From Paragordius varius (taxonomy: Eukaryota > Animalia > Nematomorpha): DNA of 64,000 bases. The notes beneath the pieces are model-generated. The model was not told the DNA's origin. It made no database searches and was given only the letters and a program-made list of their open reading frames with translations. This document shows positions 1 through 64,000 of this stretch, one piece after another; position 1 is the stretch's first letter; each line of letters opens with the position of its first letter. Made by a program: the position numbers and the translations under genes. Location: NCBI GenBank assembly GCA_964247055.1, contig OZ176052.1, positions 11,656,001 to 11,720,000 on the forward strand, in the 5' to 3' direction.

Positions 1-24
1 TTTACTCATGAAAAAAGCATTCGT

Positions 25-880
25 TAGGATTTAACTGGGGATAGGGGTTGAAAAATTGATCTAATCGCATACGATACAAGATCATTTGGGAAACAAAGGT
101 AATTTTCTTCTAAAAAAATTCGAGCCACTTAAAGGATCCTATTTTGATTTCAAAATTGATGATCCCCTCAACTCCTATCATACAAATGTGTGATACGTTT
201 TTTCCCCACAATATATATGCGCTAAACCATTTGAAAACTTTCTGCGGCAGAAAATTGTCCTAAAGGTGCGTATCCAATATTTTTGATTCTTCCTGACAAA
301 TTTTCTCCTGTTGTGTTTAAGGCGTATTAGAAGCGCGTTTCATATCGCTTCGAATAACTAGCAAAGAAATTCTTTCTCTCAGTTCTAAAATGCACTTTTT
401 ACGGGTTATATTTATTTCAGTATTTTACGCATTGTAGGTTTTAAAATCTTTGGAGGATCTGGTATTTTATTCAATTGATCATTAATCGTGGTTTTACTGG
501 CATTTTAAATGGTTTCAAGTTAAATCAAGATACCCAAATCTGGAAATTTTTAATACCCAAAACCATATTCCGGCTAAATTTATTAACCCGATAGTTTTTC
601 ATTTTCCAGAGGATTAGAAAATACTCTATATGCCTTGTATTTTTTTCTTTCGCCCAAAATTCATAAACTTTATTATAAAAAATGCTGGCTAACTGGCATA
701 TATAGAGGAACGTATCATTCCTATGTATGATAGGAGTTGAGGGAATCATTAATTTCGAAATCAAATCGAGATTATTGAAGCGGTAACTCCTTCAAATTTT
801 GCTTGGGGCTTTTTTTACCCCCAGTTAAACGCTATTAAATGTTTTTTTACCCCCCCCCCCCCCCCCCCAGTTAAAATCTA
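25..880. mobile_element. Possible MITE-like element with 16-bp terminal inverted repeats, in a laminin intron
   Basis: 25-40 TAGGATTTAACTGGGG vs reverse complement of 865-880 TAGATTTTAACTGGGG (14/16). A poly-C run (850-868) abuts the right TIR and a partial extra copy CCCCAGTTAAA lies at about 818-828. No longer TSD seen and no second copy in the window. Confidence 0.4.
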
Positions 881-1227
881 TAAATTGTTTTTGACAAATT
901 CATATTTTATCTCCAAAAAGACCACTCCATTGTTATAACTATGATAGATCAATATATCCAATTAAGACGTTTGTGTGAGGAAATACAAGACAAAATCAAT
1001 GAAAAATTATTTTGGTTTTTCTAATTCTATTTTAATAAAATAGTTGCCTTAAAAAAACTAAAAAATGAAAATAATTAACAACTTTTTAAAAAATTTTATC
1101 GTTCCTCCCAGAATTGGCGGTACTTTATAATTTTTTACTGGGAATTAGTTTTTCTAAAACGCTTTCATTTTTTGCCCTTTTCATCTTACTGCATTATACT
1201 ATGTGATGTTTTTTGTTATCACAATAG

Positions 1228-4200
1228 GTAAATCATACCATACAAATCAAATTACCGAATGAAGAAGAATACGTTGTTATAGCCAAATATGTTCAAGATA
1301 AATATCCAGGTTTCACAGTTAACATTGATATTGATGAGGGAAAAGGACACATCATAGGAAAGTTTAAGTTGGATTACTGCCCAAACTTATCGGGTTGTTA
1401 TGTTCTCCTTAAAGATTCAGACCTTAAATGGGTCTTTGAATTGCCGAAAGAATTCAATCTAACCATATATCATCATACTCCCTATCTGTTTTGGCTGGTA
1501 TATAATTGCTTGCATACATAACTTAATTTTTTAAATATACAAGTTTAACATTTTATGATAAATATATTTGTGTTGTTTGTAGAACAATATAATTCTCATG
1601 CCCAAAGATGTATACCAAAACAATTGGTTAGTTAATACACAACCAATTGACCAAACTGTCAAATTTATTGAAAGGTGTACAAACATTTTTATCGAGAATG
1701 ATACGAACACATTGATGGACCCATTTTGTCAAAAGGCCATGTTTTCGCTCTCCACCGATTTTAATACAGGGGCACTGCAATGCGATTGCGATAACCGCGG
1801 ATCTATCAGTTATAGCTGTAACCCTGTGGGCGGACAATGCCAATGTAAAGCCAATATAATTGGTCGGACTTGTTCCCGCTGTAAATCGGGATACTATGGA
1901 TTCCCTAATTGCCAAAGTAAGCTACTTTTTTGCATGGAAAGATGCGCCAAATTTGGTCAATATTGAATGAATGAAAACTTTGATTATATCTACTTTTAAT
2001 TTAGTGTCAAAATGATTTATTCAAATATATATCAAAATATTAAATATTAGAGGTATCGGATTACCATATTTTAATTTAATATTAATTTCCAGTGTCCTTG
2101 GATGCATATAATGCTTGATTCGCTGATAATAATGGTAAACAACATATTACTCTTTATGTATTATAGAATGTTCATGTCCTTTTTCGCTCTGTGACGAATC
2201 CACGGGCCAATGCCTCTGCCCTCCTCGCGTGACCGGGGCAAAGTGTGAAACGTGTGAACCATTTACTTTTGGTTATGATCCTATCATTGGATGTCAACCG
2301 TGTAATTGTATGGCTGCTGGTGTCGCAAATCCCAACACTGATCTCAATTGCCAAGCCTTAACGGGTAAGTGTCGATGTAAGCCCAATGTTGTAGGCCGAG
2401 ATTGTTCCACATGTCAATTCGGACATTACGGGTTCCCGCAATGCCAACAATGTGCATGTGATACACGGGGAGTTACGCAAAGTGTGTGCGATTCTTATGA
2501 CGGTTCCTGTTACTGCAAGGTATGTTTTAGTTTAAATCCTTTTTCGAGACAAGATTTTATTTAATCTAATTAACCTGTGTGCAAAATAGGGGGGGGGCTT
2601 TATATTTTTATTTTGGCCAATTATTGTACTATTTAGTTTTTATATTGAACCGTTTATGGCTCGGTTTTGGAATTATTTTACCGTTGGTTAATGAAAGGCT
2701 TCGCTAATTATTTTTTATCAGCCTTATTTGGAAAAATAGCCATGAAAGTATAAACATGTAAATGCTTTATTTTTAATCGCCCTAAAATAGTGTGGTTTGA
2801 TATAATAGAATAGCTAACAAAACTAAAGTCAATAGTTGTGAATACTCACAATAGAGGGGAAAGTTTGAGGCACATAACCATTCTTAAATGAGTGATAGCA
2901 TACAAAGTATCATTCATATTATAAAAACTAGCGTAAATCTCGTGCTGCTAAGCCCGAAGAAGTCCTTCGGACTTGTGGGGGGGCATTTTTGATTTTATAA
3001 GCAATTTTGATATGCGGCACGAAGTTTTATGATTCACATAGTCTCATAAGTTTTCTGAAATTTGGCTCTAAAGGCATATTGTATCGATATGATGGCGCAG
3101 TTGTAGGCGGGTCCCCGTACCTAGAGACCAATATAAAAATGTATTTGCATAAAAAAATTTGCCTTTTACCTGGAATCATTCATTCCTAATAGTTTATGGA
3201 AGAATGGCTTCAAAACTAAATGATAGCTCAATGATAGCGCATTTTTTAGAGAGTAAAGGGCCTATTTAACAGCTAATTCAAAAAATCCGCTCGACTAAAA
3301 TTTTTGACTTTTTACGGGTAATACTTTAAGCAGCTATTGAACTCATATCACCTGATAGGTTTTCTGAAATATAGCCCCAAAATCACGCGATTTCGATATG
3401 ACGGGTCAGTTTTTCGCGGTAGCTCCTTACCCAGCAGCTATCATCAAAGAAATGGTTGACTAAAATTTTTGCCTTTTAACAGGGAAAGCGTAGAATCCTT
3501 ATTTAATTTTTAAAGTCTCATACCTTAAGCAAAAAAATACAATCAAAAAATTATTTTTGTGGCTTTGTTTTTTTTTTGAAAAAAAATGGCATTTTACGGG
3601 GGGAGCGGGTAAAAAGAGGGCCATCAAAAAAGTGACTCGACTATGTTCGGCGCAATCGAAAATAACTAAACAAAAATCATATAAGGTCCAACACGTTCTC
3701 CGGAAAATTGTCTAAAAGACACGATTTTTATGGACTTATGTTTTCAAAAAAACGCGTTTTTTACACGGGATAGGCCCGAACTGGGGGCCTATTTCAAAAA
3801 AAGGGCGAAGTTATTGTCGGGGCATTTATTAATGATTATATTTTTTCGATGTTTGGATTTGAATGGGTCCACCGGTTTTCCAGGAGCAGATAAGAAAGCC
3901 AGTATTTTTTATTTTTATAAATATATGGATTATTAAATCTTATTTTTTTTAGAAAAAAATAATATAAAAAAAACAAGGATAATTTTTCATTACAAATTGA
4001 AAACATATAAAAATTGCACATTCGCTTTTTAGAACTGCAGTTACGGTTTTAACGGTTCCTATTGGGATCCTTATGTAACAGCAGAATAAAGAGATTTGAA
4101 AAAATTATAAGTGTAAAATAATTTATGAAATTTTTTATTATATTACATAGGAAAATACGGAGGCACCATATTGTGATAGGTGCAAACCTGGGACATTTTT

Positions 4201-7200
4201 GTTGGATGGACGGGACCCCAAAGGATGCATTAATTGTTTTTGTTTTGGCGCAACTCAAATATGTCAATCCTCCATGATGTTTTGGCATTCGGTATATATC
4301 TACATAATAATATATAAGATATGCATTGAGCAAGATTCTGTAAAGAAAATATAAGGATTAAGTCTTTTAATATTATTTTTTGGTATTATATATGATTAGA
4401 GATATTAATTAGCTTTATAAAGTTGATGGTCTTTTAATGCCTATTATACTTTTAAAGTTTTGGTATATTAAAGCAAATAAAACTAAACTTATTTATGTCA
4501 TATTTTAGAATATTAATTATATTAGATTACAAGAGTAGATGGTTGGACGCTAAAAGATCACAGCACGGAAATTAGCAAGGATTCAGTAACGTTTGATAAC
4601 CAGCAAAAAGTTATTTATGTCAAAAATTTGGGACACCATTCCAAATCTGACAATGGTATCTATTTGTCTGCACCTCAGACCTATATTGGGAATAAAGTAA
4701 AACATTAATTTCGACAGCAAATGTTTAAGTTATTTTGCACTCCATACAATTCCTTATAAATATATATATATATATTTAACTCTTAGGTAAAATCATACGG
4801 CGGAAACTTATCTTATGAACTTTTTATCCGAGCCCATAGCAATTATAAGGAAGCGGTACATGTTCGACCAACACTTATATTGAAAGTAAACCTTTTAAAT
4901 TAAATATTTATACCTATATTTTACCAAAAAATATTATATTTTGACAAAATTTTTAGGGAAACAACATGACTCTCATACATTATTCGGACGAACAACCAAA
5001 CATCAATACACCTCACAAAATAGTTATAAATTTGAGGGAATTTTCGTTTGAACATTTAGATAACATTAAGACTACTGGTACATCATCCCAAAATGGGATA
5101 CCAATGGCTCCTATGTACAAATCCGTAACTCGTGAACAATTTATGATGATTTTGGCTAATGTACAAGAGCTTTCAATCCTAGTTCAATACTTCTCTACCA
5201 ATTTGGAGACACAGTATGTACTGTAACTCTAACTTTATCAAATTAATAAAAGATAAGTGATGACGGTTTATTTAACATCGCAACCACATTTTTGGGGAGT
5301 TAATCAAAAATTTATGTGCGGATGACTATTTTTGGATGTTAACCCTCCTTTTTAATTTTTTTGGGTACTATTTTCGCGCATATATAGGCATAAATCTATT
5401 TTTTGCTATTTTTTTGTCATTTCCAGGCCTTAGTTATTCAATAAAGTTACTTTTCGAGTCTAGCGTTTATCACAAAAGATTGATTATATACTATTTTCTT
5501 ACGTTTGTAGTGTTCGACAACCGTCCCTTGACACCGCAGCAAACTTTATGGCATCTTCCCCACAAGAAACTGCTAAAGCGAATACTAATCCTTTGATGAA
5601 ACCTGCCCTGAGTGTGGAACAATGCCAATGTCCAATCAATTATGCTGGCACGTCATGTGAAACATGTAACGTTGGATACTATCGCGTTTCCCACTCTAAT
5701 ACTTGGAATGGCATTATTAATAATAATGCAAATCATTTTTCACAATATGCCCTGTCTCAAGGCCTGGGTGACAATTATATGATGTTATCATCAAATACGT
5801 TGTTACCTATTTATGATCGAATACATGCTGCACCTTATTGCGTAAAGTGTGAATGTAATGGTCATGCCGAAACGTGCGAAGATGAAACGGGAAAATGTAT
5901 AGATTGTCAGCATAACACGACTGGGGACCATTGTGAAATGTGTCAAGCCGGGTTTTATGGCGATTCTCGGTTAGGGACGCCGAACGATTGTTCCGTTTGC
6001 CCTTGTCCTTTGCCACAACCATCCAATAAGTATGTGTCAATTTTTGAGAACTATATTTTTAACAATTCTTTGGCTTTATAGTTGGTATGTAAGTTTTTGG
6101 ATTTACGAATGATACAGATCTATGAGCCATGAAATAAACAGAAATCATTTGTAAAAAACATATAAAACGAATTTTAACGGTATACTTTGATGTTTAGTAG
6201 GCATTTATAGTAGGGAAAATTGCATTTAAACAACATTTTATTTGACAAATATTATTGATATAAATTTTTGGTTTTAGCATTTTTAATGTTTTTGCGAATA
6301 AGGTTGTAAAAACCCTTAAATTTCAGTGAGAAAACAATTGTCCCATTATATTATATACAACATACACATTTATATGTTCCTTTAGTTTTGCAAACTCGTG
6401 TCAAATCCGCGATGATGGACAACGCTATACACTAATAACTTGTGACTGTCATCCAAATTATGCTGGTCTCAATTGTGAAAGGTATGCAACATTATTTTCC
6501 ATAAAATTTTTATATATTTTACTTGCCTATATTTCAAACCTGTATCGAAGGCACATCATTTCGATTTTGTCATTTATTTTATTTATATGGTATTAGATGT
6601 GCTCCAGGTTTTTACGGAGAACCGTACAAAGTAGGCGGTAGTTGCAAACCGTGTCAATGCAATAATAATTTGGATATGAGTCATGAGAGCCCTTGTGATG
6701 GTATTACCGGGGCATGCATAGCTTGTGGAAATAATACTGCGGGCCCGAGTTGTAATTTGTGCGCTTTGGGTTATTTTGGTAATGCCATAAGTGGCCGATG
6801 TCAACCTTGTAAATGCAATGGGTGTGGTTCCACCTGTGATGCCTTAACTGGTCATTGCAGGTGTCACGCTAATGTAGCTGGACAATATTGTGACGTGTGC
6901 GCTGTAAGAATTTATCATTTTATATATATATATATATATGTTGAGGGTGGAAGTGAAAATAAAGGTTAAAATCCAGGAATTTCCACTTGCTTCCTTAATA
7001 CTAGATCATAATTGGATATACTAAAAATTGGTATAAAATTACTTTTATGCTTTGTAAATTTTCTTTTAACTAATATGAATGTGTCAATCAGGAAAAAACG
7101 TGTTATTTTCGGAATAATATAAAAAATTAACATTGATATGTCAAATTAAAATAATGACTCCTAGAATAGCACATCATTATATAATGTTAACTTTGTAACA

Positions 7201-10200
7201 ACTTTAAATTAAATATTTCAACTATTTTTTCTGCATTTTAGCCTGGTTTTTGGGATTTTAAAAGTTGTTCCGGTTGCAAAGCATGCAATTGTTCTATTGG
7301 TGCAGAAACTCCCCAATGTGATACACTTACTGGTCAATGTGCATGTAAGCCAGGTACCACGGGTAAATATTGCGAAAGGTGTCGCGATGGTTTTTGGAAT
7401 TATGGGCCAAACGGATGTCAACGTAATTTCTTTACAATTTATTTAATTCTTTGGAAAACTTTTTCGGTAATTTCATAAAGAATTCTATTTATGCATTTCT
7501 ACTAAAATATTCCGTTTTTAATAAAATAAATGTGGAAAACAAAGGGGTAAAATGTGTAAACTATCCCTTCAAGATTTTTGTAAAGAACCTTAACCTGTAA
7601 AAGACTGCCAACCACCATTTTATTAGTAATTATTTTTTATTAAGCCAAAACATATCATATAACACAGCTCCTCATTTATCAACCCTAAATGCATTGGCAA
7701 TATTAATTTTATAATATGGTTACTGTATAAGTTTTTTTATAAAAACTTAATTCATTGATTTCACGCCTTATTTTTTTTTTACTGCGAATTATAGCTTGTG
7801 CATGTGCCTCCCATGGTTCCATAGGAACACATTGTGATGCCAAAACAGGACAATGTAGTTGTCTCTTAGGCGTGACTGGTGATAAATGTGACCAGTGTAA
7901 ACCTCGACACATTTTGGCTCAAGGCAAGGGATGTCAACGTAAGTGTCATAAATAACTCTAATAATGATAAATTAGGTTATTAATATAAATTTGGAATATA
8001 TATATATATATAATATATGTATATGCCTTATTTACCTAATTTATTTAATAAAACATCATAAAATGGTAAATAAATGTTGCATTTAGTCAAATATTAAAGG
8101 AGTTGGGATCTAGAAGGATTGTTTTGGGCGAATAAAGATTCAACTAATCACTAACATTTTTATTTTATATTTTTTTAAAGGGTTCATTACTGCGTAATTT
8201 TACAACACTCTATTTTTTTAAATACCCAAAATTAGCTTGTGATAAATGTATCCATACACTGTTGGACGATGTTGATACGCAACAAAATTTATGGCAAAAT
8301 GTGAGTCACGTTATTCGTGATATTTCATCCGGCGTTTATAGTCGGAGACGCTTCAATGAAATCAATCAAACCATCGCAAATCTAGCACCATTGCTTGAAA
8401 GTGTTAGGAAATCCGCTAAAGATCCCCATGGAGGTGTAAGGTTTGAAATGGCCCCTATAAAAGACGCTTTGTTGGCTCTTGGTGTACAATCTCAATACAT
8501 TGAAACGAAATTGAATAATTTAGCCTTTGAAGCAAATATCAGTCATTCTGGTATGACCAATCTTACCAAAGATGTTGGTGATATGGCTAAAACTATCACT
8601 GCCCTCCATCGCACCATATATGGTAATTATATTAAGCTTTTCCATTTTTTTTAAATTAAATGTTTGAACATTATCATCTATTTTTAAAACTTTTGACCCT
8701 AACATACTGAAATAAGAAGAATCAGCACAAGCATAATCATAATTTTTATCTATATTTTTGTATCTAACCTAAATTTAATTAATAACTGCCAAATAAGGAA
8801 AAGGATGAGGCAATTTTACAAAGATAAGTTAAAAAAAAGATCTACTTGAATAATGGTATTTATGTTCTAATCGTTTCAAAAGGGTAAAAAATAAATTTTA
8901 ACGATTGCGAAAATTTACTGGTAATTTCAAATATAATATATAGAATGATTAGTCTAATTATTTTAAAGAAGTTTTTTATCGTGTTTGGTAATAGTCTCGC
9001 ATATATGCGTTTATATCACTACTTAAAATAATTAAATAAAATTTTTTATACAACATATGCAATAATTTAGACGTTATCACAAAGGCTCGACGAGTAGAAA
9101 ATGCTATAAAATCTGATAAAGTTCGAGAAAATAGAGATACACTCGTGGAACAAGCGCAAAGAATGTCCACTCTTCTCAATGATATGAGTTTTAATTCGAC
9201 CGAAGCACAAATACGGACTGATATGGAAGCTATTTATGAATGTAATTTATATCTTTGCGTTTTCCAAAAAATTGATTACTATTATTTGTATTATTCATAA
9301 CTTCTCTATTTTTTAGTATTATATCGGGCTCAATTCATGGAATTCGGTCCTAAACAAGTGCAAGAAACTATGACCTCTCTTGTGAAAGATTGTGACGCAC
9401 TCGTTGATAAATTACGGAATGTTCATAATTTTACGCGTCAAATATACTCTCATCTTGATCAAAATCAGAGACTGCTACAGCAAACTGATCCACTCACTGT
9501 TAAACAAATGATCTCAGACACACAAAGTCATAAAACAGAATTGGGCGATACGGTCCGTGGAGCACGAAGATTAATTGAAGAAACTAAAGGCGTATATATC
9601 AATGCCTCAAAGTATACAATTTTCCTCTAGTATTACCATTAAAACAGGGGAAAGTTATATTTTATAGCACCAGTAGTTTTAAACGGTTTTGAAAAGTGGT
9701 TTCAGAACCGCAGTTCAAAATCTTTATATCATAAAAACAAAGTTAACCTTATTTTTAATTTTTTTTATTTTATTAATAGAAGAATAATTGATAGGGGAAT
9801 TTGTCACTTTATAATGAAACCGAAATCCGAACCATTTGACCGAAAAATTGCGGGTTTCGAATTATAAGTTTGGTGACTTCAATTTACCGGAAACTCTATT
9901 GAATATAAAGCAATTGTTATTAAATTAACTATAATTTTAGTACATATTTGCCTTATTATACTTTATGATCTGGTTACAATCGCATAAATTAAATGTTATA
10001 AATTAATGTAGAAATATGCAACAACTCGAAATTACACTTGAAAGTACCAACACGCCACACCAAGCCTTGTTAAACTTTGTTACTACAAAAAATCCTGAAA
10101 CCTCCAAAAATGAAAATCAATTACCACTTCCAACTACTCTGATAGATTCTGTCCTTCAACATTCACAAATGTTAGAATCTCAATCTTATCATTTTCAGCT

Positions 10201-13200
10201 AACGTTTAATCCCACGAAAGCTGTTTCGAGTCCCGCAACAAAAGCTGCCTTAGTTTATAAAACGATCACTGAATCCATTTTGAATGGTTCATGGCTAGCT
10301 AATTCGGCTGAAATGAATATCCAAGCAGCAGAAAGCCTTATAAACATTGATGATAATGGCCTTAATGTTGGATTGGAAGACCAAAATTCTCGTTTCTTTC
10401 ATCATAATGCGACAAACAATTCAACTTTAGGGAATAAAAACCATGACACAATTAGGTATGTTATTTAAATTTTAAAATTTAAACTTATTCTTGAAAAAAA
10501 AATAGTTCATACCTATTTTTTGTATAATCCATAGCCGAACATTCTTTATCGCAAGCCGGGAGATTTTGGCAAAAACACAGGAGGCCAGCTCCAAAATCCA
10601 ATTTGATAGCGTTTCCAAACTCCGACTCATCAAAGAAACTATCGAAATAAATGAAGAGAGACTTGAGGAGCTTGGCAACGAGGTTGATATATTACAAGAA
10701 AGTGTTGAGCACGCCCTAAATACATTAACTGCCTCTACGGGAACTTCTGATGGTAATCTTTTTAATTAAAATATATTAACACATTTTATTGATGATGTAT
10801 TTATGAATTTTATCCTTATAAATTCTTTTTGAAATAAAAACTGTAAAAATCTAATATCATTATAGGGGATATTTTGCAAGAAGCGACTCGTGTTTTAACC
10901 GATGCTACGAATCTTGAGTCCGAATTTTCTAATATAGCTCTACTTTTTAATCAAACGAATGATAAACTCAAATCCACCCCTAGTTATATGACCAATAAAG
11001 GAAAACAAGATATTGGATTAGTGGGTATGTTTTTTGCATTTAAGATTTAAAAGTTAAAAATTATTTATTTCGTATTCGGCCATTTAAACCACTATTTGAT
11101 TCAAAAATACTGATATCACAGACTGTAAAGCAAATTTAACATAACAAATCGTAAAAAATTTGTTAAAATGCTGGTTTTCATTCTGTCGTGTTCTGTAGTT
11201 ACACAAGCTCTGTCTGATGTTAAAAGTGCAGAATCCGCTTTGGGCTCTGCAGAAACGCGGGTTGGATCGCTAAAACATCACGATACAACGCTCGATGGTG
11301 GCCTCGATGAATTGGAACAATTATTGGCTCAAGCACGAACTCAAACTGAACAAATTTCGCTTGGGATAAATAGCGATGGAGAAGGCTACCTAACTTTACA
11401 TCACCCTGAACATTTGATTGAAGCCACGTCACATACCAGTCTACATGGTTACTTCCGGACATCACATAAAAATGGCCTCATATTTTTTGCTGGTCCTTCT
11501 AACCACACGAATCATACGGAAGCCATACAGGTAGGTTTTCTCTAATTTTAAGGAAAAAAAATTGGCTAATGTAAAACTATTTTTTTTAAAGAGACATTTT
11601 ATTATTATGGTACTGATTTACGAAAATTAATTCCAATTTTAAATGTATCGATAATATCGGTTTTTAATCGGGAATAATTGCATAATTATTGCCCGAAACA
11701 TGATATATTCGTTGCTAGCTTCAAAAATATATTTAGGATTTCTTTGCCCTTGCTATACAAAATGGATATCCACACTTTTATTTTGATATGGGCGAAGGTG
11801 CAGGCGTTGTTAAAAGCAATAACTATGTAGCAGACAATCAATGGCACAAATTCATTATTGAAAGGTATGTTATTATAAATTTTATATTTAAAAAAACTTG
11901 TCGATGATACCGCGCTCTATACTACTCTATTTCATAATTTTAGGAATGGTATAAGAGGCATACTGACCATCATATCTCGAACGAATGAATCGACTCTCGT
12001 TACTCGACGGAAAGGTAAAACCAAATATGTGACGGATACACAGGAGGCTATAGCTCGTGGTAGCAAATCTATCATGAATTTCGGAGGGAATGGAACGACT
12101 GTAATTTATATTGCAGGCCTACCAAAATCTTCAAAAAAGCATATATCTTCCACCATCTTAGAGAGCAATAATATAACTGTGGCCGGGTTCAAGGGCTGTA
12201 TCGATGGCTTAGTCCTTAATCGACAACCCATAAGTCTTTGGAACTTTAAAGAAACTACCCCTGGAATTACTGCTTGCGCTGAACGCGATTGGGAATTTGA
12301 GGATCACAACAGCGAACGGTTCGATGAAGGTCGGTTTGCGAAATCGGTTTCTGCGACATTTGATGACAACTCGAACAGTAATAAATGGGATATGAATGAA
12401 GTGGCCTCTACCTTAGATCAATCTACTGCTACGGATGATTTAAAAGGCCAATTAGCTAAGCCCGTGCGCTACACCAGTCAAAATTATTATCATTTCGATG
12501 GATCTAGTTTCACCATTGTTCCTAAAGGTAATTTGGTATGAAAAGGATTAATTACCTAATTTAAAAATAAAAAATCCGAAAAACAATTATTAACAATATT
12601 TGATTTGCTAGCCAATGTATTTAACCCTTTTACTACATCATATAAATAGGTACTATTTTAGATTTGTCTACTGTAATTTGTTTATTGTATTTTGGATATG
12701 GTTAAACATATATATATACATAATCAATTTACAACTCTTACAGGAAAATTTAATCCCACCGAAAAAAGTCACATAGGCTTCAAAATTAAGACGCTTCAAC
12801 CCAAGGCTCTGCTAATTTTTGCACGCCGCGATTCTGTGAGGAATGAAAGTAAGGATTACATGGCACTCGAAATTAATGATGGACAGATAATTTTCCATTT
12901 TGATTTGGGTTCGGGGCCAGCTTATTTGGTTTCCGATATACGGATTGATGATAACAACTGGCACGATATAGATGCTAACCGCCAAGGTCAAAATGCTTTG
13001 TTACGCGTGGATGGACGAGAGGGTACACGCTTTGACAGAGAAATGAATTTCTTAAATAATACAAATAATTTTATATTTGCCTAAATAATGTTTTTGAACC
13101 ACAAGCTTAGATTTGCAATTGGTTATATATTTTTTTCCAATTTTTTAATCTCTTATGCCCACTTTAGTTGCAAATACCGTTTCCCCTGGTACGGATAAAA

Positions 13201-16200
13201 CTTTGGAGATTGGAGAAACTATCTTTGTTGGCGGTTTAGATCATGAAATAGCCTTACAAACGGGTCTAACTCACGTCCCAAATTTCAAGGGTTGTTTGGA
13301 GGATTTACAATTTGGACGAAATTTTATTGATTTGGGTCGACTGTCTTCCAATAATCCGGGTATGTCCCTCGGATGTCCACAAATCAACACGGCATTATTA
13401 AGTTTTCCACCCTTTTCCAAAGGATACATTTCTATGGACATTGGCCCAATCACATACGATATAACGATTAACTTAAGATTTAAAACTGTGAGTGAAAGTT
13501 CTCTCCTTATGTTTGCCGCTAATGCTGATAGGGTAAAATATTATATTATTTTGGATGTGAAATCAAATTTTGTTTTGAAAAATAACATGATTTTACATGT
13601 TTTTTTAACAAACATTCGTTAAATGCTTCATTAGGGAAATGTACATATTTTTATGACCGTTTTAGAGCGATGTCTTTGCCCTGATAATATTGAGTGGAAA
13701 TGTTGTACTCATTAGCAAAAATGCACAAGACTCATTCAGCCTTTCGACTTATGATAAAAATTTTAATGATGGCATGTGGCATAATTTGAACGCGGTCAAA
13801 GATGATACTGGGTTTATATTTCTTTTAACTTTTAAATATGTATTAAATCATTTTACGCAAAAAAGCTTTTTTTGACTCCAATAATAATGCGAAACTAAAC
13901 TATATCTAAAATCTTAATAAATGGTAAATAAAAGAAACCAAAAACTATCATTTGTGCATAATACCATCATTTTATTATAGGCTATATTTGAGTTTGGATG
14001 ATTCGTATAAATATCAAATACCGGCACCACAGCAAATTTTAAACACAACATCTCCATTATTTATTGGGGGTATTTCACCACAATACACTGATTCTACGGA
14101 AAATTTTACTGGGGCAACTGACTCTTCTCTCTATTTTACTGGTTGTTTGAGTGACATTTTCATCAATAACATGTATATAACCAAGACCAATAAATTATTT
14201 CAATAGTTTACTTAATGATCTTTTGTATATAGTTAAGCAAGTTTTTTTGGAAAAAAAATACTGTATATTAAACTTGCGATTAATTATATCTTGAAAATCA
14301 TAAGTTATAAGCTTTGTTTTATTATTTCCGTCGTATTTTTTCCTAAAAAATATATTAATTTTAAAATACGTAGATTGATTGATTTCACCAATGTTAAACC
14401 AGCAAATCGCCCAAATGTCATGATTGGAGAGTGTTATCATCGATCCTCAAACATTTCCTCCTCTGCTATTGTTAACATTAATGGTTAATTTTTTTTATAT
14501 ATTTCCATATTTTTATACATTTGTGGCTTGGTACAGATTTATAAATACTTTTTATATAATTTTTATCCATTCAGACATCGAAAATTTATGGACAACTCCA
14601 GCATTTTCAAATAATTTATTTGATTCATCTACTACAGCTACAACTCCAATAACAGATGGCCTTCCAAAAAGTTTCAAAATTAAACATTCGATTCTGTCTA
14701 ATTTATTATTAAATTTATATTGAAAGCTTTAAAAATTTTATAATTTCCACAATTTTTTAGCTATTAATAACCCAAGTTTTGATGGAGATTGTGTCTTGCC
14801 CATTGAACCAATGTTATTGGCTCCGATAGGGAAAGATGAAGAACAAGGCTTTTACTTTGACGGTGTGGACAGTCGATTAGAATATGATGATATCCCCAAA
14901 CATAGAATAAGGTAAAATATCATTATGGACAAATAGGTCTTTACAATAAAGGGTTTTTGTGGTTTGTATTTTTGATATATATAATAATTTTATATTTTGT
15001 TTTTACAAACAATACACATTTCTTAAGCAAACATGATTTTTACGGCTTTATTTAGAAAGGCAAAAATTTATTAATAATGGCAGAAATTATTAAAAACTTA
15101 CCTATTTATAAAATACTTAAGTAGTGTGTGCCGTAAATTTTAACTCGTAAAATTTTTTACATTAACCAATCAATTTTTAAGTTGTAATTTTTAAAGATTA
15201 TATATTATTTAATTGCCTATAACTAATCGTCAAACAAAATGCCCATGCTTTAAACATAGGGGTAATGGTAATTTACACATAATGTTATACTATGATATTT
15301 CATAAATTTAGTCATGCATTTTCGCTCCAATTCAAAACGGGCACAGAAAAAGATGGTATCATGTTTTTCGTTACCGATTCACGAATTTACCAATACATTT
15401 ATTTGGCTATGGAAAGTGGTTACCTGGTTTATGGCTTTAAAGTGGGTGATCAGCCTTGTTTTATACGTGTCCCAGTTGTACAAACGGACGCTTTTACCAA
15501 CAAAATTAGCGTTCGATACAATGATAATAACTGGCACGCGTTAATGTTTAATCGAGATGCTAGGATTGGTGAGTTGTACCTTGATGGTGAGAGCGTTGGC
15601 CGCTGTAAATCAGTTTCGGAAGAGGGTTCACTCAACGTTATTCCCCCTTACTATGTGGGTGGAGTTCCCAGGAACTTGGCTCGTAAATTGGGAAAAATTA
15701 ATTTAGTTAAGGTAAGGTAACATTTTATAGCAAAATATTTTTAAATATTTTGCGCATGTTTACTTTTATTTTTCAAAAACAACCACATACATATATAGAC
15801 TGGATTTAAAGGGTGCATGAAAAATTTGACACTTAACTCCATACCCTTTGGCAAACGGTTTAGTCAAGTCAATGTTCACAAATGCCCTGCGCCGGCGGAA
15901 ACGGGATTTTTCTTTAGTGGCAATAATTCGTATTTCCAGCAGGGTAAAATACATCCTTCAATAATATTTTATGATTGAATTTACTATTTTCAAGTTTAAA
16001 TATTAATTTTATTTTGAAAGTAGTAAGATCTTGTTGTTAAAAAGACCTGATGTATGTGTATCAATTTATTCATTTATTTATCTAGAATTATTGGTAAGCG
16101 AAGATTTATCCATCAAGTTTTGGATGAAACCTCGCGTTAAAAATGGCACAATCATGACACTTACAAATGCCAATGGAAATTATCTAAACATTCAAATTGT

Positions 16201-17034
16201 GAATGGAAATTTAGTGTTTTCATTTAATTCTGGGGATGGAACAGGCCCTGTGGTCGTCAATTTTAGTGCACCAAAAAATTTGTTGTGTGATGGTCACTGG
16301 CACTCTGTTGAAGGTTTTTTATATACCATTTACAGTTCAAATTCGCCTTTGAACAATTCAAATTCACCCAAAAAATAAATTATGTGTTTTCGAACTAACA
16401 TAATATCTCATTATTAATATGAAATATATCTTTAAGGCATTATAATTTTTTTAATATTATTATAATTTAAAACAAAATTTTATTTTTTAAAAATATATAA
16501 AAATATAGGAAATTTTTATTCTTAAAAAACACATGAGGGTGAATTTGAATTGTAAACGGATTCATTCAAATTTGTATTAATATTAAAAAATTTATTTATT
16601 TGATGTATACGAACAAAATAATTGATGTATAAACACAAAACATTATATATATGTATACAGTTGTAAAAGCTCAAAACTATGGGACTTTGAGTGTTGATGA
16701 CATTTTCGGAGACTTGGATGGTGTGGAAGGATTCTTTTCTCAATTCACTGGAACGCTTTACATCGGGGGAATACCGGGTAGTATTTGAAATTTTTAATTT
16801 TATCAGGTAAAAAAAGGTGTAAAATTAATTTTGTAAAACAATTATCAGTTTTAATATTCTATAATTTGGTGTGATTTCATATGTATCATAGCAAAATATG
16901 TTGGTAATTCGGGTTTAATGCATAACCAACCCTATATCGGATGCTTTAAACATTTGGCTATAAATCATGTGGATATGGATATTTCGATTGCCGACAAATC
17001 TGTCAATGTTCAAATGGAATGTCCTCTTAATTAA
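1228..17034 (+). CDS. LanA: Laminin subunit alpha, alpha-3/5 (LanA/epi-1) type; 5' part lies upstream of the window
   Basis: Hand-joined GT-AG exons: 1228-1497, 1583-1916, 2167-2519, 4151-4291, 4526-4696, 4787-4885, 4957-5213, 5511-6029, 6386-6481, 6597-6903, 7242-7422, 7795-7938, 8236-8622, 9071-9241, 9317-9611, 10012-10455, 10535-10752, 10866-11024, 11199-11530, 11737-11864, 11944-12527, 12744-13022, 13168-13532, 13666-13811, 13981-14172, 14374-14483, 14575-14670, 14761-14911, 15312-15711, 15799-15943, 16086-16313, 16661-16777, 16892-17034 (ends MECPLN*). Domain order: end of L4b (YCPNLSGC...FWL), LE repeats ([27 protein letters not shown]), L4a ([16 protein letters not shown]), more LE repeats, about 600-aa coiled coil, five LG domains ([40 protein letters not shown]). 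Confidence 0.95.
2928..3929 (-). mobile_element. Non-autonomous Helitron, copy 1 (1002 bp), in a laminin intron
   Basis: On the minus strand it starts TC (3929-3928, after A) and ends CTAG (2931-2928, before T), with the GAAGTCC-loop-GGACTT hairpin near the 3' end and no TSD. Homologous to 28475-29534 and 35028-35618, with homology ending at these termini. Confidence 0.8.
16323..16556. mobile_element. Foldback-like MITE (family shared with 48317-48646)
   Basis: Starts (CCA)TTTACAGTTCAAATTC, ends GAATTTGAATTGTAAA. The arms are built from about 20-bp AACAATTCAAATTCACCC subrepeats. The interior (AAAATAAATTATGTGTTTT...CTCATTATTAATAT) matches the 48.3-kb copy. Confidence 0.7.
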
Positions 17035-17137
17035 ATATATTACTCCTTCGCATTTTTATATCATTGTTATTTTTGGCAATTATGCAATATTCATGTATTT
17101 TGATTTATATTACTAACCATATAATAATGAATTTTTA

Positions 17138-18541
17138 TTACCCTTTGGATACGAATAAATTTTTGATATGAATGACTTTGTGTTTCATTAATTTGAGGAA
17201 ATTATCTGTGTTCGATATAACAATGTTCCACCGATATCTCCGTTTGTAATATTTATAATCGTTTCTTGGGACAAATTCTTGGCCATGGAGTCGGAAATCT
17301 ATAAAGAATTTCGGCTTTGAAGGCCGTAAAAGGCTCCAATTACTTTCGTAATCTGAGGAGTGATTTTTATTCTTCCCATTACTACTGGCAAAAGCGTTGT
17401 GAGACAGTAGGGCTGGAAATAAATTTGCTTTTCGTTCTAACGTTCCAATCTTCTCCAAAACAGTAGATGATTGGGAAATGGATTTGTTTAATGTTGGCTG
17501 CGATGTGCCATTACCCAACAGCAATCGTTTTCTGATTGGGGGTAAGGTCGGTGAATATATATGTTGTCGTTTAAAGTCATTGCATGATGGGGACTTATTA
17601 TCTACACCCAAATCAATGGAATACAATGGATCTTCGATAAATATGGACCGATCCCAATACCTTGATTCAGTCATTTTGCCATTAGTTTTAAACGATAACG
17701 GTTTCACTTCTCTGTCATTCTTACTTTGACCGTGATTTGTTTTTTCTGGCTCAATCCCTTTTTTATGGTCTGCTAATTTTTTTCTGTATTTAGGATAATG
17801 TTTTTTGGGTTTTGCTACAGTAGGCTCAACATTTGAGGTTGTAAGGGCATCCTTTGTATACTTGATTCGGTCAATTTTTTTAGTTGATGGGGCTATTCTA
17901 ATACTCTCATAAATACTGTTTTCTTGTGATACTTGCTCTTTTGAATTAGCTTGATTCGCATCCAAAACAGGAAAACTAATATCATAAGGATTTATATTCC
18001 TGCCATTTTCCTGTTTCGAATTAAAAGTTTTATCGTAGATATTAATAGGGTCCATTTTAACATATATGTCATCATCCTTGTTCTCATTTGTGGTCGGTAT
18101 ATCTGGCAGTGGTAACAAATTAGTTGAAACGCCTATTGATGTTTTGTCAAATTTGTCATTAAAGAATTGTTCTATCGAAGGATGTGATTTTATAAGCTCC
18201 GCCAATGTGCTCGTTTCATTGTAATGAGGTATTAATTTACAATAAACGGATTCATACAAATGGTGGTCATTTTTATCTATGTTGGAAGATTTATACTTTT
18301 CATCTGTAGCCACCAATTTTTTCAATAATTCTTTATCAAGCATTCGCCTTAAATCATACTCATAATTATTTTTTTTGTTCTTATTATTCGAAGGAGGATC
18401 ATTGGATAGCACAACAATACTTTTTTCATCATCTTTCTTAAGGAATGTATCATCAATTTTAGCATTTATGCTAGACCTTTTGCGGAAAACACCACTCCTG
18501 TAATGCATATCGTAAAGCCCAGAATCAGAAGATTCATCCAT
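17138..18541 (-). CDS. Orphan 467-aa low-complexity protein with several Tyr-based motifs
   Basis: A 1.4-kb ORF in very AT-rich DNA is unlikely by chance. The ATG is preceded by an acceptor (CATAG|A ATG) and a consensus donor GAG|GTAAGT lies at 19311/19310, suggesting a 5' UTR exon. No domain recognised. Confidence 0.7.
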   Translation of the reverse strand: MDESSDSGLYDMHYRSGVFRKRSSINAKIDDTFLKKDDEKSIVVLSNDPPSNNKNKKNNYEYDLRRMLDKELLKKLVATDEKYKSSNIDKNDHHLYESVYCKLIPHYNETSTLAELIKSHPSIEQFFNDKFDKTSIGVSTNLLPLPDIPTTNENKDDDIYVKMDPINIYDKTFNSKQENGRNINPYDISFPVLDANQANSKEQVSQENSIYESIRIAPSTKKIDRIKYTKDALTTSNVEPTVAKPKKHYPKYRKKLADHKKGIEPEKTNHGQSKNDREVKPLSFKTNGKMTESRYWDRSIFIEDPLYSIDLGVDNKSPSCNDFKRQHIYSPTLPPIRKRLLLGNGTSQPTLNKSISQSSTVLEKIGTLERKANLFPALLSHNAFASSNGKNKNHSSDYESNWSLLRPSKPKFFIDFRLHGQEFVPRNDYKYYKRRYRWNIVISNTDNFLKLMKHKVIHIKNLFVSKG

Positions 18542-19575
18542 TCTATGTGTTGAGGTTTTTATGATGATATGATAATGTATGTTTTTGGGAATAACATATT
18601 AGTCAAAAAAAAGTTAGTGAGTTTTGAAAGCTAATTAAATAAAATTAATTGAAAGTGATAAGATTCAATTATAAAAGGTTATAAAACAAAGATAATTTTG
18701 TATTGTTTTCTATCTATAGCAATCGATAAAACTGAATTAAACTAAATTTTGAATAGCATCATTTCATCTCAATACCATATTTTCCTTTTTTATCTTTTCC
18801 CTGTGTCTCTGAACTTTGCACTACCTACCTTTAATACAATCATTTTTTTTCTATATATTTTATATCAAATTCAACGATTGATATGTCTATACAATAAAAG
18901 AGGTTAAACAAATAATCAATTAATAATTTTTAATTGAATTCCTCAACCATTGACAATATTTTTAATGTGTAAAATTTTCAGAATACAAGAGGCGTAAACT
19001 ATTTAAAAACATTACATGATTAAAATAACATTTTTTAAATTTGTAAAATTTGATTAAAAGTTTATAAATTTTTAGGTACCTTATATCCGATTTTAAAATT
19101 TTATATGTGAAATGAAATATTTGACTATATTTTACGTGTCAGAATTTTAAAACATTTCTTAAAATATAGCATATGTGATCTTAATAAATATTACGAGAAA
19201 GAAAACCAACATTCTCTCTTAAAATTAGACATTCATTCGAATTTGTTTTAAAATTGCGAATAACAGAAAATTCCAAAAAATTAAAAAACATAATGAAATT
19301 TTAAACTTACCTCCGAATTATATAATTTGATATAAATTATTTGTATTTGTAATTAAATATTTTGCAATAGTCCCGATTTTTATATGACTTATCATATATG
19401 TTTCGTTATCGATGATATTATAATTCAATGGTATAATCAAACCTGGGCCCACTGAGCGCATGCGACCTTAAGAATGTTTTTTATGGCACTGATATTTTGC
19501 TAAATTTTTTATGTATTTGAGGAAAAGACTAAAAGTCTAGATAACCCGGAAATATCAATCAGCCCTCCTAACTCA

Positions 19576-21322
19576 TCATCCGAAAACACCCCACGGAACA
19601 TGAAATAAGAACCCCTGAAAACATCGAGGAGTATCCATGAATTCGTTGGGTTTCGTTTTCATCCATGTAAATGGGCTTTGCATAGTTCTTTTCAAATACA
19701 AATGCGCGGGGGTCTCCTTCGTGGAACTGTGATGCGTGTTTCGGTAAGCCCATAAGATTTGGTTTAATGTTCGCACTGGGTCTGCGGAAAGTGGGGTTGA
19801 CATTGAATAATGATTTTTTAGAGTGTAAATTACCCTCTTTAACAACCCATTTGTTCGGGGGTGGTAGGGAGCTGATGTTACGTTTTTTATATTAGAGGAA
19901 GCTAAAGTTCTTTCGAACTCCCCCGATTCAAAATAAGAGCCGTTATCAGTAACCACCACTTTTGGGTACCCATACCGGCAAAAACAGGTTTCTAAAAACT
20001 TTAGAATATTACCTGTATTCACAGAGCGTAACGTCTCTACCTCCATCCAGCGGGTCCAATGATCAATTAGTACCACCTATAAATTGTCAATGGGTCCGGC
20101 GATATCTAGGTGGAGCCGTTCCCATATGGTTGTATTCCCGTTCCATTGATAGGTGGGATTTTCGGGTACATTTGGGCGCAGCCTTTGGCAGTTTTGGCAA
20201 CTACGCACCCATTTTTCGATATCTTGGCTCAACCCGGGCCATTAAACCTTTTCACGGCTTAATAGTTTCATGGCTTGTATTCCTGGATGGCCACTATGCA
20301 GGTATCTTAAAATCTCTGGCTTTCGGGATTATTACCCGATCTCCCACAAATAATAGACCGTATGCATCCTCAATTTCATTTTTTATTGCGATGAAAGGCT
20401 TGACCAGGGGGTCCGTCCAATTATTAGACCTTAGGGCTACTTTTAATTTTGCTATCGTAGGATCCTTTATAGACTCTTGATAGATAATTTCTCTATTTAA
20501 ATTTAATTCGTTGGACCAAATCAAATGAACATTGCTACTTTCATCGTCTTTCTCAAAAGCCATCGGCTCCTGGTTTTCAATGGGAAGTCTCGATAGGCAG
20601 TCAGCTATGTTTTCTGTACCAGGGTGATATTCTATGTTAAAATCGAATACCGATGTTCTAGTTATCCAGCGTACTAGTTTACAATTATTAACTTTATTTA
20701 GATCTCTTTGAGGCCCAAATAGTTTCACTAGAGGTTTGTGGTCCGTTTTTATTATAAATTTTCTGCCATACAAAAAGGTTTTTAACTTCTCTAACGCTAT
20801 TAGGATAGCTTTTGCTTCTCGCTCAATTACTGAATAGTTTTCTTCAGCCTGAGAGCATTTTTTTGACGTGTAGGCGATCAGGCGATTACCCGCTGTTGTT
20901 CTATGTGATAAAATAGCACCGTATCCTGACATTGACGTGTCGGTTTCCAAGACTATAGGTAGTTTGGGATTATACGGATGCAAGGAACTACTCTGGCAGA
21001 TCAAGTCTTTAGCTTTTTTGAATATCAAATCATGCGTTAGCGTCCAGCACCATTTTTGTTTGTTACCTGCTAATTTATGTAGTTCTCCCATTTAAATGCT
21101 TAGAGAAGGGATGAATTTTGCATGAAAATTAAGTAAACCCAAAAATGATCTAAGAGTGGTTTTGTTGGTCGGGGTCGGGCACTCTTGGATGGCTTTAATT
21201 TTATTTGGGGAGGGTTTAATGCAATTTTCAGAAATAATATGACCAAGATATTCCACAGATGGTTGAAAAAGTTTTATTTTATCTTTGCGCAATTTTAATC
21301 CCATTATCGACCGAGCCAGTTA
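19576..21322 (-). mobile_element. Decayed, 5'-truncated Ty3/Gypsy LTR-retrotransposon pol (RT C-terminus, RNase H, integrase)
   Basis: RT thumb (VEYLGHIIS...LRSFLGLLNF, 21092-21304); in-frame TAA at 21094-21092; RNase H (LETDTS...YSVIEREA...KTDHKPL...IADCLSRLP, 20294-21091); frameshift near 20310 into the HHCC finger (LHSGHPG...V*WPGL...CQNC, with a stop); rve core (VVTDNGSYF...PYHPRTNG, 19576-20076). Order RT-RH-IN is Gypsy. No gag, protease or YxDD segment. Confidence 0.93.
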
Positions 21323-22021
21323 ATATAAAAAAGGATATATATATTTATTTAGTATAACAACAAAACTGAATAATATATTATGATCTGCGTGTCACAATGA
21401 TTCCTTATATATATTATGAAATTTGGTTATTGCATTCACAAGGATAAAGTTGCCTGATTTAAACCTTGTTAAAGATAATAAATATAAATAAAATAATTTG
21501 CATTCACAACCAAGGTAATATATATTTTTAACGTAACAAGGCCAAAAGTGTATTATGCACTAAAAAAGAGAAGGATAATTTGCAACCCTTTTAACAGTAT
21601 TTTAATATATTTATCTGCAAATGTGTCGAACAGCAATGTAGCTATTATTGGGGATGGCCCTTAAGATAAGATCAATATTTTTTGAGTATCTTGAATTGGT
21701 GAGCCCTGTTTTTGGTTGAAATTATTCTTTTTGGCTTTTTTAACAAAATAATTATATATAGATAAACAATATTGTTATAACAAAGATACATTAAAATGAA
21801 TTCGAAGCCTTGTATTTTTTTTTAAAAAGTATGAATAAGCATTACACAGTGTACATTATATTTTGAGGTATATTTAAGGTGACCAGATTTTTTGAAAGAA
21901 AAAGCGGGACAAATCCGAGAAGGGGGGTCATTGGGGGGTACAACCAAAAATTTTTATACAAAAAATTTATTGTAATATTTATTTATTTTTAACACAAATA
22001 CATTATAAATATAAAAAAAAT

Positions 22022-22845
22022 TGTACCTTACAGGTTGTTTATACCTTATTCAATAAATTTACATGTGCACGAACAAAGGGGGAAGTGATTGTAATATTCT
22101 AGAAAAAAATAATAAAGACGAAATCATCACAAAGTGCGCTGGGTGATGCAAGAAGCGGCACAAAAAATATTTTTAACAATTTAGCGGATAATCTCAATCA
22201 AAACATTATTGGCAGTTACACAACGCTATTCAAACAGCTACTGATTTGTTACCCCTGGATGTGGAAAATATAGATGTTAAAATGCTTGGATATTGTAGAA
22301 CTATTGGTTAGCTCTTTTGCCAGCGATTAAAATATTTATATCTCCTAGAATCCTATTTTTTATCACAGGACAAAGGTCAAAATTCCAAGTCAAAAAAGAT
22401 TAGAAAATTTTTTATATCATTACCTAATCGCAATATTATAAAGCATCCATAAAAACAGGTCTCAATGAATAGCCAGAATATAAAAATGTTTTATACAAAC
22501 AGAAACGATTATTTGGAAGACAAGACGGTGCACAATGACACTTTTTAATGAAGTCTCATTATTAAATAAATATATTGAATGAAAACTTATATTATGGACA
22601 ACAGAAAATATACGTAAGATAGAAATGGTTAAAATAATCATTTTTAAGCAAATTATGTTCCATACAATAATATATTAATTGTTGAATTTGCATTATTTTT
22701 ACCTGAACCATTGCTATTGAACGCGTTTTTCCACAGTAAATTAAGTAAGGACACGGAATCTAATTTAAATGTTGAATTAAAGCCATTTTATGTGTTCAAA
22801 TATAATTTGACAAATTATGAAGACTTATACAATATCTTAAGTATT
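22022..22845 (+). repeat. Inverted, internally deleted, diverged second copy of the same transposase inside the hAT element
   Basis: Blocks match the reverse complement of 22960-24335 in collinear order, e.g. CACAACGCTATTCAAACAGCT(A/G)CTGATTTGTTACCCCT, TTTTTATCACAGGACAAA, TATAAAAATGTTTTATACAAAC and CGCGTTTTT..CCACAGTAAAT. Confidence 0.88.
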
Positions 22846-22850
22846 TATGT

Positions 22851-24651
22851 TTATTTTTTAACATAAAAATTTATAATATAAGAAAATATTTTATTCTTTG
22901 GTATATTTTTTGTTTGAACGCGTTTTAGCAGATTGTCATCATTTTTTAAAATATTATAGAAGTCTTCACAAGAATTTGTCAAATTATAGTTGACAGATAA
23001 AACGGCCTTTAAAATTTTGACATTAAAATTTGATTTTTCCGATATCCACACCTGATTTACTGTGGAAAAAACGCGGCCAGTATCAGCGTTGGTTCCAGGT
23101 AAAGATAGTGCGAATTCCACAATTTAAATATTATTGTATGTAATATAGTTGGCTTCAAAATGATGAAGTTTTTCCCACCATTTCTTAACTGTATATTTTT
23201 CTTTTTCAGAAAAAAGATATTTTTCTGAAAGATTACTTGAGAATTTTTGGGAGCAGATACAAATGATTTTTGAACATCGCACCAATTAAATTCTGATTTT
23301 AATGTTATCCATTGAAAATGATCAATTTAATTGAATTGCGTCGTCCAATCTTCCAAATAATCTTTACAGTTTGTATAAAACATTTTTATATGGTACAGGA
23401 TATCTTGGCGATTTACTAAGCCTTGTTATCCTAAATTATTTATTATATTGCGGATGGTTAATGGTATAAAATTATTTTCTAACCGTTCTTGATATTGGAA
23501 TTTTAGGTTACTAACTTCATTGGCTACTCCGATTGCCAAAATTTTGTCACCTTCTATATATTTAATAACATTTTGAAAGAGAGAAGCTTGATTATGTAAG
23601 AATTCTAACCATATTTTTGAAGAATCACTTTCAAAAAAAATTTTTAAAGTTGTATGACATTTGTCCTGTGATAAAAAATTTAAAGAATCATACATTTTTT
23701 AAATTCTTTCGTTAGCTGGCATAAAAGCTAAACAACGAGTTTTACAATATCCAAGCATTTTTTGATATCGAACGTCTGCATTTTCACAGAATTCTTTAAG
23801 CGTTTCAACACGTACGGTGTATATATAAAAATAGGAATATATTTAAACAACTACATTTTCCACATCTAGGGGTAACAAATCAGCAGCTGTTTGAATAGCG
23901 TTGTGCACACCCAACGCCAATAATAAGATTATTTGTTAATTTGTGAAAAATATTTTTTGTTCCCCTCCTTGCTTTTCCAAGAAAGTTCGTATTGGTGTTG
24001 TCAGCTCAATATGCGATAATTTTGTCTTTTAAATTATTTTTATCTAGAATATGCATATTGAAGTAAATATTATTTCGGAATTTTCACCGAGTAGATAAAT
24101 TAAATCTAAAATTTTAATTTTTACTCCGGTTTCTGAATCATATCTTATTAAAGTAATTTTGTTTCATGGTGATTTGATGCATCAGTTAGGGATAAGAAAT
24201 TAATTTTCAGCAAATCTTTTTGTATCTAATGCATGTGGCGAAAAGACATTGCACACAATGGCTTCAGCCTTTGTACAGGCACATGTAAATTTTTTATGGA
24301 ATAACGTGCGAATAACCTGTGAGGTAAAATCCATAGATCTAAAGGAATGATTGTGATAAACGGCGTGAAAAGATGAAACGCCTTCGGCTGATGCCAAATT
24401 CTTTTCTTGCTCTCCAAAAGCGGTTTTCGATAAAAATCGCTCATTTTGTAAAATGATGCCGCCATATCTAAACATTTTTTATGTTTCTGTGTTTCCATAT
24501 GCTTTGTAATATCATGCTTGCCGCCATGTGCTAGGGTGAATTTTCCCTCGCATATAAGACATTTAACAAATGATTTATTCTTCGTTTTTTTGATAAAAGG
24601 AAAACTTTTCATTAATTCATCGTTGAATTTACAACATCTTTTTGTGCTCAT
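22851..24651 (-). pseudogene. Frameshifted hAT transposase
   Basis: BED-like Zn finger (CLICEGKFTLAHGGKHDITKHMETQKH, 24226-24651), frameshift into FHAVYHNHSFRSMD...CTKAEAIV (24200-24475), a middle fragment (23426-23695) and the hAT dimerisation motif (LSLPGTNADTGRVFS, 22851-23120); several indels and stops between. Confidence 0.88.
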
Positions 24652-26295
24652 ATTTATAAACTACTATTAGTATAATTATTATATTACCTTAATTTCTGGA
24701 ATAAACGTGTAAGGTACCGATTTGTGGTATCAATTTGTCTTTTAATCTAAAGATTTGTGGTAAACTTGGCTTTTTGATAATAATGATGACAGTAGTAGTA
24801 GGAAAGAAAAGGTATAATCATATGATATAAATTAAAAATAAATATTTATTTAAAAATAAAAAATTTTAATTTAAAATTTATATAGATATTAAGGATATAT
24901 AATGATAAAAAATTTAAACGGATAAAAAAAATTTATTTGTATTAAAAAAATTTTTTTTATATAATCGTGAAAAAGCGGGACGTCTGGTCACCTTAGGTAT
25001 AATGTAACAAAATTCAAAGGTGCTTTTTTGTTGTGTTTACAACTTTTAAGCATTTTTATGGTAGTATCAGATCAAAATTCAAAAAAGCATATTGCTAAAT
25101 AAATTTTTTTGAGGTGAGGCTTTAAACCAATCGATTTTGCTCTAATATTTAGGTGCACAATAATTGTATTGAATTTAAATTTTGATGTGTAAGCTACGAA
25201 ATTGGCAATTTTCGAACCCGTTTAAAATGAACTATTTTTCCTAGAATGATCACGGAAGAGCCGTAAAGATTGCGCGATAAGAATTAAAATATGCTTAAAA
25301 TTCTATATTAATTATTTTTTTGAAAATTTTCCATATTATTCCATGAGGCCAAATATCTTTATTTCTAAAGCATACGCTTTAAAATTTAAAAATATGAAAG
25401 CAAAAAAAAACAAAACTATCGAATCCCAGGTTATACCATCGTCATATTTTACGTTAGAAAAATTTAATTTTTTTGCATGCTTCATAAACTTCAAAATTTG
25501 TTAAGCTGTATGCGTTTAGATGTCTTTATTAAATAATCTAGCATATGATTTTATTGCACAGTCTCGGCTTTTTACATTTTTTTAGAAAAAGCACATTTTA
25601 TCCACATATAAAAAGGAAAGACTATATCAAAAATAAAACTAATGATCTGCCTTTTATGTATATTTTTCTACATTTCTGTCTATTTTAAATAAGGCACCTA
25701 CCAAAAATAAAACAAATATCTTAAAGAATTTGTTGGCCTTAAAACCAAAACTATGACGATACTGATATATTTCTTTGAATATATTATTTATATGTTCCGT
25801 AATTTAAAAGGAGTTAAAAACACCTAAAAAAGTCCTTTTAAAAAAACGGGTACGGCATGGAAAAATTAAAATTGAAACTAATTTCATTTTCTATATCTTT
25901 TGAAAATATTTCAATTTTTAAAAAATGTAAACGGGATCTAATCGGGTCCATTTTCCGAAATTATTCTAACGGTTTCGATTTTCGGCTCCGGTTTTATATT
26001 TTATGTCTATTACGGATGGCAAAAGATAGAAATATGTATTTCCTCCTGTGTTAATTGAAGGCGTTCTATGTTTTATTCTATGGCAATAAATGTTTTATTT
26101 TGTTCAGACTTAAAATATAACTTAGTTTTTAATAGAGATTTCCCTACCATAATCCAATGAGACTTTTCTTTATAAATTGCCATTTATTTAAATTTATATA
26201 CGCTTATAATTTTGTGTGTTGCAATTTTAATTGGATAAAATGTTTATGTAAAATTTAAAAAAACCGACTTAAGTCTATAAATATTTAAACAGATT

Positions 26296-29200
26296 TCATA
26301 TCAAAAATGCATCATAACTAGACGCTGCATATACATAATTTAAATCAAGGTTTGGAACCTGACCCTTACACATGCGGAACATATCCAAATAAAATTTGGC
26401 TTGAAGTTTATTTAGCATTATATCAATTATGGAATCTCTCTGATCAAATTCATCGTGTTTTATCAAATTTATAGTTAGTGCATTATCATAAGAAATGTAT
26501 GTTTCGGAATTAGTTTTGACATCATATGGTTTTTGGCAGATATTTTTATTATAGTTTACAGTATTATGTAGTATATTTTTGTTAAATTGCAAAAGCAATT
26601 CTATAAAAATAAGAGTTGCTATTCGACTGTTCAAAGCATATAAGGGAGCTAATGTGTGACCAATTTTATTTGCGACTATCATGCCATATCCTAAAATTTG
26701 GAAACTTTTAGTGGATGCCTGCTGATTATTAGAGGCGCAAACTAATGCAATATTCGATTTGGATTGTGGAGAATAAATCATTTCTTCGACATAAAATTTT
26801 CTGGAAATACCCCCATGAATATGGGTATCATAATCTAATAAGGTAGCTAATGGGATATTTCTGGCCAAAATTATGGAAAAATTGTTTTCAACCATGTTTT
26901 CACGGATTTGGCAAAGAGAAGTGATTGATTCTTCCAATATTTGTGCAAAGTTATGTATTATATAGTAAGAAACTATTTTCATTATACTCATAATTATACT
27001 TGTAAAATGGGGACCAGACATGCCTTTTTTCACGTACACTGGGATAGTGTCTTCCAAAGTATTTAGGCATATGCTTCGCATGGCGGCTTTTGTTTCCATC
27101 GCTTTGAATAGCAGAGATCCAATCCCTTGTGCCCTGAACGCTTTTTTTACATAAAACCAACCACAAGTCGAAAATTTGTCACCCAAGATCATGCAGTAAA
27201 TGATTCCTAAAACACAAATTATAAAATATATAAACAAAAGGACAATAAATATATTTGCGTCGCTGGGACTGGACAATTTATTTGGAAATTGGTAGTATAT
27301 TTGATTTGTAATTAATTCTAAGTAATCGGAAATAACTGTGAGTATTGTTAATAATTAACTTTTCTAAAAATGCTTTTTAGCGTTGTTTTTATATGGTAGC
27401 GTGTTTAACATAGAGTCGACCCTAACTATTGGCTAATTTAAAACAATCCCTGAACCAAATTTGCTATCAAATGGAAAATATTGAAATATTTTTATAATTT
27501 TGCTTCAAAGCCACTTAATTACTTGAAAATACATATTTTTCAGAAGGTTAAATTTTTGGTTGCTTTATATTTGGAATCCCTAAAATCACTATTGATTTTA
27601 CATAATTTAATAATTTGGGTGGAATAGATTTGTTTTCGGAACTTGTTTTTTAACAAAATATGTCATTAGGGCGGAAATGTATGAAGCTAAATATAGGCCC
27701 TTATATAAAAAAGTGGACTGACTATCGGAGCATTTGTGAAAAAGTAAATATAAATATTTATGAATTGATATGCGTTTTTAGTGCTGTTTGGATATTTTTT
27801 CTTGAGAAATAGCTGGGCATAAATAATTGAAAAAATATTCAAACATAAAAGATACGACTTTTTTGCTACCATTTATATTAGATATGACATTTATTCTATA
27901 TCTTTTTAATAAGACAGCAGACACAATATGATGTTTAACACTTGGATACAACACATTCATTTCGGTCCTCCGATTTAATTTGGGATCTTTGGGGACCCCG
28001 GGTTTGTTTAAAATCAAATATTTTTAAAAATATGGAACAAATTAAAGCCATTTCATGCACTCACATAACATTGAAGCACCAAAATATAACCAAAGATTCG
28101 TTTAACACTTTGATTCGAATTGGGTTATTAAAATACCCCTGAGTATGTCAAAGTTAATATTTTTAAGAAAACTACTAAAAAAACAGTCCCATTTTAAATT
28201 TATGCTTCTATCCTAATAAAAATCATATAAATAAGCCAAAATACCTAAATAAAATTAGTTTTAAAAAATATGACAATCTCGACATTTTTATTTTACAACA
28301 TTTTTGCAAAATATCGTATTTATTTAATAAAGCTAAAATTAAAACTAATTTTTTATATAAATCACATCTAAGATTGATAGAAATAGAGAAAGCCGTCTAT
28401 TTTGTATTGTCGAATTCAGCTAATGCACAGATGTCATTGTGACTAAATTTTTACCTTTGAGTTTTATATCAAAACTAGCGTAAATCTCATGCTGCTACGC
28501 AGCCCGAGGAAGTCCTTCGGACTTCTAGGGGGGATTTATTTTAAAGGGACAATAAATTGATCTACATATGTGGATTATTTCGAAACATTACTTAATAGCT
28601 ATGATCTCATAGGAATCTTAAAACGGTGCATTCATACTAATTTATTGTTTACTTGGGGAAAAATAGATTTAAAAAATTATTTTTGTGGACTTTGTTTTTT
28701 GAAAAAAATGGCATTTTACGGGGGTAGCGGGTAAAAAGAGGGCCTAAATCAAAAAAGTGAGTCGACTATGTTCAGCGCGATCAAAAATAAGTAAACAAAA
28801 ATCATATTTGAAATTAAATGGTCCAACACGTTCTCCAAAAAATTTACTTAACCCATTTTTCACACGAGGTGGGCCCGAACTGGGGACCTAATTCCAAAAA
28901 AGGGCGAAGCTATTGTCGGGACATTCATTAATGATTATATTTTTTCGATGTTTGGATTTGAATGGGTCTACCGGTTTTCCGGAAACAGATCACAAAGTTA
29001 CATGAGAAATCAGTTTTTCGCGGGTAGCTCCTTACCCAGCAGCTATCATCAAAGAAACGCTTGGCGAAACTTTTTGCCTTTTAACAGGGAATACGTGGAA
29101 TCCATATTTTTTACGGTCTCATACCTTGATCGAAAAATAGATTTAAAAAAATATTTTTGTGGACTTTGTTTTTTGAAAAAGGTGGCATTTTACGGGGGGA

Positions 29201-30807
29201 GCGGGTAAAAAGAGGGCCTAAATCAAAAAAGTGACTCGACTATGTTTGGCGCAATCGAAAATAACTAAATAAAAATCATATTTGAAACTGAATGGTCCAA
29301 CACGTTCTCCGGAAAATTGTCTCAAAGACACGATTATTGTGGACTTATGTTTTCAAAAAAACCCTTTTTCACACGGGGTGGGCCCGAACTGGGGGCCTAT
29401 TTCAAAAAAAGGGCGAAGCTATTGTCGGGGCATTCATTAATGATTATATTTTTTTAATGTTTGGATTTAAATGGGTCTACCGGTTTTCCTGTACCAGATA
29501 AAGCCAGCATTTTCCATTTTTATAAATATATAGATAAGTAACATCAAGTATTAAATTATTTTTTTTATTTTTCGGTTAATTAATGTTATATAAGTGCAAA
29601 CTTGCCATGGTTTCATTCCTTTCATATTTTTATGGTATTTAATGTAAACAGGCTTGGGCATCTAACAACCCTAATTTGAATCGATGACGGAAATGAATGT
29701 GTTGTCCAAGTGTTAAAAAACTTGTTATTATTATTTTATGGATTAACCTCAAGGTAAAAATTTAATATGTGTGCATTAACTAAATATATAATGTAAAATA
29801 AACCACTTTTTCTGGTTATATCAATAGATGTAGTTTCAAAACCTAACTGTAATTTTAGCGCTAGAATCAAATAAATACGATATTTTGCATAAAAATTGTG
29901 TAAAATCAAAATGGGGTCGAAGTAGTTTGATATTTTTGTTAAACTAAATTTTATTTTAGCTTATTTGTATAATTAGGATAAAAGTATAATTTTAAATTGG
30001 AATCTTTTCTTTCAATAGTTTATCAACTTAATAGTTTGGGGTAATTGGAGTGCTTATTTAAAATTCAGCATTTTGATAAAATGTGATAATCAAAAGTTTA
30101 ATGTATGATATTTTTTAATTTCCACATATAGCAATCATTTATTGAATAATGATCTTTATTCTATTAATTTTTTTAGAATTTTATAAAACAAATTTTAAGA
30201 CCTTCTTGGAAAAAAACCTAAAATAACCAACTTTTTACTCAAGATATTAAACTGGAAGGATTTCACAAAGGTGGAAAGTAAATCAAGATTGGATTCCGAT
30301 TTAAAGGCTTTTATAGATTGTGCAGCGCAAATTTACCACAAATAAATAAAAAAATATATTTTAAACAGATTAACTAATTTTTCTTATAGTATCAATTATC
30401 AAAAAGAAAATACGATTGATTTTAAAATATAAATGTTTAACTATAGCCAAATTTATGGTTATAAACAAATAGACAGAGCCCTATTTTAATTATTTTGCCA
30501 AAATATAATGAATATTAATTAAAAAGGAGAAATAATTTGAACTTTTTAAAAATCATTCAAGCAAAATAAGAATTTAATTACTCATATATTAAAGATTTAC
30601 AAACTGGTTAAAATGCATTTTTATAAATTGGGTGAGTAAATAACCTGCCAAATCATTTCGTATGAATGCTCCCAAAAAGCCATCCGGACAAATTTTAAAT
30701 CGAATTTTCAATTCGTGTTCCGAAAAATCTCTGTCATCATACTCTTCAGCTATAAAATTAGTGATTGTGTTGAAATCAACGGGACGAATTTCACAGAGCG
30801 GTAACAT
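26296..30807 (-). CDS. YitH-like / holothin-acyltransferase-like GNAT acetyltransferase, about 357 aa, two exons
   Basis: Exon 1 30807-30645 (MLPLCEIRP...CPDGFLGAFIRNDLA, donor GCAG|GTTATT) joins in frame to exon 2 27206-26296 (acceptor TTTTAG|). Total 1074 nt. Acetyl-CoA motif A (GWFYVKKAFRAQGIGSLLF) and C-terminal GNAT-like motifs (LLDYD...R; ILGYG...LAPLYA). Confidence 0.8.
27930..30010. repeat. Diverged about 0.5-kb repeat in two inverted, circularly permuted copies flanking Helitron copy 2
   Basis: Blocks in 27930-28470 (e.g. TTTAACACTTGGA..CAACACATTCATTTC, TGCAAAATATCGTATT, TTTTTACCTT.GAG) recur as reverse complements in 29580-30010 in permuted order. Confidence 0.6.
28475..29534 (-). 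mobile_element. Non-autonomous Helitron, copy 2 (1060 bp, composite), in the GNAT intron
   Basis: Minus-strand 5' TC at 29534-29533, 3' CTAG at 28478-28475, inserted at A|T. Hairpins at 28491-28503 and 28509-28525. The 5' module is present twice (about 28660-28995 and 29135-29500). Confidence 0.85.
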
Positions 30808-31329
30808 AGTATATCATTTTATTAAATTGATCAGATATTTTAAAAGTGTTTTTAATTGGTTGTAAAATGCATCGGTTTTCTTACCAAGGCGTATATACAC
30901 TAAATGATAATTAATATGGATATCCATTTATTAAACACGTATTTTTATAAATATAGAGGAGATATATTTTTATCTTGTTGAAAACTTAATTACAATGACC
31001 ATTAATATTATATATCATAAAATAAAAACTTTTATCCCCTTTTGTATATGTATATGTGATTAATAAATAGTAGTATAATCCCATAAATATAAAAAGATGG
31101 TTTAGATAATTTACTACTTACATTTTGTGCCTTACCTATTTTGATTGATTTAGTTTTCATATTTAAGGCTTACGTTGCGATTAGATTAGCCGTAGAAAGT
31201 GGCTGGCAAAAACTTAAAACCGAATTCCATAACGCACTTTATACATCTCTTTATAGCTAAATGGATTCTGTTTATGGCGAAATTTATTATAATTTAAACG
31301 GGGCATTAATGTTTTTTCTGCTCATACAA

Positions 31330-31631
31330 TATACAATAAAAACTGAAATTATACGGACAAAACGTAAAAATATAAAGACAAATATTTTTTTCTATAAGAC
31401 AACTATACTTTTTGAATCTTTATTTTTTTATATATATAAGTGATGATTGTTTCAAACTGCAAATTATATAATGAATTCTGTTTCCAATAAACATCTCTAT
31501 CTCATACTTTATAGTTTGCTACAATAAGTTTTATTTAAAAAAATCACAAAAAAGTATGGTTGTCTTTTTGAAAAAATATTTGTCTTTATATTTTTACGTT
31601 TTGCCCGAATAGTTTCAGTTTTTATTGCATA
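31330..31631. mobile_element. MITE with about 85-bp terminal inverted repeats
   Basis: 31330-31415 (TATACAATAAAAACTGAAATTATACGGACAAAACGTAAAAATATAAAGACAAATATTTTT...) closely matches the reverse complement of about 31547-31631; both ends are TA. Confidence 0.7.
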
Positions 31632-33343
31632 AATTGATATTAATAGTTAAATAATTCATACCTTTATCGGACCAGGAAGTAAATGGTGGGTTTGGAAAAA
31701 AAATGGATTAAAATTGTGAAATGCAATGCCACCCTAAACACATGACTTTCTATTTCTTTAATTATCAAGTTGAAGGAAGTATTCAAATAAGTAAATGTTT
31801 AATAAAAATTAAACCGGTAAGTATCAGACCATGAAATGAATTTTTAGTAAAATTTAAAACCCTAAATGATTAAAACGTATAAGATTTCGTCTGTTACAAT
31901 ATTATTTTCTGCGTATCGATTCTATTATTTCTGAAAATGACACCTATTTTGATTTGTATAAAACATAAAAAAGATAATATTTTTAATAATTAATATTCCC
32001 TACAAATTTCAAGTCCTAGTGGCACTTTTTTTTGCCAAACAACATGTGATTATTTAATGCAAATACTAGTAAATGTAAGTTTTAGGGATACGAACAGTTA
32101 TGAGACTTAAATATTAGCTCGTTTCTAATTTCTTATAATACCGAAACAGCGGTTTCATACACTATATAAATTTATCTAGAATTTAAAGTGGTAATGATAT
32201 TTTTAATACTGTGTTTTATTATAAATTAATCTTATTAGAATATTATTCAGAGAAAAGCAGTATCAAATTTTCTTTTGGTTTTAATGTGTAAATTTATTTA
32301 CTAACATTGCATAAATTTATATGTAAATTTGTAATTTTGGCTTCTTTCAAAAATTAATAAAAAAGACTATAGCCGCGGGCTTTATATTCTCTAAAATGCA
32401 CCGCCATCAAAAAATGGTTTTTAAAATTTTTAAAAAACTTATGAGTTTATAAATTAATATGGTTTTAACTATATCCAGTGTAAAGGAAATATATTAGTTG
32501 AGCGCTTGTAAATTTTAAAAAAGCTATGAGCTCCTATAAATACGATGTTCCCGTGAACAGGTTTAATCGCTTTTTTGAACTCTTGGTTAGAACAACACCC
32601 TATATTTGCGCTATAAATTCAACGTAGCTCTGAAGCAATTTTCATATGAAATTATATATTAAATTAATATATAAGCCCCGTATCGAGGCAATAATAAGTA
32701 AGCGCTTTTGTATAAACCCTTGGGTAATGCACCCACCATATAATAAATTGACTTTAACCTTTCGGGGCTCGGTTTTAATTATTTCCTGTATTAAGACAAA
32801 ACCTTTAATTAGCATTTTTTAATAAAAATCTTACAATTTCATCTTGATACTATAGAAATGCGATATAAATACTGTAGGTTTTTAGCGAATAGAGTCACAG
32901 TTATGACTGTTTTTATATAACCTATTCCACTAGTTCGACATAACCAAGTTATTTACCAATTTTAGCCATGAAACAGTTAGGATTGTGTTTACAAATATTA
33001 AGTATTAGTCTAATAATTTATTTACCAATCAGTCACCGATATTAGCAAACAATTTACACATTGACATTTACAATCTATGATATCGTTTCATGGATAGATA
33101 TGTTCGAACAATCAAAGTCATTTTATCATACTGTAAATATATTTGTGAATTGTGGTTTTAGTTTTAATATATCGTTTTGACAAGGGTATCTTTAAAATGC
33201 TTGAGTAACAAATCTTATATTCACTGGTTAAACAGCAAATGAAAAAAAGTTTTTTTTAAAATTTAGATTGGTCAATTACGATGCATAATAAATATATTAT
33301 AATTCATTTACAATGGTCATATGGGCGATAAAATAATTAATAT

Positions 33344-34971
33344 CAGGGATGTCCACATTGAATTCGCGGGACACATTTTTGACTCAAAAACTTCGGCGAG
33401 CCTCAGAGGCGTAGTTTGCTTTTTTGGCGCTGGGGGCATGAATCCGTGATGGCGCCCCCTCCCTACAACTTCTTGCATTTCAAAGAAAAACCCAAATTCA
33501 AACCCTGAACGATAAGAAATGTGGCCCGTCCTAAACCGAAAGACAGGAAAAAACATGCACATTTAACCGAATTCCTTTGAAAACGATGGCTTGCTTAGCA
33601 AATGTATAAGAATTAAAAAAACAATGATATTAGTTTCTGCGCGAAAAATTCGTTAGTTAAAAATAGATGTTGTATTAAAGCATTATTTAAACTGCATTCA
33701 ATGCGTGGCCCGACTAAAAAATTTTTTTAGAAAATGGCCTGCGTCCGGAGAATGGCAATCATTAAGTATTATAAAACATCAAAAAAATTGTTACAAAATT
33801 AAGTGTAAATTTCAAGAAAACTGCATTCCTAGACATAAATATATCATGTTATATATAAAAGTTAGCATATTTTTTCATGAGACAGCTTGTGACCAGCTAT
33901 TCATTTGTCGTAAAAATTTATTTGTTTACGACGTAGTTTTTGAAGTATTGAGAGAAAATTATTGGACAAAAAGTGAAAATTAAGGATAATTTAAAAAATA
34001 ATGATAAATGTTGAAATATTGTTTTTTATCATTTTTGGAGATGTTTTTAATATGTAGATAGCCTAAAGTCATATAGTTAGGGTTTCTAAAAAAATCTAAG
34101 TTTAAATGATGACATACTATATTGAAATAATTTTTTATTATTTACTAAAAATTTATATAGTTAAATAAAACAAAAATAATGTTTTTTATTTTTTCATTTT
34201 TTTGGCATCTGGTTTATGAGTGTATAAAAAACTTACAATTTTAATTTGGAATTTCAAGTGAACAGGAATTATAAAGATAAATTACAACTTAAAATTTATA
34301 AGTAGTGGAAAATCAACCAAAAATCCGGTGACATTGAGCATGTAATATATATAATTTGAAAGAAAATTAACATTAAGATTGAATTTATCATTATATCTGA
34401 CACTTAGGGTCAAAAACAAATATTTGAAGGTAGGTTCCATAAATGATAATAACATGCTGAGGTAAGATAGGTATGCACTTATAGATAAAGTGGCGAGATA
34501 AATAAATAAAGAGATGAAACAAATGGAAAGGTTTAAATATTGATAATAATAAAGGAGAATTTTGAGCAAGATTGAAGGCAACACCTTTCATAAATGGGTG
34601 ATTTTTTTATGTATTATTTTAAATAACAACTTTTAAATACTTGAAATAAAATTAATTTTAAAATACGGCGCCCTTTCAACTAGGGCCTTGGTGCATCCAC
34701 CCTTCTTTTCACCAACTAGCTATGCCACCGGCGAGCCGCACTCAAAATATACATTGGCATTCATAAATAATTTATTAGATTACAAACATAAGACTTTGCA
34801 AACGCAATGTAACAATTTTTTCTAGTTCTGCCAATTAAACTTTTTAAGAAAAATTGCATGTGGAATATCAATTTGGCCAAGATTATGTGAGCATTTTTTT
34901 GCAAATTATTAATTTCCTAATTTTTCGCGGGCCGTACATCAGGTCTCGGAGAACCTCGTTGGACACCTCCG
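33344..34971. mobile_element. Charlie/Buster-type hAT MITE interrupted by a nested hAT element
   Basis: Degenerate TIRs CAGGGATGTCCAC ... TTGGACACCTCCG with subterminal CGCGGG(A/C)C motifs. The interior 34735-34935 matches the uninterrupted copy at 63062-63305 (GCCGCA..AAAATA..CAT..GGCATTC..AAATAATTTA.TAGATT). No TSD recognisable. Confidence 0.7.
33404..34730. mobile_element. Non-autonomous hAT element (Tip100-like CAGTGGCGTAGCTAG-type ends), 1327 bp
   Basis: Left end CAGAGGCGTAGTTTG, right end CTAGCTATGCCACCG, subterminal GGCGCCC at both ends, 8-bp TSD GCGAGCCT (33396-33403) / GCGAGCCG (34731-34738). Confidence 0.8.
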
Positions 34972-34985
34972 TGCTAGATCATAAC

Positions 34986-34987
<2 letters not shown>

Positions 34988-35027
<40 letters not shown>
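34988..35027. repeat. (TA)n microsatellite abutting the 3' end of Helitron copy 3
   Basis: About 40 nt of TA directly before CTAG at 35028. Confidence 0.95.
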
Positions 35028-35028
<1 letters not shown>

Positions 35029-35618
35029 TAGCGTAAATCTTGTGCTGCTACGCAGCCCGAGAAAGTCCTTCGGACTTCTGGGGGGGGAGGGCTATTGGAA
35101 AAACGGGACAATGAAATGATCCACATATGTGGATTATTTCGAAACATTATTTAATAGATATGATTTTATAGGAATTTTAAAACGGAGCATTCATACTAAT
35201 ATATTGTTTAATTGGGGGAAAAATAGATTTAAAAAATTATTTTTGTGGACTTTTTTTAAAAATGGCATTTTACGGGGGGAGCGGGTAAAAAGAGGGACTA
35301 AATCAAAAAAGCGATACGACTATGTTCGGCGCAATCGAAAGTAAGTAAACCAAAATCATATTTGAAATTGAATGATCCGACACGTTCTCCAGAAAAATGT
35401 CTCAAAGACACGTTTTTTATGGACTTCTGTTTTCAGAAAAAAACCGTTTTTCACACGGGGTGGGCCCGAACTGGGGGTTTATTTCAAAAAAGGGCGAAGC
35501 TATTGTCGGGGCATTCATTAATGATTATATTTTTTCGAAGTTTGGATTTGAATGGGTCTACCGGTTTTCCGGTACCAGATCACAAAGCCAGCATTTTCCA
35601 TTTTTATAAATATATAGA
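35028..35618 (-). mobile_element. Non-autonomous Helitron, copy 3 (591 bp, short form)
   Basis: Minus-strand 5' TC at 35618-35617, 3' CTAG at 35031-35028, both hairpins present, no TSD. Confidence 0.85.
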
Positions 35619-37259
35619 TTCAAAGAAGTTGGCCCTAAAGATAATTTAAGTAAAATTTTGTTTAAGCGCATCGTATGGTATGTTGTAAGCAATGCTGGAA
35701 TTCATACCACTAAAAATTTTCATTTCTTAAATTTATTTTTTAATATTGCTTGCCACCAATTATATTTTAAATACATTTTATGTTCAAAAACATAAAATTT
35801 AAATTATACAGTTAAATTTTTTTTAATCAAACATCTAAGCTTAGATATATCTTCATGGCGTTTAATGATATATTTTGGATAATAGCATTTTACATTAACA
35901 TTAACAGCATGCTTATGCTCCAACATTGCCAAAAATAATTGTAAGCAAGGTATTTGTTGATAGTATCCGCTTGATGTTATTTAGCACATTAGTATTTTTA
36001 GCGCACACTCTTTTAATTTTAAAAACATATACCTACATTAACAAATTTTAAAAGTGTGTAACTCTTAAAAAGTAGGGAAAATAAAAATCTAATTTTATTG
36101 CATACGCATTTAAGCTTAATTTTAAATATATTACAACGTTGTTTTTTCTTTAAGACATGAATGTATGTATAAACAAAATTATTGGAAGCAAAGCTTTTTT
36201 AATCAAAAATGTTAATTAAACATAATGGGTGCAATAATGCGATTTTTTATTTTAATAATTATATTAAGAGGATTATATCTTTCTTGGATAACTCCTAAGC
36301 CGTATATACCAAAAGCAACATGAGAATCCTGAAATAATAATATTCAATTGGATGTTTTACGAACTATTAGTTATTTGGAACTCAAAACCTTTCTGTGGTT
36401 AACAAAAAATTATAGGAACCTTTCGTAAAATTAATAATTCAGCATATCTATTCGTGTTTCATATTTTTAACATTTACTATTTTAAAAATTTACAATTATT
36501 TGGCACACAAATACTTAAGTTTATATTCAAATTCAATAACGAGTCAATGACATAACACGATAATTGGTAAACAAGCTAAATTTTTCGCAATATAGCCATA
36601 TTAATACCGATAAAGATATTATTTTAAACAACATAATATTAACTGAAGGCATGTAGAGGGGTTTTTGTGTTTATCTCAATTTACCATCCATTAGTTAATT
36701 AATAAACATTAAATTTAGCTTTGGATTTTTATTTTTAGTATTTGTTTTTTTTTAAATAAAAGAATAGACAAAGGTTTAATCATTGTACCTTTCCACATAA
36801 TAATAAATAGAATCCACCATAGCCAAAACTGTAAGTATTTCTAGCGTTATTTTTAGGGAGGAAAATAAAGCTTACACCATTTTTAACCATAAATGAGCCA
36901 ACAGAACTAATTTTAAAGTCAATCGATATCATCATGTCTAATTTTTTATTTTTAATACATATAAATGATTAAAATGTACATATATTCAATAAATAAATAG
37001 ATAACTATTTACAGGTATTCAAGATATTTGGAGGATTAATAAATAATATAATTATTATATATGTGTGTCTATATGATAATGTCAAATCACGGTCATCAAG
37101 AGTGCTTATGCGCAAACAAAACATATTTCAGGAGAATAATCAGATATTGATTCTTGAAAACAGTGGTATTATGCGTAAATATTTTTAAACCTGGACTACA
37201 ATTTACACGGCGCGTTATTTATGTGGTTTTCTATAAGCTAAATTTGTATAATTATTGTG

Positions 37260-40200
37260 TTAGGAAGATGCTTTGGAGTTATAACCTTCTTTCATGGTTT
37301 TTACAATGAAATCAAATGCTTTAGTATAAATGTTTTGGATGTTGTCGGTGTACCGGTCTTGTAAAGTTTCTTTAATTGCACTGAGGAACGGATCTCTGAG
37401 TTTCTATATAATAATATATATTTTATTTTAAAAAATTATAACTATGTTAATATATAAATCATTCATAAGACAAATTGATTTAGATTTCTTCCAGTTATCA
37501 CAACACCTACCTAGTCATTCCTAATACTTAATCAATAATATTTAAATTATTTGTATATCACCAACAAATTACTGATGATAAGTTTTTAATTTAAAATATG
37601 CTTGAATTTTAAATTAAATGAATGCTAAACACATGGCTAACATATGTACAAAGTTTTCCCGCTAGGCTAATATCTTTAAAAGCGGTCTCAAACACTGTTA
37701 AGATATTTATATCATGCGTATACCAAACTATATTGTGATTTATGTAGTGTAAAAATTAGTTTCTACCTACCTCATATACCTTTTACTATGATGATTTCAA
37801 GGTTAGATGCTGATCTAAGTCTGTTTAATTAATTATAATCCCATTAATGATACTAATATAAAAGTTTAATAATTTAATAATATTTATAAAACTGCACTAT
37901 TTGATCATTTAATTTGTGAAACACAATAATTTTAAAATAGTAATAAATAATTGTTATTTGCATTGGATTGGAAAAATATATTTATTGTTGTTCAATCATT
38001 GAGCTAAAACAGAAACAGTTTTGCATTTTCATTTTTACTAATGAAACAATTTATCCCACTTATGTATTAATTGTGTTCCTAACTAAATATTTTTAATCAA
38101 GTAGCTTTATTCAAAATCTAACAGTGGAGTTTGGTCTGATAGATAAAATGATAAACAATGGCGGCTTATAAAAATAACCGATAGATTTAAGCATATTTTT
38201 ATAGCGCAATATAAAATCAATTTATAACCGTAATAATTTTTAATGTAAAAAACCCAAATGTTATCTCTTGTATGGTTATTTATTTCATAAACACCAAAAA
38301 ACAAAATTCTTTGATTAATTCTGCTTTGTTTGTTTTATGAACTGTATTTTAAAATTGTGGTAAAAAGATGACTTTTGACGAAGGAATGCATTTTTAAGCC
38401 GCCAGATCGGTTACTATTTTTTAACCAGTCAAAAACCTAACCCTATTCAAGAGCAAATGTAGAAATCCATCAATTTATTATATTTAAAAGACAAAAATCA
38501 AATATCTCATCCTTTTTTCTTACATACAATCACCGCATAAAAGGGATTATAAAATTTTTTAAAACATATGAGATTTAAATTTTAATCCACTATGTTTGAC
38601 GCTAATTAGTATTCAATTTAAAATACATGTCATTTTTAAAATGCCATAAAATGGGATAGATTAGTTTCAGGGTCATAAAGAGCGTCCATAAAACGAACGA
38701 CAATTTGTTGGTAATTATCATTAAAAACATTTAAACTTTTTTCAAATATAATGCAAGTAATATAATTTTTTGTGTAAAATCAATTTATAAATTAAAAAAT
38801 AGTTAGAGCAGAGTGGAGATGTAAAGTTTCGGTGTTGCTTCAAAAGAATATTCTAACATTTTTATATTATTGTTATAGAACGAATTTGAAAAAGGCTATT
38901 TAAAACTTCTTTATAACTAGGTCCACAAAAATACTAAAGATAAGTGATAAGGGTCTTAAAATTTGTGAAATTGCATGTAAGCAAGTATAAATTTTGTTCA
39001 AACACTTTAATTTTTTTTCTTTTCATCCATTAAAAGACGTGTTTAACCAATTATATTGCTCTTTACTGTATCAATTACTTTCATATTAAATTTGAGTGGT
39101 CTGTTTAATGTGATTATTATTATAACATTAAGTATAGAGCTAACCACAGCCTATTGGATATATGTATTATTAATAACCATGACAATAAAACAACGCCTAG
39201 TTAAAATATATAAAAAAATTATTTCTGTAAAAACAAACCAACCCACTCTTTAAACAAAATTGTATGGAATGAAAAAAAGCCAAAACAATACTACACATCA
39301 TAAAGTCCAATAACAGGGAAAAAAATCAATATTCATATTCTTACATAATGGTATAACGTACAAAACGCTTCTATCTAGTGTTTGTGTAAGTGTATCGTGT
39401 GTAGTTAAACAATAATAAAAATCACTAAAACACGATGATTTATGGAATTCTCATATCTATCTCTCCAAAATTAATAAGTAAATAAAGGACAATTTGGTTA
39501 ATAATTTGAATGACAAAAAAAACAGTTTAAAAATCTATTTTCCCGTTTTATTTTTCTAACTAAGTAAACCACATGGCCCTTTAATAAAATTTCCTTCTTT
39601 TTTTGCTCATAAATTTTGATTTTGGTACAACATAAATATATGAATTGATCGGGATATAATATTAAACACTTATTGATGAGATGTAGACTCATAAATATAA
39701 ATTTATATACATTCGCATGTGTGTGTGTGCCTTAAAGGTAAATTTTGAGCCTAAGCCAATAGATAGTAGAGTATAGTATCGATAGCTGGCAACCAAAACT
39801 TACTGTCTTTTAACAGTTTTTCATTACATGATGGTATTTTGTACAAATAAACTATCTATATATTATTATATACCAATATAATATTTATGATAATCGAGTT
39901 GTTGACACATATATATGCCATAACTATTAATGAAATGATACAACCTCTCCAGAGATAAAATAAAATGATAGATTTAAGACAAATCATTTTAAAGAGAGGA
40001 GAAACAAAACTTGGCTACTGTTAGCTTTTTCCTATTATATACGATAAAATCATTCGAAAAAAATTAATAAGAAAGAGAGTTTTACATACATCAAAGTAGG
40101 AAGGATCAAAGTTTTTGAAGTTTCTATACGAATTTCCCAGGGCATAAAGGAAGTCCCTGAACTTGTCGTAATCCTCTAAGAGTGTGAAAGATTTTGTAAA

Positions 40201-41003
40201 GCCTGTCATTATGGATTCTGAGGTGGCTTCGATTGCATTGTCTTTGTCTTCGGGTTTTACATTTTGCATGATAATTTCCCGATATTCAGGGTTTTGTTCC
40301 AATAATCTATAAATGTATATGGGACAGTTGATTGATTCAATTAACGCGTTTCTCAAAAAAAAACTTTTCATTGTAAAATTTATCGTAATTTATGTGCATA
40401 AATTTTGATAAAATAAAATATAAATTGGTTTTGCATACCCCCGGTTTACACCTATAATAATTATTACTCTTAAGGCAAGCAATTGCATCGATAAATTTTA
40501 AAAATATTTGTGGAACCGAATTTTGGAGCATGTTTTATTTGGAAAGTCAACCAATTTGTGGCGCCCTTAAGTTAAGTAGCATGTAAAAAACGCCTTTAAA
40601 TAAAAAAGAAGATGCCATTTGATTTTAACTCTAAGGTGTGATATTTAGTATCGCTTCTCCTAATCAAATACTAGGTTTCCTAAAAAATGCAATTATCAGC
40701 GGAAAAAGTTATAAAATCAAAATAATCAAAACTTAAAAAAAACAGAAAAACTTACTTATTCATCATAAATGTGCCAGTTTGTTCCAAATCACGCGTGACA
40801 CCCTTCCAAGATTTGCCTGCCAGGAATATTTCTCGTCTGGTTAAAGGAACTCTCGGGTCATTCATGGGCGGTTTATCGTACATATCGGTGGCTGCTTGGC
40901 CATTGTCCCCCTTCTGTCCTCCACCTGCTCCTCCTGTTTTGTCGGTTTTTCGGGCTGTGCCATTTTGGTTATCGTTAGCGGTATTACTTGAAACACAACC
41001 CAT
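37260..41003 (-). CDS. N-terminally acylated globin (invertebrate neuroglobin-like / globin X-like), 202 aa, with atypical heme pocket
   Basis: Exons 41003-40756, 40306-40090 and 37403-37260 (609 nt, open). MGCVSS start. Family motifs DPRVPLTRREIF...SWKGVTRDLEQTG and YFD|KLRDPFLSAIKETLQDRYT...IY. Introns fall at the canonical globin positions B12.2 and G7.0. Confidence 0.9.
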
Positions 41004-41940
41004 ATAATACAATGTAATTCGGTGAATGATAGATTATAGATAAATGGCGATAATCAGAGAAAAAGAGGAATCATACAATTATTATCATGTTCTCAATTTC
41101 AATCATAGCGATAATGAATTTTTTGTGGTGCATTTCAATGATAGTTTGTAACTCTTCTTCTTTAGATATGTGGAATTTTAGTATCACGGCTCATTTCTCC
41201 ATAGGCATATACGCATAAAACAATAAATGTAATTATTACGATTTTTTATTTAGTATTTATTTATTGATGTATAAAAAAATCTGATAATAATTATTGTAAT
41301 AGCGTTAATATATTTATATTTAGAGGCTTACAAATCAAAGCTGCAGGCATACAATAATACTCTTTTATCTAATGTAAAAATACGTTTTGGTATGGAAAAA
41401 AAGTAAAAAAAATAATCAATGGATTCAATATATAATATTAACAGTAATATAACAAACAATAAACGTAAAATATAGATAGATATTATAACGTTACTTCAAT
41501 ATTATTGCTTGTTTATACGCTAGGAAATTAAACAGCATTCTTTTCTTCTCCTCCTCCACTCCCACCTATTAACCAGCTCTGGAGCAGTGATGCGCGTAAA
41601 ATATATATTTATTGATTTGTGAAGTGAACATCAGAAAAGAATTGTTATATAATACAAAATCTGACAAAGAGTCACCTTATTTCATTGATAAAAGAGGGGA
41701 TATAAACAACTTAAGTTAAAATTAATAATATAAGTAATTAAAAACGTTTATTTGGATGTAATCAAATATAAATAAAAAAAAACTTATAAAACGGTCATTT
41801 TGAAAAAAAATAGGCTGCCTTAATATTAATATGTTATTTATTTATTCATAACCTTATATGTGTACTACTGGGAAGAATTGAAGCAGACCTAACATTTTTG
41901 CGTTAAAATATGGATAAATTTACTATGCAGCTGTTTTTGT

Positions 41941-44900
41941 ATGGCTTATGAAAATAATTTGCAGAATACGGAAGGTTTCAAGATAAATGATTGTTTAGCG
42001 GACAAGTATCCTTATATAAATTATCAAAACCATAATCCTTATTTTACTGAAACATTGCAATCAAAATTTTCCGACAGTTCAGGCGGGCCATTTTATGAAA
42101 GCATTTATGATAAACATACTAAAAGTTTTGATAATCTACTCACAACATCTACTTATGTTAATTCTGATATATTGAATAAATCAACTGATTTTGAATCGAA
42201 ACATATCACTTCGGCTAATAGGTCATCATTGCGCAAATATTTGAATAAGAATTTGGGTATCGGAAACAAAACTCATGTAAATAATCGAACCAAGGATTTT
42301 GGGGATGTTAATAATTTTTTACACAGCAGTCCAAATAGTAAAAAGAATTTTTTGTTATGCTCAAGTATTCGATCGCACCCATCTTTAACAGATTATTTTA
42401 CTAAAACACCATCCCATATTTATACCAATGATAGTTGTCGCAACAAAAAATATAATAGCCATATACCATTGCGACATGTTGGCAGCTCATTTGATTTTTC
42501 CTCAGAAAACAATCAAATGAACCATCATGTTCATTCATCATCAAAGTTTTGGCCGTTTTCATGTAAGGCAAAAACGGATGCATTAAAGTTAAACGTTAGC
42601 AATAATAACAATGTTGCTACTAATTGTTATAAATACCATTTTTCTACGCGCGGATCCAAGGTTGCAGATACTAAAACTTTGTTTAACAACCATGTTAAAA
42701 GTAAAAACAATTATAATCATACAACCAGTAATATGAATGTTGGAGAGGCCACCAGTATTCGTCATATAAGATCCTGTTCGGCCGACAATGTGAACGCAAT
42801 AAATAATGAAATCTGCTCCCTTCCACCACCTCTCCTTATCAAAAATAATAATAGAAACATTAAATCAGAAAAGCCGTTGTATGAAAATACCAAGTTAATA
42901 GAAGGAGAATCAGACGATTTGACATCAAGTGACAAGGAGCTTAAACAACAAAAGAAAGATAATTATGCAATGATGGATCCGCTTTTGATCCAAATGTTTT
43001 GCATGCCATATGGTTTTTCCCATTTGGATATCCAAAGTGTTCAAGCTTCATATAATCTCATATACAAAGCCTTACAAGCTAAATACAATCAACATCAAAA
43101 ACAGCTCCAAGATAATCCTACCGGAAGAAAATCGATTCCGTCGAATGAAGATGGGAGCAATCCAGAATGCGGGTCACTAATTACTCAATCTCTTCCACCT
43201 GTAGCTAATTTTTTGCGAAAAGGAAACAATATTTTATCACGGCTACCGTTTAAATCAAGTTCGTCTGCTCAACAACCTAACGTTGTTTCTGCGCCAAACC
43301 CAAGCACCATCCTCAATAATAATAGTTGTGGTACAGATGCTTTTCCTTCCGCTGTACATGGTTCCTATATAGCCCATCAAATGAATAATGCGAAACGTAA
43401 TCAACATTCTCCCATTTCCTGTAAAACATCAACTCTTGAACCGACGGGTGCATCAGCTGCTTTGGTTGCTGATCACCTGTTTTCACAAGAGTTGAGTAGT
43501 AACAATGTTTCGCACCATCCAATGTATAAGGATGAACATCAGGGGTATGATGAGTTCAATAAACCTAAATATCCAATAAACTTAAATGATCTTCCTCATG
43601 CTTTTCCCTTGAGGTGTGGAAATGAACGAGCCTCCTCATTTTCTTTAAGCTCAACGGTCAAAACAAAATTCCATGGATCTACCGCTATAACGGGTCAACC
43701 CCTTTTCACTCAAGAACATTCAAACAATGCTAGTACCACTAGTTCTATATCTAACCTCCAGCATTTATCCCTAAAAAAGAAACCACTTGAATCAGCACTG
43801 ACGGTAAACGCCGCTACTTTTTATGGCTTGGACCAAGGCGATGGAATCTCCAATGAATTAGTTGAGAGTTGCGCTTACTTCCGAAATGAGATAGGAACAA
43901 CCATACATGGAGTTACAGCTAACAGCCCATATTTTCTTAGCAGTTCTTCTATCGCCGATAATAGTAGTACCAAAAATATAAAGTCTGAAATTTGTCAAGC
44001 TTCAAAAGATGACAAAAAATTGGCCAAACCCACCACAATAAATACTTTACCGTTCCCAAGTGTTGTGTGTAATTCAGTTTCCCTCCTGGATTATAGCATA
44101 ACACATTATCATTTCCTTAAACAACACGACCATGACCCATCATCCCCCAAAGTTGGGTGGAAACAACAATTATCTGTACACAACTCGAATTACAAATTGG
44201 AACATTTGGACCCCGGGGCATTTTTTTACCGCTCTTGTTTTGTCGGGAAAGGTATATAAATTAATAATTTTTTTAACACTGATATTACAGTAAAAATTAA
44301 AAGATAAGGCTTAATTTATTTATTAAAAGTGATGGTCAAAACTTTATTATTGCAATAATATGGTTTTTGAATTCGTAAAATCAACCATGGTTTAATTCTA
44401 TCTATCCGCGATTTATTTAAAAGTTTTCTATGGATTTTTTGAACATATCTAGGAACCCTATTATGTTGACTATAAAGAAAAAATTAGGATATGAAACCAT
44501 GGTTCTCTTATATATTGAAATTTTTCATTTTTTAGCATTAAATAAATTATACGCCTTAAATATTGATGATTGTATACATATTTTATATTTATAGAGCATT
44601 ACAATTTTTTCGGTGTTGATGAACATATTGGTCATGTTGCAATAAGTCTCAAGTATGAAAATGGCCATCTGAACTCCACATCTGACACAGATTTTAATAT
44701 TGAACCCCATGTCAAAATTATTATAAGAACATCTCAGGTTAGGTTTTTATCCTATAATATATTGTCATTTATGCAACCTTTTTATATACATGCATAATGT
44801 TAGGTTATTTAATATTTTTATGAACTTTCTAGACACACCGTTTCTACATAATAATTTATTCATGAAAATCACATGAAATTTATCATTTTCTTATTGATAA

Positions 44901-47056
44901 ATGAAGATGATTATGATATTATTAACAAAAAATTATATAACTTTTAGATTATAATATTTATTTTTTTTATAAAAAAATTCAACTAGAAATATGTATGAAA
45001 AGTTTCAATCAACCATATTTCCGGCTTCATATATGCTTTATATAACGTTACGAACATTGTTAATTTATAATGCATATTTTTATCTAATATATATATATAT
45101 ATATATAATATAAATTAAAAAAGGGGAAATATTTATTTATATAAAATTTATTTTTTGTTAAAAAGTTAAAGTTTTGTCGTCAAACTTGGAAAAAGTAAAA
45201 GAAAATAAAAAAAAACGTTAAAAGGGGGATTGTTTTATATAATTATTTCCACACTTGTTCTTGTTAAGTTAGACATTTATCATTCATTCAAGTGTGTGAC
45301 GCAAAATATATGCAAATAATATATAAGGTTTCAATTATTCATTTATATATAAATCTATTATATATTAAGGATCAAAATATGAACACACGAACATATATCT
45401 ATTAGTGGCATATTAGTGTTAAAAGTTTTTTAAATTGAAAGTAAATTTTATTTTATTAACTTTTTGACGACATCCTCTGGTAAAGTTTTAGTGTGACAAA
45501 TGGGGAAACATATATTTTTAAATTTAAACTTTTAAAATTGTAAATTATCAATTTTTTATTTATAATTGAAGGAGCTGAGTTATTGAAATAGTAACATTGC
45601 CATATATTATTGAATAAAGTATGGACTATATATTTAATTTACTGATATTTTTTTTATAAAACTAAATAAAATAGAAAAGCGTTGGTAATTTAATGGTCTC
45701 TATATTATTACAAATATATTATTTACATATCAAACACAATTTCATAATTAAAAATTTGACTAATTTGTTTGACTTCATCTATAATATGAAATATTAAAAC
45801 AAAAGCTAATTATGATAAATTAATTTTTTTATAATAGTTGTGCGCAATCAAAGGATACGTTCCAAATTTAATATTTTCCCCGAATCTCAAACACACATTT
45901 GCTCAGCCCACACCTGAAACCGTTATACGGTATATTATTACAACAACAAATAACTTAATTTTAACCAAAATATCATTTTTTGAAACTAGTGATTTTTGAT
46001 AATTAATCTTTACTCGTTTTCCCAAATCAACATTCTTTTTTACGAATGTTTTTTGAATCAATGTTGGCCAAAATGGAAAAAATATTGTATTCCAATAATT
46101 TTGCCTTTAATAAAAAATTACTGTTCCCGAGATTATAAAAAGGTTGTGATTTTATCTGTGAAAAATGGATATTCTATATAAACAATTTATGTGTTTATAG
46201 GTATGTATGTCCCTACTTAAATATTGGCTGCTTACGGAGTGCAGACCCTCAAAACACACCTAAAATTGAAGAAATGTTGTTGCGATTCGACGAACTTTTA
46301 GTACTTAATAATTGCAAAATTTTTAATTTTTCTGAGGATTGAAATTATTTAAAATTCGTTAAATTAAATTAAAGTAGTTAAAATATTTTACAACCCTACT
46401 TAAAAAATATAAGGTAAAAATGGTTGATTTTATAAATATAATATACAATTTCGGCGTTTGTAATTATTTTTCCTGCAATTTTATTAATATTAATTCTCTT
46501 GGCTGATATTATATGAAATTAATAATTTTATTTATAATATAATGCACACGCAGATAAAGAAAAACTATAAAATTGGTATTCTTTACTGCAAAAATGGACA
46601 AACAACTGAAGAAGAAATGTACAATAATGGTAAACGCCCTTATATTTTTATTTTTTTTAGTTTTTAAAACTTATTTATTAAATCATATATACCTTTTAAT
46701 GAAACAGATAATGAAAGCCCATATTTTCAAAACTTTCTTAGTCTTTTGGGCGAACGTGTCAGGTTAAAAGGATTCACCAAATACAAGGGAGAACTGGATG
46801 TTAAAAGTACCTCAATTAATATTTTATGATTAAATTCTTACTATATATGTGGTGAGGTGCATATTTTAAGAAATTTATATTTTTGTTAATAATTAATGTT
46901 TGAAAATCTTTACTATATCCGTATTCTTTTATTTTTAATCATTTTTCAAAATACCAAATTTTTCAAGCATATGATATTTACCTTTTTCATTTTTCAGTCT
47001 CTGTAATATGTGGATGTTACATAATCTATTGACCAAATTTTTTTTGTTTTTATACA

Positions 47057-47128
<72 letters not shown>

Positions 47129-50100
47129 AATATAGCCGATGCAACTGGTTTATATTCCCTTTACACTACGTTTAATCCTAACCCTAACCATCACCACCAT
47201 GGTTTAACCAATAAAATTAATACCAATCCACCAGTCACAACACAAAATATTGATACTACCCATCTACCATCTCATGAAAATAATACTTTTGCACCAAACA
47301 CTAGCGCAAAAATGCAAAATTCTCCCTCCTTTTTACCCAATAAAAATAGTACTGAAAATTTGTCCGATTCGGAAAGCCAAAAAGATGAAACTGATGAAAT
47401 AATCCAAATTATGTTTCATGTTTCAACTTGGCTCCCTCATGTCCCCAATCATAAACAGCAACTGTTAAGGAAACGACACATTGGAAATGATATAGTCACC
47501 ATCATTTTCCAAGATCCGTATTTAGAAGATTTTAATGCCACTACTTGGCTAAGCCAAACACATCACACTTCAAACATGAAAAAATTAAATTTTAATAATG
47601 AAAATTCTCCTTTAGTTTCTCAAAAATTATCTACCGCTTGTACTGAAAAACTAAAAACTCCCCTGGCTTTTAGTGCAAAACGTCTCCGATCTCATTACCA
47701 ACATGTATTTATCATAGTCAGACCAATAATAGTACAACAGCTACAAAATGGCTCAACTACCTCACAATATTCTTACAAGTATTACTAATTAATTAGTTGA
47801 AATTATTTTAATTCAGGAATAATAATACATGACTTTTCGATTACCACTAGTGTCTTTGTCGAATGTAAAAATAAACCAAAAATAAAGATATTTTACAAAA
47901 TATCAATTAGTCAATCTATAACCGGAACCGTTTTTAGTACCGGTTTCGATTATAGGCAATTATATTTAAAAATATTTTAGGGAAAATTATAATTTCAAAA
48001 ATGCCAAAAAAGTTTGGTTATGGTTTCCAATTGTTTTTGGTTAAATGGTTTCTATTGGGTTTATATTTTTTATATATTTAGATAACTTATTATAAAATCT
48101 AAAGATATAAACTGCAAAAAATTAATGTATGTATGTGGCTTTCATAGAAATCTACTCTATTATAATAAAAAAATCATATTAAACGATGTTGATAAACACA
48201 ATTCCGGCTCTATAAACGGTTTTTAACCGTTTTTGAGATTCGTTTGGAAACCGTTTTTTTAAAATATTAATTATAATTTTTACCTGTTTTTTGTTTGTAA
48301 ATTATGCAGATATATTATATACTATTTACAGTTCAAATTCACCCTTGAAAAATTTAAATTTACCCTCGAACAATTTAAATTCACCCTAAAAATAAATTAT
48401 GTGTTTTTGAACTTATGTAACTCATTATTAATATTTTTATGGCATAGTTTATTATTTTTTCAGTATTAAATTAATTTAAAACAAAATTTTTATTTTTTTA
48501 AAATATATAAAAATATAGGTAATTTTAATCTCAAGAAACATACATTTTATTTGAGGGTGAATATGAATTGTTCGAGGGCGAATTTGAATTGTTTTAGGGT
48601 GAAGTTGAATTGTTTAAAGGTAATTTGAATTGTAAATGGTGTATATGGTCAATATTTTATTAATTTATTTGTGTTTTAAAACAAATACTTATAATACAGA
48701 GTTGCAATCTCGAGATCCAAAAATCTTGAATTTTTTGGGCCCATTTTACCGAACGATGGCGTGTTCCATGACCCTACACACCTACGCGATTTTCTACTAA
48801 CTAAATGTAAATAATACATTTTTTTTAGCAAAATTATTGGAAATATTATTTGAAAAACTCTATCAGAATATTTTTCGATTCCAAGTACAGATATGGGTTA
48901 ACTTTTTTCCTAATTCGTCCTATATTTTTAAATAAGATATTATATATAAGGGAAAGACATATTAACATACAATTAAATATCTCTATTCCTGTTTGCAAAG
49001 CGAATAAATAGTAATAAAATATTTTTATCAAATAAAATTTCAACATTTTTTCATCCCCCGAAAAAAGGTATCAATGGTGTTAATGCCACAGCAAAATCAC
49101 CCAAATTTGCTAATATGGCCCTTCGAGCCAAACAAACTTGCCTCAAAGATTTATACAATTCTTATGGTTTGGCAAGAGATCATCCTTCAACTGATCCCTT
49201 ACTGCTTCCATTGAATACAAAAATGCCAAATAATACATTACCCTCATCAAATTATTATAATGAAAATGCAAATAGCAGCTTAAATAGGGTCCCTTGGTTA
49301 ACTTCTGAAGTTAATTCTGTTAGTTCAGACCTAATATATCCATATTATCTCCAAAATTATTCCTTTAATACGATTCCACCATATAATCATGTGTGCAGTA
49401 CATCAAACATTGCTTCAACCGCAAGCTCAAACATCAAAGTCCTATGTAAGTTTTGTGCCTATATATTCTTTATAAATGGGTATATTAAATTTATAAGCGA
49501 TGAATCTTGTAGGAGTAATCACCGTTTCCAGTTTGAATATTTGAGGTGGAGAGTTATGATATATGTTGCAACAAAGCCTTTAATAAATCTAAATCTTTTT
49601 ATCTGTGTCATAAAAAAATTTAGGTTAATTTTTATGGATCAAATAAAAGTTATTAACTCTATTATACCTTTTTCCGTTGACATAAAACAATTTTCACTCA
49701 TACATAATAACTGTAAAATGTTTTCTTTACCCATATTCATAATTTCATGCATGGTAGCTAAAATTTCACAATTGGGTTCAGCCGCTTTTTCTTTCCTTAA
49801 GAAACGAAGTCACGAATCTTTGGGCACAATTGCGACAAATGATGATATATGTAGTTCAACACAACAACATAATCATTTTATGACATCAGGAGGATTTTTT
49901 CATAAACAACTAGAAAAGAATTCTGATGTTGAGAATAAATACGTTCAACGATATAAATGGACTAACGCTTTAACTGAAACCAATAATAAACATTTAATGA
50001 CCAAAATTTATGATAACATTACGGGTGGGTGTTTTTGGCCCTTGTCTCACTTGCATTCATTTGCTCAAACTGAACAGTAATACTTTATAAATATATACAA

Positions 50101-53100
50101 ATTCATCATCTTATTTTAGTCATTGCTAGCTTAGTATTACATAAATACGGTCATAGATATTTTATCCAACTTAACAAGTATTTAAAATGATATAAATCAT
50201 TAATGAAAGAATATATTAGATATGTTAACTAAAACATCCTTTTTGAGTCTAAGCCTTGGATTATCTAACATATATTACGATTTTTTTTCTCATTCTAAAA
50301 CACTTTTCTAGCATTTTTCTTAAAAAAGGTTTTTAATTACGTGCCTGACTTTTTTGTAATATATATATATAACTCATAATATACCAAATATTCATTTTAG
50401 TTCCAACAAAGATTCAAACATCTCATCATCATCACCAACTGTCGAAGGCTCAGAACCGTTATATTTGCTCGTTTTATCCGAACAACTCTTGTACATGCTC
50501 AGTATTTCGAGTTGTTTTTCTATTGTACAAAAACCTTATAATAAAAATAAAAATGGACAAATTTCGCCTCCTTTGTCAACTTTATTAGCCAATAATAGTA
50601 AAATTGCTCAGCCGGCTGCCAGCTCACAAAGAAATGCTTCAAATCCAACCTCAAAAAATGAAATTATTACAAATGCCTCAAAATTGTGTGTTAGCCCTAA
50701 ACTTTCTTACCCCTTTACCAATAAACAGGGATACCTGGGAAAAGGTTTTTTATTTTATATGCTTTTAGACATTGTGACACGTTACAAGGAAAGTAGTTTT
50801 TATGTCCTGAAATCATTAAAATTTGTGCAAATTACGCTTATATTTAGGTAACAATTTTATATTATGAAATTTTTTTTTAAATTAAGCTAATATGGGTATG
50901 ATAAAAGTATAAATTTTAATCTTTAAGTCTTATCGAAATTTTTTGTAATCCTTAGATTTTCTAAGAATTATCTAGAAAATGAGTTGATAAAATTTGTTTC
51001 TATATTTAGATTGCACAATATATTATTATCCCCATTAATTGTAAGATTGTCCTGTTTATTCAATAAATTGTTGAAATATCATAATCAAAGAAATGTTTTT
51101 CGAGTGTAAAATGAAGAGCTATTGTTCAAAATTATAATACAGTCATATATATGTTGAATTGACAGAAATTCGTTTTTAAATGATTATAATTTGTTTTTAA
51201 TTGTTTTAATGTTTGGTATGTCAACTTTCAACATGCGCATTTTTAAGCATTAAAATAATAATAGCTTATTTATTGTAAACAATTGAAAACAAAGTAAAAT
51301 CAATTAAAAACGTATATGTGACAATTCTAAACATACATGACTGTAATAAAAATAATATGCTTATTATTCAACATAAATAATAGATAATTTAGCCGCTCAA
51401 AACAAATTAATCGATATTGAATTCCCTACTCCGCTCTTTTTCATACCAACTTGTTCTATCATTGGCTGGAATTATGTTGAAACGTCGAACAAGTGCGTTT
51501 TTTTCTATTATATGGAAATAATTTATTTTATACAATTTCAGAAATATGCATTTTTCTCTGCGTTTTTTATTCTTTTGAAACATATATTTTCTTGTTAAAT
51601 TTAAAAGGCCATTTTACTATATGTAAATATAGGTTTTTATTTTTTTTCAATCGAAAAAATGTTTCATTAAATATTTTATTTTGTTGCAAATTCAATCAAT
51701 ATTAAGCCTTTTTTTAAACGGTATATTTTTACGATAGTTTAACCATTTACTTCAATGATGGAGATTGTATTTTGGCTCAAATTGATCCAAGCTTGATTTC
51801 CATCGATTGTATTCTAGCTCGATTGCAACAAGTTACGCAAGGGATAGAGGTTTTACATATAAAATATCTTAGATATCATCACTAATAATTATCATTTATA
51901 CATTCATTAACTGTATGATTTTGTTTTAAAATTGAAACCAGCTAATACAAAATAACATATAAAAGTTGTGGTGTTCATAATATACGCATATAAAGTTTTG
52001 TAAGATAATAAATTTTTAATCAGATATCGATTTTCATAATGGTTTTAACCAGAATGAACTGTTAATAAAATTATCTATGACTGTCCTTTATAAACCAGTT
52101 AAAACAAATTATTAGTTGATAAAGATGGTACGCAAGATAATTGGAATTTAATTTCATTTGTCTTTTCTATAATTTATTTTACTTACATTTAGAGAAGCAG
52201 TTATAATCTAATATATATTGATTTACAACATTTTTAACACTACTCGAATCATTATAATAACTAAAGAGAATAAAACATTTATAAACGGTTTAACCGTTTC
52301 ATGAACAATCCAAAATAAAAACCATTCCTATTTTACTAAATTTGTCAATATATATATATGTATATAATAGGCCTTGACTTTCACAATCGAAAAGTGTAAT
52401 AGTGAAGTTCAACTAGGGATTTACATCCAGGAAGGCGGATTTGTTACAGATATTGAAGTAGGCGGATTGGCTTGGAATGCTGGCATCCGTAAAGGATTTC
52501 GTATTATGGAGGTTTTTTCCTTATTTCTTGATTATAAAATTAAAATCGGGGATTGGAAAATATATTTTTGAATAAATTGGGTTCCATTTTTTATAATTAC
52601 AATATATTTTTATAGAAGAATAACAATAATAATTACAAAAAATCAGATATATATTCAAAAATATTAACTACTGCTCTTTTCAACAAATCCCAAAAATTTA
52701 TGATTCCAAATATATAACTTTCAAAAATGGAATACAATTAATACATCATTTTACAAACTTCCGTTAAAATAATTATTTAAAATCCTCATTTTTCTGTGTG
52801 TTATATATTTTATTAATTGATAATATATTATCTTAATTTCCCCTTTTATGCGTTTTAATAATTTTCAATTTGATATTACATATTATGACACATATATATA
52901 TTTTGATAATTTTAATCTGCATAGTTGTGTCACAAATATATCCTAACGCTGAATCTCGATCAAATCTTCATTATGCTCAAAAATGCGATAAATATACACA
53001 TTGTTGCCATCCCACCCAACACCCCAAAAAATGTTTATAATGCTCAACATTCACATAAGTATAAATTATAATTATTAGTTATATTTTTAAAAATATAGTC

Positions 53101-56100
53101 AAAACTCTTTCTGATCGGACTCGTTTTGTAAAATGACTCTTTTTATAACTTTTTTTGTACAAAACATTTTTTTTCGATGTTTTTACTGCCATAAACACGT
53201 CCATAAATCGTTAAAAAACTGATATTTATAAAAATGATTCATTGTAACTATTGTCATTTATAGCTGAAAAATGTTTTTTATTAATTAAGTTAATATTTCT
53301 AGATTTAAAAGTTTTTTTTGTGCGATTCCGTGTTTTTGCACAAAAATGTTTCACTATATATGTTATTGTTAAATAACTTAAGGTGCAAGAATCAATTTTG
53401 TCACTTTTTCATGTCAGGACTTACGCATCATCACCCGCATACACTATCATCCAAAAATACAAAACAGTAATTTATTCACTAATTTTCTTACAACGATAAA
53501 AGTTTGATAAAAGGCTTGAAAATATTTAAAAAAATTCTTCTTTTTTATAAATTTTTTAATTCAAATGCCTCTTTTCTGATAATTTGTCTCTCATAGTGTT
53601 ATATGCTGGGATCAATATTTAAATCACGTAGAAAATTTTTAGAGGGAATTTTAATATTATTTTTTACTTATTTTATTATATTATAAACTTATTATCCCAA
53701 AAAATACTTGTTTGGGATAAATGCAATTAACATGGGTTATTATGGGATCCCAATATAATTAAAAAACAAGAGCATAAGGGGCCTTTTTTAATTACAATTT
53801 TGGGTTTTTTACATTTTGCTAGTGTATCATTTTTTAGTCAAAGGCAACAATTTTTCAGTTTTCTTTGACTTAAAAAAATGTCAGCGCTGACCAAATTTCG
53901 ATTTCGATAAGGGGTTTGCCTAAAAAATATTGCTTTTGCTTGAAAAAATGTTGCGTTTGATTTAAAAATGGTATGATAAGTACCTTTGTACGCTTTCTTT
54001 ATATTTAGTGAAATCTTAAAACCAAAAAATCTACCCCTCACCTTATGTTCATCACCTCAAAGCCATCAGAAAGAAAATACAAATGTTAAATCAACAGGTT
54101 AGTAGTTTTGCTGCTTACATATATCATTATTTAATAAAATTTAGATATAATTTTCATTTTATTTCATAATCAAATATAGCATATAAGACCCACCCCACCA
54201 TTTCAAAAGCTATACAATCTCTCAATTTTAACAATAATAATAATAATCACAATGATAATAATTATATTGTCACCACTAATCAAGGTATACAATCCACATT
54301 AGAATCTCACCCCACAACAGAAGAGTTATTATTAAATAAAGAATCTTTATATTACAACACGTATCCGTCCCATTTATTTCCACAAAAATCTACAAATCTT
54401 TTGAAAGGTAAATTTGATATTTATGAACAAATTTTTTATGTAAATGATATTTTCATTAAAATTTTATTTGTTAATGTAAAAACATGTAAAACAAAAAGCA
54501 TTCTTTTGTAAGGAAAAATTTAAACCTTAATTTTAAATATTTATTTATTTTCCCAAATAAGTAATAGCGTAGATTGGTAATATCTGGACGTGATCTATAT
54601 TGGTTATATAAGTGGAATCTAGGATATAAAAATATATTTTTTTAATTTGAAATATATTTTTATATTTTCTTATAATTTCGATTTTTACTGTGGTTCTTTA
54701 CAGACAAAACTATTAAAAACTCGTGTACTACGACCGCCGATGAAACATTGCAAAATTTGGAGAGTCATTTGCAACAATTAATAAACTTTGATAAGGAAGA
54801 ACAGGAACAAAATGGTTTGCACATATAATTTTAATTTTTGACTTAATATCGCTTTATAATTATAATGAAATTTTCATAAAAATATTAGAACTATTTTATT
54901 CTTAAAAAAACAAAAATTATATATTTACAACAATGTATTTTACTGTATGAAACGAAAGGGCTTTTTTATTTTTACAATTTTTACAGTCAAACAATTGTAT
55001 ATGTTAAAAATCTTTTATTAAATAAGTTGTGGAAATCTTGCTTAAGACTTCTTATTAAATGCATAAAATGATATTTATAAATCTTAATATACTTTTTTTA
55101 GCAAAGTTCCCTAAAAATTTGCAGCAAATTAAAGACGATAATTTTTTGTTTGAAACAAAGATTTAATTTTAACATATATTTATTTATTTAAGAATTATGC
55201 GCGTAAAAATAACACAAATATAGTAACCAAAATATAATAAAGTGTTTAATTAATAATAATTTTTTTTGATATAATGTAATTTGGATTTTTTGAATATCAC
55301 AGAACGAAACCGAGACAATTTCCTCAAAAATACTTCGTTTAGCTTAGATTCAACACCCATTTTATCGACATCATCGGATACCAACTACTATTCTGGTTCA
55401 TTACCGCTCTTACGAAAAGCTAGGTATGTACAAGTGTAGTTTTATATTACAATTTTATATCCACACATTATTTTACATAATGTATCGTGGTCATTGGGTT
55501 TTAATCGATCATAATCGTTTATAAATCTAAAGTCCTTCAAATCGTAACTAAAACCAAAATTATAAATAACTATAAATGCAATAATTTATATCATGTAACT
55601 TAATGAATCCAAATTAGCTTATCAAATTGATGATATATTTGATCCATATATTGATAACCATACACAAAAGGTTTTGACTGGTTATTTTTAAAGCAATCAC
55701 ATCATTAGTTTCATAACCGATCAAACCTTATCAAGTTTATAAATTTATTGAATTTTTTTCATGATTTCATATATAAATATATGATTTAACAGCTACCCGA
55801 AATTCGCGCATTCCATAACCCTAAATTCTGAGTATCCTTCAATGCAAACGCAACATAAAGTCTATTCAAATACGTCTCAGTGTGGAGATTGGGAAGGTAC
55901 TTTAACACATCCACACGCTAAAAAAACTGCTCACCAAAAGATTGAATATCAACCTCAAAAACAACTTCTTGGTAGTTGTCCAAAAAATTTGTCTTCTCAC
56001 TCAGAAAAACAAAATCAAACAGATTGGAATGTTTTACTAGATGACACTATGAAATCTATTAAAAGTAGTAAATATATTAATATTGATTGATCTTTAATTT

Positions 56101-57395
56101 TAGAAACATTGGTAATCATTTAAAATAATATAAATTGCCGGTGTATATAACTATTTTGTTGTGGGGCAACTAAAATGTATAAATATGTGTTTTCCATTAA
56201 TCAATCAAAATATGACAGGAATTTCAAGTACACAACTAGATAAAATTTGCTATCTTTTAGATAATAAGGTTTGTTAAATAGGTATATTTTTAAGAATATC
56301 ATTTAACTATAAATGATAATACATTTTTAGCATTTGAAGATGGAAAAATTCATCATAGCTCAGATCAACTCACGAATCAACTTTTAACGCAACAATCTTT
56401 CGATTCCTCCACAAGGTATATTCTTTTTATTTTTGTATTGATAAATTTTTTTGGATATAGATGCAATAGGGTGTTCTCATTAAAAAATATATTATCATTT
56501 AGTTATATTTTTTAATTATTTTAAAATGATCTTTTACAGTTAATTGCTTCACATAAAAATAGTATTTATGAATAATGACCCAAAAATAAAATAATATTAC
56601 AAATGTGTTTTTTGATTACGCTTTTAAATTTTTTTTATTTTTAAAGTTGCAGTAGCAAACAAAAATCCACCTTAAAAATAATTTCAATTATTATTGAATT
56701 TATATAAATTAATAAAATATGATATTGATTATAGGAAATTTTTTTACATTTGTAAATCATGATAATAATGTTTGGGTAAAAAAACTTTGTTAAAAAGATA
56801 CCAAACAATTCAATAAATTATATTTTTAATTTAGCAAAAAAGATATGGTTCAGAACTTGCGAGATAAATGCCGTAAATTGGAGATTAAATGCGAAAAGGT
56901 ATATCTATACAACCTTATTTTAATTGTTAATTACTCTTCAATACAATATAAAGTGTTATCATATTATATTGTAAATTTTTATTACGGCATATAAGGGATA
57001 GTAGATGTAAAATAAAACATAAATCTTTTTAATATAATCATTAATAAAAGTAAAATATTTACAATTTTATAAAGTCAACCTATTTTTAATCCTCATTTTT
57101 AGATATAAAGACGTTAGGACTCAATATGGGGTTGAAAGCCCCATAACTCTAAAAAAGGTTTTTTAAATAAGGTTGACTTAATTTAAAAACTAAGGATTTA
57201 TATTTAATTTACGGCCTCAAAAAATAACTTAACATATTATACACCTTATCTTGACAATTGTTACCATTTCATAACTGTATGCAGGAATCACAATATAAAG
57301 CTAACCTAAAAGCTCGCCTCAATGCTCTTGTCAAAGAAAATGAAAAACTTAGGAAAGAACTTTGCATGTTAAAACAGGATTCACCACAATTATAA
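41941..57395 (+). CDS. SIPA1L: SIPA1-like Rap GTPase-activating protein (RapGAP, PDZ, C-terminal coiled coil)
   Basis: Exons 41941-44251, 44595-44737, 45838-45929, 46201-46300, 46554-46629, 46708-46806, 47136-47778, 48700-48806, 49068-49445, 49758-50076, 50401-50744, 51393-51492, 51738-51849, 52371-52511, 52925-about 53032, several poorly conserved exons 54.0-56.9 kb (not resolved), last exon 57285-57395. Motifs: [41 protein letters not shown]...[10 protein letters not shown] (catalytic Asn present), [32 protein letters not shown]. Confidence 0.92.
47060..47119. repeat. (TA)n microsatellite near an intron acceptor
   Basis: About 60 nt of TA ending about 16 nt upstream of the acceptor at 47135. 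Confidence 0.95.
48317..48646. mobile_element. Foldback-like MITE, longer copy of the 16323-16556 family
   Basis: TTTACAGTTCAAATTCACCC ... GGTAATTTGAATTGTAAATGG, with more subrepeat units per arm; shared interior with the laminin-intron copy. Confidence 0.75.
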
Positions 57396-58242
57396 TAATT
57401 AATATTTCAAACATTGTTTGTGGAAAATAATATATATTTATATATGCATTTTAAGCTCAGAACCATAAACTCTCTTTAGCTCTAACCAAAAAACATATAC
57501 TTTATTGCTGCAATGAAAAATGCGCATTATAAAAAAGCTACACATTATTGATATTGATGATAGATAGATAGATAGATAGAAATAGCATTAAATGTATGCT
57601 TTATGATATATAGTAATTTGGGTATATATAATAAAATTAATTACACTTTTATATATATACTCTGCAATATATTAAAGATATAATTATACTTTATTATTGT
57701 AATTATGCTATTGATATATTTATATTACCACTTATTTAATAATGTATGTTCGTTGTAAATAATCCCACCTACCCACCCACTTTTTTCTCATCAAATAATT
57801 TTTTAGACATTTTTGTTTTTGTAAAAAATGAGATGTCTCTAAAGATTGATAGTGTATATAACTCTAATAATGATTATTAGTGTCCACCACATTAAATTCA
57901 TTTATTTCATTCATTTATATGAGATGACGTGTATTATATATATAATATATGTATTTAAAACTATAAAATAATAAATTTATAAAATTGATTTATTTGTGAT
58001 TCGAATTTATTTACATTAGTTATACAACGTATAATTATAATTATGTGCGTATCGAAAGCGTTTCTGTAAATTTAGTTTCGTTTGATTTATACATATTAGT
58101 TTATATCTAGTGCCTAAACCACGAATTTTATTAGCCAAAAATAATTTCTACAAGAAATGATTTAGTATACAATCCAATGATTTGAGCCGGGGGAAAAAAT
58201 TGCATAAGTCAAACATAAAATTTGATATGTGTGTGATCGCTT

Positions 58243-60533
58243 TTAATATTCATCATTAATGGGTTGACTTAATATGGGTTCATCACTCATCAAATAATTG
58301 GGTGATTCACCTTGAGTATTTTGATTATTATCATTAACAAGAGTATTTTTATGTTCATTAGTAGGGATTGTAGATTGCACAATTATATTTTTTTCTTTAC
58401 TATCAAAACTATTTTTTTCAGTTTGAACTGCAAAATAATTGTTTATGAAATGTGCCAACGTTTCATACGTGGCAAGCGTTATAGCTGTGTTTGGGATTTG
58501 ACGGATGAGATGAGTCAGCAATCCTCGATATAAACCAATGTAACTTTCTTCTCGCCAAACCAAAAATATGGTTTGCCAAAAAGATCGATATTTACTTTTG
58601 CCTTCTCGCATACGCGTCCTTGCGACCTCTGTATAAATTTTGGAAGTTTGAAATCAATAAAAAGTTAATTTATATTGGTTTAGATAAAAAGGATTCGACA
58701 AAAAGGACCTAGGATAAATTCGATGTTAGGTGAGAGAAAGATATGAATATTGAAACATTGAAATTGTATTTTGAAAGTTCCTACTCAAATATTGTAAATT
58801 CAAATATGGATGCAACATGCAAATTTTTACCCGAATAATTTAATGCCGGGAATATCTTAACAATCTTGATGTATTGCAAAATACATGATATTGATTTATA
58901 ACGAGGAGAATTAATTAATAACAAAATCTATACATACGAACAAGAGTTTAAATAAACAAATAATAAACATAAATCATGAATATTTATCCTTTTAGCCTTT
59001 CTTAACAAAAATGTGAGTTTGTATGCCTACTCTTATTTAATTATAAAGTTAATCATACCATAATTACTATAATTTTAATAAAAAATCTTCTCAAAATTTT
59101 AACATACTATCAATTTAACCAAACAGTGTAATATAAACGAAACGAAAAAATAAATATACCATGAGGGTAAGCCAATGTAGCTGCAAAAGTTTTAGCAAAA
59201 GCTGCGCAGCTCATTAACTCAAGGAATTGCAAATTCTTCGGGGAAATTTGTTGGCTCTCATTTTCACGCTGGTCGCCTTTTAAGGTTATAACGTTTCCCG
59301 CCGTTTTTAAATTACTGACATACCCTTTAAGCGATTCATAAATAAGAAAATTAAGGGCAGTTTCCGACACACCATAATACGAAGCAGTTACGCCTTTGTA
59401 AAATCCACGAAATCCGAATTCTCGCCATGTATCTTTGATACAATTCCATGTGGATAGAGTTACATGACCTTGTGTGCTAGATGGTTATATATATATATAT
59501 AGTTTGAATTTAGGGGGTGTAAAAAAACGTAAATAATACCAAATTCTAAACATTTTGCGTGCAAAACAAAAAAAATGGATGAATACCTTTTTTTATTCGA
59601 GCAAATTTTTTATCCTAATTTTTCTTAGACCTTTTTTTATTTAATATGATAAATATGGGATATGGAGGGCCTATATTTATTTTCAATGAGTAAAAAATTA
59701 AACTTGAAGGGTATATGATTGAAGTAAACGATTTTTTGGTAATGTTTTTTTCCTTATTCGAATCTTACTGTAATAATTAATGAAATTGGGGGAAAAATTT
59801 ATAATGATTCCCAAAATTTGTAATTTTAAAGAGACAAGAATTTTTAACATTTTTGTGCCCTAAGTGTTTATATAAATTTTTTTTACTATTCTTAGGATAT
59901 TATCATTGAAAAACAATCGTTTGAAAATTATGTAAATTATAAAGAAATTTATTGTATATAAATTCAACCTTTGATCAAGTTGTAACTTTGTTTTAATATA
60001 CCATATTGGGTTTGTAAGCGTAGATGTAAATAATCCTAAAATCAAATATATATTTGCCTGAGAAAGTTGCAGATAAAATAAAAACTGATGGATTGTTTGG
60101 GCCTAGTTTACCTTCCAGATAAGATTTGCTGTTTGAATATGCGCAAAAATATATTGATCTAAATATCAAATATATGTTATTTTTACCTGGCTGGTGCGAC
60201 ACCAACTAAATTTGGCAGTAAGCCCTTAAATAATCCTCGTAACCCCTCTTGATAATAAGTGTGCCAGAATATAAATAATAAATTTTACCTTATAAGATAT
60301 GGAATTTTATAGTTAAAAATTTTGCGGCTAAATGCCAATGTATGTGAATTAGTAGGGGTTACATGAATTTTTTGAAATTCATATTGTGGAACATAATTTG
60401 AAGATTGCAAACGCGTTTTTATGACCTCTAATGGGCATGTTAAAATTGTCGCTAATGTTCCAGCTAATCTTAATTTAATAAAACCAATTTTATACCCGCC
60501 TGCGACTAGATGGACTAAAGAATCTGAATTCAT
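58243..60533 (-). CDS. SLC25A36: Mitochondrial pyrimidine nucleotide carrier SLC25A36/SLC25A33 (Rim2-like)
   Basis: Exons 60533-60496, 60468-60289, 60264-60187, 60158-60058, 60035-59969, 59476-59160, 58628-58243. Three carrier signatures: [38 protein letters not shown]. Family-specific [17 protein letters not shown] and [17 protein letters not shown]. The first four introns are 27, 24, 28 and 22 nt; the acceptor of the second is uncertain. Confidence 0.9.
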
Positions 60534-60648
60534 ACATACAGCATTTATATCCTTGATTCAAATATTTTTCATATCATATGTTTAACTATTATACGTTTAG
60601 CGTGCATTTAAAAACGCGTTCCGGTTGAAAAAAATAAATCTTAAGAGT
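60534..60648. promoter_or_regulatory. Putative bidirectional promoter between SLC25A36 and UTP3
   Basis: Only 115 nt between the divergent ATGs (60533 minus, 60649 plus); small CpG-containing core GCGTGCATTTAAAAACGCGTTCCGGTT in AT-rich surroundings. Confidence 0.6.
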
Positions 60649-62492
60649 ATGGTTAAAACACAGGCAAGTTCTCGAAAAAACCAAGAATTTTGGGGGAAGA
60701 AGTCAAGCATCTATTATAATTCCGATGTTACAGGAAATAAATCAAAAATAAAGAAAGATGAAATTCGAGAAGTAATATTTTTTATTTAGGCTTATAATAC
60801 ACGTTTTTGGTGTATTCGAATATATTATATTTGGCCATTACTAATTTTAAAACCTTAAAAATCTTAGATTCTGGAATTGGAAGAGAAGGAAGCGATTGAA
60901 TTGCAAAACATGATGTTACAAGATCTTAAAGATGAAGATTTTACTCTAAATGAATTCAAAGTATAAATTTAATCAATTGAATATTATTATTAATTAGAGA
61001 AAAATAACTATTTTCAGATATTATAGTTCTTTTACATATTAAAAAAATACACTAAAAATTTAGTTTAAGGCATGTAGATATTTTTGAAACAAAAAAAATT
61101 TATTAAAAATTTGGTTCATAAAATTACTTTTAGGGCCGCGGTTTGAGTATCACTAGTATAGACTTTCAAAACTGTGTTGAAAAAATATAAACTAGCCGTA
61201 TAAATAAATTTTAATTTTCATCGTTAATATTACTTTTATATAAAACGCTGACATTTATCCTTTTAAATGATTTTGTTAGACTATAAGATATCTTGATTTC
61301 CCATTGTATAAGTGCAAATATGTTAAAAGGAAAACCTTCAGTTTTTAGCATAAAAAATTAAAATTTTCCCCATAGGCGGAATTATCAAACTATATTCATA
61401 AAAACTTTTACAACAGTTATTATTTTATTATTTATAAAAAAATATATTTAGGAAAATGCTTTCCAAAAAGATATTCCAACGCCCTCACACTTTCCGACAG
61501 AAAACCCAACCCATAATGACAAATTAAAATTATCAAAACTGTTAAAACGTGAATGTCCGGAATTTGTTGAATGGTCTGAAGCTATTACCACCCAAATTGT
61601 CCCCAGATTAAATATGATTCATAACATTTTGTTTCATTTTCAACATTATTCATTTGCTTTGACAAAGTTATCATCGGTTAGTATGCATCCTCTTTTAAGC
61701 GAATCGTTTGCCAAAATTAATCCACGCATAATTGACACTCTTTCTCAAACAAGAGATGTAATGGCCCTTTTCATGATTAACTTTAATTTTTATCTCACTC
61801 ATAAATGCAGTGGGAATGGCCTACTGTCTCAGGATAAATCCGTTCTTCAACACCCAGTGTATGCCAAACTAAAAAAATTGCACGCCATATTAACCCGGCT
61901 TCAGGCCACGATATCGGACCAAATTTGGGACACTTTACTACCTCGTTTACATGCTAAGCTTTGGATAAATCAGGCTTCACTGAATCAATTTTATCGGCAA
62001 AATAAGATTAAAATGTTGCCTTTGACGTCCATTGTTAAAAACACCACATCATTACCATCGCCAACAATACACTTCCCAGCAGAAAGTCAAAAACTTACTG
62101 AATCAGTAGATTTAAATTCTACCAAACTCTCACCCTCATTCATCGAGGAAAATATATCTATTGGCAAGCAAAAACATCACACCTCAAAATCTAAGGTAAA
62201 CAAAACCACACTTAAAAGTTCCCTAGAAACGGACGAACATAATGTCAATGTCAATGATGATGGTGATGATAAAAGACCCATAAATTATGAAATGTTAAAG
62301 AATAAAGGACTTACGCCTAAACGGAAAAAAGAATACAAGAATCCACGGGTCAAACACCGTGTAAGATTTGCTAAAGCGCTTAAAAAACGACGTAGTCAAG
62401 GCCCTTTACCGCCTAAAAGTATACCTAAACAGGGGATAACACGTGTATCTGGCATCAAAATTAATCTTAAAAAGAGCGTTAAAATAAAATAA
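60649..62492 (+). CDS. UTP3: Sas10/Utp3 small-subunit processome protein
   Basis: Exons 60649-60771 (FWGKKSSIYYNSD), 60868-60960 (EEKEAIELQ...EDF) and 61452-62492 (LLKRECPEF; QHPVYAKL; C-terminal Sas10 domain RPINYEMLKNKGLTPKRKKEYKNPRVKHR...SGIK...KSVKIK*). Confidence 0.92.
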
Positions 62493-62539
62493 ATTGGAAT
62501 TATTTATTTTTTACATTGTATAATATATGAGCCAGACAT

Positions 62540-63992
62540 TATTAAAAATTTATGTTGACAATTTCTTCAATAATATTAGGTTGTTCTTGTCCTCCTCCTC
62601 GACACTGCCGATCGCAAGAATATATTAGTATATTTTGAAAGCTAAAAACTAATTTTTTAGAGGTGATAAATAATACTTTGTTGTAATGTATATTGCAATT
62701 TTTCATATGCAAAATTCCCCACAGTCGTATCTAAAAATAAGAAATCTGATATGTTTGGCATGATTAGGAATTCTAGAAATGTTTGACCTCCACAATACAT
62801 ACATATATTTGGTGGTAATTGCTGTTGAATAGACGTTTGATCATCATGAGTAAAATATCTAATTAACACATTATTATAAATTTAAAATTTCATTTAAAAT
62901 TGAGGGTTAAGGAACTTTAGAAATACTATATAATAAAAACCAATCCTAATTTTTTAATATTTACATTCCAGAAAAGTTTTAGACTCTTCCAATCAAACGA
63001 AACGGCAAATAAGATGAAGCCTTTAAGAACTTTTGAAAATTCATTACAGTAGTAATTAAATTAGGGGTGTCCAACACAAATGCCTTTGCCGGCCGCAAAA
63101 ATACATATGGGCATTCTAAAATAATTTACTAGATTTTAAACAAACACTGTCAAATTTAAACACAATACAACATTTTGTTGTTCGTTGCCGATTAAATTGA
63201 TATATTTAGGTAATTGTTAGAGAATTATTAATTTTACTAAGATTTTGTAATCTTTGTAATTTTTAGATTTCCAAATTTTCGCAGGCCGCGTGTTGGACAC
63301 CTCTGGATTAAATCAATAAATGTTGACTATAGCAAAATATAAATAAAATTTGTTACTGAATCAAAACTGGTTTAGTATTGTAATCAGTTGCATCAACAAA
63401 TTCGATGTAGAAAGATTTGATACAAGGGCCAGGTTTTACCGAAAATATATTTTGATTGCTTGATGTTAATCTGTTCCAAGAACTATTAAAAGCTTCCTCG
63501 AAGCTTTGATGTAACTCGATGTTATCTAAATTGAGATCATTTTCATCTCTATTTTATAGAAAAAATTTAAATTTATACGAGATTGTTGATATATTTTCGT
63601 TCCAGGACAAATTATGAGGGTTGTTTATGGTATTATCAGAATCCCAAAAAGCAGAAATATTTGAGACATTATTATTAGATTTGAAATCATTTTGTGGGTG
63701 ATGATATTTAAACGCTTTGCATTGCAGTCTGTTACTTGGATGTGAATCATTAAGGCATATAAAAATATAATGTGTATAAAAACAGGAGGATTGATCTGTC
63801 GAATCACTCATCTTGTATATTTGACAAAGTAGGGTCATTTTACGACCACAAGTCTCACAATAAACATTAAATTTTTTTTCCAAATCCTATAAAAATAATT
63901 GTCAATTATACTGGTATTCCACCCAATTTGCTTGTCGTATAATGGGTCCAACACATTTTACCAATCTCATCCCCAATAATTCCAAACTTCAT
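62540..63992 (-). CDS. PDCD2L: Programmed cell death protein 2-like (PDCD2L/Tsr4 family); 3' exon structure uncertain
   Basis: Exon 63992-63912 (TTSKLGGIP), 25-nt intron, exon 63886-63579 (CETCGRKMTLLCQIY), 30-nt intron, exon from 63548 (KSFYIEFVD), later exon from 62858 (CMYCGGQTFLEFLIMP, PDCD2_C-like). The region 63370-62860 and the stop position were not resolved. Confidence 0.75.
63062..63305. mobile_element. Charlie/Buster-type hAT MITE (244 bp) within PDCD2L
   Basis: TIRs TAGGGGTGTCCAACAC / GTGTTGGACACCTCTG, subterminal GGCCGC motifs, 8-bp TSD AATTAAAT (63054-63061) / GATTAAAT (63306-63313). Confidence 0.88.
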
Positions 63993-64000
63993 GATAAATT

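Follow-up and report, generated by a model that had tools for sequence, protein, structure and literature searches.

A globin-X-like gene with a predicted lipid anchor, a rebuilt central exon and no histidine codon in the nematomorph Paragordius varius

The membrane-anchored globins GbX and GbXL, which have been conserved throughout the animal kingdom, are expressed in nervous tissue and are too scarce to serve in oxygen carriage; there is as yet no settled view of their function. Both belong to the N-myristoylated and palmitoylated membrane globins of metazoans (PMC7457136; PMC3176823). In arthropods, GbXL has a mean length of 199 aa, and a highly conserved triad of Phe CD1, His E7 and His F8 is reported for GbX and GbXL, while the absence of an intron at E10.2 is a feature said to separate GbXL from GbX (PMC7457136). 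Kumaglobin (PDB 5ziq and 5zm9), from the tardigrade Ramazzottius varieornatus, is described as a hexacoordinated heme protein (Kim et al. 2019, as that work is cited in PMC12403961). Globins altered at the key heme-pocket positions are found in crustaceans, with Tyr at F8 in HbL C, E, F and K of Daphnia pulex and Met CD1, Val E7 and Val F8 in HbL2 of Puriana; according to the same source, none of the crustacean globins with an altered triad has been biochemically characterised (PMC7457136). Globin folds that do without heme include the N-domain of Bacillus RsbR, the sensor domains of the B. anthracis sporulation inhibitors and the photoglobins, and the degenerate globin domains of arthropod androglobin are a further example (PMC7475203, PMC8717448, PMC7457136).

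The window analysed here is a stretch of 64,000 nt from contig OZ176052.1 of P. varius. It includes a three-exon gene on the minus strand (41003–37260) that encodes a protein of 202 aa (82+1+72+47). Exon 1 (40756–41003, minus strand, 248 nt) ends in phase 2 at a GTAAGT donor (intron B12.2). It specifies Met-Gly-Cys and a disordered linker, rich in Gly and Asn and about 40 aa long, followed by the pre-A region, helix A and helix B as far as B12. Intron 1 (40307–40755, minus strand, 449 nt, B12.2) and intron 2 (37404–40089, minus strand, 2686 nt, phase 0, G7.0) both have GT..AG boundaries. Exon 2 (40090–40306, minus strand, 217 nt), bounded by an ATAG acceptor and a GTATGT donor and ending in phase 0, covers the end of helix B, helix C, a shortened CD/D region, helices E and F, the FG corner and G1–G6, and contains no His codon. 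Exon 3 (37260–37403, minus strand) encodes helix G from G7 onwards and helix H, with the TAA stop codon at 37262–37260. The intact 202-aa reading frame, the B12.2 and G7.0 introns and the MGC start noted when the sequence was first read were all recovered in this model. The region 36500–42000, intron 2 included, yielded neither an Rfam match nor a tandem repeat.

The codons for Gly2 and Cys3 (40995–41000, minus strand) specify the predicted sites of N-myristoylation and S-palmitoylation. In a motif check, the N-terminus (MGCVSSN) fitted the PROSITE-type N-myristoylation pattern G-{EDRKHPFYW}-x(2)-[STAGCN]-{P}. Cys3 is the sole cysteine of the window protein, and the MGC start is common to this protein, to an orthologue in another horsehair worm, Gordionus (P0001), and to rotifer-type relatives. 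This fits a lipid-anchored membrane protein with a globin fold, the location proposed in the sequence-only reading, with acylation predicted from the motif. As in GbXL, an MGC motif and an N-terminal extension are found in a protein of about 200 aa, and introns are present at B12.2 and G7.0 alone, with none at E10.2. A 3-on-3 globin fold, modelled on P0001, is a further feature in common with GbXL and GbX. The introns, the length and the MGC start show the gene, as far as sequence features can, to be the nematomorph orthologue of the N-acylated globin-X-like membrane globins. Unlike arthropod GbX and GbXL, the window protein has Thr at E7, Tyr at F8 and most probably Ile at CD1 in place of the triad, no His at all and a central exon that a profile of the family does not recognise.

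The window protein was searched exon by exon, and Gordionus P0001 was used as its full-length stand-in. In an exhaustive HMMER search of 1.84 billion representatives, P0001 (Gordionus XP_065320826.1, 200 aa, E 1.9e-22) was the sole strong match. The three window exons match it at E 5.5e-24, 2e-28 and 1e-22, and these sequence matches are not due to chance. The gene for P0001 (locus L001) has an exon layout, intron positions and intron phases identical to those of the window gene. Amino acid identity is 65% in exon 1, 64% in exon 2 and 87% in exon 3, and a run of 31 residues in exon 1, from YDKPP to GVTR, is the same in both proteins. P0001 retains Ile, Thr and Tyr at the places of CD1, E7 and F8, and two of the codons differ synonymously between the species, with TAT in the window and TAC in Gordionus for Tyr, and ACC and ACA, respectively, for Thr. 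When the Gordionus locus was compared with the window using tblastx, the three exons alone aligned while the introns and flanks did not, and the RasGEF neighbour of L001 had no counterpart in the window. There is no shared neighbourhood, so orthology rests on the gene itself.

Counted per exon and then summed, pN between the two genera is 0.197 and pS is 0.85, the latter saturated, which indicates purifying selection rather than decay. The gene is intact and is kept by purifying selection, in agreement with the earlier view that it is maintained. The competing explanation, a relic in the form of a globin copy that is silent or in decay and has kept an open frame by chance, would account for the lost heme ligands, and an RNA-labelled run (X8, 29 million letters) gave no match. 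However, an undamaged frame and undamaged splice sites are found in both genera, although the introns and flanks can no longer be aligned between them, nonsynonymous differences are few against saturated synonymous sites and the 31-residue stretch has stayed identical. A relic is very unlikely, and this reading is already largely refuted.

P0001 scored 24.8 bits (E 3.3e-5) against the Pfam Globin model (PF00042), for which the cut-off is 22, and window exon 2 alone scored 13.1 bits (E 0.14). The best PDB sequence match of P0001 was Kumaglobin 5ziq (E 1.7e-18). Window exon 1 alone also led to 5ziq (E 0.0014), and exons 1 and 3 match this globin collinearly. A PDB search with exon 2 alone returned only chance matches (DNA primase, TPR proteins), and a word-indexed homologue search with the ORF around exon 2 returned nothing, there being too few 5-mers in common with the family; by language-model comparison, all 20 of the 20 neighbours of exon 2 were globin clusters. 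The AF2 model, which is of the orthologue P0001 and not of the window protein, has a pLDDT >90 in the globin domain. It matched 5zm9 with a Z of 22 and an rmsd of 1.9 Å over 145 residues, and its best 50 fold matches were all globins. Together these results support a globin-family gene with a 3-on-3 fold, as modelled. AF2 models look like holo-globins whatever the heme occupancy. All of the PDB sequence and fold matches listed are heme globins, and homology to sensors of the RsbR or pXO1-118 type was found neither among the 39 PDB sequence matches nor among the top fold matches.

None of the three exons encodes a His. Whatever the alignment, then, neither F8 nor E7 can be a His, the bond between His and Fe by which working globins are defined is impossible, and the window protein cannot hold heme in the manner of those globins. 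The helix register is fixed by the two introns, independently of any alignment: the distance from the split codon at B12 to Pro C2 is 6 residues, that from E7 to F8 is 32, and exon 3 opens, at G7, 13 residues on from F8. The canonical spacings used for comparison are those of human beta-globin and of neuroglobin/cytoglobin. F8 is thereby the Tyr of LGNSY (TAT, 40126–40128, minus strand), 13 residues ahead of the G7.0 intron, and E7 is the Thr of EATS (ACC, 40222–40224, minus strand). P0001 was aligned by HMMER and BLAST to Kumaglobin 5ziq, to cytoglobin 6q6p (E 2.5e-6), to the family profile and to P0004, a relative from a metagenome. In these alignments the residue opposite His F8 is Tyr and the one opposite His E7 is Thr, so that the residues first assigned to these two positions stand.

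The third assignment, Ile at CD1, is less secure. The second Ile of EII (ATC, 40270–40272, minus strand) occupies the expected place, six residues after Pro C2, and is paired with CD1 in some alignments. Its placement depends on where gaps are put: one MAFFT run set the Phe or Tyr of PEF/PEY (C2+2) against the Phe of the family, which in the profile alignment lies opposite a gap. The CD/D region, from C2 to the E helix, is 4 residues shorter in the window protein than in the family. Phe CD1 is most probably missing from the window protein, and Phe CD4 has probably gone as well. The Phe residues of B10 and B14, and most probably that of CD1, have given way to Ile, Leu or Met in the nematomorph protein.

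It is scarcely credible that the loss of His is only simulated, by a fault in sequencing or assembly or by an alignment out of register. The window protein is free of His throughout, Tyr, Thr and Ile recur at the matching places in an independent genus, and the register is anchored by the introns. A read contig (X1, 350 nt, 40043–40392) shows the TAT codon and is the same as the window except for T>C at 40258, a synonymous change in a Val codon, although X1 is possibly from the sample used for the assembly and is thus not independent. A contig from a second sample (X4) spans the Tyr codon and has 6 differences from the window.

Scored against a profile of the His-bearing family, window exons 1, 2 and 3 gave 42, 1.3 and 54 bits, respectively; the full ranges were 1.3–2.6 bits for the central exon and 36–54 bits for exons 1 and 3. 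The corresponding leave-one-out controls were 81–93 bits for exon 1, 120–125 bits for exon 2 and 78–80 bits for exon 3, values inflated by the closely related rotifer-type sequences that dominate the profile. By these scores the central exon, from the C to the F helices, is diverged from the His-bearing family almost beyond recognition. The same profile comparison shows the remodelling to be confined to this heme-pocket exon, with the anchor motif, the pre-A/A region and the G and H helices typical of the family. The gene had been described from the sequence alone as otherwise conserved, with three concerted pocket changes, and this description has to be abandoned; the whole central exon is altered and further Phe residues are lost.

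The introns are long, at 2.7 kb for the larger one here and 22.7 kb for the Gordionus intron at the B12.2 position, and might harbour a hidden, mutually exclusive central exon, so that the Tyr form would be only one isoform alongside another bearing His. This is extremely unlikely. All stop-to-stop pieces of at least 20 aa from window positions 36000–42000 and from L001 9000–35500 were searched with the family profile and with tblastn, and only exons 1 and 3 and weak collinear matches on the known exon 2 were recovered, with no alternative His-bearing central exon in either range.

The nearest His-bearing kin found were MGC-acylated rotifer-type globins and tardigrade Kumaglobin. Kumaglobin, the best solved relative of P0001 by both sequence and fold, has the DPRxPLT...KSWK motif of the pre-A/A region in common with the nematomorph protein. 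Unlike the window protein, it has His F8 and binds heme, and similarity falls sharply across the central exon. The rotifer-type MGCASSN globins (P0005, P0006, P0008 and others) are like the window protein in their MGC start and Gly-rich linker and have the motifs SWKG..R..EETG, DRYTD...NIY and KTMKEGYNS in common with it, the last of these forming the end of exon 3, but most of them retain His E7, His F8 and Phe CD1.

There are exceptions in Brachionus, where ungapped alignments with intact flanks place Phe on His F8 in B. plicatilis P0017, which also has Tyr at E7, and Gln on His F8 in B. calyciflorus P0012. Loss of His F8 is therefore recurrent in this family of acylated globins. In contrast to the window protein, the central segment of the two Brachionus relatives is family-typical (69–71 bits against the family profile, compared with 1–3 bits). 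The Daphnia and Puriana HbL proteins are, like the window protein, natural invertebrate globins without His F8, several of them with Tyr, and Puriana HbL2 is altered at all three key sites, but their class, HbL, evolves fast, in contrast to the conservative acylated GbX/GbXL class. The non-heme globin folds resemble the window protein in the absence of a His ligand, and some take up a fatty acid or another ligand, but they have no detectable relation to it in sequence and are bacterial sensors or embedded domains rather than acylated single-domain animal globins. The contig encoding the metagenome relative P0004 apparently has no G7.0 intron, as helices E to H lie in one ORF.

Human Hb M Iwate and Hyde Park are pathological point mutants with F8 His>Tyr, in which ferric heme is kept on the Tyr. 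Among replacements of the ligand residue, Tyr is the one known to retain heme in human Hb M. The window protein likewise has Tyr at F8, and its TAT codon is one transition from CAT. A natural globin of the Hb M type, in which the Tyr F8 phenolate ligates heme and locks the iron in the ferric state, is possible, though we hold this only tentatively. Tyr lies exactly at F8 in both genera and has been kept through a synonymous change, its Ser-Tyr-Arg context is conserved and the E7-F8 and F8-G7 spacings are unchanged. The proximal side and G-helix contacts are otherwise canonical (Leu F4, Ser F7, Phe FG5, Tyr G4, Phe G5, Leu G8), FG3 is basic (His or Lys), the distal residues are small (E7 Thr, E10 Ser, E14 Gly) and there are no indels within helices E or F. 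The canonical proximal side, small distal residues and uninterrupted E and F helices are compatible with an open, heme-sized pocket, and Tyr F8 recurs in the Daphnia HbL proteins.

Several observations count against heme held on Tyr. The heme-clamping Phe residues of B10 and B14, most probably that of CD1 and probably that of CD4 are lost, the CD region is shortened, and the central exon is without nearly all of the family signal, a change that goes far beyond the needs of a ligand swap. In the Hb M point mutants the pocket is intact, whereas the change in the window protein is fixed, selected and accompanied by wholesale remodelling of the pocket. Furthermore, at 64% identity between the two sequences, little weight can be put on one retained Tyr, and the family can do without a ligand, as the Phe or Gln at F8 in its Brachionus members shows.

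We prefer the reading that the rebuilt pocket is heme-free over one with tyrosinate heme, and would give it about an even chance. The protein would no longer perform gas or redox chemistry on heme. Tethered to the membrane, this globin-fold protein would instead act by way of those surfaces that the family conserves across phyla (pre-A/A and G/H), and the pocket may have closed up or may hold a hydrophobic ligand such as a lipid. The Brachionus relatives with Gln or Phe at F8 keep the pre-A/A and G/H surfaces, which indicates that members of the family can persist without a proximal ligand. Set against a heme-free pocket are the same canonical proximal side, small distal residues and absence of E and F indels, and the fact that the replacement is Tyr, the one able to retain heme in Hb M.

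In the nematomorph lineage, the anchor, the pre-A/A region and the G and H helices have been held almost unchanged while the heme-pocket exon was rebuilt and every His lost, and the Brachionus rotifers represent a second, independent loss of His F8. If the nematomorph and Brachionus proteins are heme-free, part of the function conserved in the family would have to be independent of heme chemistry, as with a surface that binds a partner at the membrane, and this natural separation-of-function variant would make such a non-heme role directly testable. If Tyr holds ferric heme, the protein would be the equivalent in nature of the disease variants of Hb M. Such a globin might carry out tethered peroxide, anion or NO chemistry, or hemin storage or transfer, instead of O2 binding, a role that seems to us rather doubtful. 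The fuller form of this proposal, a selected and doubly lipid-anchored globin with ferric heme on Tyr F8 in the style of catalase and with small polar distal residues, we likewise regard as somewhat unlikely. It would place a membrane heme centre reactive to peroxide or anions, or a means of hemin storage or transfer, in a parasite that grows inside insects, and no natural globin of a metazoan would have been characterised as tyrosinate-ligated before it. Either reading calls for caution in annotating such genes as 'neuroglobin-like' oxygen binders. Brachionus P0012 and P0017 are both annotated as 'neuroglobin-like'.

Minus-strand reading of bases 37000–41300 with exon-by-exon translation yielded a gene of three exons running from ATG to TAA with GT donors, and the intact 202-aa open reading frame described in the sequence-only reading was thereby recovered (82+1+72+47 aa). 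Exon 1 (41003–40756, minus strand) carries the ATG and breaks off two bases into a codon at the donor GTAAGT, exon 2 (40306–40090, minus strand) lies between the acceptor ATAG and the phase 0 donor GTATGT, and exon 3 (37403–37260, minus strand) ends in TAA. The codons for Tyr of LGNSY (TAT, 40128–40126), Thr (ACC, 40224–40222) and Ile (ATC, 40272–40270) had been placed correctly. The protein begins MGCVSSN, which fits a PROSITE-type N-myristoylation pattern (predicted site), and Cys3 is its sole cysteine. A direct count found no histidine codons in any of the three exons. The gene region contained no Rfam family and no tandem repeat, and its opposite strand held only short chance open reading frames.

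The Pfam Globin profile matched exon 2 alone only weakly (13.1 bits, E 0.14), and a word-indexed homologue search found no relatives. When exon 2 was run through HMMER exhaustively against 1.84 billion representatives, one true relative emerged (E 1.9e-22, 64% identity), a 200-aa orthologue (P0001) annotated as 'uncharacterized protein' (XP_065320826.1 / CAK9301320.1) in the horsehair worm Gordionus sp. m RMFG-2023 and matched by window exons 1, 2 and 3 at E 5.5e-24, 2e-28 and 1e-22, respectively. The exon layout is the same at its locus, L001, with a phase 2 intron within the Lys codon following ..MIN and a phase 0 intron following YFE. Intron 1 is 449 nt in the window (40307–40755) and 22.7 kb in L001 (10231–32980) and intron 2 is 2.7 kb (37404–40089) and 0.6 kb (33200–33823), reversing the size order between the two genera, with the long intron second in the window and first in L001. 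Outside the exons no similarity between the loci was detectable, tblastx included, and a search of both for an alternative His-bearing central exon found none. The GC content is about 29% in the window and 26.9% in the Gordionus assembly (10.1101/2023.06.26.546503), in line with the window belonging to another nematomorph genus. The Gordionus annotation made use of RNA-seq, which may or may not back the P0001 model (10.1101/2023.06.26.546503). At L001 33940–34244 the Gordionus annotation adds a short fourth exon, which gives the protein the tail RSHLGSS. Left unspliced, L001 exon 3 reaches TAA after ..EGYNSST, near the end point of the window protein. The annotated tail could be artefactual or mark an alternative 3' end.

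The introns provided register anchors that are independent of alignment. In the window protein, the split codon at B12 lies 6 positions from Pro C2, Thr 32 from Tyr, and Tyr 13 from the first residue of exon 3 (G7). These match canonical spacings: human beta-globin has His92 and an intron after codon 104, and E7 to F8 is 32 in neuroglobin and cytoglobin. When P0001 was aligned to Kumaglobin, a tardigrade heme globin (PDB 5ziq, E 1.7e-18), Tyr fell on the His of VGRQH, and with cytoglobin (6q6p, E 2.5e-6) His E7 fell on the second Thr of CTTA. BLAST against P0004, a globin relative from a metagenome, and a family-profile alignment gave the same placements, in agreement with the earlier assignment of Tyr to F8 and Thr to E7. 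The assignment of Ile to CD1 is less certain. The stretch from C2 to the E helix is 4 residues shorter in the window protein, and Ile at C2+6 is CD1 by spacing and in two alignments, but one MAFFT run aligned the family Phe with Phe/Tyr at C2+2 instead.

Codon alignments of the window and Gordionus genes were made per exon and the counts summed, giving pN 0.197 (dN 0.23) and pS 0.85, a value at which synonymous sites are saturated. A stretch of 31 residues (YDKPP to GVTR) is identical in the two proteins, exon 3 is 87% identical at the amino acid level, and the codons for Tyr F8 (TAT in the window, TAC in Gordionus) and Thr E7 (ACC and ACA) differ synonymously. The low pN against saturated pS, together with the identical stretch and these synonymous changes, argues that purifying selection maintains the gene. 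Decay, already disfavoured in the sequence-only reading, fails as an explanation on the same values, given also the orthologue in another genus, the retention of Tyr and Thr through synonymous change and the fact that only exons can be aligned between the loci.

A contig from sequencing run X1 (40043–40392) agrees with TAT at 40128–40126 and differs from the window only by a synonymous Val change at 40258. Run X4, from a second sample, spans the region with six differences of unlisted position, run X3 has zero depth at the Tyr codon, and nothing in the RNA-labelled run X8 aligned at the gene region. Across 37100–41200, the X1 contigs resolve a further haplotype, present at roughly half depth and marked by numerous SNPs and indels within both introns, and X4 has alternative intron alleles at full depth. 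The listed X1 exon contigs carry no second-haplotype variants, only the change at 40258, at full depth, separating them from the assembly. This pattern indicates high heterozygosity and strong constraint on the exons at this locus.

P0001 was used as a full-length stand-in for the window product in searches and folding. Its AF2 model (MSA A4) shows the A to H helices of a globin domain at residues 49–189 (pLDDT > 90), while the first 40 residues are disordered. Kumaglobin gave the best superposition (Foldseek TM 0.87; VIA Z 22, rmsd 1.9 A over 145 residues), followed by Glycera Hb, cytoglobin and neuroglobin. With P0001 and P0004 as seeds, a profile search retrieved 25 rotifer-type globins with an MGCASSN start and a Gly-rich linker. 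The motifs SWKG..R..EETG, DRYTD...NIY and KTMKEGYNS are common to these and the nematomorph protein, but the rotifer-type consensus retains Phe CD1 and His at both E7 and F8; the nematomorph protein lacks the two His and probably the Phe. P0004, on a 3303-nt contig (JGI sample 3300059473), is the closest His-bearing relative; a single open reading frame covers its helices E to H, so the G7.0 intron seems to be absent from that organism's gene, and its first 35 residues resemble translated intron or flank. The window gene also resembles arthropod globin X-like (GbXL) genes in its MGC start, length of about 200 aa and introns at B12.2 and G7.0 only, a likeness drawn from the published description of the arthropod genes. 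Among arthropod globins an E10.2 intron marks globin X (GbX), and the three pocket residues are 'highly conserved' in GbX and GbXL alike (PMC7457136).

Each exon-equivalent segment was scored against a profile of His-bearing family members. Segments 1, 2 (central) and 3 scored 42, 1.3 and 54 bits for the window protein and 36, 2.6 and 49 bits for P0001, against 81–93, 120–125 and 78–80 bits in leave-one-out controls. The nematomorph central exon, normally the best-conserved segment, thus carries almost no family signal any more while the flanking exons retain about half, and the earlier description of three concerted pocket changes in an otherwise conserved gene does not hold. In the alignments, Ile, Met or Leu stands in for Phe at B10 and B14, Phe CD4 is probably also lost, and the F helix is now aromatic-rich. 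By contrast, a set of contact positions has a canonical appearance and is shared by the two genera: the small residues at E7, E10 and E14, together with Leu F4, Ser F7, basic FG3, Phe FG5, Tyr G4, Phe G5 and Leu G8.

Two of the 25 globins, annotated as 'neuroglobin-like' or globin-domain proteins, also lack His F8 in ungapped BLAST alignments. In that of Brachionus plicatilis (P0017), F8 is Phe and both E7 and CD1 are Tyr; in that of B. calyciflorus (P0012), F8 is Gln and CD1 is again Tyr. Both proteins retain the anchor, pre-A/A and G/H motifs and are otherwise family-typical, scoring 60–61, 69–71 and 69–76 bits for the three segments against a profile built without Brachionus. The Brachionus loss is independent of the nematomorph one, and the acylated family has thus lost its proximal ligand at least twice.

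Ligation of heme by His is impossible in the window protein, yet the protein is under selection. We favour, at roughly even confidence, a heme-free globin-fold protein that would be tethered at the membrane and act through its conserved surfaces, because the pocket has been so extensively remodelled, its aromatic clamp is gone and Brachionus offers a precedent. The principal alternative, a ferric heme ligated by tyrosinate, is less likely but draws support from the exact position of Tyr at F8, an otherwise canonical proximal side and unaltered helix spacing. Hb M is a precedent. Daphnia globins with Tyr F8 provide another (PMC7457136). Globins without His F8 are already known in crustacean HbL and degenerate arthropod androglobin domains (PMC7457136), and non-heme globin folds in bacteria (PMC7475203, PMC8717448). 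Open-access papers and preprints yielded no description of an acylated, GbX-like globin that lacks all three pocket residues, and no paper on nematomorph globins.

Long exons or open reading frames in the window encode a GNAT acetyltransferase domain (26299–27276, minus strand), a Rap/Ran-GAP domain (47126–47785, plus strand) and a Sas10 C-terminal domain (61614–62489, plus strand). They are ordinary neighbours; the RasGEF gene beside the Gordionus globin locus has no counterpart among them, so the local synteny has not been conserved. An RT_RNaseH open reading frame of an LTR-retrotransposon polymerase (20297–21091, minus strand, E 6e-27) is probably a retroelement fragment. An uninterrupted, Asn/Ser-rich open reading frame of 772 aa (41941–44259, plus strand), for which neither Pfam nor PDB gave a sequence match, is arranged head-to-head with the globin gene, their start codons about 940 nt apart.
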